Shown: positions 1 through 64,000, numbered from the stretch's first letter. The stretch: DNA of 64,000 nucleotides from Nitrosopumilus sp. (GCA_965219345.1 OZ244732.1:160001-224000); one strand, 5' to 3'. Translations and numbers: made by a program. Notes: generated from the letters alone by a model not told the origin.

Positions 1-1
1 T

Positions 2-697
2 CAACAGATAATCCACAAGTATTCCGTGTATGTGCACTTACTGTCTGAATGGGATAGCGATTCAAAGAACATAATCTTTGATGTAACAAACTCCTGGTAC
101 AATTCAGAAAAAGGTAACAATGCAAATCATGTGTTTAATGCAGAATCAAAGGAATACAACACAAACCAACTGCAAACAACTAATGACAAGTCCTATGTTG
201 AACTAAAGCATGATTTTAGTGACTGCCGGGAAGGACTGCAACCTATGCTTTACAAAAAAGCCGTAGATTTAGTGCGCCATGAGATTGAATATGTACAGGG
301 AAAGCAATTAAGCACAAATCCTGACATCTCTATTTATCCAGATATTGAAAATACAAACTATGACAATTCAGAACAACAGTTAAAAATTAAAAATGGGTAT
401 ATGCAATTTTTTCCAATATGTACATCTAAGGAATTTACATCATATGATTACAGCATAAGAATGGATAACAAAGATTTGGGCTTTGATGTGTATTTTGTTT
501 CATCTTCAATACAGCATGGAGAATTTTCTAATTCTGACTTTGATTATTATCAGGAACCAGGTTGTTTTGGTCAAAACAAACAAAGCTATAGCGGAACTTG
601 CAATAATCTACAAAAGGACAGTGGGTTACTGGTGATATTTCCTGATGAATTCAAGCCTTGGACTACAAAAGTTACAGTAAATCTATATGAAAAATAG
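2..697 (+). CDS. Hypothetical protein, 5'-truncated by the window edge
   Basis: Frame is open from position 2 to TAG at 695-697; no family recognised. Confidence 0.6.
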   Translation, partial: QQIIHKYSVYVHLLSEWDSDSKNIIFDVTNSWYNSEKGNNANHVFNAESKEYNTNQLQTTNDKSYVELKHDFSDCREGLQPMLYKKAVDLVRHEIEYVQGKQLSTNPDISIYPDIENTNYDNSEQQLKIKNGYMQFFPICTSKEFTSYDYSIRMDNKDLGFDVYFVSSSIQHGEFSNSDFDYYQEPGCFGQNKQSYSGTCNNLQKDSGLLVIFPDEFKPWTTKVTVNLYEK

Positions 698-858
698 TCT
701 AGAACCAAAATACTTGAATTAATTTTCTGACAAATTACCAAAAAGGAATCTCAAAAATTAATGAATTTCCACACTTGATATATCAAAAATTGCCGTATGC
801 ATACTAAGCCAAGAAGAGTCTAAGATGGTTCTGCAATGGATAGAAGAATGTAGTTCCT

Positions 859-1029
859 TTGTCATGTCCAACCTGTACCAGTGTACTGTCTCTGGCAGGG
901 TTTGTGATACCATCAAAAGATCAAAAGTCTCAATATTGGCATATGTGCAAACGTTGTGGCTTTGAGCGAAGTGCAGATGACTTCAAAAGATTTGCCCACT
1001 GTTTAATCAAGATTAAATCTGAATCATAG
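859..1029 (+). CDS. Small Zn-ribbon protein (56 aa; CPTC...CKRC)
   Basis: Hand translation from TTG 859: MSCPTCTSVLSLAGFVIPSKDQKSQYWHMCKRCGFERS...; below the ORF-track cutoff. Confidence 0.45.
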   Translation: MSCPTCTSVLSLAGFVIPSKDQKSQYWHMCKRCGFERSADDFKRFAHCLIKIKSES

Positions 1030-1065
1030 AATTCTTAATTAGCAATAGAGTTGTCTTTGTATTGA

Positions 1066-1698
1066 TTGGTTGATTTCTCTTTTCCAATAGATGGTTTCAT
1101 TAGCATTCTTGATTATTTGGGCACTGCATCTTTTGCCATTACTGGAGCATCAAAAGCTATTGAACACAAGGCTGATATTTTTGGAATAATTGTTTTGGCA
1201 ACTGTAGTTGGGATGGCAGGCGGAATTACTAGGGATGTAATATTTGGCAGATTTCCTACAGCCCTTTCAGATCCCATCTATATTGGCATAACTGTGACTA
1301 TTGGAATTGTCATGTTCTTCCTTTACTTATATTTCAAAAAGCGAATGAATGTCTGGTTAGTTTTTGACGCAATAGGATTGGGAGTTTTTTCAATTATAGG
1401 TGCTTCAATTGCATATCAAATGGTCGGATTGGACTTTCTTCCAATTATGTTTGCAGGAGTAATTACCGCAATTGGTGGCGGAATTCTCAGAGATGTTTTT
1501 GTCAGAGAGATTCCAATAGTCTTTGTCAAAGAAGTCTATGCCGTTGCAAGCATAATTGGTATTGTAATTTTTTACGCCATTCTTTCCCATGGCGGAGAGA
1601 TGCAAGTTGCGTCGATAATTGGAATTATTGCAGCAACTGGAATAAGGCTACTTGCAATGAAGTTTAATTGGAATCTTCCTAAAGTTCGTGAAACCTAA
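1066..1698 (+). CDS. TRIC/UPF0126-family membrane protein
   Basis: Two internal repeats with GGITRDV and GGGILRDV motifs; about 7 TM segments. Confidence 0.85.
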   Translation: MVDFSFPIDGFISILDYLGTASFAITGASKAIEHKADIFGIIVLATVVGMAGGITRDVIFGRFPTALSDPIYIGITVTIGIVMFFLYLYFKKRMNVWLVFDAIGLGVFSIIGASIAYQMVGLDFLPIMFAGVITAIGGGILRDVFVREIPIVFVKEVYAVASIIGIVIFYAILSHGGEMQVASIIGIIAATGIRLLAMKFNWNLPKVRET

Positions 1699-2561
1699 GC
1701 TGGAGTGTAATCTTTTGCTTGTCCAGCAAGTGCTTTTGCTTGGGCATCTGCTTTCTGTAAAATCTGCTCCTTTGTTTCATCAGTCATAAAGCCTGATTCG
1801 ATAGATACAGAACGTGCTGATTGTGCTGCTTGACTGAGGATTTGTGAAATGTTCTCTGGTGTGACATATGCTGCCGCTATAGATAATGAAACTGCTTCTT
1901 GGTGTGCTTGTGCAAATTCTCCCCGAATCTTCTCAACATCAATTATCATCTCTTCTTCAGCATACTTGAGGCCATCTTCTAGTGCTACATAGAGTGAAAT
2001 TCCTGCTTCTACTGGCTTGATATCTAATTTTCCAAGAATTGCTGCTAGTTTCTCATTGATAACTTCGCCTTTTAGTACAGGAGTAGAATCCCTTGCAATC
2101 CAAATTGTTCCTTGGTCAATCTTAGTTGGAATTCCCGCTTCTTTGAATTCTGTAAGCATTGGTCCTGGTGCAATTCCTGTATTTTTTGCAGGTACTACAA
2201 TATCGATACTTGCTATATCTCCCCCTCTGGCAATCATCATGATCTTGTTTTTGGCAAGAAGAACATTTAGCTTGAATGGTGACATATTGGTAAACATGAA
2301 CATACATTGCCCTGTAAGGTCTCCAACTATCTCTTTAATTCCTGGCACATCCAGCTGTTCTAGTGCTTTCCGTGCAATCTTATCTTTGATACTTACAAAT
2401 TCTACGTCATCTTTGAGAATTTTTCTTAAAGGCAATATCTGTGTAGAACGTACTTTGTGCGTTTTGATTAGAGCCAGAACTTTGTATTTTTTTGGCAGTT
2501 CTTGTAACTGCCGATACATTTGAGTTTTTTTCTTAGGATAAGATGTTCTATTTTCATGCAT
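1695..2561 (-). CDS. rpl10: Ribosomal protein uL10 (P0)
   Basis: KNTGIAPGP and IPTKIDQGTI motifs; next to L1. Confidence 0.95.
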   Translation of the reverse strand: MHENRTSYPKKKTQMYRQLQELPKKYKVLALIKTHKVRSTQILPLRKILKDDVEFVSIKDKIARKALEQLDVPGIKEIVGDLTGQCMFMFTNMSPFKLNVLLAKNKIMMIARGGDIASIDIVVPAKNTGIAPGPMLTEFKEAGIPTKIDQGTIWIARDSTPVLKGEVINEKLAAILGKLDIKPVEAGISLYVALEDGLKYAEEEMIIDVEKIRGEFAQAHQEAVSLSIAAAYVTPENISQILSQAAQSARSVSIESGFMTDETKEQILQKADAQAKALAGQAKDYTPA

Positions 2562-3216
2562 GTTTCTTCTTAACCTCTTGTACTTGTTTTACTGGTTTTC
2601 CCATTGTAGTTTTTACCATTACTCGTTTGATATTTCTCTCCCCGTTTGGCAATTTCTTTTCAATTGCAACAAGAACGGCATGTGCATTAATTGCCAAATC
2701 TGCATCTTCCATGGATTCATCCCCAATTTTACATGATATGGATAAAGATGCCCTTGTTCTAACTTTGATTGATGTTCTAAATCTCTGTAAAAATGATTCA
2801 ATAGGTGCATCAAATGGAACTGGTGTTGGCATTTTTCCTCTAGGACCTAAAAGCTGACCCAGAGTTTTTCCCACAGTTGGCATGACTTTGGTGTCTGCCA
2901 AAAAGAAATCATACTTGTTAATGAATTTCCGAGATTCTCTTTTGTTAGCTGCAAATTTATCTAATTCACCTGTCCCAATTACAATATCGGCATTTGCCTG
3001 TTTTGCTTTCAGACTCATATCTCCTGTAGCTATAACACAAACAGTTGCCGGAGAACTTGTCTTTGGTAGCTGAACCACTTCATTGAGGGCAAACCCTTTC
3101 TTGACATCAATATCCTTGAAATTTACGATTAACTCTATGGCTTGAGTAAACTTCTTCGGTTTAGTCGCAGTCTTGGCTTCCTTAATCACTTCAACTAACT
3201 GTGTCTCATTAATCAT
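2554..3216 (-). CDS. rpl1: Ribosomal protein uL1
   Basis: LGPRGKMP and VKTTMG motifs. Confidence 0.95.
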   Translation of the reverse strand: MINETQLVEVIKEAKTATKPKKFTQAIELIVNFKDIDVKKGFALNEVVQLPKTSSPATVCVIATGDMSLKAKQANADIVIGTGELDKFAANKRESRKFINKYDFFLADTKVMPTVGKTLGQLLGPRGKMPTPVPFDAPIESFLQRFRTSIKVRTRASLSISCKIGDESMEDADLAINAHAVLVAIEKKLPNGERNIKRVMVKTTMGKPVKQVQEVKKKHA

Positions 3217-3382
3217 TACGAACATTTTCGAGAAAGCCTACTTAAAATCGTTTATAGATTGAGATTTCTGATTTTCCTTTATTTTAAAAAATTACACTTT
3301 TTATACAAAATAATTGCAATTCCGAGAGAAATTTATCTCAAAACCTACATATATTAAATCACAATCACAGTTTTCTAATACG

Positions 3383-3838
3383 TTGCAGCAATTTGACGAT
3401 CTTGATATGAACTTGCTTTTTGAGCTAATCAGAGATGCTTCCATCTCTGTTCCTAATTTGTCAAAAAAACTAGGGATCAATGCTTCCGTGCTGTATAGCA
3501 GAATCAAGAGATTGCAGAAGAAGAAACTGATCAAAAAGTTTACCGTTGAAATTGATGAATCACTCTTAGGCATAGGTGTAAAAGCTACTGTTGGAATCAA
3601 TCGAGATCCTAAATTTAAGGACGCAATTCACCAAAAATTCATGGATACCACAGAAGTTGTCTCAATCTCAGAAATTACTGGCAGATTTGATATAATGATT
3701 AAAGTTTATGCCCAGAGTCTTGAAGCCCTTCATACTGTGGTTATTGAAAAAATTGGAAAAATAGATGGCATTCAAAATACTGAAACCTTTGTTGAATTAC
3801 AAAGAACCAATAAAGATCCTGTTTATCTAATTCAATAA
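3383..3838 (+). CDS. Lrp/AsnC-family transcriptional regulator
   Basis: N-terminal HTH (LIRDASISVPNLSKKLG...SRIKRL) and ITGRFD motif; probable TTG start at 3383. Confidence 0.9.
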   Translation: MQQFDDLDMNLLFELIRDASISVPNLSKKLGINASVLYSRIKRLQKKKLIKKFTVEIDESLLGIGVKATVGINRDPKFKDAIHQKFMDTTEVVSISEITGRFDIMIKVYAQSLEALHTVVIEKIGKIDGIQNTETFVELQRTNKDPVYLIQ

Positions 3839-4318
3839 TTATTGGAATTTTTCATCCCATTTGCCTTCGTTAATTTCGGCAGTAATTTCTTTTGGAGTCT
3901 TTCCTTCTATTTTTACTCCTAATGCTACACATGTACCAATTATGGTTTTTGCAACAGATTTCAATGAAGAAGCATAAGATTTCTCTAGTTTTGTATTTGC
4001 TACTTTGACAATTCCATCCATTGTAACATCTCCTGCCCATTCAGTACCTGATGCTCCTGAACCTTTCTGAATTCCTGCTTCTTTCATGATTAGTGCTGCA
4101 GCTGAAGGAATACCAATTTCAATTTCATACTTTTTTGTATCGCTATCAACAGAAACAGTTACTGGAACTTTCATTCCCTCAAAGTCTTTTGTCTTATCAT
4201 TGATTGATTGGATAACTTCCATAATGTTAACTCCTAGAGGTCCTAATGCTGGACCTAATGGCGGACCTGCAGATGCTGCTCCTCCGGTTACAAGTGCTGA
4301 TACTTTTTGTTCTCCCAT
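3839..4318 (-). CDS. rpl11: Ribosomal protein uL11
   Basis: GPPLGPALGPLGVN motif. Confidence 0.97.
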   Translation of the reverse strand: MGEQKVSALVTGGAASAGPPLGPALGPLGVNIMEVIQSINDKTKDFEGMKVPVTVSVDSDTKKYEIEIGIPSAAALIMKEAGIQKGSGASGTEWAGDVTMDGIVKVANTKLEKSYASSLKSVAKTIIGTCVALGVKIEGKTPKEITAEINEGKWDEKFQ

Positions 4319-4353
4319 TCCTCATTCACTCTATACGAAAAATTTAATCCTTC

Positions 4354-4974
4354 CTAAACCCCACTCGATAGTTTCAGGTAGTTTGCGTCTACTGTTACTG
4401 GTAACTGATATGATGCATCCAACAAAACTACTGTTGCTTCTTCTTTATCCGCATCTATTCTAGTAACTGTTGCCTTCATTCCTTTGAATGGACCTCCTGT
4501 GATTTCTACTACATTATCTATTGCTAATTGTGAAACTGTTGATTTTTTGACAAGGTATCCCTCAATATCTTTGAATTCTAATTCCCCTCTTAATTGACCG
4601 CGAATGTGTCTAATTCCTTCAACTGCCATGTAAGCATCACTTGGATTGATTGCTTCAATTACAACGTAGCCTTTTAGATTGTCAACTAGCAAAACTGATT
4701 GAATGTTAATTTTATCTGCATTTGCTTTAGCTTCTAATAACCTCATTACCACTTTTTCTTGTCCACCAGTGGTCCTAATTGCAAACAAATGTGATTTTAT
4801 TTCCTCGGTTGATTTTACTTCCTCTGACAATTTTACTTCCTCGGTTGATTTTACTTCCTCTGACAATTTTATTTCCTCGGTTGATTTTACTTCCTCTGAC
4901 AATTTTATTTCCTCGGTTGATTTTACTTCCTCTGACAATTTTATTTCCTCGGTTGATTTTACTTCCTCTGACAA
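4354..4974 (-). CDS. spt5: Transcription elongation factor Spt5 (NusG) with an N-terminal tandem-repeat extension
   Basis: FAIRTTGGQE (NGN domain), ITGGPFKG (KOW); secE-spt5-rpl11 order. Confidence 0.95.
   Translation of the reverse strand: MSEEVKSTEEIKLSEEVKSTEEIKLSEEVKSTEEIKLSEEVKSTEEVKLSEEVKSTEEIKSHLFAIRTTGGQEKVVMRLLEAKANADKINIQSVLLVDNLKGYVVIEAINPSDAYMAVEGIRHIRGQLRGELEFKDIEGYLVKKSTVSQLAIDNVVEITGGPFKGMKATVTRIDADKEEATVVLLDASYQLPVTVDANYLKLSSGV
4795..4974 (-). repeat. 5 x 36-bp tandem repeat encoding (L)SEEVKSTEEIK
   Basis: Unit ttttatttcctcggttgattttacttcctctgacaa on + strand; four copies identical, one with a single substitution. Confidence 0.97.
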
Positions 4975-4976
4975 TT

Positions 4977-5150
4977 TTATCTACCAAATGTAATTACCGA
5001 AAAGACAAACTGAATGATAAATCCAATTGAACCAACTCCAGCTATTCCAAACAATACCAATCTGAGATGTTGTTGATACTCATCAGCATCTGGTTTTTTG
5101 GCCATTTTCATGGTATTGGCCATGTTTCTCAAAGTCTGCTTCGGATTCAT
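4977..5150 (-). CDS. secE: Protein translocase subunit SecE/Sec61-gamma (57 aa)
   Basis: Hand translation MNPKQTLRNMANTMKMAKKPDADEYQQHLRLVLFGIAGVGSIGFIIQFVFSVITFGR; KP..EY motif plus TM; upstream of spt5. Confidence 0.9.
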   Translation of the reverse strand: MNPKQTLRNMANTMKMAKKPDADEYQQHLRLVLFGIAGVGSIGFIIQFVFSVITFGR

Positions 5151-5189
5151 TGCTGGAAATTAATAAGGTGTCCTTATATTCCTTATCTC

Positions 5190-5966
5190 ATGGAGTTGCT
5201 AGTTGCGTATCGAGATGACCCTGCAGGTCATAATATGGCAAAATTTCTTTCTAATGAAATGACACAAGAAGGCGATATTTTCCGTGGAAAGTATTATGAC
5301 TTGATAATAATTTCTACTCCTGCCATTTCGGCTGATTGGTTAGAAGAAAAATATGATTATGATGGATTTGTATTTCTCTCAAAACATGCTGCTGAATCAG
5401 GAGTATTGGCTCTGACTTGTCATTGTACTGGTAATTTTTCTGAAGCAAAATTTGGCGGAAATGACAGACAAATTGCAGTTCCTCACCCAGATCTTCAAAA
5501 AGCATATCTTCAAATTTTGAAGAAAAATCAGTCTCAATTTTCAGAATTCCAAATCACTATTGAAGCAACACATCATGGACCTACTTCACTAACTAAACCA
5601 TCTATATTCATAGAAATAGGCACATCTGAAAAACAGTGGAATGATGTATCTCTGTGTAATTCAGTAGCAACCTTAGTTCATCAAGTAATTTCACAACCAA
5701 TTAAAGAAAATCCTATTGCAATTTGTTTTGGAGGGACTCACTATCCTTCAAAATTTACTAATGAACTACTTGTAGGAAAACATGCACTTGGAACTGTAAT
5801 TCCAAAACATGCCTTAGATAATCTTGATGAAAAATTATTCGCTCACATTCTTTCACAAAATAGTATGGCAAAGACTGCTCTTCTGGATTGGGGTGGATTG
5901 GGTTCGAATAAACAAAAAGTACTTGATTTTATTGAATCAACAGAACTCGAGGTTATCAAACTTTGA
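5190..5966 (+). CDS. dtdA: D-aminoacyl-tRNA deacylase (DTD2)
   Basis: FLSKH, EATHHGP, FIEIGT and GGTHY motifs. Confidence 0.9.
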   Translation: MELLVAYRDDPAGHNMAKFLSNEMTQEGDIFRGKYYDLIIISTPAISADWLEEKYDYDGFVFLSKHAAESGVLALTCHCTGNFSEAKFGGNDRQIAVPHPDLQKAYLQILKKNQSQFSEFQITIEATHHGPTSLTKPSIFIEIGTSEKQWNDVSLCNSVATLVHQVISQPIKENPIAICFGGTHYPSKFTNELLVGKHALGTVIPKHALDNLDEKLFAHILSQNSMAKTALLDWGGLGSNKQKVLDFIESTELEVIKL

Positions 5967-6262
5967 ATCTTGAACAAAAGATTTACAAAAAATTACTAGA
6001 GGTTCCAAAAGGCCAAATCACAACTTACGGTGAATTAGCGAAAGCTGTTGGATTGAAAAATGGACAGAGAACTGTAGGAAAAATAATGAACAAGAACCCC
6101 TATCCTGTGATTGTTCCCTGTCATAGAGTTGTAATGTCTACTGGAAAAGTCGGCGGTTACGCATATGGAGAAAATATCAAAACAAAATTACTAAATGATG
6201 AAGGTATTCAAATTAAAAATGGTAAAATTATAGATTTGAAAAATAAGGTCTATCGATTCTAG
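5963..6262 (+). CDS. ogt: MGMT-family methylated-DNA-protein cysteine methyltransferase
   Basis: TYGELA and VPCHRV active-site motif. Confidence 0.9.
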   Translation: MNLEQKIYKKLLEVPKGQITTYGELAKAVGLKNGQRTVGKIMNKNPYPVIVPCHRVVMSTGKVGGYAYGENIKTKLLNDEGIQIKNGKIIDLKNKVYRF

Positions 6263-6714
6263 TTCTTTCTGTCTGCTTTGATTTCTTCCATCAAAGTTCT
6301 AAGATGTGCTTTATTTCTAACCGTATTTCCACCAACTTTTTTGTAGAGTATCCAAAATTCTGGGTTTGTCAAATCTTCTCTGTCTTTTGCAATCTTCAAC
6401 AGCCGTCTCAATGAACGAACTTTAGCAACGTATACCTCTTTTTTACCTACTCGTGCTCCTTTCCTACCTTGTTTTGAACCTTGAGTTGTACCTCTTTTGT
6501 TTTTCTGGGCTTTCTTTACCTGTGCCCTGCCTCTAGATGTACCTGTAAATGATTTGATTCTGATTGTATTTGCTGTGATAAGACTTCGAATATTTTCTCT
6601 TGTAATTGCATCTGCAACATCATCTAGATGATCATTGTCCAATCTAATTCTATTAACTCCAACGCCCGTAACTCTGGCTGCCAGTCTTTTCTTAGCTTTA
6701 AGATTTACTACCAA
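6259..6714 (-). CDS. rpl19e: Ribosomal protein eL19
   Basis: KRLAARV, GSKQGRKGAR. Confidence 0.95.
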   Translation of the reverse strand: MVVNLKAKKRLAARVTGVGVNRIRLDNDHLDDVADAITRENIRSLITANTIRIKSFTGTSRGRAQVKKAQKNKRGTTQGSKQGRKGARVGKKEVYVAKVRSLRRLLKIAKDREDLTNPEFWILYKKVGGNTVRNKAHLRTLMEEIKADRKN

Positions 6715-7102
6715 TTACACTCACTCTTGCATTAAAAATTTTAAATTTATTTTCAATTGCTTTTGCAACAATTTCTTTTCTCTTCTTAGTACCAACACTA
6801 TGTCCAAATCTAACGCCGTCTTTTTTTGGGTCTAATTTTTCCAAATCATTCAAGTTGTAAACTAAATTATCTGTAAATCCTGAAGGATGTAATCCCCTTG
6901 CATCTTTGGGTCCCCTATATCCAACTTTAACAAGACCCGGACGACCTCTACTCTTTTGTTTTCTTTGATGATTATCAATTCCTTTTGGTTTTCTCCAGTT
7001 AGTTTGAAGTCTAACATAACGCCAGCTTTCCGGTCTAACAAAATCAGGATTATGTTCTTTAATTTCCTGTCTCTTTGCAAGTTTTTCTTTATTGATCGGC
7101 AT
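6698..7102 (-). CDS. rpl32e: Ribosomal protein eL32
   Basis: WRKPKGIDN, RGLHPSG. Confidence 0.95.
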   Translation of the reverse strand: MPINKEKLAKRQEIKEHNPDFVRPESWRYVRLQTNWRKPKGIDNHQRKQKSRGRPGLVKVGYRGPKDARGLHPSGFTDNLVYNLNDLEKLDPKKDGVRFGHSVGTKKRKEIVAKAIENKFKIFNARVSVIGSKS

Positions 7103-7250
7103 TAGAGTGACTCTTGAATTTTGAAATAAATACGTTCCTAGGAAAGAAAAATTTCAGATAACAAAGAGATAATAAGGAAATTCGAGGCGAATCGAAATAT
7201 CTCATGAACAAACCTGAGATTGATGAAATTATTTTTGGGGGTGTAATCCT

Positions 7251-8855
7251 CTGACCCAAGTCGTAGGTACTGCTGTAACTGACAAATTCTCATCACAATT
7301 AACAGAATTTGGAATCAATCCTTCCAAAGTTCACAGAAATCTAAACGCAGATGAAATGACACGCCTCGCAGTAGAAAGAAATGAAGGCATCATAAATTCG
7401 ACAGGTTCTCTTTCTGTTAATACTGGTAAATATACTGGCAGATCACCTGATGACCGCTTTATTGTAAATGATGACAAAACTCATGATACAGTTGATTGGG
7501 GAAAGATCAATCATCAATTTCCAAGTGATAAATTTGAAAAACTTCTTGAAAAAATGAAAAGCTTTGTTGAAAATAAGGAACTTTTTGTTTTCGATGGTTT
7601 TGCAGGTTCTGACCCAAAAAATCGCTTACCAATTAGAGTGATTAATGACCATGTTTGGCAAAATCTGTTTGGGAAAAACTTGTTTATTGGACCCACAAAT
7701 GAAGAGTTAGAGAATCATGAACCAGAGTTTACTATATTATGTATTAATGACTTTGAAGCAGTTCCAAAAATCGATGGAACCAGAACTGATGTCTTCATCC
7801 TAGTTGATTTAACAAGAAAAATTGTTTTGATTGGAGGTACACAATATGCAGGAGAAATGAAAAAATCAATGTTTAGTGTAATGAACTTCCTTTTGCCAGA
7901 ACGTGGTGTTTTTCCAATGCATTGCTCTGCAAATATTGGAAAAAAAGGAGACACAGCATTATTCTTTGGATTGTCCGGTACTGGTAAAACTACACTTTCT
8001 GCGGATCCTAACAGAAAGCTAATTGGTGATGATGAGCATGGATGGTCTGATGATGGTACATTCAACTTTGAAGGTGGATGCTATGCAAAATGTATCAATC
8101 TTAGCCAAGAAGCAGAACCTGAAATCTGGAATGCTATCAAACCAGGTTCAGTTTTAGAAAATGTGGTTCTTAAAGATAATGTACCAAATTATGACGACAG
8201 TAGTTTAACAGAAAATACTCGTGTAGCCTATCCTCTAGACTACATTCCAGGCGCAGTATTTCCCAGTATTGGCGGACATCCTAAAGTGATTGTATTTTTG
8301 ACTGCTGATGCATTAGGAGTTTTGCCTCCCGTTTCTAAACTAACAAAAGAAGGAGCTATGTATCACTTCATGTCAGGTTACACCAGCAAATTGGCAGGAA
8401 CTGAAAGAGGAATCAAAGAACCAAAATCTGTATTTTCTGAGTGCTTTGGGGCTCCATTTATGCCTAGACCTGCATCAGTTTATGCAAAATTACTTGGAGA
8501 AAAAATCAATCAACACAATACTCTAGTTTATCTCATAAACACCGGTTGGTCCGGCGGTCCGTATGGGGTTGGCAAAAGAATTAAGATCAAATATAGCCGC
8601 GCTATGATTACTGCAGCTCTTTCAGGTGCACTTGATTCTGTAAAATATGACCATGATGATTTGTTCAATCTAGATGTTCCAACTGAAGTGGATGGTGTTC
8701 CTTCTGAAATTTTAGATCCAAAAAATACTTGGGATAACAAAGACTCGTATGATCTTTCCGCAAAAAAATTAGCTCAGATGTTTGTTGAAAACTTTGAGAA
8801 ATTTGAAAATGTTTCATCCGAGATAACTGATGCAGGCCCTAAATCTACTGCATAG
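7251..8855 (+). CDS. pckA: Phosphoenolpyruvate carboxykinase (ATP); probable CTG start at 7251 (first ATG at 7356)
   Basis: TGRSPDDRF, GLSGTGKTT and LIGDDEHGW motifs. Confidence 0.95.
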   Translation: MTQVVGTAVTDKFSSQLTEFGINPSKVHRNLNADEMTRLAVERNEGIINSTGSLSVNTGKYTGRSPDDRFIVNDDKTHDTVDWGKINHQFPSDKFEKLLEKMKSFVENKELFVFDGFAGSDPKNRLPIRVINDHVWQNLFGKNLFIGPTNEELENHEPEFTILCINDFEAVPKIDGTRTDVFILVDLTRKIVLIGGTQYAGEMKKSMFSVMNFLLPERGVFPMHCSANIGKKGDTALFFGLSGTGKTTLSADPNRKLIGDDEHGWSDDGTFNFEGGCYAKCINLSQEAEPEIWNAIKPGSVLENVVLKDNVPNYDDSSLTENTRVAYPLDYIPGAVFPSIGGHPKVIVFLTADALGVLPPVSKLTKEGAMYHFMSGYTSKLAGTERGIKEPKSVFSECFGAPFMPRPASVYAKLLGEKINQHNTLVYLINTGWSGGPYGVGKRIKIKYSRAMITAALSGALDSVKYDHDDLFNLDVPTEVDGVPSEILDPKNTWDNKDSYDLSAKKLAQMFVENFEKFENVSSEITDAGPKSTA

Positions 8856-10881
8856 ATTGCTTTCTTTTAACTAGTCCAATAGTGCCTATTATCATTACCA
8901 TTCCTGCAATTATCCCAATCTGTTTTTCTGGAATGTCAATTATTTCTAATCTTTGGGAATTTTCTGGAAGTGAACTAGTTACAATTGTGCTAAATGCATT
9001 TGATGTGTTTCCGTCAACTCTGATTTTAGCATCAATCCAATATTCTGCATTTTCATAGATTTCTATTGATGCCATTTTGTTTGGCGAAGCAGTTGCAACG
9101 TCTGTTTTTCCGTCTTTACTGTTCGTAACTGAAATTTTTGTAAAACTCCATTCTTCTGGATGATAAATTTCAAAGAAAAGTTTTTGATTTTGTTGATTTA
9201 CGGAAATTGAGCCCAGTGTATAATGTAATAGAAACGGAATTACATATCGAGTATCATCATGATTGATGATTATTTTTCCTTCATGATCTCCAAAATTTTC
9301 TTCAGTCATATTCATTTTAATTTGCAAAGCATTACCTTCAAGAAAATGTTCAAATTTTATGAATTCTGGTCCTTCAAATCTAACATCAAAATTATTCAAT
9401 GTACCATCAATCAATTTTAATTGAAACTGTTTTTCAGCGATTAGATCATCTGATGATACATTAACTACAAAACTTGGTGGTGTGATGATTAATTTTGCAC
9501 CATAAGCATTTCCTATGTCTAATCTTCCAGCACCTGCTGCATGTACCGGAAATTCTTGTTCATAGGCGTCTGAAACAGGCTCAACCGTAGTTAGTAATAG
9601 AGACTTTATCTCATGATGGTGAAGTTCTGGGCTTTTTTGAAGTAATAACGCTGCTGCCCCAGAAACATGTGGTGCAGCATAACTTGTTCCACTGGTAAAA
9701 TTGTATCCTCCATTGTTCTGTGTGGAATTGATGTATGCACCAGGAGCTACGATATCTGGTTTCAAGTAAAATGGCGATACTGGTCCTCTGGAACTAAAAT
9801 GTACTACAAAATCTGGATTGTAGAATAAATGAACGGTTGCCTCATTACCATTTTTTATTGATTCTATGATTTCAAGTCCTTCTTTTCTATCGATGGATAC
9901 AACTGGAATTTGTGGTTTGTAATTTGGCTCTATAAATTCATGAACTAATTCACCCAAAAAAATTCCAGGTTTATTATTGTAAACAATCATAACTTTTGCT
10001 CCAGCATTAGCAGCATTGTTTTCCTTAATAGAAAAATACAATAGTTCTCCTTCAATATCACTTCCTCTTTCAACAATTAATATTGCATCTCTGACATCAA
10101 TTTCTTTCAAGTCCTCAATTTTTCCAAAACCCCCAAAAATTATTTTTCCTGTAATTGGTTCTTCTAGTTTTGTAGAGCCTACCATTGGAATTACAGTATA
10201 TGGCTTTTCATCTACTTCTAATGTTGCAACTAAGCTTGAAGTAAGATTATTGTATGTTGCACCTACAGTAACAGAACCAAAATTCCTGCCCGGACTGCCA
10301 ATAGTTTCGAATCCTGGACCATCATTTCCGGCAGCAGTTACTACAAAAATTTCTTTTTCTAATGCGTCATTTACTGCACGTTCAATCTTTGCATTTGTTT
10401 TGTTTACTCCTAAACTAATATTGATAATATCTGCCCCATCTTCAATTGCTTTTTCAATGGCTCTAACGATTAATTCTGATGATACGCCTTCCCCATCTTC
10501 TGATACTTTGTAAGCAAGAATTTTTGCCTTCGGTGCTATTCCAATTGCTTGACCATCGGCTGCAATAACTCCAGCAACCTGAGTACCATGACCATTTGTA
10601 TCCAGAGGTGATTTATCTTCTTGAATGAAATTGTATCCTCCAATTACTTTTCCTTCAGGACCCCATCCAAAAAGATCCGGATGATTAAAGTCAACTCCAG
10701 TATCAATGACTGCTACTTTGATTCCGGTTCCATCAATTCCATCAATTCTTAGAATTTCTGTTCCAACAAATGGTACACTTCTCTCCAAATATGTCTGGAT
10801 CTCATTTTCAGATTGCAGGGATTGAAACAAAACAAAACCCATCAAAAATACTATCATTAAAGAAAAAACTAAGAATTTCAC
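8845..10881 (-). CDS. Membrane-anchored subtilisin-like S8 protease with PA domain
   Basis: Catalytic triad VAVIDTG, HGTQVAG, SGTSYAAPHV; PA insert; N-terminal signal and C-terminal TM. Confidence 0.9.
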   Translation of the reverse strand: MKFLVFSLMIVFLMGFVLFQSLQSENEIQTYLERSVPFVGTEILRIDGIDGTGIKVAVIDTGVDFNHPDLFGWGPEGKVIGGYNFIQEDKSPLDTNGHGTQVAGVIAADGQAIGIAPKAKILAYKVSEDGEGVSSELIVRAIEKAIEDGADIINISLGVNKTNAKIERAVNDALEKEIFVVTAAGNDGPGFETIGSPGRNFGSVTVGATYNNLTSSLVATLEVDEKPYTVIPMVGSTKLEEPITGKIIFGGFGKIEDLKEIDVRDAILIVERGSDIEGELLYFSIKENNAANAGAKVMIVYNNKPGIFLGELVHEFIEPNYKPQIPVVSIDRKEGLEIIESIKNGNEATVHLFYNPDFVVHFSSRGPVSPFYLKPDIVAPGAYINSTQNNGGYNFTSGTSYAAPHVSGAAALLLQKSPELHHHEIKSLLLTTVEPVSDAYEQEFPVHAAGAGRLDIGNAYGAKLIITPPSFVVNVSSDDLIAEKQFQLKLIDGTLNNFDVRFEGPEFIKFEHFLEGNALQIKMNMTEENFGDHEGKIIINHDDTRYVIPFLLHYTLGSISVNQQNQKLFFEIYHPEEWSFTKISVTNSKDGKTDVATASPNKMASIEIYENAEYWIDAKIRVDGNTSNAFSTIVTSSLPENSQRLEIIDIPEKQIGIIAGMVMIIGTIGLVKRKQSMQ

Positions 10882-10959
10882 AAATTTTCTAACTATTTTT
10901 ACAAGTAAAAATGAATTGCTTTCTAAACCAATAAATTGAATAAACTTTCAAAAGAACTA

Positions 10960-11580
10960 ATGGGAAAATATACACTTCCTGAAATGCCATATGCATATGA
11001 TGCATTAGAACCTCACATTGACGCAAGAACAATGGAGATTCATCATACAAAACATCATCAAGCATACACTGACAAACTAAATGCAGCTCTTGAAGGATGT
11101 CCAGCTGAAATTCAAGAAAAAGATATTCTTGACATCTTATCTGATATTAACTCAGTACCAGAGGACAAAAGAGGTGCAATTAATTTCAACGGTGGTGGTT
11201 ATGATAACCATAGGTTATTTTGGAACAATATGAAAGCAAATGGAGGTGGAGAACCTGGAGGATCAATTGCTGATGCAATTAAGGATTCTTTCGGAAGCTT
11301 CTCTGACTTCAAAGAGAAATTTTCATCCACAACAGCAGTAATTCAAGGTAGTGGCTGGGGATGGTTAGTATACAATCCTTCTTCAGGAAAGGTTGAGTAC
11401 AAATCAATGCCAAACCAAACTAGTCCAAGAACTGAAGGATTAGTACCATTGTTAGGCTGTGATGTTTGGGAACATGCATACTATCTCAACTATCAAAACA
11501 AAAGACCAGTCTATATCGAAGCATGGTGGAATGTAGTTAACTGGGATGAAGTAGAAGATAGATTCTCAAAAGCAAAATAA
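10960..11580 (+). CDS. sod: Fe/Mn superoxide dismutase
   Basis: HHTKHH and DVWEHAYY motifs. Confidence 0.97.
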   Translation: MGKYTLPEMPYAYDALEPHIDARTMEIHHTKHHQAYTDKLNAALEGCPAEIQEKDILDILSDINSVPEDKRGAINFNGGGYDNHRLFWNNMKANGGGEPGGSIADAIKDSFGSFSDFKEKFSSTTAVIQGSGWGWLVYNPSSGKVEYKSMPNQTSPRTEGLVPLLGCDVWEHAYYLNYQNKRPVYIEAWWNVVNWDEVEDRFSKAK

Positions 11581-11660
11581 AGTTCTTATCTTTATTTTTT
11601 TTATCGTCCTAGTTCTACCTGTGAATGAATTTATAACCATCCGAGAAAGGTTTGTTGTAA

Positions 11661-12086
11661 ATGAGTGAAGAACAGGCACAGCAGTTAATGCAGCAAATGC
11701 AAATGCTTGAAACATATTTTTCTGATTTATCTCAAAGAGAAGCAACCTTTGTAGGTGTTTTAAGAGAGGCAACTGCTGCAATTGAATCTATGAAATCTCT
11801 TAGCCAAAAACCTGAATCAGAAACTCTTGTTCCTATAGGGATTGGAACATATGTTCCTACAAAAATTTCATCCAATAGCAAGATTGTTTTGAGTATTGGC
11901 GCTGGAGTTGCAGTGGAAAAAGATTTTCCTTCAGCCATAAACTACCTTGAGGCACACATTAAAGAAATTGAGGTTGCTTTACAAGATAACGCTGCAAAAA
12001 AACAAGATGCAGCAGCGCGATTAGAGCAAGGAAGAGAACAAATCAATCAATTAACGCAAGCTGTGTCAAAACCGAATTCGGGATAA
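11661..12086 (+). CDS. pfdA: Prefoldin alpha subunit
   Basis: Coiled coil with LVPIG and IGAGVAVEK; upstream of ftsY. Confidence 0.9.
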   Translation: MSEEQAQQLMQQMQMLETYFSDLSQREATFVGVLREATAAIESMKSLSQKPESETLVPIGIGTYVPTKISSNSKIVLSIGAGVAVEKDFPSAINYLEAHIKEIEVALQDNAAKKQDAAARLEQGREQINQLTQAVSKPNSG

Positions 12087-12090
12087 AAAC

Positions 12091-13269
12091 ATGTTTGATA
12101 AACTTCATGATGCATTTTCTAATGCAGCAAAAAGTCTAGGCGAGAAGGAACTCAAAGAAAAAGATATTGAGGATATTCTTTTTGAATTAGAAGTTTCTCT
12201 TTTAGAATCTGATGTAGCTAGTGAAGTAATTGATGAAATCAAATCTAATCTAAAAGAAAAACTAATTGGCTCAAAAATTGACAAGCATCAAATTGAAAAA
12301 TTTGTTAAAGATAGTTTGATTTCAAACATCTCTGCATTATTTGATTCTGCAGGGGAAATTGATTTATTTGAAAAAATTAATGAAAAAAAGAATCAAGGAC
12401 AATCTTTTTTGATTTTATTTGTTGGAATTAATGGAACTGGGAAAACTACTTCTTTAGCTAAAGTTGCATATATGTTGCAACAAGCAAAATATTCTGTTGT
12501 TGTTGCGGCAGCAGATACCTTTAGAGCTGGCGCAATTGAGCAATTACGAGAACATACTAATCGTCTTAATCTAAAACTTGTTGCACAGAATTATAACTCA
12601 GATCCTGCTGCAGTTGCTCGAGATGCCGTATTGTATGCCAGATCTCACAAAACAGATTGTGTGTTAATTGATACTGCAGGAAGGATGCAAACAAGCAAAA
12701 ACCTGATGGAACAAATTGAAAAAATCAACAAAGTTGTAAACCCTGATATGACAATTTTCGTAGGTGATTCATTAGCTGGAAATGATACTGTTAACCAAGC
12801 ACGTGAATTCTTTGAACGTGTAAAATTCAATGCTTCTATTTTGACAAAAAGTGACGCAGATGCAAAAGGTGGTGCAGCGCTATCAATTGTGAAAGTCACT
12901 TCTACACCAGTTCTTTATGTTGGAACTGGGCAAGAATATTCTGATCTAAAACCATTTGATAAGGAAACTTTTCTAGAAACTGTCTTTGGTTCATTAGATG
13001 ATATTGATGTGAAGCAAACGGATGAACCAGAACCAACACCGGAACCGGAACTAGAACTAGAACTAGAACCGGAACTAGAACCAGCACCGGAACCAGCACC
13101 AGCACCGGAATCTTCTGATGATCCGTTTGAAGGAATTAGTGATGAAGACATTACAACTTATTCAGAAATATTTCAAGTTCCTCCACCTGAAAGTGACGAC
13201 GAAGCTTTCAAACTAGGAAAAAAGATTCGTGAATGGATAAAACGTGGCCGACCTGAATCTGATCAATAA
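12091..13269 (+). CDS. ftsY: SRP receptor FtsY with C-terminal Glu/Pro-rich tail
   Basis: GINGTGKTT, DTFRAGA, DTAGR, TKSDADAKGG motifs. Confidence 0.95.
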   Translation: MFDKLHDAFSNAAKSLGEKELKEKDIEDILFELEVSLLESDVASEVIDEIKSNLKEKLIGSKIDKHQIEKFVKDSLISNISALFDSAGEIDLFEKINEKKNQGQSFLILFVGINGTGKTTSLAKVAYMLQQAKYSVVVAAADTFRAGAIEQLREHTNRLNLKLVAQNYNSDPAAVARDAVLYARSHKTDCVLIDTAGRMQTSKNLMEQIEKINKVVNPDMTIFVGDSLAGNDTVNQAREFFERVKFNASILTKSDADAKGGAALSIVKVTSTPVLYVGTGQEYSDLKPFDKETFLETVFGSLDDIDVKQTDEPEPTPEPELELELEPELEPAPEPAPAPESSDDPFEGISDEDITTYSEIFQVPPPESDDEAFKLGKKIREWIKRGRPESDQ

Positions 13270-13323
13270 AGTGTCAAAGAATTCAAAAACAAGATAAAGA
13301 GGCATGTTTACACATTAAAGGAA

Positions 13324-14238
13324 ATGAAACTCAAAACAAAAGATTTACTCACTTTAGCGGAATTAACCCCAAAGGAATTTGTAGAATTAATCAATCAATC
13401 AATCAAACTAAAAAAAGAACTCAAAAAAGGTGGAAACAAACCTATTTTGAAAAATAAAACATTGACAATGATTTTTCAAAAACCATCCACCAGAACACGT
13501 GTAAGTTTTGAGATTGGAATGTATCAGTTGGGCGGATATGCAGTTAATTTATCATCAAATGACATGCAATTGTCACGAGGTGAATCTATCGAGGATACAG
13601 CAAAAACCCTATCCCGATACACTAATTGTATAATGGCACGTGTTTACGAACATAAATTACTAGAAAAACTATCTAAACATGCAAGCGTACCTGTCATAAA
13701 TGGATTATCTGATTCTTTTCATCCTTGTCAAACTTTGGCAGACTTTATGACAATTAAAGAGAAGAAAGGAAAACTCAAAGGACTAAAGATTGCTTGGATA
13801 GGAGATGGAAATAACGTATGTAATTCTATGATTTATGGTGCTGCATTGTCTGGAGTTGACATGTCGATTGCAACTCCCAAAGGATTTGAACCAGACAAAA
13901 CTGTTGTTAAAGAATCAAGGAAATCAACTAACATTGAATTGACTACAGATCCATTCATTGCAACTAAAAATGCGGATGTTGTTGTAACTGATACTCACTC
14001 TTCTATTCATAATAATGATCCAAAAAGAACCAAGAAATTCTTTCCAAAGTATCAAGTTAATTCCAAGTTGGTGAATACTGCAAAGAAAAATGCGATCTTT
14101 ATGCATTGTCTTCCTGCTAAGCGAGAACAAGAAGTAACGTCATCAGTAATTGATGGTTCAAAGTCAGTTGTTTGGGATGAGGCAGAAAATCGTCTTCATA
14201 CTCAAAAGGCATTACTTGTTGCTCTTATTCGCGCTTAA
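13324..14238 (+). CDS. argF: Ornithine carbamoyltransferase
   Basis: STRTR, HPCQ and HCLP motifs. Confidence 0.95.
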
Positions 14239-14301
14239 CGTATATAATAACCATAATTTTCTGGTATTATTTTTTATGATTATTTCATTTTAATCTAAAG
14301 C

Positions 14302-14556
14302 CTAATCATATTTATTCCAAATTCTTATTGCCACATAAACAGATATTCCACCGAATATTACAAATAATATCATATCCAGGATTGTGATTAATAATCCAAT
14401 TTCAAAAGTTGGAGATATAGTAGTAGAATTTGCCAAATTTGCTATCGGTCTATCTAAAAAATAAAACAAAAGCAATGGTATTACTAGTGCAATAATTTTA
14501 AATGATCTAACCAAAATAAAAAAAGAGGATATTAAGGAACCCATATGAAATCCCAA
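14302..14556 (-). CDS. Small two-TM membrane protein
   Basis: Two hydrophobic stretches; overlaps the end of the upstream secreted-protein gene. Confidence 0.55.
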   Translation of the reverse strand: MGFHMGSLISSFFILVRSFKIIALVIPLLLFYFLDRPIANLANSTTISPTFEIGLLITILDMILFVIFGGISVYVAIRIWNKYD

Positions 14557-15299
14557 CCTTCAGTGATATTAAATGGATTGTATCCATCATACCATGCAAA
14601 GGACGTAATCAATACAGGATTACCTGAACCAAACTTGGCACAATAACCTTGATCTGTAGAACTAGCATCGTTAAATGTACTAGTACACATACCACCAGTA
14701 AACACGTTTCTATATTTTACGTATCCATTATCAAAGTCCTTTTCAAAACAATATCCATTTACCAGTATTGCAATAGAACCAGGATAGCCTTGAACTCCTA
14801 CAACATATGATTCAATAAAATCCAAACCTGTTACAGTCCCCCAATTATAGCCTGTTTGGGTAGATGCTGTATAGCAGTTGAATTTTGTCTGAGTTGATGT
14901 TTGGAAATGTGCGGTTCCAGTTCTTGGTGCTATTCTATCAGAATCGCCTGATTCTAGAGATTGGGAATCCGAATCATCAAATGTGGCATCTAATTTTACT
15001 AACAGATTTTTGGTAGAGGTATTGGCAGATTCTTGTCCGATTGTATAGGATCTAAGATCATCTGTGACTTGTAACAAATCAAGTATTATATTAACACGTT
15101 GTAAGACTAATTTAATCTCATTCTTTTTAGATTCATCCTTTGTTTGTGTTAGTTGAGTTTTTAGCTCTTCTTTGTATTGTACTAGTTTTGTTATTTTGTC
15201 ACTTGTTTGTACTTTTGCTTCTGCATAATCCATCATACTAAATGGTAGAATCATTGCAGCAATCAAAGATGCAAACAGAATTGTCTTTGTATTTTTCAT
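14532..15299 (-). CDS. Secreted protein with MKNTKTILFASLIAAMILPFS signal peptide
   Basis: Signal peptide, helical middle region, Cys-containing beta-rich C-terminal domain. Confidence 0.75.
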   Translation of the reverse strand: MKNTKTILFASLIAAMILPFSMMDYAEAKVQTSDKITKLVQYKEELKTQLTQTKDESKKNEIKLVLQRVNIILDLLQVTDDLRSYTIGQESANTSTKNLLVKLDATFDDSDSQSLESGDSDRIAPRTGTAHFQTSTQTKFNCYTASTQTGYNWGTVTGLDFIESYVVGVQGYPGSIAILVNGYCFEKDFDNGYVKYRNVFTGGMCTSTFNDASSTDQGYCAKFGSGNPVLITSFAWYDGYNPFNITEGWDFIWVP

Positions 15300-15478
15300 A
15301 ATCATTGCCATATTTAGAAATATCATAGATAAAACTGTGGCAATTAAACTGCGATGAAAAATAGATCGCAATTTGATCGTTAGATTTTTATTCTAAATTA
15401 TTGATTGAAAAATAATCACATGAAAAACAAAACAAAAACAATCTTGTTTGCATCTTTGATTGCTGCAATGATTCTACC
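15244..15478. repeat. Perfect 34-bp inverted repeat (15244-15277 and 15445-15478)
   Basis: tgtttgcatctttgattgctgcaatgattctacc occurs in both divergent signal-peptide coding regions. Confidence 0.95.
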
Positions 15479-15848
15479 GTTTTCTGCAATGAGTTTTGCT
15501 CAAACAGATACATCAGTAGATAATGAAACAAAAAACTATGTAAATAACAAGATCAACGAATTAAGTACAAAAAAGAATCAAAACACAACAAGTAGTTACG
15601 AATTAGAAAAACTCAAACTTGTAAAACAATGGATTAATGCAAAGGAGAATGGTAATGATACAAGAATGCATGAACTTATGGAACAAATCACTCTAGATTT
15701 CCTACCTGATGATGAATATACAGAAAGTGTAAAATCATTTGATGTAGGCAATCAACTTAAAGATCATCCATTCATACGATACACTGGTTCGACTGAAAAA
15801 AAATGGGACTGTCGTGATGACTCTGATCTATTAGGATTCTCAAAATGA
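15420..15848 (+). CDS. Secreted protein of the same signal-peptide family, probably 3'-truncated
   Basis: MKNKTKTILFASLIAAMILPFS; runs head-on into the broken integrase. Confidence 0.65.
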   Translation: MKNKTKTILFASLIAAMILPFSAMSFAQTDTSVDNETKNYVNNKINELSTKKNQNTTSSYELEKLKLVKQWINAKENGNDTRMHELMEQITLDFLPDDEYTESVKSFDVGNQLKDHPFIRYTGSTEKKWDCRDDSDLLGFSK

Positions 15849-16238
15849 ATTATTGCCCTTTGTTTTGTGTTTGAACACACATCAAGCATTTTCCGGATCT
15901 CTTCTGTGGTCCATCCACGCTCTATTACAGATTTGATCTTTGCTGGGAATATTTTTCTCAATTTCTTGAAATTTATAATAACATCATTCATCTCCAAAAA
16001 CGCCTGAATTGGATAATAATAGTAGCCTATACTGTTAGGATTATTTTTTTTCACGCCTAAATACGATATAATCCTCGATTAATCTGGTGAGTTTTTTTGG
16101 TTTTAGTTTTAATATATCCCGATATTTGTTAAATTTTCCAAAATCTTTGAAATATTTCATACAATTGAGATAGTTCTCTTCTGTTGATTTTGTTTTAATA
16201 GATGCTCGAAATACTTTCATACATCTTTCCTCTACCAT
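15840..16238 (-). pseudogene. Tyrosine recombinase/integrase remnant (N-terminal part only)
   Basis: IKTKSTEENY...YF and WTTEEIRKML...KQRAIIHF; frameshift in an A8 run near 16045; ends just before the expected catalytic Arg box. Confidence 0.75.
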
Positions 16239-16324
16239 GATTAACCTAGGTGTGAGTAATTAATAAAGACAGATTATTGTGTCTTTAACGTATATAAGAG
16301 AAGATTCGAACTCGGTTTCTATAG

Positions 16325-16807
16325 ATGGCTTATTCAAAAATATTGAGAAGGCTTAGAGAGGAAAAGACCAATTATAAAAAACGTGGAACCATGTTGATGG
16401 GAAAACGCGATTTTATTACTGTAAATATTACTAATGAAAATACCCAAGTCCAAATTCTCAAGGCTGAAATGACTGGCGATAAGGTTGTTGCATCTGCACA
16501 TTCCAGATATCTACTTGACAAAGGATGGAAGGGATCAAGAAAGAGTGTACCCGCAGCTTATCTTACAGGCTATTTAGCTGGAAAGAAAGCACTTGGTCAA
16601 GGCTCAAAGGATGCTATTCTTTATACTGGAACTAGAAGATATACGCAAAGAATGGCTGCAGCTCTAAAAGGAGTCATTGATGCGGGTGTTAAAGTACCAG
16701 CTAACGAAGAAACATTTCCATCTGATGACAGAATTAACGGAGAACATCTTACTGTTAAAAACGATGTCCCAAAAATAAAATCTGCAATTGATACTGAGGT
16801 TAAATAG
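16325..16807 (+). CDS. rpl18: Ribosomal protein uL18
   Basis: RREEKTNY-like start, PAAYLTGYLAG. Confidence 0.95.
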   Translation: MAYSKILRRLREEKTNYKKRGTMLMGKRDFITVNITNENTQVQILKAEMTGDKVVASAHSRYLLDKGWKGSRKSVPAAYLTGYLAGKKALGQGSKDAILYTGTRRYTQRMAAALKGVIDAGVKVPANEETFPSDDRINGEHLTVKNDVPKIKSAIDTEVK

Positions 16808-16809
16808 AA

Positions 16810-17523
16810 ATGAGTCAAGCAACGCAATCTAGCGGTCCACGTGGAAAAAGAGCACCCGTATACGGACGAGGTCCACCAGGAGGAGCTAAAGGAAATGGTG
16901 ATCGTCCTAAAAGACCAAGAAGAGAACCGGTAGAAGAGGTCTGGGTTCCAAAAACTGTCTTAGGGCAGAAAGTTAATTCAGGAGAAATTTCTTCGCTTGA
17001 AGAAATAATTGAATCAGGATTAAGAATTCAAGAAGCAGGAATTATCAAGAAACTACTTCCAGATTTAACAAGTGAAGTTGTGGATGTGGGAATTATTCAA
17101 AAAATGACTTCAAATGGACAGTCTACTAGATTCAAAGCAATGGTTGCAGCTGGAAATGAAAATGGTTACTTGGGAATAGGTCAAGGAAAATCAAAACAGA
17201 TGAGAATTGCTATTGAGAAAGCAACAAGTCAAGCTTTTCTGAATGTTAATCCGATTAAGCTAGGATGCGGTAGTTGGGAATGTAGATGTGATCAAAAACA
17301 TTCTGTACCATTCAGGGTTAGAGGAAAGGGCGGAAGTGTCACGATTGAAATTATTCCAGCACCTCGCGGATTAGGTCTTGTTGCTGGTGGTAAAATTAAA
17401 CGATTATTGGAATTGGCAGGTCTTAAAGATGCATGGACTACTGCAAAAGGCTCCACTCCAACAATGAATTCAACTTCAAAAGCAGTACTAGATTGTCTTA
17501 GACAGACATTTAGTCAGGGTTGA
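16810..17523 (+). CDS. rps5: Ribosomal protein uS5
   Basis: WVPKTVLG, GCGSWEC, PAPRGLGL. Confidence 0.97.
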   Translation: MSQATQSSGPRGKRAPVYGRGPPGGAKGNGDRPKRPRREPVEEVWVPKTVLGQKVNSGEISSLEEIIESGLRIQEAGIIKKLLPDLTSEVVDVGIIQKMTSNGQSTRFKAMVAAGNENGYLGIGQGKSKQMRIAIEKATSQAFLNVNPIKLGCGSWECRCDQKHSVPFRVRGKGGSVTIEIIPAPRGLGLVAGGKIKRLLELAGLKDAWTTAKGSTPTMNSTSKAVLDCLRQTFSQG

Positions 17524-17529
17524 TGAAAA

Positions 17530-17997
17530 ATGGCAAATGCATATCTTGTTGTTAGAATAAAAGGTCAAGCTGATTGTCCATATTGGGCAACTCACACGAT
17601 GACTTTGTTAAAATTGGATAAAAAATATCGTGCAACAATTTTGCCTGCTAAAGAAAACACTTTGGGAATGTTAAAAAAAGTACAACATTATGTGTCTTGG
17701 ATCGAACTTGACGCTTCTTTGGCAAAAGAACTGATTGACAAGAAAGCAAGAAAATCCGGTTATCAGAAAATAACTGCCGATGATCTAAAAGAACTTGGTT
17801 TTGCAAGTTCTGATGAATTGGCAGCAGCTTTGGCTGAAGGCAGGGCCACCTTATCTAAATTAAAACCCCTAAAACCATGGTTTGCTTTGGCACCTCCAAG
17901 ACATGGATTCAAGAGGAGCACCAAGAAACTGTATGGACAGAAAGGTGTCCTTGGAAAAAACAAAGAACTTGGCACTATAGTACGGAATATGATGTAA
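17530..17997 (+). CDS. rpl30: Ribosomal protein uL30
   Basis: LVVRIKG, LAPPRHG; spc operon order. Confidence 0.93.
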   Translation: MANAYLVVRIKGQADCPYWATHTMTLLKLDKKYRATILPAKENTLGMLKKVQHYVSWIELDASLAKELIDKKARKSGYQKITADDLKELGFASSDELAAALAEGRATLSKLKPLKPWFALAPPRHGFKRSTKKLYGQKGVLGKNKELGTIVRNMM

Positions 17998-17998
17998 C

Positions 17999-18427
17999 AT
18001 GGCAACAAGATTAAGAAAGACCAGAAGACTCAGAGGAGGACGACATATGGGATGGGGACAAGTAGGTCAGCATCGTTCAAGTGGTCACAGGGGAGGTCTT
18101 GGGAATATTGGTATGATGAAACACCACTACAGTTCCATGTTAAAATTTGATCCAGATCATTATGGCCATGATTCAACTAAACCACCTCACCCAAATATTA
18201 CAAAAAAATGGACTAGCGTCCGGGATCTAGATGACCTGTTCACTAAATTCGGTAAAGAAGAAGAAGGAGGAAAGAAAATCGTAGACCTACAAAGTGCAGG
18301 ATATGAAAAGCTCCTTGGTGGCGGAAAACTAACTAACGCTTATTCCGTCAAAGTACAACAATTTACAGCATCTGCAGAAGAGAAATTAAAAGCAGTTGGG
18401 GGAGAGGTATTATCAAATAATGGCTGA
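17999..18427 (+). CDS. rpl15: Ribosomal protein uL15
   Basis: RRLRGGRHMGWG, KLLGGG. Confidence 0.95.
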   Translation: MATRLRKTRRLRGGRHMGWGQVGQHRSSGHRGGLGNIGMMKHHYSSMLKFDPDHYGHDSTKPPHPNITKKWTSVRDLDDLFTKFGKEEEGGKKIVDLQSAGYEKLLGGGKLTNAYSVKVQQFTASAEEKLKAVGGEVLSNNG

Positions 18428-19850
18428 AGGTAGCATTACCACTATTATCAGAAAAATCGTTTTTAGAGTGGAACCATATCTTCCTCAAGTACCAAAACCA
18501 AAAAAGAAAATTTCTCTTCAGAAAAAATTGTTATGGTGTGGATGCATACTACTGATCTATATGGTAATGGGGCAAACCCCATTATTTGGTGCCACAGCAC
18601 CGCAGTTTGACTTTCTAGCATTTGCTAGAGTTATTTTTGCATCACAGCAAGGCACACTGGTTGAATTAGGAATAGGGCCGATAGTCACAGCTGGACTCTT
18701 GATGCAATTATTGAGAGGTTCAGAAATTCTCAAATTTGATTTCAAAAAACCGGAAGAAAGAGGAATATTTCAAACAGCTACCAAAATGGTCACATACATT
18801 GTAATTGTAGTTGAATCTATCGTATATGCCATAGCAGTTTATGGCCCCGGAGTTGCTGAACCGACCGTTTTGTATGTGATGATTGCGCAGCTGATGGGGG
18901 CATCGATAATTATTATGTTCTTAGACGAAACAATCCAAAAGGGTTGGGGTCTTGGCAGTGGAATCAGTCTATTCATTATGGCCGGTGTTGCTCAACAGAT
19001 TCTTTGGAGTCTGTTTAGCCCGTTACCCGCAGGTGATGGAGGAATGATCGGCATTATCCCGTACATAGGAGAGTCTATCATTAATGGTGATGTTTCAAAC
19101 ATCTTGTTCCGTGCAAATCAACTCCCGAGTATCTTTGGACTGTGTCTTACCGCAGGAATACTGTTAATACTTGTATTTACTCAAGGTATGAAAATTGAGA
19201 TTCCAATTGTCTCTACAAAATACAGAGGTTTCTCTGCTGTCTATCCCATTAAAATGATGTATGTCTCCAACATTCCAGTAATTTTAGCATCTGCACTTAC
19301 TGCAAATGCCGTTTTCATATTCCAAATGCTGTGGGCAAATGCGAACCCGCGGAATAATAATTTCTTTATGAATTTTATAGCGCAATTTGATCCTACAAGT
19401 CCCAATACCCCGATAGACGGGATCATCTATTACATCACTCCTCCAAGAGGTTTGGATGTTGCCGCTTTAGATCCTATGCGTGCGGTAGGCTATGTGATAT
19501 TCATGATTGGAATCGTAGTTGTATTTGGCAAGTTATGGGTAGAACTTGGAGGCTTGTCGCCAAAAAGTGCAGCTCAGAACTTACTTGATGCGGATGTTCA
19601 AATTCCCGGATTTAGAAGATCTAACAAACCAGTTGAAGCATTACTCAACAAGTACATTCCGTCAGTTACCATAATTGGCTCTATGATTTTGGGTCTCTTG
19701 GCAGGCGTATCTGATGTTCTTGGCGTATTTGGTTCTGGTATTGGAATTTTACTTATGGTAGATATTCTCATAAACTATTATACGCAGTTGGTTAGAGAAC
19801 AGGTTGAGGTCGTCATGCCGCGTTTGGGTGCTCTGCTTGGTAGAAAATAA
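18420..19850 (+). CDS. secY: Protein translocase subunit SecY
   Basis: ELGIGPIVTA, GSGISLFI, GSGIGILL. Confidence 0.97.
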   Translation: MAEGSITTIIRKIVFRVEPYLPQVPKPKKKISLQKKLLWCGCILLIYMVMGQTPLFGATAPQFDFLAFARVIFASQQGTLVELGIGPIVTAGLLMQLLRGSEILKFDFKKPEERGIFQTATKMVTYIVIVVESIVYAIAVYGPGVAEPTVLYVMIAQLMGASIIIMFLDETIQKGWGLGSGISLFIMAGVAQQILWSLFSPLPAGDGGMIGIIPYIGESIINGDVSNILFRANQLPSIFGLCLTAGILLILVFTQGMKIEIPIVSTKYRGFSAVYPIKMMYVSNIPVILASALTANAVFIFQMLWANANPRNNNFFMNFIAQFDPTSPNTPIDGIIYYITPPRGLDVAALDPMRAVGYVIFMIGIVVVFGKLWVELGGLSPKSAAQNLLDADVQIPGFRRSNKPVEALLNKYIPSVTIIGSMILGLLAGVSDVLGVFGSGIGILLMVDILINYYTQLVREQVEVVMPRLGALLGRK

Positions 19851-20415
19851 GACAATTGTGATGGTAGGAATACCAGGTGTTGGAAAAACTACACTGTTAT
19901 CCAAAATGGTTGAAGTCATAAAAAAACATGGTAAAAGTGTTCATGTGATTAGTTTTGGAACTTTGATGTGTGAGGTTGCCAAGAAAAATGGTCTTAGTGA
20001 TAGAGATGAGCTTCGAAAATTACCAGTAACTGAGCAACAAGAACTTCAAAAACTTGCCGCAGAAAAAATCGCTGCACAGACTGAACAAGTTATAATTATT
20101 GACACTCATGCGTTTATCAATTCTCCAGGAGGCTATTATCCTGGCTTGCCGGAACATGTTTTGAAAATTATCAAACCAACAAACTTTGTTTCTATTTCTG
20201 CAAAACCAGAAGAAATCTACAACAGACGAATGAAAGATGATACCAGAAATAGAGACAAAATCACCGTTACTAACATTAAAAAAGAATTAGATATTCAAGC
20301 AGGTATGATTTCCGCATGTTCAGTAATTACTGGCTCTCCAGTGAAATTCATCAACAATCAAGAGGGAAAGATTGATGAGATATCCGAGAAAATAATTGAT
20401 GCAATAGGAGTGTAA
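19837..20415 (+). CDS. adk: Archaeal adenylate kinase
   Basis: GIPGVGKTT, IDTH, GYYPGLP. Confidence 0.93.
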   Translation: MVENKTIVMVGIPGVGKTTLLSKMVEVIKKHGKSVHVISFGTLMCEVAKKNGLSDRDELRKLPVTEQQELQKLAAEKIAAQTEQVIIIDTHAFINSPGGYYPGLPEHVLKIIKPTNFVSISAKPEEIYNRRMKDDTRNRDKITVTNIKKELDIQAGMISACSVITGSPVKFINNQEGKIDEISEKIIDAIGV

Positions 20416-20418
20416 AAA

Positions 20419-21045
20419 ATGGATTTTAACTTTATTCTGCTTTTCATCGAATCAATTTACCTTCAATTTGACTTCTTTGGGGAAGAAGGAAGTAGAATGA
20501 ATTTAGGAAGTGATGATCCAATAATTCAGGGACTAATTCTTTCTATGTTTGTAGTATCTGGATTTGGCATCCTGCTCAATCTATTCAATGCCGGAGTTAG
20601 AAAGAAGATGGTTGATCAAGTAAAACTAAAACGCATTATGAAGGAAACACGTGCATATCAGAAAGAAAGAATGAAGGCGATGAGATCCAAAGATCAGGCA
20701 AAAATAAATGAACTAAGCAAAAAATCTTCGTACATGAACAAAATGTCAATGGAAATGATGCAGATGAATATGAAACCTATGATGATTACTTTTGTACCTT
20801 TAATCCTGATATTTTATCTTGTATTGCCACAGCTATTCTCTTTCACTGTAGCCTTATCTCCAATTCCACTAAATGTGATTCCAGGGGATTTCTTTCAGTT
20901 AACATGTACTGCGGCACAGGCAGCAGATCCAGAACATATTTGTCCCGAAGAAGACGCGATATATCTTTGGGCATGGTATTTCCTCTCCTCCATTGCTTTT
21001 AGTGGCATGGTTATGAAACTAACAAAAACAACAATGGGTACTTGA
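20419..21045 (+). CDS. EMC3/TMCO1 (DUF106) membrane protein
   Basis: Met-rich coiled coil, KPMMITFVP, WYFLSS; conserved position after adk. Confidence 0.85.
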   Translation: MDFNFILLFIESIYLQFDFFGEEGSRMNLGSDDPIIQGLILSMFVVSGFGILLNLFNAGVRKKMVDQVKLKRIMKETRAYQKERMKAMRSKDQAKINELSKKSSYMNKMSMEMMQMNMKPMMITFVPLILIFYLVLPQLFSFTVALSPIPLNVIPGDFFQLTCTAAQAADPEHICPEEDAIYLWAWYFLSSIAFSGMVMKLTKTTMGT

Positions 21046-21602
21046 CAAAATCCATTGTTATTTCTGGTCCTCCCGCAGTAGGCAAAACAACTGTTGCTAA
21101 AGGATTAGCAGAAAAATTTCAGTTACAATATCTTAGCGGAGGAGATGTACTAAAAGAGATGGCCAAAGAACAAGGTTTTGATTCTGATGGCGATGACTGG
21201 TGGGATACGGAAGATGGGATGAAGTTTCTCAGTCAGCGTGAGCAAAATTCTGAATTTGATAAAAAACTGGATGAAAAGCTAACTGGGCTCTTCAATGAGG
21301 GCGGAATGGTAGTCACAAGCTACACTTTACCATGGCTAGTCAAAGATGGCATCAAAATTTGGCTGGAGGGTTCTCATAAAAGTAGTACCATGAGAATGCA
21401 GTTCAGAGATGATATGAGCACTGAAAATGCTTACGAAATTACAAAAAAACGATTTGATAAGAATAAAGCATTGTACAAAAAATTATACAACTTTGATTTT
21501 GGTGATGATACGTCTGTGTTTGATGTAATAATTAATACGGATAACCTAACCGCCCAACAAGTAATTGATGTCGCAAAAGAAACCGTGAGAAAATTACTAT
21601 GA
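21042..21602 (+). CDS. cmk: Cytidylate kinase
   Basis: ISGPPAVGKTT P-loop; operon position. Confidence 0.88.
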   Translation: MTKSIVISGPPAVGKTTVAKGLAEKFQLQYLSGGDVLKEMAKEQGFDSDGDDWWDTEDGMKFLSQREQNSEFDKKLDEKLTGLFNEGGMVVTSYTLPWLVKDGIKIWLEGSHKSSTMRMQFRDDMSTENAYEITKKRFDKNKALYKKLYNFDFGDDTSVFDVIINTDNLTAQQVIDVAKETVRKLL

Positions 21603-22600
21603 CCCTCAAACAACTTGAAAATCTTACTGAAATTGATCAGGATATTACTGATGATACCTTTGGAACATATTATGATAAAAGAACAGTAGAACAGCTACTA
21701 AATTATGGAATTATTCTATTGGACAAACCACCAGGCCCAACAAGTCATGAAACCGTAGCTTGGACTAAACGTATTTTGAAACTACCAAAGATTGGCCATA
21801 GTGGAACCCTTGATCCTCAAGTTTCAGGAGTCTTGCCCTTAGGGCTTGGCGAAGCTACCAAAGCATTGGGAGTTTTACTTTACGGTCCCAAAGAATATCA
21901 TGCATTAGGACGAGTTCATTCCCTTCCCCCTAAAGAAAAACTTGACGAAACAATTGACTTGTTTAGAGGAGAAATCTTTCAAAAACCTCCGCAACGTTCT
22001 GCTGTTGTAAGACAAACAAGAACAAGAACTATCTATGAATTTGAAGTGTTAGAACAAAAAGAACGGTTACTCTTAACCAGAGTTTTGTGTGAAGCCGGAA
22101 CCTATATTCGAAAATTATACTATGATTTAGGAGAAATTCTTGGGCCTGGCGCTACAATGATAGAGCTTAGGCGAACCAGAGTGGGTCAATTTCGCGAGAC
22201 TGATGGGTTGGTAACTCTTCATGAACTTGCAAATGCATATGCAATATGGGAAGAGGAAAAAGATGACAGTAAATTAATGAAAATAATCAAGCCTGTCGAA
22301 TATGCATTTAGCGAATTAAGGTCGGCAGTAATTCGCGACTCTGCAGTAGATGCAATGTGTCATGGAGCACAACTTGCAATTCCTGGCATTTTACAAATTT
22401 CTCCAAATCTAAAGAATGGAGATATTGTTGCAATCTATACACAAAAAGGAGAGGCTGTTGCTTTAGCTGAATCGATGATGTCTGAGGAAGAGATTCGTGA
22501 CGCTACTAAAGGATATGCATTCGAAACAAAGAGAATCATCATGGCTCCAAATACCTATCCAAAAAAGTGGAGAACAAAGCAAATCCCTCCAAAGGATTAA
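21599..22600 (+). CDS. cbf5: H/ACA pseudouridine synthase Cbf5
   Basis: DKPPGPTSHE, GHSGTLDP, PUA domain. Confidence 0.95.
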   Translation: MTLKQLENLTEIDQDITDDTFGTYYDKRTVEQLLNYGIILLDKPPGPTSHETVAWTKRILKLPKIGHSGTLDPQVSGVLPLGLGEATKALGVLLYGPKEYHALGRVHSLPPKEKLDETIDLFRGEIFQKPPQRSAVVRQTRTRTIYEFEVLEQKERLLLTRVLCEAGTYIRKLYYDLGEILGPGATMIELRRTRVGQFRETDGLVTLHELANAYAIWEEEKDDSKLMKIIKPVEYAFSELRSAVIRDSAVDAMCHGAQLAIPGILQISPNLKNGDIVAIYTQKGEAVALAESMMSEEEIRDATKGYAFETKRIIMAPNTYPKKWRTKQIPPKD

Positions 22601-22626
22601 AAAATCAAGAAATTATTTTAAAAGAA

Positions 22627-23073
22627 TTGTTAGCAAAAAGTTTGGTAATCTTTATTGGAATTGGTTTGATTTCCGGACTTGCATTTGGCGCTTATTTGCT
22701 TGATGTAAAAAATACTAGTCAACTAGTTTTTGTTGAAGGATCTTCGGTTTCGGTGGTAACAGAAAAATTTGATTTTAAAAAAGGTGAAGAGATAAAAATT
22801 CGAATTGTGAATTCTGGAACCGTTCCATTGATTTTTTCTGATGCTTCATATGGTCTTAGAATTACTGGATTATCTGGAATATTGATATATTCGCCTGTTG
22901 CTGCGCAAGTGATCTCTCAGCTAGAACCTGGTGATGAAATTGAATTTTTATGGGATCAAATAAAAAATGATGGTGAAACCGCTTTGGAAGGTCTTTATAA
23001 AATATCTACAAAGGGAATGGACAGACAGGGAAACCAAGTAGAAAAATCAACCACTGTTACAATTTGGAAATAG
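22627..23073 (+). CDS. Membrane-anchored hypothetical protein with an Ig-like domain
   Basis: N-terminal TM followed by a beta-rich domain (LEPGDEIEFLWDQ). Confidence 0.65.
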   Translation: MLAKSLVIFIGIGLISGLAFGAYLLDVKNTSQLVFVEGSSVSVVTEKFDFKKGEEIKIRIVNSGTVPLIFSDASYGLRITGLSGILIYSPVAAQVISQLEPGDEIEFLWDQIKNDGETALEGLYKISTKGMDRQGNQVEKSTTVTIWK

Positions 23074-23136
23074 TTTTTGATTCCAAATCATATAATATAT
23101 AATCAAATCTTACCGAATAATTTTGTCGTAAGACTT

Positions 23137-23234
23137 GCCGGGGTCGCCTAGCCTGGTAGGGCGCGCGCCTGGAAATAATTTACCATAAAGCGCGTTCTCG
23201 CAAGGGAACGGGAGTTCAAATCTCCCTCCCGGCG
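23137..23234 (+). tRNA. tRNA-Ser(GGA) with a 14-nt intron at 37/38 (23175-23188)
   Basis: Acceptor GCCGGGG/TCCCGGC, anticodon stem CGCGC/GCGCG, long variable arm, GTTCAAATC T-loop. Confidence 0.93.
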
Positions 23235-23440
23235 CTTTTTTTGAGTACCAATATAGTTTTGTAAATCTCCTCAAGGATTATATTTTCACATACTAAGAAG
23301 GGTGTTTGAAATATTTTTCTTTACATTCTTGAGAGTAAAATTCGCTTATGAACAGATCAAAAATTTTCCCACAATTTTTACGTCTTATATCCATCAATAT
23401 GCCCCAATTATTTTCAAAATGCTCATAATCAAAATGGTTT

Positions 23441-23608
23441 TTAGATACAGTGCTTGCATGGGGTAAATTTTTCTTTTATTGCTTGTTCAAGCATATCTGG
23501 AAAAGTAATGCCTGCCTTCTTTTTTTATATCACGGATTTTACATTCTGGCTTCATCATTGCCAAATGATGACAGTCACATTCAGTTTATCTCTGAGATAT
23601 CCTGCCAT
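23441..23608 (-). pseudogene. Frameshifted small metal-binding protein (HH..C...CKHC)
   Basis: MAGYLRDKLNVT / HHLAMMKPECKIRDIKKEGRHYF / PDMLEQAIKEKFTPCKHCI reconstructed across two frameshifts. Confidence 0.5.
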
Positions 23609-23612
23609 GATA

Positions 23613-24401
23613 TTATTTGCTTATTTCCAAGAGAATGTTCTCATCTTGCCATCGAATATTCTCTAAATCATCAAAATTATTTCTAATATTTTGCTTGAAT
23701 TTCTCTAATGATTTTTTAAACTTATCTTTGCTGTACAGAGTAAATGTGGAATAATGATTATTTTTTGCTTTTTTTATAAGACTACTCAGACTAGAGATTC
23801 TATTATGCCCAAATACATGGGTATGATCAATTTTCATATCTGTCTTTTCAACAGCATATTTTAATTCATCAAATTCAAACAGACGATCCTCAATTTCTGC
23901 AAATAATGGAAAGTATTGTCCCCAAATGTTTCTAGAATTTTGATTTCGTAATCGTGTGTAAATAAATGCATGACCGTCATCTTTTAGGCATTCATAAACT
24001 TCCGCTAAAAATTTTTGAATGTCAAAATGATGTATGGCATTAAATGTTACAATACAATCCATGGAATCACTTTCTAAAGGCAATTTACTGGCATTTCCGG
24101 GTACCGCACAAAAATTCAAAATATTGTTATCTTTCAGATAACTTCTCAAATGTCTGATCATGTCTTCATTGTAATCAATACAGTGAAGATAACTATCATC
24201 ATCTAATGATTTTAAAAGTTCCAGTGAATATCGTCCATCCCCACAACCTACATCAGTCATGGTGATTCCTGATTTTTTACGCAGATGATTCATTATGTGT
24301 TGTATTGGATCTGAATCGGTTGTTCTCAGACCTTTATATTTTGGAGCAATTTCTGAAAAATGACTACTTGTCTTTTGTTCAGCAATTATGGTTTCATTCA
24401 A
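23613..24401 (-). CDS. Class I SAM-dependent methyltransferase
   Basis: DVGCGDG, LPLESDSMD, NAIHHF. Confidence 0.88.
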   Translation of the reverse strand: MNETIIAEQKTSSHFSEIAPKYKGLRTTDSDPIQHIMNHLRKKSGITMTDVGCGDGRYSLELLKSLDDDSYLHCIDYNEDMIRHLRSYLKDNNILNFCAVPGNASKLPLESDSMDCIVTFNAIHHFDIQKFLAEVYECLKDDGHAFIYTRLRNQNSRNIWGQYFPLFAEIEDRLFEFDELKYAVEKTDMKIDHTHVFGHNRISSLSSLIKKAKNNHYSTFTLYSKDKFKKSLEKFKQNIRNNFDDLENIRWQDENILLEISK

Positions 24402-24521
24402 GATGTTGTCTCCTTTTTCATTCCCACATCACACAAACAAATCAAGAAGATATGAACGAAATTCCCATACTGAGTATTGTTGTAACTGGGATTACAAGTA
24501 CACGTAAAATTATTCATTAAT

Positions 24522-24543
24522 TGCACCCGGAGGGATTTGAATC
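24522..24543 (-). other. Isolated tRNA 3'-end-like fragment (possible att remnant)
   Basis: GATTCAAATCCCTCCGGGTGCA reads as T-loop, T-stem, acceptor 3' strand and discriminator; no 5' half nearby. Confidence 0.5.
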
Positions 24544-24683
24544 GGTATGACTCTAAATTGAACTGAATTCCAAAAAATCATTCTATTTTCATTACCTTGC
24601 TTTGTCCTATAAACTAGTTGCCTGAAAATACCCATTATTTCCGAAAATGCGTCGGCATATACCCAAGTAAAACAGCTTATAGT

Positions 24684-24800
24684 ATGTTTAAAAAAATAAT
24701 TGAAAAACTGAAATTTGATCCTTGTAAAACCAAAGTCACTAGTGGCGTAAATGCATTTACAGAATCTGAGAAAAAGAGATCAGAGGATGTAGAAAAATAA
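24684..24800 (+). CDS. Micro-ORF 1 (38 aa)
   Basis: ATG 24684; its stop abuts the next ATG. Confidence 0.4.
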   Translation: MFKKIIEKLKFDPCKTKVTSGVNAFTESEKKRSEDVEK

Positions 24801-24908
24801 ATGGCATATCATCGCAGACATTGTAGTTTTAGTTGGGATGCATCTGAAGGAGATATTCAAAAGTTACTTCCTCATAAAAAGACTCATCAAAAGAAGGTTT
24901 CAGCCTAA
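24801..24908 (+). CDS. Micro-ORF 2 (35 aa), degenerate C2H2-like finger
   Basis: MAYHRRHCSFSWDASEGDIQKLLPHKKTHQKKVSA; TAA-ATG junctions on both sides. Confidence 0.45.
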   Translation: MAYHRRHCSFSWDASEGDIQKLLPHKKTHQKKVSA

Positions 24909-25004
24909 ATGTTGACTTGTAATAAATGCTACAATGGGCATCATGATCAGTGTATGGGAAAAGATGGAATGTTTGATTGCGGTCGTAAGTGTTTTAAAAA
25001 ATAA
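24909..25004 (+). CDS. Micro-ORF 3 (31 aa), Cys/His-rich
   Basis: MLTCNKCYNGHHDQCMGKDGMFDCGRKCFKK. Confidence 0.45.
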   Translation: MLTCNKCYNGHHDQCMGKDGMFDCGRKCFKK

Positions 25005-25056
25005 ATAAAACAAGATAATCATGATAAATTTGTTTTATTTTTAGGAATTTACAACA

Positions 25057-25602
25057 CTAGTCATAGACCATTAATTTTTTTCTTCAAGCAAACTATGAAT
25101 TTGATTGACAGACCGATGAACATTTTTTTCAAATTTAGCTCCCACACAGACTAATTTGCCTGATGCAAAAATTAGAATCACAGTTTTAGGATCAAGCATT
25201 CTGTGAATCAACCCTGGAAATTGCTCTGGCTCATACATGCTTCTAGGAAGAGTCCTAGCTGCTTGTTCCAAGTTAACCTTGCCTCCAAGATTAATTGATG
25301 AAACAATATTTTGTATTGAAACTATGGGGTCGTTTTTAATTTTGATTTTACCTTTCCTCAACATTTCCGTAACTCTATGTACTGCAGTTTCTACTAATTC
25401 TTGTGATTTGGCCCAGTACATACCATTTTCCCTGAGCCAAAAAGTAGCGTAGCAGTTTTTGGAGTTTTAAGTCTAAAAACAGCCCTTGGAAATTGTTCTG
25501 GATGATACTCTACAGCAGGGAATTTTTTTGTGATATCTACAAGATCTAATCTTTGATTTATGGTTGCAGAAGATACTATGTTGACTATTGCAATTACAGT
25601 TG
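25057..25602 (-). pseudogene. tbp: TATA-binding protein pseudogene
   Basis: Both TBP repeats present (IVNIVSSA..EYHPEQFP..FGSGKMVCTG and IQNIVSS..YEPEQFPGL..FASGKLVCVGAK); -1 frameshifts near 25412 and 25073; no start codon. Confidence 0.88.
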
Positions 25603-25772
25603 CGTATTATTTCCAGTTCAGGTTGGCTTGGTTCATAATGCAGAGGTGCCTTGTTCCCTCCCTGAGACCTTGACGGGACGGCATTTGGATTTTTTCATGG
25701 CTTGCCTTAATTTCATCGGGTTCCCCGGTACGTGCCGAAGTCCGGCCGCGGGATTGGCAATGATTCCTGCAT

Positions 25773-25885
25773 GCGGCCAGTTCCCGGAGATTCCACAAAC
25801 TGGTTCAGGTGGATATCTCGGTGAGTAATGTAGCAGCAAAATGTGAGCGGCCAGTTCCTGGAAATTCCACAGGTTGGCTCAGATG
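25773..25885 (+). repeat. Two imperfect 39-bp direct repeats
   Basis: gcggccagttccYggaRattccaca... at 25773 and 25847; 32 of 39 bases identical. Confidence 0.7.
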
Positions 25886-25930
25886 CGACATGTAATTCTT
25901 TTTTTTGGCGCATTGCGGCTTTCTTAATGC

Positions 25931-25983
25931 CGTATGCACATACGCGCATACACGCATATACGCACACGCACACGTACACGTAC
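25931..25983. repeat. 53-bp uninterrupted alternating pyrimidine-purine tract
   Basis: cgtatgcacatacgcgcatacacgcatatacgcacacgcacacgtacacgtac checked base by base. Confidence 0.9.
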
Positions 25984-28900
25984 TATCCTACTATTGATTC
26001 TACCCAGCCGCGCTCCATCAATGGCTGTACCGAGCGGTCAAGGAGGCAGGCAAGATCATCTCTCAGGTTCTTGACCATCGTAAAGCCAGGCTTGCATTCC
26101 ATGTCGCCTTTGGATACGTCGCTGCTACTACCGGACTGGGACTGGGATGTGGACTTTGGCGTATCTGACATGTCATCGTCATCATCATCGTCATATGTCT
26201 TCTCGCCAACGCACTGCTTTATGGCAATGCTTTCGTTTCTAATGTTGCTGTCCCGTCCCGCTATGTCCACCAGCAGTATGCCAAGGTATGTCTCGGAAGG
26301 CCCTATGTGGGATGTGAATACCTTGCTGCCGGGTATGCTTTCATCGGATAAACTGGCCTCGGCCAGGCCGCCAATGGAGGTTCTGACGGATACCGACAGC
26401 GTAGACGAGTCATCACCGGTTATTATTCTGACTAGGCCCGTCTCACAGTTCCATGAAACGCCGTAAAGTTCAATGTCGGACAGGGGTTCTCCTCCTCCGC
26501 CTGTACTGACGCCGGTACGGCCGCCGCCACCACCGCCGCCACCGCCGCTTCTGCCGCTCTTTTCGGGCTTTCTTTCCGGTTCAGGTTCTGGTTCCTCCGT
26601 ATCATCCACAATGGTAACTGTTGTATCAATGTCACCTGACTGTGCAATGTTGTTTGTAACTGTAGTTGCCGCAAAGCTGGCAAGCGAGTTTGGCTGTGAG
26701 AATAGCATAAATGGCTCGGGCAGTGTGTACTGGTATACGGCACTGTTGTCAATGCCTGCGACAAACATCCTGGTACCGTCGTTAGAGAAGGCCAGTCCTC
26801 GCGGGGATGACTCTTGTGAACCTACCGGGAAGGAGCCGGCATGGGAGACATCCGATGTGCCGGTGACATTGGATATGTCAAATGGGGCGGGTAGCGCGTA
26901 CTGGTGTACGGCATCGTTAACGCTGCCTATGACAAACATGCTGGTTCCGTTAGCAGAGAAGGCCAGGCCCCGCGGGGAGTTGTCTTGTGAAAGTACTGAG
27001 AAGGAGATGTCGTCATAGGAGGCAGTGGATACGTCAAAGGGGGCGGACAAATCGTACTGGTGTACGGCATCACTCTGTTCACCCACTACAAACATCCTGT
27101 GTCCGTCGTTGGAGAAGGCCACGTCTCGCGGGAATATGTCCTGTGAACCTACCGGGAAGGAGCCGGCAAGGGTGACATTGGATACGCCGGTGACATTGGA
27201 TATGTCAAATGGGGCGGGTAGCGCGTACTGGTATACGGCATCGTTACCGCTGCCTATGACAAACATGCTGGTTCCGTTAGCAGAGAAGGCCAGGCCGTTT
27301 GGGGTTGTGTCCTGTGAACCTACCAGTAAACGGGCGACATGGGAGACATCCGATGTGCCGGTGACATTGGATATGTCAAATGGGGCGGGTAGCGCGTACT
27401 GGTGTACGGCATCGTTACCGCTGCCTATGACAAACATGCTGGTTCCGTTAGCAGAGAAGGCCAGGCCGTTTGGCGTTGGGTCTTGTGAACGTACCGAGAA
27501 GGAGCCGTCAGGGAAGGCAGAAGCGGCAGGAATGTCATCTATGCTGCCCGTGGTTTTGTCGTATGCCAGGAGGATGACATCGTCATGATCAAGCGTATCA
27601 TTGAGGGTAAGGGTGACCGTGTCTGCGGCGGCCGTGATTCCAGTTACGGTTGGGTCTGTGGATATGTCGCCGGACAGCACAAAGTCTCCGGGTGCCGCAC
27701 CGTTTATTGTAACGTCTTTGGACAGCACGATATCAATTGCCGATGTGCCGGCAGTTGCAACGGAGGACACGGTCAGCGTTGGCGGAACGGTGTCATCCGG
27801 CAGCGGGGTGGTGTCATCCGGCAGCGGGGTGGTGTCAGTAAAGGTCTGGCTCGCTGCAGAGTTTGATGCGCTGTTAACCACGGTGCCAGGTGGAGCGGTA
27901 TAGGTTATAGCTGGAGCATCGGATGCCGTGATGCCGGAGACGGTAAGGGTTATGGTGTTGTCCGTACCGGCGGGATTGGTGTTTGCCGTCACTTGTCCGA
28001 CGGAGAGGGTGAATCCGGTGCCGTCTGTGGTTGTGACGTCTATGTTCTCGCTGTACGTCAGGAGTATCTCGGTAGCCGAGGTCACGGCGGCCGCGGTGAT
28101 TTCCGGTGGAACGGTATCATCTATTGGGGGATCAGTGCCATCCGGTGGTGATGGCGATGCAATGTTGTTTGTAACTGAAATTGCCTCAAAGCTGGCAAGC
28201 GAGTTTGGCTGCGGAAGCAAGGTAAACGGCTCGGACAGCGCGTACTGGTGTACGTTCGCGCCATCAAAACCCAGGACAAACATGCCGGTACCGTCACCGG
28301 AGAAGGCCAGGCCTGCCGGGGATGAGTCCTGTGATTCCACGGAGAAGGAGCTATCAATGGTGGCAGACGATACGTCAAAGGCGGTGGTTAATGCGTATTC
28401 GTGAACCGAGTCACTGCTGGAACCCACTACAAACATCTTTGTTCCGTCAGCAGAGAAGGCCAGGCCCCGCGGGGATGAGTCCTGTGATTCCACGGAGAAG
28501 GAGCTATCAATGGTGGCAGACGATACGTCAAAGGCGGAGGTTAATGCGTATTCGTGAACCGAGGCACTGCTGGAACCCACGACAAACATCTTTGTTCCGT
28601 CAGCAGAGAAGGCCAGGCCCCGCGGGGATGAGTCCTGTGATTCCACGGAGAAGGAGCTGTCAAAGGAGGCAGACGATACGTCAAAGGCGGAGGTTAATGC
28701 GTATTCGTGAACCGAGGCACTGCTGGAACCCACGACAAACATCTTTGTTCCGTCAGCAGAGAAGGCCAGGCCCCGCGGGGATGTGTCCTGTGAGCCTACC
28801 AGGAAACGGTCGACATGGGAGACATCCGATGTGCCGGTGACATTGGACACGTCAAATGGGGCGGCCAATGTGTACTCGTATACGGCATTGAAGTTATTGC

Positions 28901-31900
28901 CCGTGACGAACATCCTTGTTCCGTCAGCAGAGAAGGCCAGGCCGTTTGGTGTTGGGTCTTGTGAACGTACCGAGAAGGAGCCGTCAGGGAAGGCAGAAGC
29001 GGCAGGAATGTCATCTATGCTGCCCGTGGTTCTGGTGTATGCCAGGAGGATGACATCGTCATGATCAAGCGTATCATTGAGGGTAAGGGTGACCGTGTCT
29101 GCGGCGGCCGTGATTCCAGTTACGGTTGGGTCTGCGGATATGGTGCCGGACAGCACAAAGTCTCCGGGTGCCGCACCGTTTATTGTAACGTCTTTGGACA
29201 GCACGATATCAATTGCCGATGTGCCGGCAGTTGCAACGGAGGACACGGTCAGCGTTGGCGGAACGGTGTCATCCGGCAGCGGGGTGGTGTCATCTGGCAG
29301 CGGGGTGGTGTCAGTAAAGGTCTGGTTTGCTGCAGGGTTTAATGCGCTGTCAACCACGGTGCCAGGTGGAGCGGTATAGGTTATAGCTGGAGTATCGGAT
29401 GCCGTGATGCCGGAGACGGTGAGGGTTATGGTGTTGTCCGTACCGGCGGGATTGGTGTTTGCCGTCACTTGCCCGACGGAGAGGGTGAATCCCTGGCCGT
29501 CTGTGGTTGTGACGTCTATGTCCTCGCTGTACGTCAGGGTTATCTCGGTAAGGGAGGTCACGGCAGCTGCGGTAATTGCTGGGGCAACGGTATCTGATGA
29601 AATGTTGTTTGTGACCAGGGTTGCCGCAAAGCTGGCAAGCGAGTTTGGCTGTGAGAATAGCGTAAACGGCTCGGGCAGCGCGTACTGGTGTACGTTCGCG
29701 CCATCAAAACCCAGGACAAACATGCCGGTACCGTCACCGGAGAAGGCCAGGCCTGCCGGGGATGAGTCCTGTGATTCCACGGAGAAGGAGCTGTCAAAGG
29801 AGGCAGTAGATACGTCAAAGGCGGAGGTTAATGCGTATTCGTGAACCGAGGCACTGCTGGAACCCACGACAAACATCTTTGTTCCGTCAGCAGAGAAGGC
29901 CAGGCCCCGCGGGGATGTGTCCTGTGATTCCACGGAGAAGGAGCTGTCAATGGTGGCAGTAGATACGTCAAAGGCGGAGGTTAATGCGTATTCGTGAACC
30001 GAGGCACTGCTGGAACCCACGACAAACATCTTTGTTCCGTCAGCAGAGAAGGCCAGGCCCCGCGGGGATGAGTCCTGTGATTCCACGGAGAAGGAGCTGT
30101 CAATGGTGGCAGTAGATACGTCAAAGGCGGTGGTTAATGCGTATTCGTGAACCGAGTCACTGCTGGAACCCACTACAAACATCTTTGTTCCGTTGGCAGA
30201 GAAGGCCAGGCCCCGCGGGGATGATTCCTGTGAGTCTACCAGGAAACGGTCGACATGGGAGACATCCGATGTGCCGGTGACATTGGACACGTCAAATGGG
30301 GCGGCCAATGTGTACTGGTATACGGCATTGAAGTTATTGCCCGTGACGAACATCCTTGTTCCGTCAGCAGAGAAGGCCAGGCCGTTTGGCGTTGGGTCTT
30401 GTGAACGTACCGAGAAGGAGCCGTCAGGGAAGGCAGAAGCGGCAGGAATGTCATCTATGCTGCCCGTGGTTCTGGTGTATGCCAGGAGGATGACATCGTC
30501 ATGATCAAGCGTATCATTGAGGGTAAGGGTGACCGTGTCTGCGGCGGCCGTGATTCCAGTTACGGTTGGGTCTGAGGATATGGTGCCGGACAGCACAAAG
30601 TCTCCGGGTGCCGCACCGTTTATTGTAACGTCTTTGGACAGCACGATGTCAATTGCCGATGTGCCGGCAGTTGCAACGGAGGACACGGTCAGCGTTGGCG
30701 GAACGGTGTCATCCGGCAGCGGGGTGGTGTCATCTGGCAGCGGGGTGGTGTCAGTAAAGGTCTGGTTTGCTGCAGGGTTTAATGCGCTGTCAACCACGGT
30801 GCCAGGTGGAGCGGTATAGGTTATAGCTGGAGTATCGGATGCCGTGATGCCGGAGACGGTGAGGGTTATGGTGTTGTCCGTACCGGCGGGATTGGTGTTT
30901 GCCGTCACTTGTCCGACGGAGAGGATGAATCCCTGGCCGTCTGTGGTTGTGACGTCTATGTTCTCGCTGTACGTCAGGAGTATCTCGGTAAGGGAGGTCA
31001 CGGCGGCCGCGGTGATTGTTGGCGGGGTGTCATCCGGCAGCGGGGTGGTGCCAGTAAAGGTCTGGTCTGCCGCCTGGTTTGATGCGGTGTCTGTCACGGT
31101 GCCAGGTGGAGCGGTATAGGTTATAGCTGGAGCATCGGATGCCGTGATGCCGGAGACGGTAAGGGTTATGGTGTTGCCCGTACCGGCGGGATTGGTGTTT
31201 GCCGTCACCGTTCCTCCGTCAGAGAGGGCGAATCCGGTGCCGTCTGTGGTTGTGACGTCTATGTCCTCGCTGTACGTCAGGGTTATCTCGGTAAGGGAGG
31301 TCACGGCAGCCGCGATGATTTCCGGTGGAACGGTATCATCTATTGGGGGATCAATGTCATCCGGTGGTGGCGATCCAATGTTGTTTGTGACCAGGGTTGC
31401 CTCAAAGCTGGCAAGCGAGTTTGGCTGTTGGAATAGCGTAAATGGTTCAGATAGCGCGTACTGGTGTACGTTCTCGCTGTCACTACCCAAGACAAATATC
31501 CTCGTTCCGTCAGCAGAGAAGGCCAGGCCCCGCGGGAATCTGTCTTGTGATGTCACTGAGAAAGAGTCGACAAAGGTGGCAGTGGACACGTCAAAGGGGG
31601 CGGTTAGTGCGTACCCGTATACGGCACCGTTGATACTACCCACTACAAACATCCTCGTTCCGTCAGCAGAGAAGGTTAGGCCCTGCGTGGATCTGTCTTG
31701 TGATGCCACTGGGAAAGAGTCGACAAAGGTGACATCCGATGTGCCGGCGACATTCGATACGTCAAAGGGGGCGGATAGCGTGTACTCGTTTATGTCATCG
31801 CCAGCACCGCCCAAGACAAACATCTTTGTTCCGTCACCAGAGAAGGCCATGTCTAGCGGGAGTATGTCTTGTGATGCCACTGAGAAAGAGTCGACAAAGG

Positions 31901-34900
31901 CGGCGGTGGACACGTCAAAGGCGGCGGTTAGTGTGTACTCGTTTATGTTATTGTCGAAACTACCCACAACAAACATCTTTGTTCCGTCGTTGGAGAAGGC
32001 CAGGCCTGACGGGAATGTGTCTTGTGAACCTACTGAGAAAGAGTCGACAAAGGTAGCAGTGGACACGTCAAAGGCGGCGGTTAGTGTGTACTGGTGTACG
32101 GCATCGTTATCGCTACTAATACCAGTACTCACTACAAACATCCTTGTTCCGTCATTAGAGAAGGCCATGCCGGTTGATTCCGAGTCTTGTAGATCTACTG
32201 GGAAGGAGCTGAGAAGGGGCGGAAGAGGGATGTCATCTATGCTGCCCGTGTTTCTGGTGTATGCCAGGAGGATGACATCATTGCTGTCAAGCGTATCGTC
32301 AAGGGCAAGGGCTACCGTGTTGTTTGTAACAGCGGTGATTCCGGTCACGGCCGGGTCTGTGGATATGGTGCTGGACAGCGCAAAGTCTTCCGGTGCCGCA
32401 CCGTTTATTGTGACGTTTTCGGACAGCACGATGTTAATTGTTGATGTGCTGGCAGTTGCAATGGAGGACACGGTTGGAGGCGCGTCATCGGTTGTGCCGG
32501 TAAAGGTCTGGTCTGCTGCCGGGTTTGATTCCGCGTCAACCACGGTGCCAGGTGGAGCGATGTAAGTTATAACTGGAGCATCGGATGTTGTGATGCCGGA
32601 GACGGTAAGGGTTATGGTGTTGTCCGTACCGGCGGGATTGGTGTTTGCCGTCACCGTTCCGGTGGAGAGGGTGAATCCTTCGCCGTTTGTGGTTGTGACG
32701 TCTATGTCCTCGCTGTACGTCAGGAGTATCTCGGTAGCCGAGGTCACGGCGGCCGCGATGATTTCCGGTGGAACGGTATCATCTATTGGGGGATCAGTGC
32801 CATCCGGTGGTGGCGATGGCGATGCAATGTTGTTTGTAACTGTAGTTGCCGCAAAGCTGGCAAGCGAGTTTGGCTGTGAGAATAGCATAAACGGCTCGGG
32901 CAGCGCGTACCGGTATACGGCATTGCTGTCACTGCCTGCGACAAACATCTGCATTCCGTCACCGGAGAAGGTCAGGCCTGCCGGGGATGAGTCATGTGAT
33001 TCCACAGAGAAGGAGCCGACAAAGTCGGCATCGGATACGTCAAAGGCGGTGTCCAGCGCGTACTCGTTTATGTCATTGCCGTCATCGCCCGTGACAAACA
33101 TCTGCATTCCGTTGGCAGAGAAGGCCAGGCCGGTCGGGTTTCTGTCCTGTCGGACTACCGGGAAGGAGGTGTCGTCAAAGCTGGCAGACGATACGTCAAA
33201 GGGGGCGGTTAATGCGTACTGGTATACGGCACTGTTGCCAATGCCTGCGACAAACATCCTGGTTCCGTCAGCAGAGAAGGCCAGGTCCCGCGGATTTATG
33301 TCCTGTGAGGATATCGAGAAGGAGGTGACAAAGGAGACATCCGATGTGCCGGCGACATTGGATATGTCAAAGGCGGCGGATAATGCGTACTGGTGTACGT
33401 TACCGCCGCCGGCACTGCCCAGAACAAACATCTTTGTTCCGGTGGCAGAGAAGGTCAGGCCCCGCGGATTTATGTCCTGTGAGGACACGGAGAAGGAGGT
33501 GACAAAGGTGGCAGTCGATACGTCAAAGGGGGGAGTTAATGCGTACTGGTATACGGCATTGTCAGAGAGATCTACGACAAACATCCTGGTTCCGTCAGTA
33601 GAGAAGGCCAGGCCTATTGGGGATGAGTCTTGTAAGTCTATCGGGAAGGAGCCGGCAAGGTGGGCGGCAGGACCGTCACCTATGCTGCCCGTGGTTCTGG
33701 TGTATGCCAGGAGGATGTCATCGTCATGATCAAGCGTGCCGTCAAGGGAAAGGGTGACCGTGTCGGCAGCTGCGGCGGCAACCGTGATTCCGGTCACGAC
33801 CGGATCTGCGGTTATGTTACCAGACAGCACAAAGTCTCCGGGTGCCGCACCGTTTATTGTAACGTCTTCGGACAGTATGATGTCAATTGCACTTGTCGAT
33901 GTGCCGGAAGTTGCAATGGAGGACACGGTTGGGGGGGCGTCATCGGTTGTGCCGGCAAAGGTCTGGTCTGCCGCCGGGTTTGATGCGGTGTCTGTCACGG
34001 TGCCGTCGGATGCGGTATAGGTTATATCCGGAGTATCGGATGTGTCGGTAATGCCGGAGATCGTAAGGGTTATGGTATTGTCCGTACCGGCGGGATCGGT
34101 GTTTGCCGTTACCGTTCCTCCGGTGGTGGAAAGGGCGAATCCCATGCCGTTTGTGGTGCTGACATCTATGTTCTCGCTGTACGTCAGGGTTATGCTGGCA
34201 GCCGAGGTCACGGCAGCCGCGGTGATTGCTGGCGGAATAGTGTCCGGCGGAATGTTGTTTGTAACCATAGTTGCCGCAAAGCTGGCAAGGGAGGCCGACT
34301 GTGAGAACAGCTTGAACGGTTCGGACAGGGCGTACCCGTGTACGGCATCACTGGCATTGCCGGCATCGCTCACTACAAACATCCTGGATCCGTCATCGGA
34401 GAAGGTTAGGCCCCTAGGTGATGTGCCCTGGAAACCTAGCTGGAAGGAGCCGGCATGGGAGGCAGTCGATATGTCAAATGGGGCGGTTAGTGCGTACCGG
34501 TATACGGCATTGCTGTTACCACCCACTACAAACATCCCGTATCCGTCATTGGAGAAGGTTAGGCCTATCGGGAAGTCGTCCTGTGATTCCACCGAAAAAG
34601 AGATTAAACTGGAGGAGGCAGCAGAGGCAGTCGATATGTCAAAGGCGGTGTCCAGCGCGTACTGGTGTACGGCATCGTTGTCACTGCCCGTGACAAACAG
34701 CCTGGTACCGTCATTGGAGAAGGCCAGGTCCTGTGGCTCTGCGTCTTTTGAGACTATTGGGAGAGAATCAACAAAGGTGGCATCGGATATGTCAAAGGGG
34801 GCGGTTAGCGCGTACTCGTTTATGTCCTGATCAAAGGAACCTACGACAAACATCATGGTACCGTCGTTGGAGAATGTCAGGCCGTGTGGGGTCAGATCCT

Positions 34901-37900
34901 CGGAGGCCACCGAGAGGGAGCTGTCAAAGGTGGCAGTGGATACGTCAAAGGGGGCGGTTAGCGCGTATTCGCTTATGGCGCTGTTATGGACACCCGAAAC
35001 AAACATCCTCATACCGTCATTGGAGAAGGCTATGCCAAACGGCATTATGTCCTGTGATGCCACCGGGAGGGAGCTGTCAAAGGTGGCGAAAGGACCTTCG
35101 TCTATGCTGCCCGTGGTTCTGGTGTATGCCAGGAGGATGTCATCGTCATGATCAAGCGTGTCGTCAAGGGAAAGGGTGACCGTGTTGGCAACGGCGGTGA
35201 TTCCGGTTACGACCGGGTCTGCGGTTATGTTACCAGACAGCACAAAGTCTTCCGGTGCCGCACCGTTTATTGTGACGTTTTTGGACAGCACGATATCAAT
35301 TGTTGATATGCCGGCAGTGCCAATGGAGGACACGGTTGGGGGGGCGTCATCGGTTGTGCCGGTAAAGGTCTGGTTTGCTGCAGGGTTTGACGCGGTGTCT
35401 GTCACGGTGCCAGGTGGAGCGGTATAGGTTATGGCCGGAGCATCGGATGTGTCGGTAATGTCGGAGACGGTAAGGGTTATGGTGTTGTCCGTACCGGCGG
35501 GATCGGTGTTTGCCGATACCGTTCCTCCGGTGGTGGAAAGGGAGAATCCCGTGCCGTTTGTGGTGCTGACGTCTATGTTCTCGCTGTACGTCAGGAGTAT
35601 CTCGGTAGCCGAGGTCACGGCGGCCGCGGTGATTGTTGGCGGGGTGTCATCCGGCAGCGGGGTGGTGCCGGTAAAGGTCTGGTTTGCTGCAGGGTTTGAC
35701 GCGGTGTCTGTCACGGTGCCAGGTGGAGCGGTATAGGTTATGGCCGGAGCATCGGATGTGTCGGTAATGCCGGAGATCGTAAGGGTTATGGTGTTGTCCG
35801 TACCGGCGGGATCGGTGTTTGCCGATACCGTTCCTCCGGTGGTGGAAAGGGAGAATCCCTGGCCGTCTGTGGTTGTGACGTCTATGTTCTCGCTGTACGT
35901 CAGGAGTATCTCGGTAGCCGAGGTCACGGCGGCCGCGGTGATTGCTGGCGGGGTGGTGTCCGGAATGTCGTTTGTAACTGAAATTGCCGCAAAGCTGGCA
36001 AGCGAGTCTGGCTGTGGGGATAGCGTAAATGGATCCGATAGCGCGTACTGGTATACGGAATCATTGCCATTACCCACTACAAATATCCTTGTTCCGTCAG
36101 CAGAGAAGGCCAGGTCGGTCTGTTCCGAGTCCTGTGAATCTATCGGGAAGGATCTGTCAAAGCGGGCAATGGATACGTCAAAGGGGGCGGACAGTATGTA
36201 CTCGTTTATGTCATTACCCACTACAAACATCCTGGTTCCGTCATCGGAGAAGGCCAGGCCAAATGGGAATTTCTCCTGTGAAGACACGGAGAAGGAGGTG
36301 ACAAAGGAGACATCCGATGTGCCGGTGACATTCGATACGTCAAAGGGGGTGGACAGCGCGTACTGGTATACGGCATTGTTGCCATCACCCACAACAAACA
36401 TCTTTGTTCCGTTGGCAGAAAAGGCCAGGCCCCGCACGGAATTGTCCTGCGAGGATACCGAGAAGGAGTCGGCATGGGAGGCAGTGGATACGTCAAAGGG
36501 GGCGGTTAGCGCGTACTCGTTTATGTCATTGCCGTCATCACCCGAAACAAACATCTTTGTTCCGTTGGCAGAGAAGGCCAGGCCCCGCGGATCTTCGTCC
36601 TGTGATTCCACGGAGAACGACTTGCTACTGTAGCTGGCAGAAGATACGTCAAACGGTTCAGTCAGCGCGTACTGGTATACCCTATCTTTTTGACTGCCTG
36701 TGACGAACATCTTTGTTCCGTCGTTGGAGAAGGCCAGGCCTACCGGGGTCCTGTCCTGTGAATCTACTGGGAAGGAGCCGGCAAAGGGCGGAAGAGGAAT
36801 GTAATCTATGCTGCCCGTGGTCTTGTCGTATGCCAGGCTGATGACATCATCATGATCAAGCGTATCGTCAAGGGAAAGGGTGACCGTGTTGGCAATGGCG
36901 GCGATTCCGGTCACGGTTGGGTCTGTGGATATGTCGCCGGACAGCGCAAAGTCTCCGGGTGCCGCGCCGTTTATTGTGACGTCTTCGGACAGCGTGACGT
37001 GAATTGTTGATGTGCCGGCAGTTGCAGCGGAGGACACGGTCAGCGTCGTACCGCCGGTCGTATCGATAAAGGTCTGGTCTGGTGCCGGGTTTGATTCATT
37101 GTCCGTCACGGTGCCGTCGGATGCGGTATAGGTCACATCCGGCGTATCGGAGCCGGCGGCGATGCCGGAGACGGTAAGGGTTATGGTGTTGTCCGAACCG
37201 GCGGGATCGGAGTTTGCCGTCACGTTCCCGACGGAGAGGGAGAATCCGGTGCCGTCTGTGGCGTTGACGTCTATGTTCTCGTCATACGTCAGGACTATCT
37301 CGGTAGCCGAGGTCAGGGAGGATGCAATGATTGTAAACGGTGAAATGTTGTTTTTGACCGGGGTTGCCGCAAAGCTGGCAAGCGAGTTTGGCTGTAGGAA
37401 TAAAGTAAACGGTTCGGATACCGAGTATTCGTATACGGCATCGTTGTCATCGCCCGTGACAAACATCCTGGTACCGTCACCGGAGAAGGCCAGGCCCGAT
37501 GGCGCGCCGTCCTGTGATTCCACGGAGAAGGAGTCGGCATGGGAGGCAGTGGATACGTCAAAGGGGGCGGATAGTGTGTACTCGTGAACCGAGTCACTGC
37601 TGGAACCCACTACAAACATCTTGGATCCGTCAGCAGAGAAGGCCACGTCCCGCGGGTCTGAGTCTTGGAGGGATACCGTGAAGGAGATGTCGTCATAGCT
37701 GGCAGTGGATACGTCAAAGGGGGCGGCTAGTGTGTACTGGTATACGTCACCGCCGTTAAAACCCGTTACAAACATCTTGGATCCGTCGGCAGAGAAGGTC
37801 AGGCCCTGCGGGGATGATTCCTGTAATTCCACGGAGAAGGAGGTGACATTGGAGACATCCGATGTGCCAGCGACATTGGATATGTCAAAGGCGGCGGATA

Positions 37901-40900
37901 ATGCGTACTCGTTTATGTCATTGTCTCCGTCACCCAGGACAAACATCTTGGTTCCGTCGTTGGAGAAGGCCACGTCCCGCGGGGCTGATTCCTGATCTGT
38001 CACTGAGAACGCTATGTTGTCATAGCTGGCAGTCGACAAGTCAAAGGGAGCAGTCAACGTGTGCTGGTGTACGACACCGCCTCCGCTGCCCAAGACAAAC
38101 ATCCTTGTTCCGTCAGCGGATAAGGCCAGGCCCTGCGGGGTCGAGTCCTGCGAGGATACCGAGAAGGAGATGTCAAAGGACGGAGGGACGGGAATGTCAT
38201 CTATGCTGCCCGTGGTCTTGTCGTATGCCAGGTTAATGACATCATTGCCATCAAGCATATCGTCAAGGGAAAGGGTGACCGTGTTGGCGTCGGCCGTGAT
38301 TCCAGTTACAGCCGGATCCGTGGATATGGTGCCGGACAGCGCAAAGTCTTCCGGTGCCGCGCCGTTTATTGTGACGTCTTTGGACAGCACGATATCAATT
38401 GTTGATATGCCGGCAGTGCCAATGGAGGACACGGTCGGAGCTGTACTGTCGGTCGTATCGGTAAATGTCTGGTTCGCTGCCTGGTTTGATGCGCTGTCTG
38501 CTACGGAGCCGTCGGATGCGGTGTAAATCACGTTTGGAGCATCGGATATGGTGATGCCGGAGACGGTAAGCGTTATGGTGTTGCCCGAACCTGCGGGATC
38601 GGTGTTTGCCGTCACTTGCCCGTCAGAGAGGGTGAATCCCTGGCCGTCCGTGGTTGTGACGTCTATGTTCTCGCTGTACGTCAGGACTATCTCGGTAAGG
38701 GAGGTCACGGCAGCTGCGGTAATTGTTGGCGGGGTCGTATCTGGTGGTGCAATGTTGTTTTCGACCAAGGTTGCCGCAAAGCTGGCAAGCGAGTTTGGCT
38801 GTGGGAACAACGTAAATGGATCCGACAGCGCGTACTCGCGTACGGCACTGTTCGTATTATCTAGAAGAAACATCCTGGTACCGTCACCAGAGAAGGCTAG
38901 GCCTGTCTGGAATACGTTTGGTGAGCCTACTGGGAAAGAGCCGACAGAGGAGGCAGTGGATACGTCAAAGGGGGCGGATAATGCGTACTGGTATGCGATG
39001 TTATCATTATCTATAACAAACATCCTGGTACCGTCACCAGAGAAGGCCAGGCCTATCGGGAATGTGTCTAAGCCTATTAGGAAAGAGTCGACAAAGGTGG
39101 CGGTGGATATGTCAAAGGGGGTGGTTAGTGTGTACTGGTATACGGCATCGTTGTTACGGCCTGTGACAAACATCCTGGTACCGTCACCAGAGAAGGCCAG
39201 GTCTATCGGGAATGTATCCTGTGATGATGGTGGGAAAGAGCCGACAAAGGTGACAGTGGATATGTCAAAGGGGGCGGATAATGCGTACTGGTGTATGTTA
39301 CCATCGCCAGAACTACCCGTAACAAACATCTTTGTTCCGTCAGCAGAGAAGGCCAAACCTCGTGGTACTGTCTCTTCCGTTGCCACTGAGAAAGAGGTGA
39401 CAGGGGAGGAGGCAGTGGATACGTCAAAGGGGGCGGCTAATGCGTACTGGTATACGGTATCGTTGTTACCACTCAAAATAAACATCCTATATCCGTCAGC
39501 AGAGAAGGCCAGGTCCCGTGGGGGGCTGTTTTGTGGCTGCTGTGAGAAAGAGCCGACAAAGGACAGAGGGGCAGGACCGTCACCTATGCTGCCCATGGTT
39601 TTGGTGTATGCCAGGTTAATGACATCATCATGATCAAGCGTGCCGTCAAGGGAAAGGGTGACCGTGTCTGCAATGACTGCGATTCCGGTCACGGCCGGGT
39701 CTGGGGATATGGTGCCAGACAGCACAAAGTCTTCTGGTGCCGCGGAGTTGTATGCGACGTTCTCGGACAGCACGATGTCAATTGCCGACGTGCCGGCAGT
39801 TGCAATGGAGGACACGGTTGGCGGCGCGTCATCGGTTGTGCGGTCAAAGATCTGGTCTGCTGCCGGGTTTGATGCGGCATCTGTCACGGTGCCAAGTGAT
39901 TCGGCATAGGTTATGACCGGAGTATCGGATGTGTTGGTGATGCCGGAGACGGTAAGTGTTATGGTGTCGTCCGAACCTCCGGGATCGGTGTTTGCCGTCA
40001 CTTGCCCGACGGAGAGGGTGAATCCTGCGCCGTCCGTGCTGTCGGCGTCTATGTTCTCGCTGTATGTCAGGGTTATGTTGGTAGCCGAGGTCACAGAAGC
40101 TGCGGTGATTGTTGGCGGGGTCGTATCTGGTGGAATGTTGTTTTCGACCGAGAATGCCGCAAAGCTGGCAAGCGAGTTTGGCTGTGGGAACAACGTAAAT
40201 GGCTTTGGCAGCGCGTACTCGTTTATGTTATCGTTATCATCACCCACTACAAACATCCTTGCTCCGTCAGCAGAGAAGGCCAGGCCCCGCGTGGTGCCAT
40301 CCTGTGAACGTACTGAGAAGGAGTCGACAAAGGCGGCAGTGCCTACGTCAAAGGGGGCAGTCAGCGCGTACTGGTATACTTTATCGCCACCAGAACCCGC
40401 AACAAACATCCTGGTACCGTCGGCAGAGAAGGCCAGGCCAATTAGGAGTGGGTCTTGTGAAGCCGCTGAGAAAAAGGAGCTAGAGACGGCAGTGGATACG
40501 TCAAAGGGGGCGGATAACGTGTACTGGTATACGGAACTGTCAGCGATACTCAGGACAAACATCTTTGTTCCGTCGTTGGAGAAGGCCAGGCCCCGCGGGG
40601 ATGTCGTTTCTGTTGACACTAGGAAGGAGCTGTCAGAGGTGACATTGGATACGTCAAAGGGGGCGGCTAGTGTGTACTGGTATACTTTATTGTTGTCATC
40701 ACCCACGACAAACATCCTGGTACCGTCGGCAGAGAAGGCCAGGCCTATCGGGGTTTCGTCCTCATCTGCCACCGAGAAAGAGTCGACAAAGGTGACATTA
40801 GATATGTCAAATGGGGCGGATAATGCGTACTCGTTTACGTCATCGCCGTCATCACCCGTAACAAACATCCTGGTACCGTTGTTGGAGAAGGCCAGATCTT

Positions 40901-41576
40901 GCGGGAACGATTCTTGTGAGGACACGGAGAAAGAGTCGACAAAGGATGGACGAATAATGTCATCTATGCTGCCCGTGGTTTTGGTGTATGTCAGGTTAAT
41001 GTCATCATCATGATCAAGCGTGTTGTCAAGGGAAAGGGTGACCGTGTCTGCAATGACTGCGATTCCGGTCACGGCCGGGTTTGTGGATATGTCGCCGGAC
41101 AGCACAAAGTCTTCGGGTGCCGTGGAGTTGTATGCGACGTTCTCGGACAGCACGATGTCAATTGTTGACGTGCCGGCAGTGCCAACAGAGGACACGGTTG
41201 GTGGCGCGTCATCGGTTGTACCGGTAAAGGTCTGGTTTGCTGCCAGGTTGAACCCCGTACCTAACAAAGAGTCAGGTGAAGAGGTGTAGATTATATCCGG
41301 CCTGTCGGATGTTGTGATGCCGGAGACGGTAAGCGTTATGGTGTCTGCCGAACCTCCGGGATCGGTGTTTGCCGACACTTGTCCGACGGAGAGGGCGAAT
41401 CCTGCGCCGTCCATGCTGTTGGCGTCTATGTTCTCGCTGTACGTCAGGACTATCTCGGTAGCCGAGGTTACAGAAGCTGCGATGATTGTCGGGTGCTCCG
41501 CCGCATGTGCCGGAACAATGGACAAAGAGGCCAACATCAGCGTGGAAATTAAAATAACAAAGGAAATTCTCTCCAT
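25983..41576 (-). CDS. Giant secreted surface protein (~5200 aa) with 10 modules of Ig/SwmB-like domains plus 5-blade beta-propeller repeats
   Basis: Signal peptide MERISFVILISTLMLASLSIVPAHA; about 50 PxGLAFSxDGTxMFV blades; ten SLASFxA module ends; Gly-rich linker; C-terminal C..C..ERGW motif; GC much higher than flanks. Confidence 0.9.
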   Translation of the reverse strand: MERISFVILISTLMLASLSIVPAHAAEHPTIIAASVTSATEIVLTYSENIDANSMDGAGFALSVGQVSANTDPGGSADTITLTVSGITTSDRPDIIYTSSPDSLLGTGFNLAANQTFTGTTDDAPPTVSSVGTAGTSTIDIVLSENVAYNSTAPEDFVLSGDISTNPAVTGIAVIADTVTLSLDNTLDHDDDINLTYTKTTGSIDDIIRPSFVDSFSVSSQESFPQDLAFSNNGTRMFVTGDDGDDVNEYALSAPFDISNVTFVDSFSVADEDETPIGLAFSADGTRMFVVGDDNNKVYQYTLAAPFDVSNVTSDSSFLVSTETTSPRGLAFSNDGTKMFVLSIADSSVYQYTLSAPFDVSTAVSSSFFSAASQDPLLIGLAFSADGTRMFVAGSGGDKVYQYALTAPFDVGTAAFVDSFSVRSQDGTTRGLAFSADGARMFVVGDDNDNINEYALPKPFTLFPQPNSLASFAAFSVENNIPPDTTPPTITAASVTSATNITLTYSENIDADSTDGAGFTLSVGQVTANTDPGGSDDTITLTVSGITNTSDTPVITYAESLGTVTDAASNPAADQIFDRTTDDAPPTVSSIATAGTSAIDIVLSENVAYNSAAPEDFVLSGTISPDPAVTGIAVIADTVTLSLDGTLDHDDVINLAYTKTMGSIGDGPAPLSFVGSFSQQPQNSPPRDLAFSADGYRMFILSGNNDTVYQYALAAPFDVSTASSPVTSFSVATEETVPRGLAFSADGTKMFVTGSSGDGNIHQYALSAPFDISTVTFVGSFPPSSQDTFPIDLAFSGDGTRMFVTGRNNDAVYQYTLTTPFDISTATFVDSFLIGLDTFPIGLAFSGDGTRMFVIDNDNIAYQYALSAPFDVSTASSVGSFPVGSPNVFQTGLAFSGDGTRMFLLDNTNSAVREYALSDPFTLFPQPNSLASFAATLVENNIAPPDTTPPTITAAAVTSLTEIVLTYSENIDVTTTDGQGFTLSDGQVTANTDPAGSGNTITLTVSGITISDAPNVIYTASDGSVADSASNQAANQTFTDTTDSTAPTVSSIGTAGISTIDIVLSKDVTINGAAPEDFALSGTISTDPAVTGITADANTVTLSLDDMLDGNDVINLAYDKTTGSIDDIPVPPSFDISFSVSSQDSTPQGLALSADGTRMFVLGSGGGVVHQHTLTAPFDLSTASYDNIAFSVTDQESAPRDVAFSNDGTKMFVLGDGDNDINEYALSAAFDISNVAGTSDVSNVTSFSVELQESSPQGLTFSADGSKMFVTGFNGGDVYQYTLAAPFDVSTASYDDISFTVSLQDSDPRDVAFSADGSKMFVVGSSSDSVHEYTLSAPFDVSTASHADSFSVESQDGAPSGLAFSGDGTRMFVTGDDNDAVYEYSVSEPFTLFLQPNSLASFAATPVKNNISPFTIIASSLTSATEIVLTYDENIDVNATDGTGFSLSVGNVTANSDPAGSDNTITLTVSGIAAGSDTPDVTYTASDGTVTDNESNPAPDQTFIDTTGGTTLTVSSAATAGTSTIHVTLSEDVTINGAAPGDFALSGDISTDPTVTGIAAIANTVTLSLDDTLDHDDVISLAYDKTTGSIDYIPLPPFAGSFPVDSQDRTPVGLAFSNDGTKMFVTGSQKDRVYQYALTEPFDVSSASYSSKSFSVESQDEDPRGLAFSANGTKMFVSGDDGNDINEYALTAPFDVSTASHADSFSVSSQDNSVRGLAFSANGTKMFVVGDGNNAVYQYALSTPFDVSNVTGTSDVSFVTSFSVSSQEKFPFGLAFSDDGTRMFVVGNDINEYILSAPFDVSIARFDRSFPIDSQDSEQTDLAFSADGTRIFVVGNGNDSVYQYALSDPFTLSPQPDSLASFAAISVTNDIPDTTPPAITAAAVTSATEILLTYSENIDVTTTDGQGFSLSTTGGTVSANTDPAGTDNTITLTISGITDTSDAPAITYTAPPGTVTDTASNPAANQTFTGTTPLPDDTPPTITAAAVTSATEILLTYSENIDVSTTNGTGFSLSTTGGTVSANTDPAGTDNTITLTVSDITDTSDAPAITYTAPPGTVTDTASNPAANQTFTGTTDDAPPTVSSIGTAGISTIDIVLSKNVTINGAAPEDFVLSGNITADPVVTGITAVANTVTLSLDDTLDHDDDILLAYTRTTGSIDEGPFATFDSSLPVASQDIMPFGIAFSNDGMRMFVSGVHNSAISEYALTAPFDVSTATFDSSLSVASEDLTPHGLTFSNDGTMMFVVGSFDQDINEYALTAPFDISDATFVDSLPIVSKDAEPQDLAFSNDGTRLFVTGSDNDAVHQYALDTAFDISTASAASSSLISFSVESQDDFPIGLTFSNDGYGMFVVGGNSNAVYRYALTAPFDISTASHAGSFQLGFQGTSPRGLTFSDDGSRMFVVSDAGNASDAVHGYALSEPFKLFSQSASLASFAATMVTNNIPPDTIPPAITAAAVTSAASITLTYSENIDVSTTNGMGFALSTTGGTVTANTDPAGTDNTITLTISGITDTSDTPDITYTASDGTVTDTASNPAADQTFAGTTDDAPPTVSSIATSGTSTSAIDIILSEDVTINGAAPGDFVLSGNITADPVVTGITVAAAAADTVTLSLDGTLDHDDDILLAYTRTTGSIGDGPAAHLAGSFPIDLQDSSPIGLAFSTDGTRMFVVDLSDNAVYQYALTPPFDVSTATFVTSFSVSSQDINPRGLTFSATGTKMFVLGSAGGGNVHQYALSAAFDISNVAGTSDVSFVTSFSISSQDINPRDLAFSADGTRMFVAGIGNSAVYQYALTAPFDVSSASFDDTSFPVVRQDRNPTGLAFSANGMQMFVTGDDGNDINEYALDTAFDVSDADFVGSFSVESHDSSPAGLTFSGDGMQMFVAGSDSNAVYRYALPEPFMLFSQPNSLASFAATTVTNNIASPSPPPDGTDPPIDDTVPPEIIAAAVTSATEILLTYSEDIDVTTTNGEGFTLSTGTVTANTNPAGTDNTITLTVSGITTSDAPVITYIAPPGTVVDAESNPAADQTFTGTTDDAPPTVSSIATASTSTINIVLSENVTINGAAPEDFALSSTISTDPAVTGITAVTNNTVALALDDTLDSNDVILLAYTRNTGSIDDIPLPPLLSSFPVDLQDSESTGMAFSNDGTRMFVVSTGISSDNDAVHQYTLTAAFDVSTATFVDSFSVGSQDTFPSGLAFSNDGTKMFVVGSFDNNINEYTLTAAFDVSTAAFVDSFSVASQDILPLDMAFSGDGTKMFVLGGAGDDINEYTLSAPFDVSNVAGTSDVTFVDSFPVASQDRSTQGLTFSADGTRMFVVGSINGAVYGYALTAPFDVSTATFVDSFSVTSQDRFPRGLAFSADGTRIFVLGSDSENVHQYALSEPFTLFQQPNSLASFEATLVTNNIGSPPPDDIDPPIDDTVPPEIIAAAVTSLTEITLTYSEDIDVTTTDGTGFALSDGGTVTANTNPAGTGNTITLTVSGITASDAPAITYTAPPGTVTDTASNQAADQTFTGTTPLPDDTPPTITAAAVTSLTEILLTYSENIDVTTTDGQGFILSVGQVTANTNPAGTDNTITLTVSGITASDTPAITYTAPPGTVVDSALNPAANQTFTDTTPLPDDTTPLPDDTVPPTLTVSSVATAGTSAIDIVLSKDVTINGAAPGDFVLSGTISSDPTVTGITAAADTVTLTLNDTLDHDDVILLAYTRTTGSIDDIPAASAFPDGSFSVRSQDPTPNGLAFSADGTRMFVTGNNFNAVYQYTLAAPFDVSNVTGTSDVSHVDRFLVDSQESSPRGLAFSANGTKMFVVGSSSDSVHEYALTTAFDVSTATIDSSFSVESQDSSPRGLAFSADGTKMFVVGSSSASVHEYALTSAFDVSTATIDSSFSVESQDTSPRGLAFSADGTKMFVVGSSSASVHEYALTSAFDVSTASFDSSFSVESQDSSPAGLAFSGDGTGMFVLGFDGANVHQYALPEPFTLFSQPNSLASFAATLVTNNISSDTVAPAITAAAVTSLTEITLTYSEDIDVTTTDGQGFTLSVGQVTANTNPAGTDNTITLTVSGITASDTPAITYTAPPGTVVDSALNPAANQTFTDTTPLPDDTTPLPDDTVPPTLTVSSVATAGTSAIDIVLSKDVTINGAAPGDFVLSGTISADPTVTGITAAADTVTLTLNDTLDHDDVILLAYTRTTGSIDDIPAASAFPDGSFSVRSQDPTPNGLAFSADGTRMFVTGNNFNAVYEYTLAAPFDVSNVTGTSDVSHVDRFLVGSQDTSPRGLAFSADGTKMFVVGSSSASVHEYALTSAFDVSSASFDSSFSVESQDSSPRGLAFSADGTKMFVVGSSSASVHEYALTSAFDVSSATIDSSFSVESQDSSPRGLAFSADGTKMFVVGSSSDSVHEYALTTAFDVSSATIDSSFSVESQDSSPAGLAFSGDGTGMFVLGFDGANVHQYALSEPFTLLPQPNSLASFEAISVTNNIASPSPPDGTDPPIDDTVPPEITAAAVTSATEILLTYSENIDVTTTDGTGFTLSVGQVTANTNPAGTDNTITLTVSGITASDAPAITYTAPPGTVVNSASNSAASQTFTDTTPLPDDTTPLPDDTVPPTLTVSSVATAGTSAIDIVLSKDVTINGAAPGDFVLSGDISTDPTVTGITAAADTVTLTLNDTLDHDDVILLAYDKTTGSIDDIPAASAFPDGSFSVRSQDPTPNGLAFSANGTSMFVIGSGNDAVHQYALPAPFDISNVTGTSDVSHVARLLVGSQDTTPNGLAFSANGTSMFVIGSGNDAVYQYALPAPFDISNVTGVSNVTLAGSFPVGSQDIFPRDVAFSNDGHRMFVVGEQSDAVHQYDLSAPFDVSTASYDDISFSVLSQDNSPRGLAFSANGTSMFVIGSVNDAVHQYALPAPFDISNVTGTSDVSHAGSFPVGSQESSPRGLAFSNDGTRMFVAGIDNSAVYQYTLPEPFMLFSQPNSLASFAATTVTNNIAQSGDIDTTVTIVDDTEEPEPEPERKPEKSGRSGGGGGGGGGRTGVSTGGGGEPLSDIELYGVSWNCETGLVRIITGDDSSTLSVSVRTSIGGLAEASLSDESIPGSKVFTSHIGPSETYLGILLVDIAGRDSNIRNESIAIKQCVGEKTYDDDDDDDMSDTPKSTSQSQSGSSSDVSKGDMECKPGFTMVKNLRDDLACLLDRSVQPLMERGWVESIVG

Positions 41577-41587
41577 CTCTTTATTTT

Positions 41588-41608
41588 CACACACACACCC
41601 CCCCCCCC
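41588..41608 (-). repeat. G11 homopolymer plus (TG)5 just upstream of the giant gene start
   Basis: + strand cacacacaca followed by c11 at 41598-41608. Confidence 0.9.
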
Positions 41609-41844
41609 GTTATTCTGTTGATGCTCACAAAAAATGGTAGTTAATGCTCATATATATAAAATTCCAACTGACAGGACATGGAAATCATCAGCAAAACAGC
41701 ACAGGGGATCACACAGACCCTGTGGCAGCAGTTGCAGGCCAAGACGCGGTACGGCAGCTCAGTCCCCATGCAAGATTCTTCAACAAAAGAATCAAAAAAA
41801 TAGGCTTATCAGTAAATAACCCCAAAATATCAAGGAGGATAGCT

Positions 41845-43605
41845 ATGTGTTCAATTATTGGTTACTACGGAAAGAAGATTGCCGCGCCCATCATTGTAAA
41901 GGGATTAAAAAGAATGGAATATCGTGGATACGATAGTGTTGGGGTTGCAACAGAATCCAAAAATAAAATTGAGTTAAAGAAAGGCACTGGAAAAGTAAAT
42001 GAAGTAAATTTAAAAGTTCAGTTAGATAAACTTCCAGGAAAAGTAGGTATTGGCCATACTAGATGGGCAACACATGGAAAAGTTACAACTAACAATGCAC
42101 ATCCGCATCCGAGCAACTCTGGAAAAATTGCAATAGTACATAATGGAATTATAGAAAATTTTGAAGAATTAAAAAAACAATTAGAAAAAGAAGGATATAA
42201 TTTCAAAAGTGAAACAGATAGTGAAGTAATTGCAAACTTACTTCAAAAAAATTATGAATCAACTGGGGATGTTAAAGAAACAATTATGAAAACTGTTGCA
42301 AAACTTAAAGGGCATTTTGCATTTGTTGCAATATTTGAAAATGGTCAACTTGCAGCTGCAAGATTTCATGAGCCATTAATAATAGGAGTTGGGCGAGATG
42401 ACTTCTTTTTATCAAGTGATGTTTTGGGATTTATTGAACATACTGATGATGCAATTTACATAAAAAATGGGAATTTTGTTATTTTAGATAAAAATGAGTT
42501 TCAGATTTTAGATTTTAATGGTGAACATGCAAAATATGGGATAACAAAAGTTTCAAAAGAATTTGGAGATGCATGCAAAGGAGATTATGCACATTTTACA
42601 TTGAAAGAAATTTACGAACAACATGAAACAATTTTGAAAGCTGGAGAAAAAACAGCAGATGCAATTGAAAAAACAGCAGACTACATTAGACATGCAAAAA
42701 ATATCTATATAACAGGAAGCGGTACTAGTTACAATTCCGCGCTAATTGCAAAGCAAATTTTATCAAAATACGTCAAAATTAAGGCTGAACCAATCATATC
42801 AAGTGAACTCCAATTTGCATCAGACAGCATTGAAGAGAATTCCATTCTAATTGCAATATCTCAAAGTGGAGAAAGTGCAGATGTCTTAGACGCGGTAAGA
42901 ATAGCAAAAGAAGCAAATTGTAAGATAATATCTATTGTCAATTTGTTGACATCATCACTTGTACGTGAATCAGATGTAGTAATTGGCATGAATTGTGGAC
43001 CTGAAATTGGAGTTGCAGCAACAAAGAGTTTTACATCACAGCTAGTAGTACTCTACAAAATTGTACAAAAATTGAGTAAAAATGAAATAACAATTAATTT
43101 TGAAAAATTCTCTGAATCAATTTTAAAGATATTAGATGATCCAACAAAAATCAAACAGATTGCCAAGGAGTTAAAGAAAATTTCTGACATTTATGTTTTA
43201 GGTAGGGGAATAAATTATCCGATTGCAATAGAGGCAGCACTGAAACTTAAAGAATTAACATACATTCATGCAGAAGGAATTCCAGGGGGAGAATTAAAAC
43301 ATGGACCTCTTGCATTAATGGATTCAAACGTATTTGTGATAATTATCAATCCAAATGATTCAACATATTCAGATACGCTAACAAACACAAGAGAAATTAA
43401 AGCTCGTGGAGCAAAAATTATTGGAGTTTCGGATATAGAAAGTGATGTTTATGATTATTGGATAGAAATTCCAAAAATAGATGAAGTGTTGTATCCAATT
43501 TCAGAAATCATTCCAATACAGTTGTTATCTTACTATGCAGCACTTGAAAAAAATACAGATCCGGATTATCCTAGAAATCTAGCAAAATCAGTTACAGTGA
43601 AGTAA
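41845..43605 (+). CDS. glmS: Glutamine-fructose-6-phosphate aminotransferase
   Basis: MCSIIG start, EYRGYDS, GHTRWATHG, PRNLAKSVTVK; GGAGG SD upstream. Confidence 0.97.
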   Translation: MCSIIGYYGKKIAAPIIVKGLKRMEYRGYDSVGVATESKNKIELKKGTGKVNEVNLKVQLDKLPGKVGIGHTRWATHGKVTTNNAHPHPSNSGKIAIVHNGIIENFEELKKQLEKEGYNFKSETDSEVIANLLQKNYESTGDVKETIMKTVAKLKGHFAFVAIFENGQLAAARFHEPLIIGVGRDDFFLSSDVLGFIEHTDDAIYIKNGNFVILDKNEFQILDFNGEHAKYGITKVSKEFGDACKGDYAHFTLKEIYEQHETILKAGEKTADAIEKTADYIRHAKNIYITGSGTSYNSALIAKQILSKYVKIKAEPIISSELQFASDSIEENSILIAISQSGESADVLDAVRIAKEANCKIISIVNLLTSSLVRESDVVIGMNCGPEIGVAATKSFTSQLVVLYKIVQKLSKNEITINFEKFSESILKILDDPTKIKQIAKELKKISDIYVLGRGINYPIAIEAALKLKELTYIHAEGIPGGELKHGPLALMDSNVFVIIINPNDSTYSDTLTNTREIKARGAKIIGVSDIESDVYDYWIEIPKIDEVLYPISEIIPIQLLSYYAALEKNTDPDYPRNLAKSVTVK

Positions 43606-44665
43606 ACAATCGAGAGTATTCTTTTTCTGCTAACTCTAAAAATTTTGCAGTATCATTTCCTGTTTTGAGCATAGATGAAATAATACTGCCGCCGGCACCT
43701 ACACCTTCTTTTGCAAATCCTTCTGAAAATGCCCTTAGGCCAGAATATTGTGAATTTTTTAAACCTGGATTTACAGAAAATGCAGGAATATCTGAAATTT
43801 TTGGGACTAGGTTTTTGAAATTTGCACTTACATCATCTGTAATGTAAGAGGTTGTTCCAATTGCAGTATTTTCTTCATTAAATCCAATTTTTGATGCAAA
43901 TGCCAATACGGCAGTCATCTGGGTTCCGCCGGCCAACATTACTTTGGAAACATCAGAAGCAGAAGTCAACATTCCTGCAGCAAAAGGAATCATCGGATCC
44001 CCAACTTTTGCAACAATACTGTAAGGATGATCAGAGTCTACTCTTTCAAGTGCAGAATTAACAATTTGATTTTTTAATTCAACAGGATTGTTTGGGATAC
44101 TGGAACTCACTTTAGCATCAAAACCTAATGCTTTCAATACAGCTAATGCAGTGGTTGTCCCGCCAGGAATGCTCTCACCAATTATCAAACAATCAGTTAG
44201 AGATGCCATATTTCTTCCAACAATTCGACCATAATCAACAGCATCAGATACTTGGGAGTCAGTCATAGCATCTTGAGTTGAAATGTTTTTTCCAAAAGAC
44301 AATCCTGTTTCAACAAAGGGTAATTGAGGAGAAATTTTACTACCAGCGTTAATTGTTAAATGAGGGATACTTGCAGAGTCCAAGGCAGTTTTAGTTAATA
44401 ATCCAGGGGTTGGTTTTCCATCAGGAGTCATTGGAATACTATCAATTGTTTTACAATATCCATAGTGAAGATACTCTGCATCAGCTGGTGGAGTAAACTG
44501 TATTGAGTTCTTGTCTGCACCTGCAAAAGTAATTCCAGGAACTTCACAAGTCTCAGTATATGAAATTACAAATGAAAAAAGAAATCTTCCCGACTTTATA
44601 GTTTCAAGAAAATTTTCAGCCTTCTCAACATTACCAAATAGTTCAAAATTTTCCAAAAGGTTCAC
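43592..44665 (-). CDS. cobT: Archaeal nicotinate-nucleotide phosphoribosyltransferase CobT
   Basis: GESIPGGTTTA, LAGGTQM, KEGVGAGG. Confidence 0.88.
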   Translation of the reverse strand: MNLLENFELFGNVEKAENFLETIKSGRFLFSFVISYTETCEVPGITFAGADKNSIQFTPPADAEYLHYGYCKTIDSIPMTPDGKPTPGLLTKTALDSASIPHLTINAGSKISPQLPFVETGLSFGKNISTQDAMTDSQVSDAVDYGRIVGRNMASLTDCLIIGESIPGGTTTALAVLKALGFDAKVSSSIPNNPVELKNQIVNSALERVDSDHPYSIVAKVGDPMIPFAAGMLTSASDVSKVMLAGGTQMTAVLAFASKIGFNEENTAIGTTSYITDDVSANFKNLVPKISDIPAFSVNPGLKNSQYSGLRAFSEGFAKEGVGAGGSIISSMLKTGNDTAKFLELAEKEYSRLFTSL

Positions 44666-45273
44666 AAACCCATCATTTCAACAAACTGTTGTTCAGTTCG
44701 TTTTTGCATTATATGGTTGGTGGTTTTTTCTTGCCTAATAGTCGATGTTTCTGAATTGCCATAATTGTGACCAGAATATAACACCAAATCATCATCTAAG
44801 GTATAGAGAATGTCAAAAAGGCTATGATAAAGCTCTTTTGCACTTCCTCCAGGTAAATCAATTCTTCCACAATTTCCAACAAATAATGTGTCACCGGAGA
44901 AAATTTTGCCATCACCAGTAAGACAGATACTGTCCTTGGAATGACCTGGAGTATGAAGAACTTTTAGTTTTGAATTACCAAATTCGATAAAATCCCCATC
45001 CTTCACTGTTATGTCGTGCTTTAATTCGGAAAATTCATGTTGAATAATAGGAGCTTTAGTAGATTCGGCCATTGCTTCATTTCCCATAGTATGATCAAAA
45101 TGATGATGTGTGTTTACAATGTATTTTATTTTTAGATTATTTCTTTTTATGATCAGTTCTAATTCAACAAGTTCCCAAGACGGATCAATAAGGATTGCCT
45201 CATTTGTATCTTCATCTTCAACAATGTAGGTAAAGTTCTGCATATTTCCTACTTGAATTTGATGAACTTTCAT
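44662..45273 (-). CDS. Metallo-beta-lactamase-fold hydrolase (glyoxalase II-like)
   Basis: THHHFDH, HTPGH, SGDTLF. Confidence 0.9.
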   Translation of the reverse strand: MKVHQIQVGNMQNFTYIVEDEDTNEAILIDPSWELVELELIIKRNNLKIKYIVNTHHHFDHTMGNEAMAESTKAPIIQHEFSELKHDITVKDGDFIEFGNSKLKVLHTPGHSKDSICLTGDGKIFSGDTLFVGNCGRIDLPGGSAKELYHSLFDILYTLDDDLVLYSGHNYGNSETSTIRQEKTTNHIMQKRTEQQFVEMMGL

Positions 45274-45917
45274 AAAATGCCCTCTTCAGCTTCTAGAGGG
45301 ATTCCAATTTTTTCAGCATACAATTTCCCCGTCAAGTCTTTTCTTTTAGGAATTCCTTGTTTCATTTTATGAAATGTAACTGTCATGTCACATTTTGTAA
45401 AGATGTTTGCCGTCTCTCCCGTTTGTGGATCTAATCCAGAAGGCACATCTACAGCAAGCTTGTAGCAATCTGTTTGATTGATATAATTAATTGCAGATGC
45501 ATATGGCTCGCGAATCTCTCCCGATATTCCAGTACCCAAGATACCATCTATTATGACATCTGGTTTGAAATCAAAGTCAAAAGAATCTCCCGATATTAGT
45601 TTCACAGATGGCATTTTTTGCAAAATAGACCAATTCCAATTACTTTCCTCAGTTTTGATTTTATCAGGAGTGCCAAGAAGTATTACTGTAACTTTTGCGT
45701 TATAACCAGCTAAATGTCTTGCCATTACCAAACCATCACCGCCATTATTCCCCAATCCTACAAAAATTAGAATATTTTTTGATTCTAAATTTCCAAGTTT
45801 GTCAACTAATCGTCTAACTGATGCGGCACCTGCATTTTCCATCATGAATTTTTTTAAAAATCCCATATCATGACCTTTATTTTCAATTTGATACATTTGA
45901 TCAACAGTAATTTCCAT
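45270..45917 (-). CDS. nnrE: NAD(P)H-hydrate epimerase
   Basis: MENAG, GNNGGDG, DGILGTG, VDVPSG. Confidence 0.92.
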   Translation of the reverse strand: MEITVDQMYQIENKGHDMGFLKKFMMENAGAASVRRLVDKLGNLESKNILIFVGLGNNGGDGLVMARHLAGYNAKVTVILLGTPDKIKTEESNWNWSILQKMPSVKLISGDSFDFDFKPDVIIDGILGTGISGEIREPYASAINYINQTDCYKLAVDVPSGLDPQTGETANIFTKCDMTVTFHKMKQGIPKRKDLTGKLYAEKIGIPLEAEEGIL

Positions 45918-46037
45918 AATTTACAAGAAAATCATATCCAAAATAAGAGCTTTGGGGATGTGTTTCAGGTAAAAAATAATTTTTATCTCAAAAATTCTAA
46001 TGATTTATCAACTACCAAGATCTAAAACCATTAGACA

Positions 46038-47324
46038 ATGGGTTCTGCAGGGAAAATAATAGGAATTGGAATTGTAGTCATCATAATTATTATTGGATTA
46101 GCTTATGTAATTGGAGGTTCAGATACGGAGGTTAGCGAATCTATAGATTCAACAGTTCAAGAAACTTCAGAATTGTCAGGTGTTGTCGATATAGGATTAA
46201 TTTTACCACTTTCAGGGGATTTAGCTACCCATGGATTAGAAAACTTGGAAGGCTCAAAATTAGGAGTAGTTGAGTTTAACAAGCATTTAGAGGAAATAGG
46301 AGCCACATGGACATTAAAAATGACTTCGGAGGATTCTGCAACTAACCCAGTCATTGCATTAGAAAAATTAACTTCGCTTAACGCTAAAGGAATTAAAATG
46401 ATAGTTGGTCCTGAAACTAGTTCTAACATTAGAAACATGAAGGGATATTCAGATTCAAACAACATGTTGCTAGTTAGTTGTTGTTCATCAGCTCCATCTT
46501 TGGCTATTCCAAATGATAGTGTGTATCGTCTAGTTCCAGATGATTCTAATCAGGGTACTGCACTTTCAAAGCTAATTCAACATGAAGGAATTAAAGTACT
46601 AGTTCCTGTTTGGAGAGGAGACACATGGGGTGATGGATTAAGTGATGCCACTGCTAGTTCATTTGTCCAACGTGGTGGGATTATAGATGAGGGTGTTCGT
46701 TATAATCCAGAGTCTCCAGAATTTTCTGCATCGACATCATTACTTGCTGAAAAAGTACAAGAATATGCAGATGAGTATGGAAAAGACAAAGTAGGTGTTT
46801 TATTTTTAGGATTTGCTGAAATTTTACAATTTACACAATCTGCATCACAACATGAGATTTTGGATGATGTTAGATGGTTTGGACCCGGAGCTAATACTAA
46901 AGAACATAAATTAATTGATGATCCAATTGGTTTAGAGTTCTCAACTAACGTTCAGTTTACTACGGTTCAATTTGCAGCATCTAAAATCACCGATACCGGT
47001 GCTGTAAATCCAATTTATGAGAAAGTGCAAGATCATCTAACTGAAACTTTGGGAACTGCACCTAACTCATTTGTGCTTTCTTCATATGATGCTGTATGGA
47101 TTATTGGCCTTGCAATACTTGAAACTCAAAGCACGGATGTTACTACAATAAAATCAGTAATTTCAGATATTGCAGAGAACTACAGCGGCGCAATTGGCCC
47201 CACAATACTCAATGAGGCAGGTGATTTGGCACAAGCAAATTATGAAGTCTGGGGAATCAGAGGCGGTGAATGGGCATTATTAGGACAATATACCCAGTCT
47301 ACGGATTCAATATCACTAATTTAG
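46038..47324 (+). CDS. livK: Liv-type ABC transporter substrate-binding protein
   Basis: N-terminal TM; IGLILPLSG, IVGPETS, YDAVW. Confidence 0.85.
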   Translation: MGSAGKIIGIGIVVIIIIIGLAYVIGGSDTEVSESIDSTVQETSELSGVVDIGLILPLSGDLATHGLENLEGSKLGVVEFNKHLEEIGATWTLKMTSEDSATNPVIALEKLTSLNAKGIKMIVGPETSSNIRNMKGYSDSNNMLLVSCCSSAPSLAIPNDSVYRLVPDDSNQGTALSKLIQHEGIKVLVPVWRGDTWGDGLSDATASSFVQRGGIIDEGVRYNPESPEFSASTSLLAEKVQEYADEYGKDKVGVLFLGFAEILQFTQSASQHEILDDVRWFGPGANTKEHKLIDDPIGLEFSTNVQFTTVQFAASKITDTGAVNPIYEKVQDHLTETLGTAPNSFVLSSYDAVWIIGLAILETQSTDVTTIKSVISDIAENYSGAIGPTILNEAGDLAQANYEVWGIRGGEWALLGQYTQSTDSISLI

Positions 47325-48052
47325 GAAATTCCCAAGTATAACTTTCCAAGTTCAGGATGGTTCAATAATTCATCAGGTTTTCCTTTGAACACACCCTTAC
47401 CATTAGCGAAAAGATAAACAAAATCACCCAAAGTTAGAGCCCTTTTGACGTTTTGTTCCACTAGAATAATTGTAATTCCAAAATCATCTCTCAATTGTTT
47501 AATTTTTGAGAGTACCTCATTAGCTAGTTTTGGAGAAAGACTGGCAGTTGGTTCATCAAAGAGCATAACATTTGGCCGTCTTATCAAGGCCATACCCATA
47601 GCAAGCATTTGACGTTCTCCACCACTAAGGGTATTTGATTTTGATTTTTCAAATTTTTTCAATATAGGAAATGTCTCAAATATTTCAGGCATTCTCTGAG
47701 ACACAAGTTTTGAATTTAAGGTGTAACTAGCCATAATGAGATTTTCCTTAATAGTAAGATTGGAAAATACGTTGTTCACCTGTGGAAGATATGCAATTTT
47801 TTTTCGGGCAACTTCATGAGGTGCAAGACCTGTAATTTTTTCACCATTATAACTAATTTCTCCAGAATATACGGTACACAAACCAAAAATACTTTTGAGC
47901 AAAGTACTTTTTCCGCTTCCATTTGGTCCAACTACTATAGTGATTTCTTTTTCTTTGGCATCAAAATCGATATCAAAAAGAATGTGACTATTAACATATC
48001 CAGAGTTTAGTGTATCCACATGAATAGTTGAATGGATGGTTTTTTGTGACAT
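47321..48052 (-). CDS. livF: Liv ABC ATPase
   Basis: GPNGSGKST, LSGGERQMLA, LVEQN. Confidence 0.9.
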   Translation of the reverse strand: MSQKTIHSTIHVDTLNSGYVNSHILFDIDFDAKEKEITIVVGPNGSGKSTLLKSIFGLCTVYSGEISYNGEKITGLAPHEVARKKIAYLPQVNNVFSNLTIKENLIMASYTLNSKLVSQRMPEIFETFPILKKFEKSKSNTLSGGERQMLAMGMALIRRPNVMLFDEPTASLSPKLANEVLSKIKQLRDDFGITIILVEQNVKRALTLGDFVYLFANGKGVFKGKPDELLNHPELGKLYLGIS

Positions 48053-48811
48053 TTATTCTCCTAGATAAGATTCCATTACTTTTGGATGTTTAATGACATC
48101 ATCAGAACTTCCTTGTGCAATAATTTTTCCTCTATTCATTGCAAAGACATGATCTGCATATTGCAATGCGATGTCTAATCTATGTTCAACAATTAAAAAT
48201 GTAATTTTTTGTTTTTTACAAAGATCGGAAATTTTTTCAAATATCTCATGGGCCAATATTGGATTTATTCCCGCAATAGGCTCATCCATAAGAATCATTG
48301 AAGCATTAGACATCATTGCTCTTCCTAATTCAAGAAGTTTTTGCTGACCGCCGCTTAGATTTTGACTTATAGTGTCTTTTTTTTCCACAAGAGAAACCAT
48401 CTCCATAATTTCCATTGCCTTATCTACAATTCTTTTCTCATCATTTTTCCATTTTGATTTTAATGGTGCTATGAGAAATGATTCGCCAGCATTGCCACTG
48501 CTAGAAATCAAAAAATTTTCCATTGTTGTAAGAGTGTTAAATGGTTGAGGTATCTGCCAAGTTCTAACTAGGCCAGTCTTATAGGTATCAAACAATCTTT
48601 TTTGAGTTATATCAATTCCATCAAAAATTACCTTGCCATCATCAGGTTTTAGAAGACCAGAAATAATATTGATGAGAGTAGTTTTTCCACTTCCATTTGG
48701 GCCAATTAATTGATATAATTTACCTTGTTCTATTTCCATATCAATTCCATCTAAAACAGTCAGACCGCCAAAATTCTTTGTAATGCCTGAAATAGATAAA
48801 ATACTCATCAA
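48053..48811 (-). CDS. livG: Liv ABC ATPase
   Basis: KNFGG, RTWQIP, DEPIAG, SYLG end. Confidence 0.9.
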   Translation of the reverse strand: MMSILSISGITKNFGGLTVLDGIDMEIEQGKLYQLIGPNGSGKTTLINIISGLLKPDDGKVIFDGIDITQKRLFDTYKTGLVRTWQIPQPFNTLTTMENFLISSSGNAGESFLIAPLKSKWKNDEKRIVDKAMEIMEMVSLVEKKDTISQNLSGGQQKLLELGRAMMSNASMILMDEPIAGINPILAHEIFEKISDLCKKQKITFLIVEHRLDIALQYADHVFAMNRGKIIAQGSSDDVIKHPKVMESYLGE

Positions 48812-48861
48812 AAACTCAAAGGCGTAAAGAAATTAAGGGTTTTCGATCTTGGAATGATAAC

Positions 48862-49788
48862 TTGGCTCTTGATCCAATATTTTCTGATGCTATAATTTTT
48901 GCAAGTCTTTTGGCTCTACTCAGTATTGGACTTACACTTACATATCTTACAACAAGGGTTCCAAATTTTGCTCATGCATCATTTGCCACTATTGGCGTAT
49001 ACATTGCATTAGTTGCAACAAGAGTCTGGGATAGTACACCATATATTGCAATTCCAATCGCATTTGTAATTTCAGGAATAGTAGCGGTTGCCTTGTACAC
49101 TTTTATTTTAAAACCATTAATTCGCAAAGGTGCCTCTCAAGCAATTCAGATGGTTGCAACTTTGGCATTTGATTTAATAGTAATTGCAATACTAAATATT
49201 TTTGCAGATTATATCGTAAACACGTATCAAATTACATCCAGAGAATTTACACTACGAAGTTATGATATGGAGTTTATGGGGTTGCCATTGATTGTTTTTG
49301 CAGCTCCAATTACAATTGCTATTTTAGCAATTACGTTACACATCGTATTAAGGAAAACAAAATTTGGAATTGCAATGAGAGCTGCAACTGAAAATTCTGA
49401 CTTGTCAGGAATAGTTGGAATTAATGTGAAGTTAATTTTTGGCGTAGCATGGCTCTTGGGAGGCGGTATTGCAGGAATAGCTGGTGCTTTAATGGCATTA
49501 TGGTTCCAAGGAGATCCTAATTTAGGACCGCAGTTAATACCAAGTGTCTTTGCAGCAAGTATTGTAGGAGGATTTTTCAGCATTTATGGTGCAATAGCTG
49601 GAGGGGTACTAGTTGGATTAACTGAAGTTTTAGGAACACGATTTTTAGCAGGTGAATTTGGCTCTTGGTTGATTGCATATAGACCGCTAATTCCACTTGT
49701 GTTCATCGTTGTTACGCTACTATTAGCGCCACGCGGGTTAGCAGGAATAAACTGGTCAAGGTTGAGGAGACATGGTTCTAGAAGCTGA
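48862..49788 (+). CDS. livH: Liv ABC permease
   Basis: GLTL...PNFAH, TKFGIAMRA. Confidence 0.9.
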   Translation: MALDPIFSDAIIFASLLALLSIGLTLTYLTTRVPNFAHASFATIGVYIALVATRVWDSTPYIAIPIAFVISGIVAVALYTFILKPLIRKGASQAIQMVATLAFDLIVIAILNIFADYIVNTYQITSREFTLRSYDMEFMGLPLIVFAAPITIAILAITLHIVLRKTKFGIAMRAATENSDLSGIVGINVKLIFGVAWLLGGGIAGIAGALMALWFQGDPNLGPQLIPSVFAASIVGGFFSIYGAIAGGVLVGLTEVLGTRFLAGEFGSWLIAYRPLIPLVFIVVTLLLAPRGLAGINWSRLRRHGSRS

Positions 49789-50833
49789 GACAGTTTTCAT
49801 TGTGGACTTGCTTGCAATTTTTGCAATCTACCTTATTGTTAATCTAAGCTTAAACATGGAATTTGGATATGCTGGAATTCCAAATTTTGGAAAAGTTCTA
49901 GCAGTAGGTGCGGGTGCATTTGTTGCAGCATCAGTTCCAGGTAGGATTTTTGCCAATATTGCGGGAATTGAGGGAGATTACATTGAAAACAATTTGGCAA
50001 TAGTCTCTGAAATTAATGTCTGGCTAGTGGATAATACTGGAATAGGGTTTGTGGTATTCTTTTTGACACTAGGTATTGCTGCAGGAGTAGGTGGAGGTCT
50101 AGGGTTACTCACATCATTTCCTGCCATACGGCTACGAGGCGATTATCTAGCAATTTCATTACTAGCTTTTGGTGAAAGTATAAGAATAATTGGAAATAAT
50201 TTCACTCCATTAGTTGGCGGTACACTAGGAGTTCAGGTACCAGATCCATTATCATTTCTTCCAGGAGAACTACGATTCCCAGTAGCTACTATGGGATTAA
50301 TCCTAATCGCAATTGTTGTGTATGTGTATAGTGAAAAAATGATTCGTTCACCACTTGGAAGAATGCTTCGGGCAGTTAGAGATAATGAAGTAGCAGCTGA
50401 ATCGCTTGGAAAAAACACCACACAGATAAGAATTAAAATAATCATGGTATCTGCAGCACTTGCGGCCATAGCAGGTGCATTGTATGCATTTTATGTTGGT
50501 GGAACAATTGCCTTTGCGTACGATAGAGCAAGTTGGACTTTTTGGCCATTTCTTATGATTCTCATTGGAGGATTAGCAAATAACAAGGGAGTAATTATTG
50601 GAACACTTCTCTTTGTTACACTACGAAAATTCATCATATTCTTCAAAGATTCATTTCAAGAATATGTTCCATTTGATGTTGTTTGGCTTGACTTTTTGTT
50701 GCTTGGGATAATTTTACTTGCAGTTTTGTTATATAGACCACGAGGAATTTTTGTTGAAAAACCCACACCGACTATAGATGCAAATGATAAACCACCAAGA
50801 TTAAAGAAAATATTTAATTTCTTTTTTAAATAG
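49772..50833 (+). CDS. livM: Liv ABC permease
   Basis: RLRGDYLAI, GRMLRAVRDNEVAA. Confidence 0.9.
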   Translation: MVLEAETVFIVDLLAIFAIYLIVNLSLNMEFGYAGIPNFGKVLAVGAGAFVAASVPGRIFANIAGIEGDYIENNLAIVSEINVWLVDNTGIGFVVFFLTLGIAAGVGGGLGLLTSFPAIRLRGDYLAISLLAFGESIRIIGNNFTPLVGGTLGVQVPDPLSFLPGELRFPVATMGLILIAIVVYVYSEKMIRSPLGRMLRAVRDNEVAAESLGKNTTQIRIKIIMVSAALAAIAGALYAFYVGGTIAFAYDRASWTFWPFLMILIGGLANNKGVIIGTLLFVTLRKFIIFFKDSFQEYVPFDVVWLDFLLLGIILLAVLLYRPRGIFVEKPTPTIDANDKPPRLKKIFNFFFK

Positions 50834-51069
50834 GTTCTCCTATACGAAATCGTCTCTTATCCTACTGCATGAAAGAATCAAATCTTGAATCATTTGGGGC
50901 AGAACCATGTCACGCAAATTTAACACCCACTTTGAATTACGACTCTGATGAATTTTGGCGATTTTGGAGAAAATTCAGATCATGCAAATTTAACGGGGCA
51001 AACTCCATGTCACGTATTTTTAACAGTATCATAATTTTCTTCGTGTTAACTGCCGGGGCTTTTGGGATG

Positions 51070-51294
51070 TTACATAAACATTACATAAAGAATTTTTTTT
51101 GTAGAATTAACTAGAAAACTTACCTTTTGTCCCAAATTTAGAGTAAATTCTATTGTGTGTTCGGTTACTTGTAATTCAAGTAGGTGTGGCACAACGTTTG
51201 ATATGGAAATTATCAAGTTGTCAAGGTGAATTTGTTGTTCAACTGACAAATTTTTCCTTGTTTTCTTAAAATCATGTATAGGTTTTATGATCAT
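51070..51294 (-). CDS. Small protein, possibly a RelE/ParE-like toxin (74 aa)
   Basis: MIIKPIHDFKKTRKNLSVEQQIHLDNLI resembles a RelE N-terminus; GAGGT SD upstream. Confidence 0.4.
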   Translation of the reverse strand: MIIKPIHDFKKTRKNLSVEQQIHLDNLIISISNVVPHLLELQVTEHTIEFTLNLGQKVSFLVNSTKKILYVMFM

Positions 51295-51320
51295 ACTGAA
51301 CCTCAAAAAAATATAGTAAA

Positions 51321-51440
51321 TTATTTCTCCATTCCTTTCACATATTCTGTAAAAGAGTGATATTCACAGGATTCTATTTCACCTGACTCAACTTTGTCAA
51401 TGATCTCTTTTGGAGTCATATCTTTGAGAGAAATTGTCAT
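51321..51440 (-). CDS. 39-aa acidic protein, possibly an antitoxin
   Basis: MTISLKDMTPKEIIDKVESGEIESCEYHSFTEYVKGMEK; starts 7 nt after the transposase stop. Confidence 0.45.
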   Translation of the reverse strand: MTISLKDMTPKEIIDKVESGEIESCEYHSFTEYVKGMEK

Positions 51441-51447
51441 ATTATTT

Positions 51448-52581
51448 CTAAAAATATGTTGTATATATGTTAACCATACGTGCATTTTGGATTAAAATAA
51501 TCCATTTATTTTTACCCTTGATCTCAATACCTGCCCTACTAGCTGGTGTATCGCCGTCTAATCCCATATGTGGCCTGATGTAATTGTGGCATAGTTTGAT
51601 TCCAGTTATTGCAGGTGAATCATCAGATTTCAATCCTCTGAACATTTTTTCACGATCACGAAACTCTCCGTTAAGTCTCTCCTGAATGTTGTTGTTGTTT
51701 CTCTGGTTTTTGAAGTGAATCTCCCTGATATGCGTGCTGTCCTTGTGCAGGAAATTCTTTGGTGCAAACTCCTTCTTGAATGCGTCATTATACGCTGGTA
51801 AACCGTCTGTTACAAAAACAGAAGGCACTTTCTTTGCCGTCTCTTTTCCCATCTTCAAGAGGCTATGAGCATCATGCTTGAATTTTGAATCCGCAACCTC
51901 TTGAGATATCCAAAATCTGGTTTCATTGTCCATCATTGCAAAGAGGTATTTTCTGTCTCCCTTGACCTTGAGCCAAACCTCGTCAGCGTGCCATTCCTCA
52001 CCGACTTGTGGAGTAATCGTACTAAGATAATCATCCATGAGTTTGGTGTATTTCTTTATCCACTTGTAGATTGAAACATGGCTCATATCCACACCCTGAA
52101 GCTTCAGGAATTTTTGGACGCCTCTAAGGGATTCACCCGTGAAATACAACTGCATTGCAGAAGTGATAACCTGTGGTGAGGCATGCATCTTCTCAAATCC
52201 TAGATTGATTGAGAATTTCTTGTTACAACCCTTGCAGTAATATCGCTGGATTGAATGTGTCTTGTTCTTTCTAATTCCCTTTTTCTTGATGTTCTCAGAA
52301 TTGCAGAAAATACAACAGTCAGATTGTATCGGTTCTATAACAGTTTTTGATTTTACCTCCTGTCTTATCTTTAGTGAAATCTCAACTGCATGAATGTGTT
52401 TGCAACAAGTCCTTCTAAATCTATGATCCTCGCAGGAACAGGACCAGCCAGATTCAACAGCTATAACGTCATGCTGTCTGTCTCTGGATTGGGAGCTTAC
52501 GACATAGTGGTTTTCATCTATTCTTGTAATCTGGTCTTGTTTTTGTGTAATTTCTCTGCCTCTTTGCTCTCTGAAATTCAT
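51448..52581 (-). CDS. IS6/IS240-type DDE transposase with SWIM finger and Zn ribbon
   Basis: CSC..H..CKH (SWIM), CIFC..CKGC, WHADE, FVTDG, NNNIQERLNG. Confidence 0.9.
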   Translation of the reverse strand: MNFREQRGREITQKQDQITRIDENHYVVSSQSRDRQHDVIAVESGWSCSCEDHRFRRTCCKHIHAVEISLKIRQEVKSKTVIEPIQSDCCIFCNSENIKKKGIRKNKTHSIQRYYCKGCNKKFSINLGFEKMHASPQVITSAMQLYFTGESLRGVQKFLKLQGVDMSHVSIYKWIKKYTKLMDDYLSTITPQVGEEWHADEVWLKVKGDRKYLFAMMDNETRFWISQEVADSKFKHDAHSLLKMGKETAKKVPSVFVTDGLPAYNDAFKKEFAPKNFLHKDSTHIREIHFKNQRNNNNIQERLNGEFRDREKMFRGLKSDDSPAITGIKLCHNYIRPHMGLDGDTPASRAGIEIKGKNKWIILIQNARMVNIYTTYF

Positions 52582-52618
52582 ACGTAATACACCTCAAAAA
52601 ATATTAGTGGGGGTTGAT

Positions 52619-52702
52619 CAAGAAAAGATGAGGGGTCAGAACTCTCCTGCTCATCACGGAGGTCAGAAGGAATGGAACTCATCATCCCCCTCATTTTTCT
52701 TG
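52619..52702 (-). ncRNA. Box C/D guide sRNA
   Basis: C ATGATGA (52685-52679), 12-nt guide, D' CTGA (52666-52663), C' GTGATGA (52657-52651), 11-nt guide, D CTGA (52639-52636); 16-bp terminal stem with one bulge. Confidence 0.85.
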
Positions 52703-52797
52703 TATTCATATCATACTATACCTTGAACCCACACATATACTATACTTTTGATTCATATATGTGTATAAGTTATATAAGGGGTAATATACGCTGTTGT

Positions 52798-52941
52798 ATG
52801 AGTATGAAAGTGGATGGCGATTATTGGCGCCATGAGTGCAACAGATGCGGCAATATATGGTACAGTGTAAATGAATCTCCAAAAAATTGTGCTGGCATAA
52901 AATGCAAATCGCCGTACTGGAACAAGGAGAGGGTTCGCTAA
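52798..52941 (+). CDS. Small Zn-finger protein (47 aa), divergent from the transposase
   Basis: CNRCGNIW...PKNCAGIKCKSPYWN; TTATATAA box about 25 nt upstream. Confidence 0.7.
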   Translation: MSMKVDGDYWRHECNRCGNIWYSVNESPKNCAGIKCKSPYWNKERVR

Positions 52942-53081
52942 TATTGACTCAGAGAGAATCTAACCCAATCGGTGTTGGGTGACGACAGTTAACACGGATA
53001 AAATTTTCAGACAGGTGACTGTAAGTTAACAGAACCAGATTTAGCAAACGGCTTTATCCTAGTTTTTAGGCACTATCAAGC

Positions 53082-53696
53082 ATGACGTTAAAAAATGTAA
53101 AACCATCACTAAACAAGATTGCAAAATCTTTAGGCAATATTCAAGATTCAAGAGAATTTCTACTAAAAAATACAAGAGAAATAATTATTCTCTGTAGCAG
53201 ATCAATTATTGCCGTTCACAAAGGAGATCTAAAAACTGGGAAAAATAATTTAAAACAAGCAGACAAGTTGTTGAAAAAATACAAGAAAAAGGCGACAGGT
53301 GGACTTGGAAGATACTTAATCACCCCGGAACAAGAATTTGTCGAGGCTGCATGTCTTATTGCGATTGTTGAAAAAAAAGAAATTCCTTCAGATAAAAAGT
53401 TGTCAGTGATGCCAGAATCATATGTTTTAGGATTGTTAGATTGCATAGGTGAATTGAAAAGAACAGTATTTGACAGAATTAGAATTGGGAAGGTAGAGGA
53501 GGCCTCACGAGTTTTTGAAGTAATGGAAAATTTGTATCTTCATCTTTACACTTTTTCAATGTATGATAAAGTGGTAAAAGAAGCTAGAAGAAAAATTGAT
53601 GTAAATAGAATTCTAGTGGATGATGTCAGATCTGTAATTACAGAAGAAAAAAGGCGAACTGAACTAATCAGGACCTTGCAAAAACTAGAGAAATAA
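53082..53696 (+). CDS. Translin-family protein
   Basis: QEFVEA, YVLGLLDCIGELKR, RRKID. Confidence 0.85.
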   Translation: MTLKNVKPSLNKIAKSLGNIQDSREFLLKNTREIIILCSRSIIAVHKGDLKTGKNNLKQADKLLKKYKKKATGGLGRYLITPEQEFVEAACLIAIVEKKEIPSDKKLSVMPESYVLGLLDCIGELKRTVFDRIRIGKVEEASRVFEVMENLYLHLYTFSMYDKVVKEARRKIDVNRILVDDVRSVITEEKRRTELIRTLQKLEK

Positions 53697-53712
53697 TTTT
53701 CAAAATTGTGTA

Positions 53713-53797
53713 TGCGGGCGATGGGATTTGAACCCACGAACTCCTGAGAGACTAGCCCCTCAAGCTAGCGCCTTTGGCCAGGCTGGGCGACGCCCGC
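53713..53797 (-). tRNA. tRNA-Leu(GAG)
   Basis: Acceptor GCGGGCG/CGCCCGC-A, anticodon arm CTAGC-TTGAGGG-GCTAG, long variable arm. Confidence 0.95.
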
Positions 53798-53849
53798 AAC
53801 GAAATTCTCTTGTATGGTTTTTATAATCCTTGATTACTTTTTCGTTCGT

Positions 53850-54086
53850 ATGTTAATTCCTGTTAGATGTTTCACATGTGGAAATTTAATTGCGGATAAA
53901 TATGACGATTTTCAAAATAAGATAAAATCTGGAGAAGAACCAGATAAAGCTCTTGATTCTTTAGGAATTGAGAGATATTGTTGTAGAAGAATGCTTTTGA
54001 CCACTGTTGAGACAATTCAACAAGTAATTCCATTTTATGAAGCAATTCAGAGAAGAAACCAAGAAGTTCAATCTGAGTTAGAGTAA
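53850..54086 (+). CDS. rpoN: RNA polymerase subunit N (Rpo10)
   Basis: MLIPVRCFTCG, RYCCRRM. Confidence 0.97.
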   Translation: MLIPVRCFTCGNLIADKYDDFQNKIKSGEEPDKALDSLGIERYCCRRMLLTTVETIQQVIPFYEAIQRRNQEVQSELE

Positions 54087-54087
54087 C

Positions 54088-55326
54088 TTGACCAAGATTT
54101 CCTTTATTGAAGGACGGATTATTTACAATAGTAGAGGAAGTAAGACAATTGAGATAGATGTTGAGTCAGATGGAAAATTTCTCGGAAGAGTTTGCGCTCC
54201 ATCTGGCGCCAGTGTAGGAAAATTTGAAGCAGTCAGTTTTCCTAACGGAAAACCTGAAGAGAGTCTTAGAATTATACATGAAAATTCTCAAAAATTTGTA
54301 GGGTTAGAATCTTCAGATCTTAAAGGAATTCACGACACTCTGAAAAGGTTGGATAATTCTACAAATTATTCAGTAATTGGAGGAGCACTTGCTTTTGCAG
54401 TGACAATTGCATCAATGGAATCGGCATCAAAAGCAGCAGAGCAGCCATTGTTTAAAACACTCTCGCCAGAATCCTCATTCAAATTTCCATTTCCATTGGG
54501 AAATATTTTAGGTGGCGGTGCACATGCAGGGCCTGGAACTCCAGATATTCAAGAGATTTTGATTTGTGCAACAGGCTCAAAGAGCATAGAAGACGCTATT
54601 GAAACTAATTTATCAGTACATAAAGAATTACGTCATGTTTTAGAAAAAGAGGATCCCAACTTTGCCAATGGAAGAGGTGACGAGGGTGGATGGGCACCAA
54701 AATTAGAAAATCAAAAAGCACTAGAGGTTTCTGCAAAGGCTTGTGAGAATTTGGGATTTACTTTGGGAAAAGAAGTATCTTTGGGAGTAGACTTTGCATC
54801 ATCTACACAATGGAATGATGAAAAACAAAAGTATGTCTATGAGAGAGCTGAATTTGAAAATTCTACTGGGGAACAGATTGATTTTGCAGCAAGTATTATT
54901 GAAAAATTCAGATTGATTTATGCAGAAGATGCAGTTCATGAAGAGGCATTTGAAGACATGGCAGAGCTGACAGTCAAATTTCCAGATACGATGATTACAG
55001 CAGATGATTTAACTGTCACAAACAAAGAAATCCTGACAAAAGCAATCGGTTTAAAATCATGCAATGCAGCAATTCTAAAAGTAAATCAAGCAGGTAGTCT
55101 TTATGATGCTCTTGAATTTGCCAACGTCGCAAATCAAAACAATATTAGATTAATCACATCACATAGATCGGGTGAGTCTATTGATTCACAAATTTCTCAT
55201 ATAGGAATTGCAACAAAGTCAAAAATGCTCAAAGTTGGCACAGTTGGTGGAGAAAGAATAGCAAAACTAAATGAGCTATTACGCCTATCAGAGCATGATT
55301 TAATACGCGGTATGGCAGAGATTTAA
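54088..55326 (+). CDS. eno: Enolase
   Basis: PSGAS, GDEGG, LKVNQAG, SHRSGE. Confidence 0.93.
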   Translation: MTKISFIEGRIIYNSRGSKTIEIDVESDGKFLGRVCAPSGASVGKFEAVSFPNGKPEESLRIIHENSQKFVGLESSDLKGIHDTLKRLDNSTNYSVIGGALAFAVTIASMESASKAAEQPLFKTLSPESSFKFPFPLGNILGGGAHAGPGTPDIQEILICATGSKSIEDAIETNLSVHKELRHVLEKEDPNFANGRGDEGGWAPKLENQKALEVSAKACENLGFTLGKEVSLGVDFASSTQWNDEKQKYVYERAEFENSTGEQIDFAASIIEKFRLIYAEDAVHEEAFEDMAELTVKFPDTMITADDLTVTNKEILTKAIGLKSCNAAILKVNQAGSLYDALEFANVANQNNIRLITSHRSGESIDSQISHIGIATKSKMLKVGTVGGERIAKLNELLRLSEHDLIRGMAEI

Positions 55327-55333
55327 AATCGTT

Positions 55334-55957
55334 ATGAGTCAGCAAGCGGAAGCAACAGACATCAAAAAGAAAATTCTAGCTACTGGGATTAGAGTAGGGA
55401 CACAAGTAAAGACAAAATTCATGAAACCATTCATCACAAAAGCCAGTCCTGAAGGACTTTACATGCTTGATCTAGACATAACGTTAGAGAAAATCAAAAC
55501 AGCAGCCAAATTTATCAATAGATTAGGAACAGACAAACTCATTGTATGCTCAGGCAGACAATATGCAGAAACGCCTATTGAAAAATTCTGCGAGATGTTA
55601 GACTCTAAGAAACTCATTGGTAGATTTATGCCAGGAACTTTGACTAATCCTTCATTACCATATTACATTGAACCAAAATTAGTCTTAATTTCAGATCCAC
55701 AAGTTGATGAGCAAGCAATTACAGAAGCAACCAATGCAGGTATTCCTGTCATAGGAATTGCAAATACAGACAACATTACATCAAATCTTGATGTAATTAT
55801 TCCAGCAAACAATAGGGGGAGAAAAGCTCTAGCAACTGTTTACTGGTTATTGGTACGCCAAATTCTCATTGAAAGAGAGGAACTTAAAGAAGATGATTCA
55901 ATGAAATATGAAATCGATGATTTTGAAACAAAGATTACAGAAGAGGAAATAGAATAA
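55334..55957 (+). CDS. rps2: Ribosomal protein uS2
   Basis: GRFMPGTLTN, IPANNRG. Confidence 0.96.
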   Translation: MSQQAEATDIKKKILATGIRVGTQVKTKFMKPFITKASPEGLYMLDLDITLEKIKTAAKFINRLGTDKLIVCSGRQYAETPIEKFCEMLDSKKLIGRFMPGTLTNPSLPYYIEPKLVLISDPQVDEQAITEATNAGIPVIGIANTDNITSNLDVIIPANNRGRKALATVYWLLVRQILIEREELKEDDSMKYEIDDFETKITEEEIE

Positions 55958-55983
55958 ATCAATCAAAATTCCAAAGGATTCAC

Positions 55984-56931
55984 TTGAAATCTAAAGCTTC
56001 TACACCAGGAAAAGTTATTCTTTTTGGAGAACATTTTGTAGTATATGGAGTAAGAGCAATTCTTTGCGCAATCAACAAAAGGGTTACCGTCACGGCAGAG
56101 AAGATTGAAGAAGAGAAAATTTCTATTAAATCAAATATAGGAGAATTAATTTTAGAGCCAAACAAGCCTATTTCAGAAATTGATTCCCCACTGAAACCAT
56201 TTTATTATTTAGCAAACAAAATGTTAGAAACACAAAATCAAACCACAGGGATTAAAATTACAGTGGAATCAGATATTCCAATTGGAGTAGGTTTGGGTTC
56301 ATCATCCGCTTGTTGTGTTGCAGGTGCTGCTGCAATTTCTAGATTATTTACAGAAACATCCAGGGAAGAAATTCTTGAACTTGCAATTGCAGCTGAAAAA
56401 ACAATTTTTCCAAATACTTCTGGAGCAGATTGTACTGTTTGTACATATGGAGGCATTATGGAATATGATAAGAAAAATGGATTTACCAAAATAAAATCTG
56501 AGCCTGATTTTCATCTAGTAATTACAAATTCAGACATAAAACATTCTACAAAATCAGTAGTCGCAGGAGTAAAACAATTTAAAGAAGAAAATGAAATAGA
56601 ATTTTCTAAGTTATGTAATGATGAATCCGAGTTAGTTGATGATGCTTTAAAATTATTAAATGACAATAACATTAAGGAATTGGGTCAGAAGATAATCCAA
56701 AATCAGGAATATCTTGAAACAATTGGAGTTTCAAATGAAAAATTGAGGGATATGATCCTGGTGGGACAAAAGTCATCGTTTGGGGCAAAAATTACTGGTG
56801 CAGGTGAGGGTGGATGTATCTTTTCCTTGACAGATGAATCAAATTTGAAACAAACCATCAGTCAATTCAAAGATAAGAATTACGAATGCTTTTCAGTAAA
56901 AATTGATTTCAAAGGACTGGATACTTTTTAA
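55984..56931 (+). CDS. mvk: Mevalonate kinase
   Basis: PGKVILFGEH, GLGSSSA, KITGAG. Confidence 0.93.
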   Translation: MKSKASTPGKVILFGEHFVVYGVRAILCAINKRVTVTAEKIEEEKISIKSNIGELILEPNKPISEIDSPLKPFYYLANKMLETQNQTTGIKITVESDIPIGVGLGSSSACCVAGAAAISRLFTETSREEILELAIAAEKTIFPNTSGADCTVCTYGGIMEYDKKNGFTKIKSEPDFHLVITNSDIKHSTKSVVAGVKQFKEENEIEFSKLCNDESELVDDALKLLNDNNIKELGQKIIQNQEYLETIGVSNEKLRDMILVGQKSSFGAKITGAGEGGCIFSLTDESNLKQTISQFKDKNYECFSVKIDFKGLDTF

Positions 56932-56954
56932 TTGACTACACAATTTGGAACAAC

Positions 56955-57707
56955 ATGATTCTAATAAAATTAGGCGGCTCAATTATCACAAATAAAGAAA
57001 AACCGTTGTCAGCTAGAAGAAAAACAATAAACAATCTTACTAAGAGTTTGAAGAAAATTAATGAGCCAATGATTATTGTTCATGGTGGCGGTTCCTATGG
57101 ACATTATTGGTCTGTAAAATTTGGTATGCATACTAAAGAAAGAAAGTATGATCTTAGAGGAGTTGCAATTGTAAAAAATTCAATGATTGAGTTAAACAAG
57201 ATAATTTTAGATTCATTATTAAAAAATAGATTAAATCCATATTGCCTTCCACCAACCTATTTTATGTCAGGAAATAAACCGATTTCAAAGAAAGTTAAAG
57301 AGGTTGAAAAAATTGCAAAATCAGGCTTAATTCCAGTCACATATGGAGATGCATTGTGGTATGGCCAGAAAAAAACATACATCTTATCAGGTGACAAGAT
57401 CATGACTCATCTTTCAAAAGTCCTAAAACCAAGACTTGGTATTTTTGTTCTAAATGAAGATGGATTGTATTCGGATCTCAAATCAAAAAAATTAATTTAT
57501 GAATTAAGGGGTAAACGTCCTTCAATTTCAGAAAATAAGATGGATGTTACCGGTGGAATGACTAGAAAAGTAAAGGAAGCATTAAAGATTTCAAAAATTG
57601 GAATGAATGTCTTTTTTGTAAATGGGAATAAACCTGAGAGAATTGTGAAGGCAGTTAGAAACAAAAAATTTGAAGGAACGTTGTTTAGGGGAAAAGGAAA
57701 TGTCTGA
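56955..57707 (+). CDS. ipk: Isopentenyl phosphate kinase
   Basis: KLGGSIIT, VHGGGSYGH, DVTGGM; isoprenoid cluster. Confidence 0.88.
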   Translation: MILIKLGGSIITNKEKPLSARRKTINNLTKSLKKINEPMIIVHGGGSYGHYWSVKFGMHTKERKYDLRGVAIVKNSMIELNKIILDSLLKNRLNPYCLPPTYFMSGNKPISKKVKEVEKIAKSGLIPVTYGDALWYGQKKTYILSGDKIMTHLSKVLKPRLGIFVLNEDGLYSDLKSKKLIYELRGKRPSISENKMDVTGGMTRKVKEALKISKIGMNVFFVNGNKPERIVKAVRNKKFEGTLFRGKGNV

Positions 57708-58350
57708 AGAATTTGTAATTTTAGTTGATGAAAATGATAATCCCATTGGTACTGAAGAAAAAGTAAAGTGTCATTTACCAAATGGTAAACTACACAGAGC
57801 ATTTACTACTTTATTGTTTAACAAGAATGGCAATCTGGTGCTTGCAAGACGAGCAAAAGAGAAGATGTTGTGGCCAGGTGATTGGGATGGTACATTTGCA
57901 AGTCATCCAAGAGAATCTGAAACTTATGTATCATCAGGAGAAAGAAGAATGCCAGAAGAATTAGGAATTGAAATAAAACTAGATTATTTGCACAAATTTG
58001 AATATCATGTGCCTTACAAAGATGTAGGTTCTGAGAATGAAATTTGTGGAACGTTAATAGGAATAATCGACGAAGTTTCAGAACCAAAAAAGATTGAGGG
58101 AGAAATAGATGAAATAAAATGGATTTCTGCAAAAAAGTTACTCTCAGAATTAAAGATAAATTCTCAAATATATTGTCCTTGGATGCTTATTGCTTTAGAA
58201 TTACTTAATAAATCTGAACAATCCATGCTCGAAAAGCATGAAAACGTCTTATCTACATGGATGAATAGTGAAGTTCATGAGGGATTGCTTGAAGCAATCA
58301 AGACTCATCTACCAAAAGATAAGTGGAGATTAGTAAATGAAAAAAACTAA
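57700..58350 (+). CDS. idi: Type 1 (NUDIX) isopentenyl-diphosphate isomerase
   Basis: ILVDEND, LHRAF, SHP, ENEIC. Confidence 0.88.
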   Translation: MSEEFVILVDENDNPIGTEEKVKCHLPNGKLHRAFTTLLFNKNGNLVLARRAKEKMLWPGDWDGTFASHPRESETYVSSGERRMPEELGIEIKLDYLHKFEYHVPYKDVGSENEICGTLIGIIDEVSEPKKIEGEIDEIKWISAKKLLSELKINSQIYCPWMLIALELLNKSEQSMLEKHENVLSTWMNSEVHEGLLEAIKTHLPKDKWRLVNEKN

Positions 58351-59317
58351 GCAAATCGAAAAAAATGCAAAAATAGTAAACAAGTATCTAAATTCAAAGC
58401 TAAAAGGAAATCCAAAGAAACTCTATGATGCAGCAGGGCATCTAATTATTCATGGTGGAAAAAGACTTAGACCATACATGGTAATTAGAAGTTGCCAAAT
58501 TTTAGGAGGAAAAGTTACCAATGCAATGCCAGCTGCAAGTGCTGTAGAAATGGTTCATAACTTTACTTTGGTTCATGATGACATCATGGATAATGATGAG
58601 ATGCGTCATGGGGTTCCAACTGTACATAAAAAATTTGGAATGCCAATTGCAATTATAGCCGGTGATGTTTTATTTTCAAAAGCATTTCAAATAATTACTG
58701 AATCAAAATTATCAGCAAATGCTACCACTAAATTAGTTTCTAGATTATCTAAAGCATGTGTGGATGTATGTGAAGGTCAGCTGTTGGATGTAAAAATGGC
58801 TGATGAAAAGAAAATTCCAACACAGTCAGAGTACATTACAATGATTTGCAAAAAAACTGCAGCATTATTTGACGTATCATGTGCAATGGGAGCTATCTGT
58901 GCTACAAACAAATCTAGTGACATTGCAAATCTCTCATCATTTGGAAGAAACTTGGGAATTTCATTTCAGATAACTGATGATCTCATAGGAGTAATGGGAG
59001 ACCCAAAAGTTACAAAGAAACCTGTTGGAAATGATCTTAGAGAAGGTAAAAAATCTCTTCCAATACTAATGGCAATAAAAACAGCAAAAGGTAAAAACAA
59101 AAAAATAATTCTAAAGGCATTTGGGAATTCCAAGGCAACAAGAAATGATCTAAACAAGGCGGTAAATGTAATTCGCTCTCTTGGAATTGAAAAAAATGTT
59201 AGAAAGCAGGCTCTAAAATATGCAAAAAAAGCTGAAAAATCATTGTCAAAATATTCAGGCTCTGCCAAAACAGAACTAATTGCATTATTGGATTTTGTGG
59301 TAAAGAGAAGCGTATAG
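58337..59317 (+). CDS. Geranylgeranyl diphosphate synthase
   Basis: GGKRLRP, HDDIMD, FQITDD. Confidence 0.92.
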   Translation: MKKTKQIEKNAKIVNKYLNSKLKGNPKKLYDAAGHLIIHGGKRLRPYMVIRSCQILGGKVTNAMPAASAVEMVHNFTLVHDDIMDNDEMRHGVPTVHKKFGMPIAIIAGDVLFSKAFQIITESKLSANATTKLVSRLSKACVDVCEGQLLDVKMADEKKIPTQSEYITMICKKTAALFDVSCAMGAICATNKSSDIANLSSFGRNLGISFQITDDLIGVMGDPKVTKKPVGNDLREGKKSLPILMAIKTAKGKNKKIILKAFGNSKATRNDLNKAVNVIRSLGIEKNVRKQALKYAKKAEKSLSKYSGSAKTELIALLDFVVKRSV

Positions 59318-59337
59318 TATCAATAGGTAGATCTAGT

Positions 59338-61047
59338 ATGGATGAAGAATTAAAAAAAGAAATTAGAAAAATGTCTCTTCAAAATGCATTTGAGCATGGG
59401 GGGCAAACTCAAGATAAAATAATTTTGGGAAAAATTCTTGGAATAAAGCCAGAATTTAGAACCAAAGTAAAGGAGATCACAGGAGACATTTCTGAAATTG
59501 TTTCAAGAGTTAATCAGTTATCATCTGAAGAACAGAAAAAAGAAATTGAAGAAAACTTTCCAGAAATTTTAATACCTAAAGAAAAAATTGAAGAAAGAGA
59601 AGGACTTCCAGAATTGGAAGGTGCTGAACAAGGAAAAGTTGTTACAAGATTTCCTCCTGAACCAAATGGTTATCCTCACATAGGACATGCAAAAGCTGTT
59701 ATCATTAATTCAGAATATGCAAAGATGTACGGTGGAAAATTTATTCTGAGAATGGATGATACAAATCCAGAAGCAGAGAGAATGGAGTATCATGCAGCCA
59801 TCAAAGTGGGACTAGAGTGGTTAGGAGTAAAATTTGATACAATAAAGAGCACTTCAGATGACATGGAATTATTTTATGAGAAAGGTATGGAATTAATAAA
59901 TTCTGGAAAAGCTTACGTTTGTACTTGTAATAGAGACAATATCAGCAAAAACAGAAGAGAAAGAAAACCATGTAAGTGTAGCATGGAGGATGTTGAAAAA
60001 AATAATAAAAATTGGGAAAAGATGCAAGTCAAATTCAAACCTGGTGATGCAATTGTAAGGTTTCGCGGAGATATGAAAGCAGACAATGCAGTCATGAGAG
60101 ATCCAGTATTGTTCAGAATTATTGACGAAAAGCATTACACATTAGGCGAAAAATATAGAATTTGGCCTAGTTATGATTTTGCTGTTGCAATTGAAGACAG
60201 TATTGATGGAATTACGCATGCTTTTCGTTCTAAAGAATTCGAACTAAGAAAAGAGCTAATTGACGCAATCTTAGATGCGTTAAACATGAGGAAACCATAC
60301 CAGGGATTTTTCTCCAGATTAGAATTCAAAGGAATGCCAATTTCAAAAAGAATCATCAAACCTTTGATTGAAGAAGGTAAGGTTTCATGGTATGATGATC
60401 CAAGACTGCCGACTCTTGAAGCGCTTAGAAGGAGAGGAATCAAACCTGAAGCCATCAAAAAATTCATCTTGTCATTAGGGTTTACCAAAGCAAATACTCT
60501 TGCACCATTTGATGCACTTGAAGCATTTAATCGAAAATTTGTAGATTCTGAAAGTATAAGGTTATTCATGGTCAGTAATGCAAAAAAATTGACAGTAAAA
60601 AATTTGTCAATCTCATCAATTGAAATTCCTAATCATCCAACTAATGATTTGGGAAAAAGAAAAATTGAGATTGATAATAATTTCTACATTTCTGGGGATG
60701 ATGCACAAAACATCAAACAAGGAATGCAGGTTAGACTTTTAGGATTAGGAAATGTTTCCATTACAAAAGATGGTGCAGAATTTGAAGGAGAGTTTATTGG
60801 TGAAGGTGAGATAGCAAACATACTAAAAATTCAATGGGTTCCGCAAAAAACAGCACATGAAATTAAAATGATTATTCCCAAAGTATTATTCAATGGAGAA
60901 GAGTTTAATGAAAAAAGTTTAGAAGAGTTAGATGTTTATACAGAACCACATTATCTGCAATTAAAAGAAGGAGATGAGATTCAATTTGTCAGATTTGGAT
61001 ATTGTAGAAAGGATTCACAGAATCAAGCAATTTTTACACACAAGTGA
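59338..61047 (+). CDS. gltX: Glutamyl-tRNA synthetase
   Basis: RFPPEPNGYPHIGH, DDPRLPT, QFVRFGY. Confidence 0.95.
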   Translation: MDEELKKEIRKMSLQNAFEHGGQTQDKIILGKILGIKPEFRTKVKEITGDISEIVSRVNQLSSEEQKKEIEENFPEILIPKEKIEEREGLPELEGAEQGKVVTRFPPEPNGYPHIGHAKAVIINSEYAKMYGGKFILRMDDTNPEAERMEYHAAIKVGLEWLGVKFDTIKSTSDDMELFYEKGMELINSGKAYVCTCNRDNISKNRRERKPCKCSMEDVEKNNKNWEKMQVKFKPGDAIVRFRGDMKADNAVMRDPVLFRIIDEKHYTLGEKYRIWPSYDFAVAIEDSIDGITHAFRSKEFELRKELIDAILDALNMRKPYQGFFSRLEFKGMPISKRIIKPLIEEGKVSWYDDPRLPTLEALRRRGIKPEAIKKFILSLGFTKANTLAPFDALEAFNRKFVDSESIRLFMVSNAKKLTVKNLSISSIEIPNHPTNDLGKRKIEIDNNFYISGDDAQNIKQGMQVRLLGLGNVSITKDGAEFEGEFIGEGEIANILKIQWVPQKTAHEIKMIIPKVLFNGEEFNEKSLEELDVYTEPHYLQLKEGDEIQFVRFGYCRKDSQNQAIFTHK

Positions 61048-61053
61048 TCAATT

Positions 61054-61923
61054 ATGAAAATAGCACGATTGTTAAATGGAAATAATGAGACATATGGTTT
61101 TGTTAAAGGCGACAAAGTAGCCACAAAAGATGAGATAATTTACCTAACAGGAGTCCCAATTCCGCTTAGTGTAAAAGATTTTCTTTTTGATGGATGGTAT
61201 GATGAAATTAAAAACAAGATTGAAGATTTGTCGTATGAAGAAAATCTTTCAGAATACAAAATATTAACGCCAATTGTAAATCCAAACAAAATAATCTGTT
61301 TGGCATTCAACTATAGGGACCATGCCAAAGAACAAGATCTGAAGGCACCAGAAGATCCGGTCATAGTAATGAAACCACGAACAGCACTTACTAGCACTGA
61401 TTCAAACATTGTATGCCCAGATTTTGTTACAAAATTAGACTACGAGATAGAACTAGCCGTAATAATTGGAAAAAACTGTAAAAATATCAGCATAGAAGAT
61501 GCTTCAAGTGCAGTATTTGGATATATGATATTCAATGACGTTTCAGCAAGAGACATTCAATTCAAGGACAAACAGTTTACTAGAGGAAAGAGTTTTGATA
61601 CATTTGCACCATGTGGGCCATGGATTACAACAGCTGATGAAATCCAAGATGTTCACAATCTAAAGTTGACAACCAAAATTAATGGAGAAATAAGACAGAA
61701 CTCTTCTACAAATAAAATGTTCATAAAAATCCCAGAAATTGTTTCAAAAATTTCTAAAGTCATGACTTTGGAAAGAGGTGACATTATTGCTACCGGAACA
61801 CCAGCAGGTGTAGCATTAAGGAATCCAAATGTAGAATTTTTGAAAGATGGAGACAGAATTGAGATGGAGATCGAATGTCTTGGAATTTTAAATAATACAA
61901 TAAAATTTGTTAAATCAGATTAA
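61054..61923 (+). CDS. Fumarylacetoacetate hydrolase family protein
   Basis: DYEIEL, NDVSARD, KSFDTF, TGTPAG. Confidence 0.92.
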   Translation: MKIARLLNGNNETYGFVKGDKVATKDEIIYLTGVPIPLSVKDFLFDGWYDEIKNKIEDLSYEENLSEYKILTPIVNPNKIICLAFNYRDHAKEQDLKAPEDPVIVMKPRTALTSTDSNIVCPDFVTKLDYEIELAVIIGKNCKNISIEDASSAVFGYMIFNDVSARDIQFKDKQFTRGKSFDTFAPCGPWITTADEIQDVHNLKLTTKINGEIRQNSSTNKMFIKIPEIVSKISKVMTLERGDIIATGTPAGVALRNPNVEFLKDGDRIEMEIECLGILNNTIKFVKSD

Positions 61924-62705
61924 GCTAAAGATTTCCTCATCAAATGAAATGAAATTCTATGTTCCAATAAATCAAAAAGTGGTAATTGTTCTTTAGTCAA
62001 AATTTGTATTCTTTCATAGTTTTTTTCAATACCATAATTTTGTAAAAAGGAAATTATTTGTAACGTATTGTTTTTTGAGCCTGAAAACAATGTAACAATT
62101 AAGGTTTTGTCAAAATGTTCGGAATCAGTAAGAATTGCTATTGAATTTTTGCCATCTAAATTAGATCTGATAATCTTATTTTGTTCATAAAATATAGATA
62201 GTGTGGCATCATCTACAGGAAGCCATCTCCAAGATTTTACATAATGGGAATGGAATTGACGATTTAAGAATTTTTCAAAATGAATATCATCATAATTTGA
62301 ATTTCTTTTTGGCATAAGAGAGTAGAAATTCCAAGTTTGAAATGTGTTATAATCTAAAGAGTTTGCCATTGTGACAGATGAAGTATTTTCAGTATCAATT
62401 AACATAAAGGAAAATGAAATATGCTTACCTTTTCCTATTGATTCAGCATGTTTTACTAGTTTAGATGCAATTTTTTGTCTACGAAAATGTGGATCAATCC
62501 TAATTCCTTCAATCCAAATTTGATCTCCTGAGAAAAATGCATGACAGATTCCCACTGGAGACTGTTTTTCAAATAGAAACAAATTACCTTCGCGTAACCA
62601 GGGGTCCCAAACTTGATCTATATAGTCTCCCCAAGAAAAAGTATCTTTACAAAATCTCAAAATTGGAGCTTTGTCTAAAGAATTTGCTTCTCTAATCATC
62701 GTCAT
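61920..62705 (-). CDS. GNAT-family acetyltransferase
   Basis: WIEGIRIDPHFRRQKIA acetyl-CoA motif. Confidence 0.85.
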   Translation of the reverse strand: MTMIREANSLDKAPILRFCKDTFSWGDYIDQVWDPWLREGNLFLFEKQSPVGICHAFFSGDQIWIEGIRIDPHFRRQKIASKLVKHAESIGKGKHISFSFMLIDTENTSSVTMANSLDYNTFQTWNFYSLMPKRNSNYDDIHFEKFLNRQFHSHYVKSWRWLPVDDATLSIFYEQNKIIRSNLDGKNSIAILTDSEHFDKTLIVTLFSGSKNNTLQIISFLQNYGIEKNYERIQILTKEQLPLFDLLEHRISFHLMRKSLA

Positions 62706-62750
62706 CACTTTGTATAAAAAAATATTAAGAACAATCAGATAAAAACTAAA

Positions 62751-63059
62751 TTGGGAAAAATTATAGCGGGTAAAATATCGGATATTCCTTCTGGAAAGAT
62801 GATCAAGGTGTCTATTGATGGAAAAGATATCTTGGTTGCAAATATTGATGGCAAATATTGTGCAACAGATGATACTTGTACTCATTCAGGTTCTAGTCTA
62901 TCGGAAGGGAAATTAGACGAATGTACAATCACATGTGGTTGGCATGGGGCACAATTTGATTGTAAAACTGGAAAATTAATTAAATTCCCGGCAAAAATTA
63001 GAGATTTGGCATCATACAGTGTCGTAGTAGAATCAGACACTGTGTTTGTGGAGATGTAA
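62751..63059 (+). CDS. Rieske [2Fe-2S] ferredoxin
   Basis: CTH...CGWH. Confidence 0.92.
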   Translation: MGKIIAGKISDIPSGKMIKVSIDGKDILVANIDGKYCATDDTCTHSGSSLSEGKLDECTITCGWHGAQFDCKTGKLIKFPAKIRDLASYSVVVESDTVFVEM

Positions 63060-63095
63060 CTATATACCTCTAATTTTTAAGAAAATGTGTAAAAA

Positions 63096-63365
63096 ATGGC
63101 AGACGACGCTCAAAATAAAGAATCGATGAAAGGTGCAATTGAAACATTGAATCTGATTGCTTCCAATAACTCTACTCCAAAGACAATAAAAAAATTAATT
63201 TCAGATTTGGTCGCAGATTTGAATAAAGACGAATATTCACTATCAGTAAGAGCGGCAAATACAATTAGTCTACTAGATGATATAACACAAGATCCTAACA
63301 TGCCTTCATACGTAAGAACACAGTTATGGCAGGCAGTTTCAAAATTAGAAAGCATAAGAGAATAA
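63096..63365 (+). CDS. UPF0147-family protein
   Basis: LLDDITQDPNMPSYVRTQLWQAVSKLE. Confidence 0.88.
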   Translation: MADDAQNKESMKGAIETLNLIASNNSTPKTIKKLISDLVADLNKDEYSLSVRAANTISLLDDITQDPNMPSYVRTQLWQAVSKLESIRE

Positions 63366-63390
63366 ATTCTCTCGTGTACAAATAATACCA

Positions 63391-64000
63391 TTGAAAATTG
63401 AAGAATATTTAGGAACACTTCCAGAAAATTTACTTAGTGGAGAAGATGTCCAGCTATCAGAAAAATCTTTTAGAGAAATTTTCAAGTTTGCAGATGTAGG
63501 CGAAAATGATGTTTTTTATCATTTAGGTTGTGGTAATGAAAAAGGAATAGAGATAGCAATAAATGAGTTCAAAGTGAAAAAAGCCGTAGGAATGGATAAC
63601 AATCCTGAAAAAATTCAACACGGAAAAGAAATTCTTAGACAAAAAAATATTCAAGGACAGCTAATTTGTAAGAATATAGAAGAATCAGACATCTCAGACG
63701 CTTCTGTAATTTTGTTTTGGTTTACAGATGATAAAGTGATTAATCAAATGTTGAAAAAATTTGAAAATCTAAAATTAGGAACAAAAATAATTACAATTTG
63801 GGGACCGCTTCCAGATTGTCTTCCAGATAAAGTAAATTTCCCATACATAATCAACAAAATACCTTTCAAAAAAGCACAAAGTATGCAAGAACAGGCATTA
63901 GCAATCTTTGGAGTAAAATGTATAGATTTTGTAACAGCATGGGAATTTGCAGAAAGATACACAAAATCCATTGGGACTCCTGAAATTAGAAATGATCGAT
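63391..64000 (+). CDS. SAM-dependent methyltransferase-like protein, 3'-truncated by the window edge
   Basis: TTG start; DVFYHLGCG motif; frame open to the end of the window. Confidence 0.75.
   Translation, partial: MKIEEYLGTLPENLLSGEDVQLSEKSFREIFKFADVGENDVFYHLGCGNEKGIEIAINEFKVKKAVGMDNNPEKIQHGKEILRQKNIQGQLICKNIEESDISDASVILFWFTDDKVINQMLKKFENLKLGTKIITIWGPLPDCLPDKVNFPYIINKIPFKKAQSMQEQALAIFGVKCIDFVTAWEFAERYTKSIGTPEIRNDR

Follow-up and report, generated by a model that had tools for sequence, protein, structure and literature searches.

What is a gene for a guide RNA doing directly in front of a transposase? The question is raised by a 64,000-nt stretch of DNA from Nitrosopumilus sp. (GCA_965219345.1 OZ244732.1:160001–224000; hereafter the window). 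In an earlier note on this DNA, a complete box C/D guide RNA was picked out on the minus strand inside an IS6-like transposon, and it was proposed to recruit the host sRNP, either to act on a target RNA or to control translation of the transposase. The RNA biology of ammonia-oxidising archaea has been little studied. Full-text searches of the open literature, covering the main text of articles, turned up no report of a C/D sRNA gene located in an IS6-type element or acting as the leader of a transposase. The parts (C/D sRNAs, IS6 transposases and termination-reinitiation coupling) are known, while the arrangement in which they appear to be combined here is not. The features of the element are collected in Table 1.

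Table 1. Features of the transposon and of the box C/D unit that it carries, in coordinates of the window.
Feature	Position	Strand	Basis or remark
IS6-family element, ~2.2 kb, with extra ORFs	50833..53036	-	Empty site in congener G007; GG-tipped repeats at both ends
Terminal inverted repeat, transposase-upstream side, inward start GGTTCTGTTAACTTACAGTCACCTG	53000..53036	-	IS6 GG tip and cTGTt; 38-nt repeats of paralogue c3
Terminal inverted repeat, transposase-downstream side, GGTTCTCCTATACG...	50833..50868	+	94–97% identity to the end of another IS type
Further GTTAAA..GCGTGACATGG repeats	50870-51025		
Subterminal repeat arm, core CGTGTTAACTG	51026..51055	.	Pairs with 52983-53012; 30 nt, 80% complementary
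Partner arm of subterminal repeat	52983..53012	.	Pairs with 51026-51055
Small ORF, 78 aa, downstream of transposase	51070..51306	-	No Pfam match
Small ORF, 54 aa, downstream of transposase	51321..51485	-	No Pfam match; 78% DNA match in G017
Transposase, 377 aa, N-terminal SWIM/Zn-finger region and IS240/IS6-type DDE domain	51448..52581	-	Pfam, ORF call
Conserved linker before transposase ATG	52582..52607	-	A/T-rich TATA-like block 52607-52596; GAGGTG 52595-90
Leader reading frame, 43 codons, MNTRKMRGMMSS...EVYYV	52578..52709	-	Spans whole C/D unit; TGA overlaps transposase ATG (ATGA)
Candidate box C/D sRNA unit (stem, C, guide, D′, spacer, C′, guide, D, stem)	52619..52702	-	Sequence, fold, homologues, stem covariation
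5′ stem strand (17 nt)	52702-52686	-	
Box C, ATGATGA	52685-52679	-	
D′ guide, 12 nt	52678-52667	-	
Box D′, CTGA	52666-52663	-	
D′–C′ spacer, 5 nt	52662-52658	-	
Box C′, GTGATGA	52657-52651	-	
D guide, 11 nt	52650-52640	-	
Box D, CTGA	52639-52636	-	
3′ stem strand (17 nt)	52635-52619	-	
Divergent ORF, 89 aa by ORF call; conserved C-terminus CxxC...C, Zn-ribbon-like	52672..52941	+	No Pfam match

The candidate unit has, judged by its sequence, the full anatomy of a box C/D sRNA. Archaeal members of this class have a 5′-proximal box C (RUGAUGA) and a 3′-proximal box D (CUGA). Between these lie guides of ~12 nt and the D′ and C′ boxes, which are separated by a spacer of 3–9 nt, and C and D are joined by a terminal stem that covaries among homologues. 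All of these are found here. The four consensus boxes and the guides of 12 and 11 nt had been read exactly as they stand in the sequence, and the 16-bp terminal stem described for the unit consists of 8 + 8 bp around a single bulged C and makes up the entire centroid structure. The gap to the transposase ATG, given earlier as 38 nt, is 37 nt (ATG at 52581). The predicted fold has a minimum free energy of −28.3 kcal/mol (z = −2.0), and a T-rich tract lies 3′ of the stem. The 1.9-Mb genome contains two matches to a strict four-box pattern, each ~50 nt upstream of a transposase paralogue, and none of five shuffled versions of the chromosome contains any. Across 101 genomes of the genus the pattern matched seven times in five genomes, against none for a reversed-pattern control. 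No Rfam model reached its gathering score with the unit. In a permissive search (301 nt) the top matches covered archaeal C/D families over their full length, led by the Pyrococcus C/D family RF00095 (snoPyro_CD) with 33 bits (gathering score 45; E = 2.4e-5), and the other matches with E < 0.01 were the archaeal C/D families sR5, sR3 and sR1 and the eukaryotic SNORD18; the archaeal C/D models in Rfam derive from other lineages.

Sequence comparison places the unit in a genus-wide (Nitrosopumilus-like) sRNA family whose members mostly stand alone, and it is not peculiar to the transposon. With a covariance model trained on seven transposon-linked units, matches at E ≤ 0.01 were obtained in 62 of 151 genomes of the genus, mostly at stand-alone loci. 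Several genomes hold tandem arrays, and one of them (G162) carries seven units of 130–145 nt, each with an A/T-rich block upstream. The stem (A/T)GAGGGC...GCCCTC(T/A) is common to all array and stand-alone units. In an alignment fitted to the model, 88% of stem positions are paired against 77% after shuffling, nine of the 13 pairs have changed on both sides and none of 500 shuffles did as well, while slid controls fell far lower; one pair is C-G in six of the aligned copies and, by a compensatory change, G-C in that of the window. The host genome encodes a single Nop5, as well as a fibrillarin and an L7Ae, all of them outside the element. Its single Nop gene lies 0.86 Mb away, and each genome has one Nop gene, distant from the sRNA arrays. 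A TIGR-like reading of the stand-alone arrays was ruled out, there being no Nop gene nearby.

The sRNA unit is borne by the transposon and is not a host gene of this locus, as follows from an empty site together with the ends of the element. In a congener (G007), flanks that are 90% identical to those in the window stand ~30 nt apart, where the window has 2203 nt between them, which disposes of the concern that the unit might be an ordinary host sRNA present at the same place without the insertion. The inserted block starts GGTTCTCC... at 50833 and finishes ...AACAGAACC at 53036, with GG tips and the cTGTt of IS6, so that IS6-type terminal repeats do enclose the unit as had been claimed. The end at 53036 reads GGTTCTGTT... 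and has the GG tip followed by cTGTt that is described as a hallmark of the family (Varani et al., 2021, PMC7986276). The end at 50833 is a variant common to another IS type, of which there are five copies in the genome, and because of its near-identity to that type the two ends appear to be of mixed origin. No target-site duplication is visible in the flanks of the window element; with its unlike ends, this copy may be chimeric and may no longer move. The subterminal repeat arms had also been considered as the ends of the element, and were displaced by the GG-tipped positions on the evidence of the empty site and of the repeats of paralogues. One such paralogue (c3) has 38-nt repeats beginning GGTTCTGTAACG and an 8-bp duplication, ATCAGAAC, and has split another IS; a second (CD2) has identical terminal repeats 3.4 kb apart, flanked by the 7-bp repeat TAATGAT. 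A BLAST search within ±1.3 kb of eight other copies gave no convincing inverted repeats, because those elements are longer, and in two further genomes (G009 and G087) the upstream terminal repeat was not found within 6 kb.

The IS6-type elements of these archaea are cargo-carrying transposons, with a restriction-modification system, another DNA methylase and RNA genes among the cargo. These elements span 2.2–4.6 kb. CD2 contains a BglII-type restriction-modification pair and a MazE/AbrB-like gene, and c3 a DNA methylase, an endonuclease VII and a MazE/AbrB-like gene; the cargo of the window element is three small ORFs without a Pfam match. One of these is the divergent ORF, whose first 31 nt overlap the sRNA stem on the opposite strand, and the segment that holds it is repeated elsewhere in G000 and at least five times in G007. 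The statement that this is a DDE transposon without a Nop-domain protein of its own is borne out by Pfam, which gives neither a Nop-domain nor an IS110-type protein among the ORFs of the element. The window element is best described as a cargo-carrying relative and not as a classical IS. It shares with IS6/IS26 the DDE_Tnp_IS240 transposase, GG-tipped cTGTt repeats and, in c3, the 8-bp duplication. It departs from the compact form of that family (~0.7–0.9 kb for the majority of clades, more in clades h and i, and no gene besides the transposase) in its length and cargo, its N-terminal SWIM/Zn region, its RNA-gene leader and its ~38-nt repeats. In the available text of the review, a single IS6 member with a passenger gene is named (PMC7986276).

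The transposase is assigned by its match to DDE_Tnp_IS240 (PF13610; 2.3e-14, 54 bits against a cut-off of 27), whereas the SWIM match is weak. About 36 transposase-like matches occur in the host genome, and a scan upstream of related transposases, which had been suggested as a check, finds the same unit again with its boxes conserved and its guides different. Upstream of CD2 lies a second perfect C/D unit with guides of its own; other paralogues are preceded by a degraded C/D copy (box C ATAATGA) and by a C/D-like variant (c8), and in two copies the C/D slot is taken by a tRNA-Leu(CAG)-like gene. Of the seven strict-pattern matches in the 101 genomes, six precede a transposase start by ~50 nt and are followed by the same linker, and the remaining one is a host-type sRNA from a GC-rich contig. 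Four of the six transposases are full length (38–42% identity to that of the window, its own counted among the four), the other two being truncated. Further transposase-linked copies with partly decayed boxes are also present. Related units have guides of 12 + 12 nt and spacers of 4 or 7 nt. Boxes C and D are conserved in all seven aligned copies, save box C in the degraded one, and boxes, stem and linker persist across copies while the guides differ between subfamilies. Beyond the genus the module is rare: when 80 transposase loci (from Nitrosopumilaceae, Nitrosotalea, Bathyarchaeia, Methanoperedens and others) were compared with the covariance model, one gave a match. By eye, one or two more of these 80 loci are C/D-like or tRNA-like.

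On the transposase tree, C/D leaders occur in both deep clades, interleaved with copies that have tRNA-like leaders or none, and between CD2 and two leaderless paralogues (c3 and c4) DNA identity stops within a few bases of the ATG. From its sequence distribution, therefore, the leader behaves as an exchangeable 5′ module; its patchiness on the tree, combined with the same linker sequence carried throughout, fits a module that can be swapped. Not every copy is functional, since codon 6 of the transposase in CD2 is an in-frame TAA. Within the linker, GAGGTG stands 8 nt before the transposase ATG and is complementary to the 16S 3′ end (...GGATCACCTCCT). It is found at that spacing in the window copy, CD2, G087, G155 and L124, with weaker variants in other leader copies, and the linker may act as a promoter, as a Shine-Dalgarno sequence or as both.

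The transposase-linked units are also traversed by a small reading frame that continues into the transposase start. Its AUG pairs inside the extended terminal stem. Box C and the ATG are separated by 104 nt in six of the ten transposase-linked C/D copies, by 107 in two, and by 113 and 119 in one each, every distance being 2 mod 3, and the frame is open in eight of the ten, both exceptions being degraded. In a set of 14 leaders that partly overlaps these ten (nine C/D, three tRNA-like, two C/D-like), every one has 43–68 open codons and the ATGA overlap; the chance of an open frame is 0.03–0.11 per leader sequence, although the copies are related and such counts overstate their independence. The other two frames in this set are mostly closed within 2–14 codons. 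In the tRNA-Leu-like leaders, whose ATG lies immediately next to the 5′ end of the tRNA, 50 and 68 codons are open, and the frame is also open in a tRNA-like remnant (C1:951658-951748), in c8 and in L124. It remains open in two copies (G155 and G094c) in which the D′, C′ and D boxes have decayed. When the same frame is followed in stand-alone sRNA genes, the median is 10 open codons, and at least 34 are open in 6 of 27 genes; three of the 30 units were left out of this control, their box C not having been found. Among the 80 wider archaeal loci, 34 have an ATGA start by an automatic guess, and four of these 34 have at least 41 open codons, two or three of the four carrying RNA-like leaders.

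The leader peptides are unrelated between the C/D and tRNA types, save for the last 8–10 residues, which correspond to the conserved linker, and for this reason selection would seem to act on translatability and not on a protein. A frameshift fusion of leader and transposase was considered and rejected, as the transposase frame of the window copy shows, by eye, a stop (TGA in TTGAGG) five codons before the ATG and the leader peptides are in any case unrelated. The sequence also points to a constraint on the RNA that is separate from that on the frame: the C′ box survives both in the window copy, where it is read as R-D-E, and in CD2, where another frame reads it as M-M-S, and the compensatory G-C pair is of the same kind.

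Archaeal C/D sRNAs guide 2′-O-methylation, the target nucleotide being the one that pairs with the fifth guide position upstream of D or D′. The guides were scored by their longest Watson-Crick runs against 100 shuffles, a measure that recovers rRNA sites for stand-alone guides; an earlier scoring by total pairs was discarded, having failed even on host-type candidates and lacked a working positive control. Stand-alone guides fit LSU 2063, SSU 905, SSU 532 and SSU 1345 with runs of 9–11 nt that begin one nucleotide from the box (p = 0.01–0.04), and the family is therefore taken to include genuine rRNA guides. One of them, GTTCCATTCATT, found in stand-alone units of G162 and G094, pairs with 11 contiguous nucleotides of LSU starting one nucleotide from D′ (p = 0.01). 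The D′ guide of the window copy is one base off this sequence; it matches LSU 2065 over 9 contiguous nucleotides (10 of 12 positions in all; p = 0.11) and carries a mismatch two positions from the predicted methylation site. The longest run of its D guide is 7 nt (p = 0.78). Elsewhere, the D′ guide of a further transposon-borne unit (G094a) has a 10-nt run on tRNA-Ala(UGC), one nucleotide from the box (p = 0.02), and no significant run on rRNA or tRNA was obtained with the guides of CD2, of the degraded copy or of G009. Of the 10 transposon-borne guides tested (five units), 6 match rRNA and tRNA in runs of at most 8 nt and 7 have p ≥ 0.33, so that transposon-borne guides are, by complementarity, mostly orphan.

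Two copies nevertheless point to selection on the guides themselves. Between G009 and G087 the guides are identical at 24 of 24 positions, whereas the 3′ stem and linker agree at 38 of 54 and the start of the coding sequence at 72 of 110. Identity of the guides despite diverged flanks argues that some copies act in trans as well, a function that would lie outside a pure leader role; coding constraint and recent conversion are the alternatives. Some transposon-borne sRNAs probably do still guide in trans.

The reading we favour, with confidence somewhat short of even, is that an IS6-family transposase has taken on, as its 5′ leader module, a captured box C/D sRNA gene of host type, and that folding and sRNP assembly compete with translation of the leader. 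Since the small frame passes through the RNA into the transposase start, the RNA unit probably gates the amount of transposase made as well. Transcription would start at the sRNA promoter and give an RNA with a 5′-proximal AUG. Where a ribosome loaded before the 3′ stem strand had been made, the leader would be translated, the C/D fold melted and translation reinitiated at the transposase ATG, with the GAGGTG motif assisting termination-reinitiation. Where the RNA folded first and L7Ae, Nop5 and fibrillarin assembled on it, the AUG would be sequestered, the transcript trimmed to a stable sRNA and little transposase produced. The element would thereby borrow a stable-RNA promoter, hold its transposase low and spread sRNA genes as a by-product, and the tRNA-like genes of sister copies would do the same job through tRNA processing. 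Expression, transcript starts, translation, coupling, RNP binding and processing are the parts of this model that we infer. Of the two roles proposed in the earlier note, control of transposase translation thus gains support, by a route which that note had not seen, namely a conserved leader frame coupled to the start codon. The TATA-like block 20–30 nt before the transposase ATG could, on the other hand, drive a separate leaderless transposase mRNA, in which case expression would be independent of the leader and the coupling model would be weakened. A broader claim, which we hold to be doubtful, is that a family of IS6-type archaeal transposons gates its transposase by a stable-RNA gene, the transcript being at once a precursor of a C/D sRNA or tRNA-like RNA and a leaderless mRNA, in which translation would have to pass along the short frame through the RNA before the transposase start is reached, with RNP assembly or tRNA processing in kinetic competition with ribosome loading.

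Other explanations have to be weighed against the leader model. The unit may simply be cargo, a working methylation-guide sRNA gene acting in trans from its own promoter and terminator, with the open frame tolerated and unused. The consensus boxes, the homology to stand-alone sRNAs that fit rRNA, the closeness of the window D′ guide to one that pairs with LSU, the run on tRNA-Ala(UGC), the identical guides of G009 and G087 and the T-rich tract 3′ of the stem are all in keeping with such a gene. This account leaves unexplained, however, why the frame is open in all 14 leaders, with indels in multiples of three and an ATGA overlap, why it persists in copies whose boxes have decayed and why tRNA-like genes in the same slot are read through too; the largely orphan guides, and the mismatch so near the predicted methylation site in the window copy, also count against it, and we consider it unlikely, if a serious contender. 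The opposite extreme would make the C/D motif a relic, a captured sRNA gene in decay that forms no RNP, so that only the translated leader or spacer is functional. Copies such as G155 and G094c, which retain frame and transposase without intact D′, C′ and D boxes, would suit it well, as would the prevalence of orphan guides and the observation in Pyrobaculum that loss of targets is usual among sRNAs whose genes overlap an ORF at its 5′ end (PMC6009581). A relic would hardly be expected to keep four consensus boxes in six independently sampled copies whose transposases are only ~40% identical, to show a covarying stem, to conserve the C′ box in two different reading frames, or to hold 24 guide positions constant while the neighbouring sequence diverged, and we judge it improbable.

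Still less weight is given to the view that the GC-rich stem and T-tract form a terminator or barrier against read-through from cargo or flanks, the boxes being incidental. It draws on the 16–20-bp stem followed by TCTTTTCTT and on the position of the unit between cargo and transposase in the window copy and CD2; conservation of boxes and guide spacing far exceeds what a hairpin needs, an open frame through the unit is not something that a terminator would call for, and tRNA-like genes take its place in sister copies, which together make this quite improbable. Finally, the two guides and host Nop5 might direct the transposase or a nuclease to DNA, in the manner of the IS110 and TIGR-Tas systems with which the unit had been compared. 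There, as far as the consulted parts of these reports go, a mobile-element RNA carries two guide segments, and C/D-Nop5 is evolutionarily linked to IS110 (PMC11208160; PMC12045711; bioRxiv 10.1101/2024.06.21.599552). The case for an RNA-guided DNA transaction here is one of analogy only, a two-guide structured RNA adjoining a recombinase gene, and the comparison found no support: the element has no DEDD/IS110 or Nop-domain protein, and the arrays, too, have no adjacent Nop gene. Guides were compared with the ends, interior and flanks of their own elements, and in six of six elements nothing exceeded the shuffled null, the sole perfect match being the antisense of the guide itself. Genome-wide guide matches are as many as expected by chance, related copies have a tRNA-like gene or no RNA gene at all, and c3 inserted with an ordinary 8-bp duplication. 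We give this explanation almost no credence.

The leader model can also be set beside what is known of related RNAs. Like other archaeal box C/D sRNAs, the unit belongs to a host that encodes L7Ae, Nop5 and fibrillarin, and its sister genes show canonical rRNA complementarity. It differs from them in its stem, which is 13–20 bp here and a few bp in theirs, in lying within a transposon at a fixed distance from the transposase, wholly overlapped by a conserved sense frame, and in the mostly orphan guides and a score below every Rfam gathering score. The nearest precedent is in Pyrobaculum calidifontis, where multicopy MITE-like elements contain C/D-like units with conserved inverted repeats and orphan or non-conserved targets, and have been proposed to mobilise sRNAs (Lui et al., 2018, PMC6009581). 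Those elements are, in the text consulted, short and non-autonomous, with degenerate D′ and C′ boxes and no transposase, whereas the present unit, with its internal boxes intact, belongs to an autonomous IS6-type element and would be coupled to the transposase start. The same study associates sense overlap of C/D sRNAs with ORF 5′ ends with loss of guide-target pairing (PMC6009581); the ORF in the present case is a short leader of unconserved peptide sequence that ends on the transposase start codon. A K-turn upstream of the start codon has been described in archaeal 5′ leaders, where binding of L7Ae could repress translation (PMC5539422; PMC6298567). The position of the candidate K-turn unit, 37 nt upstream of a start codon, would fit such control. 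It differs in being a complete dual-guide C/D unit and not a single K-turn, read through by a leader frame and located in a mobile element.

If the leader model is correct, these elements would show concretely how guide-RNA genes of the C/D class can move and multiply in archaea, a mobility previously suggested only from MITE-like relics in one Pyrobaculum species. They would also represent a new form of transposon self-regulation, in which a host stable-RNA gene and a coupled leader frame precede the transposase, and a natural test system in ammonia-oxidising archaea for the contest of sRNP assembly or tRNA processing with translation on one transcript. Should gating by stable-RNA genes hold for such a family, the rate of transposition would be tied to the RNA-biogenesis capacity of the host, and the transposon would be a vehicle that seeds new guide-RNA genes around the genome.

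The slot immediately upstream of transposases that the C/D unit (a box C/D sRNA gene with boxes C, D', C' and D, two guides and a terminal stem) fills exactly is occupied elsewhere by tRNA-like genes, in three cases. The anticodons of the tRNA-like set are Ile, Arg or Leu(CAG) despite long variable arms, and the acceptor stems are richer in A/T than those of host tRNAs. Two Arg(CCT)-like members lie directly downstream of transposase remnants, one of the two adjoining a repeat-like motif at the end of the element, and a canonical-looking tRNA-Leu(CAG) is separately present in the window's own genome (G000). Within the window, the tRNA at 23137-23234 probably contains an intron, because it spans 98 nt against the 71 positions of the Rfam model, and a translin-family gene (53082-53696) adjoins both the IS6-family element and the tRNA-Leu(GAG) gene.

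Features and their coordinates (C1, contig of G000; L, extracted loci)
Feature	Location	Strand	Source
C/D sRNA gene array	L089:4026-4931	-	
C/D sRNA gene array	L090:4027-4777	-	
C/D sRNA gene array	L091:3756-4554	+	
C/D sRNA gene array	L092:3845-7226	-	
C/D sRNA gene array	L093:3825-4620	-	
tRNA gene	window 23137-23234	+	Rfam
tRNA-Leu(GAG) gene	window 53713-53797	-	Rfam
tRNA-like gene	L014:1366-1452	+	
tRNA-like gene	L017:2656-2742	-	
tRNA-like genes	C1:951658-951748, 969887-969977, 903933-904019, 1038939-1039023, 1235416-1235499, 1718374-1718456, 334078-334164		
Terminal repeats resembling the window element's downstream repeat, in five G000 copies of a different IS type	C1:70885-70920, 93053-93088, 485076-485111, 1278645-1278681, 1485228-1485262		
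Cargo region, CD2 element	L178:205-2030		
Cargo region, c3 element	L179:1381-2814		

In several congeners C/D sRNA genes form tandem arrays of 4 to >10 genes with a period of ~130-240 nt, the units being in part duplicated and the C or C' boxes degenerate in some; no Nop-domain gene was found near these arrays. One congener (G162) has two that are near-copies of one another, and a hairpin-like motif, GGTCGCGTAATTAGACGACC, occurs four times ahead of its array. A perfect C/D sRNA, with a D' guide that matches the one in a conserved host-type sRNA (G000 C1:1193401-1193450), was also found on L046 (G043:C84:1-2284). This contig is rich in GC although the genome it is part of was binned to the present AT-rich genus, and it may come from another organism.

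In IS6-type elements of G000, cargo genes fill the interval from the upstream repeat to the transposase. They comprise a BglII-like endonuclease, an N6/N4 DNA methylase, a Zn-ribbon ORF and a MazE/AbrB-like gene in the second C/D-bearing copy (CD2), and a methylase, endonuclease VII and a MazE/AbrB-like gene in the element of a transposase paralogue with 38-nt repeats (c3). Codon 6 of the CD2 transposase is an in-frame TAA (L178:2256-2285), and a few codons further on ATGATG restarts a 364-aa ORF. In the window element, a small ORF of Zn-ribbon-like type, oriented divergently to the sRNA, is encoded at 52697-52940 (+); this segment recurs at 72-78% identity in at least five copies in congener G007, which do not adjoin C/D matches, and once more in G000, beside a transposase remnant.

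The downstream repeat of the window element (50833-50868) shares 94-97% identity with the repeat that terminates a different IS type, the interior of which starts GGGCCATTCTCAGTG; the ends of the window element are therefore mixed in origin. Just inside the left end (50870-51055) lie three or four direct repeats of ~29 nt, GTTAAA..GCGTGACATGG...GCCCC. In congener G017 the segment 50892-51051 itself recurs at least three times (81-83% identity), a pattern that resembles a MITE or a transposase-binding array.
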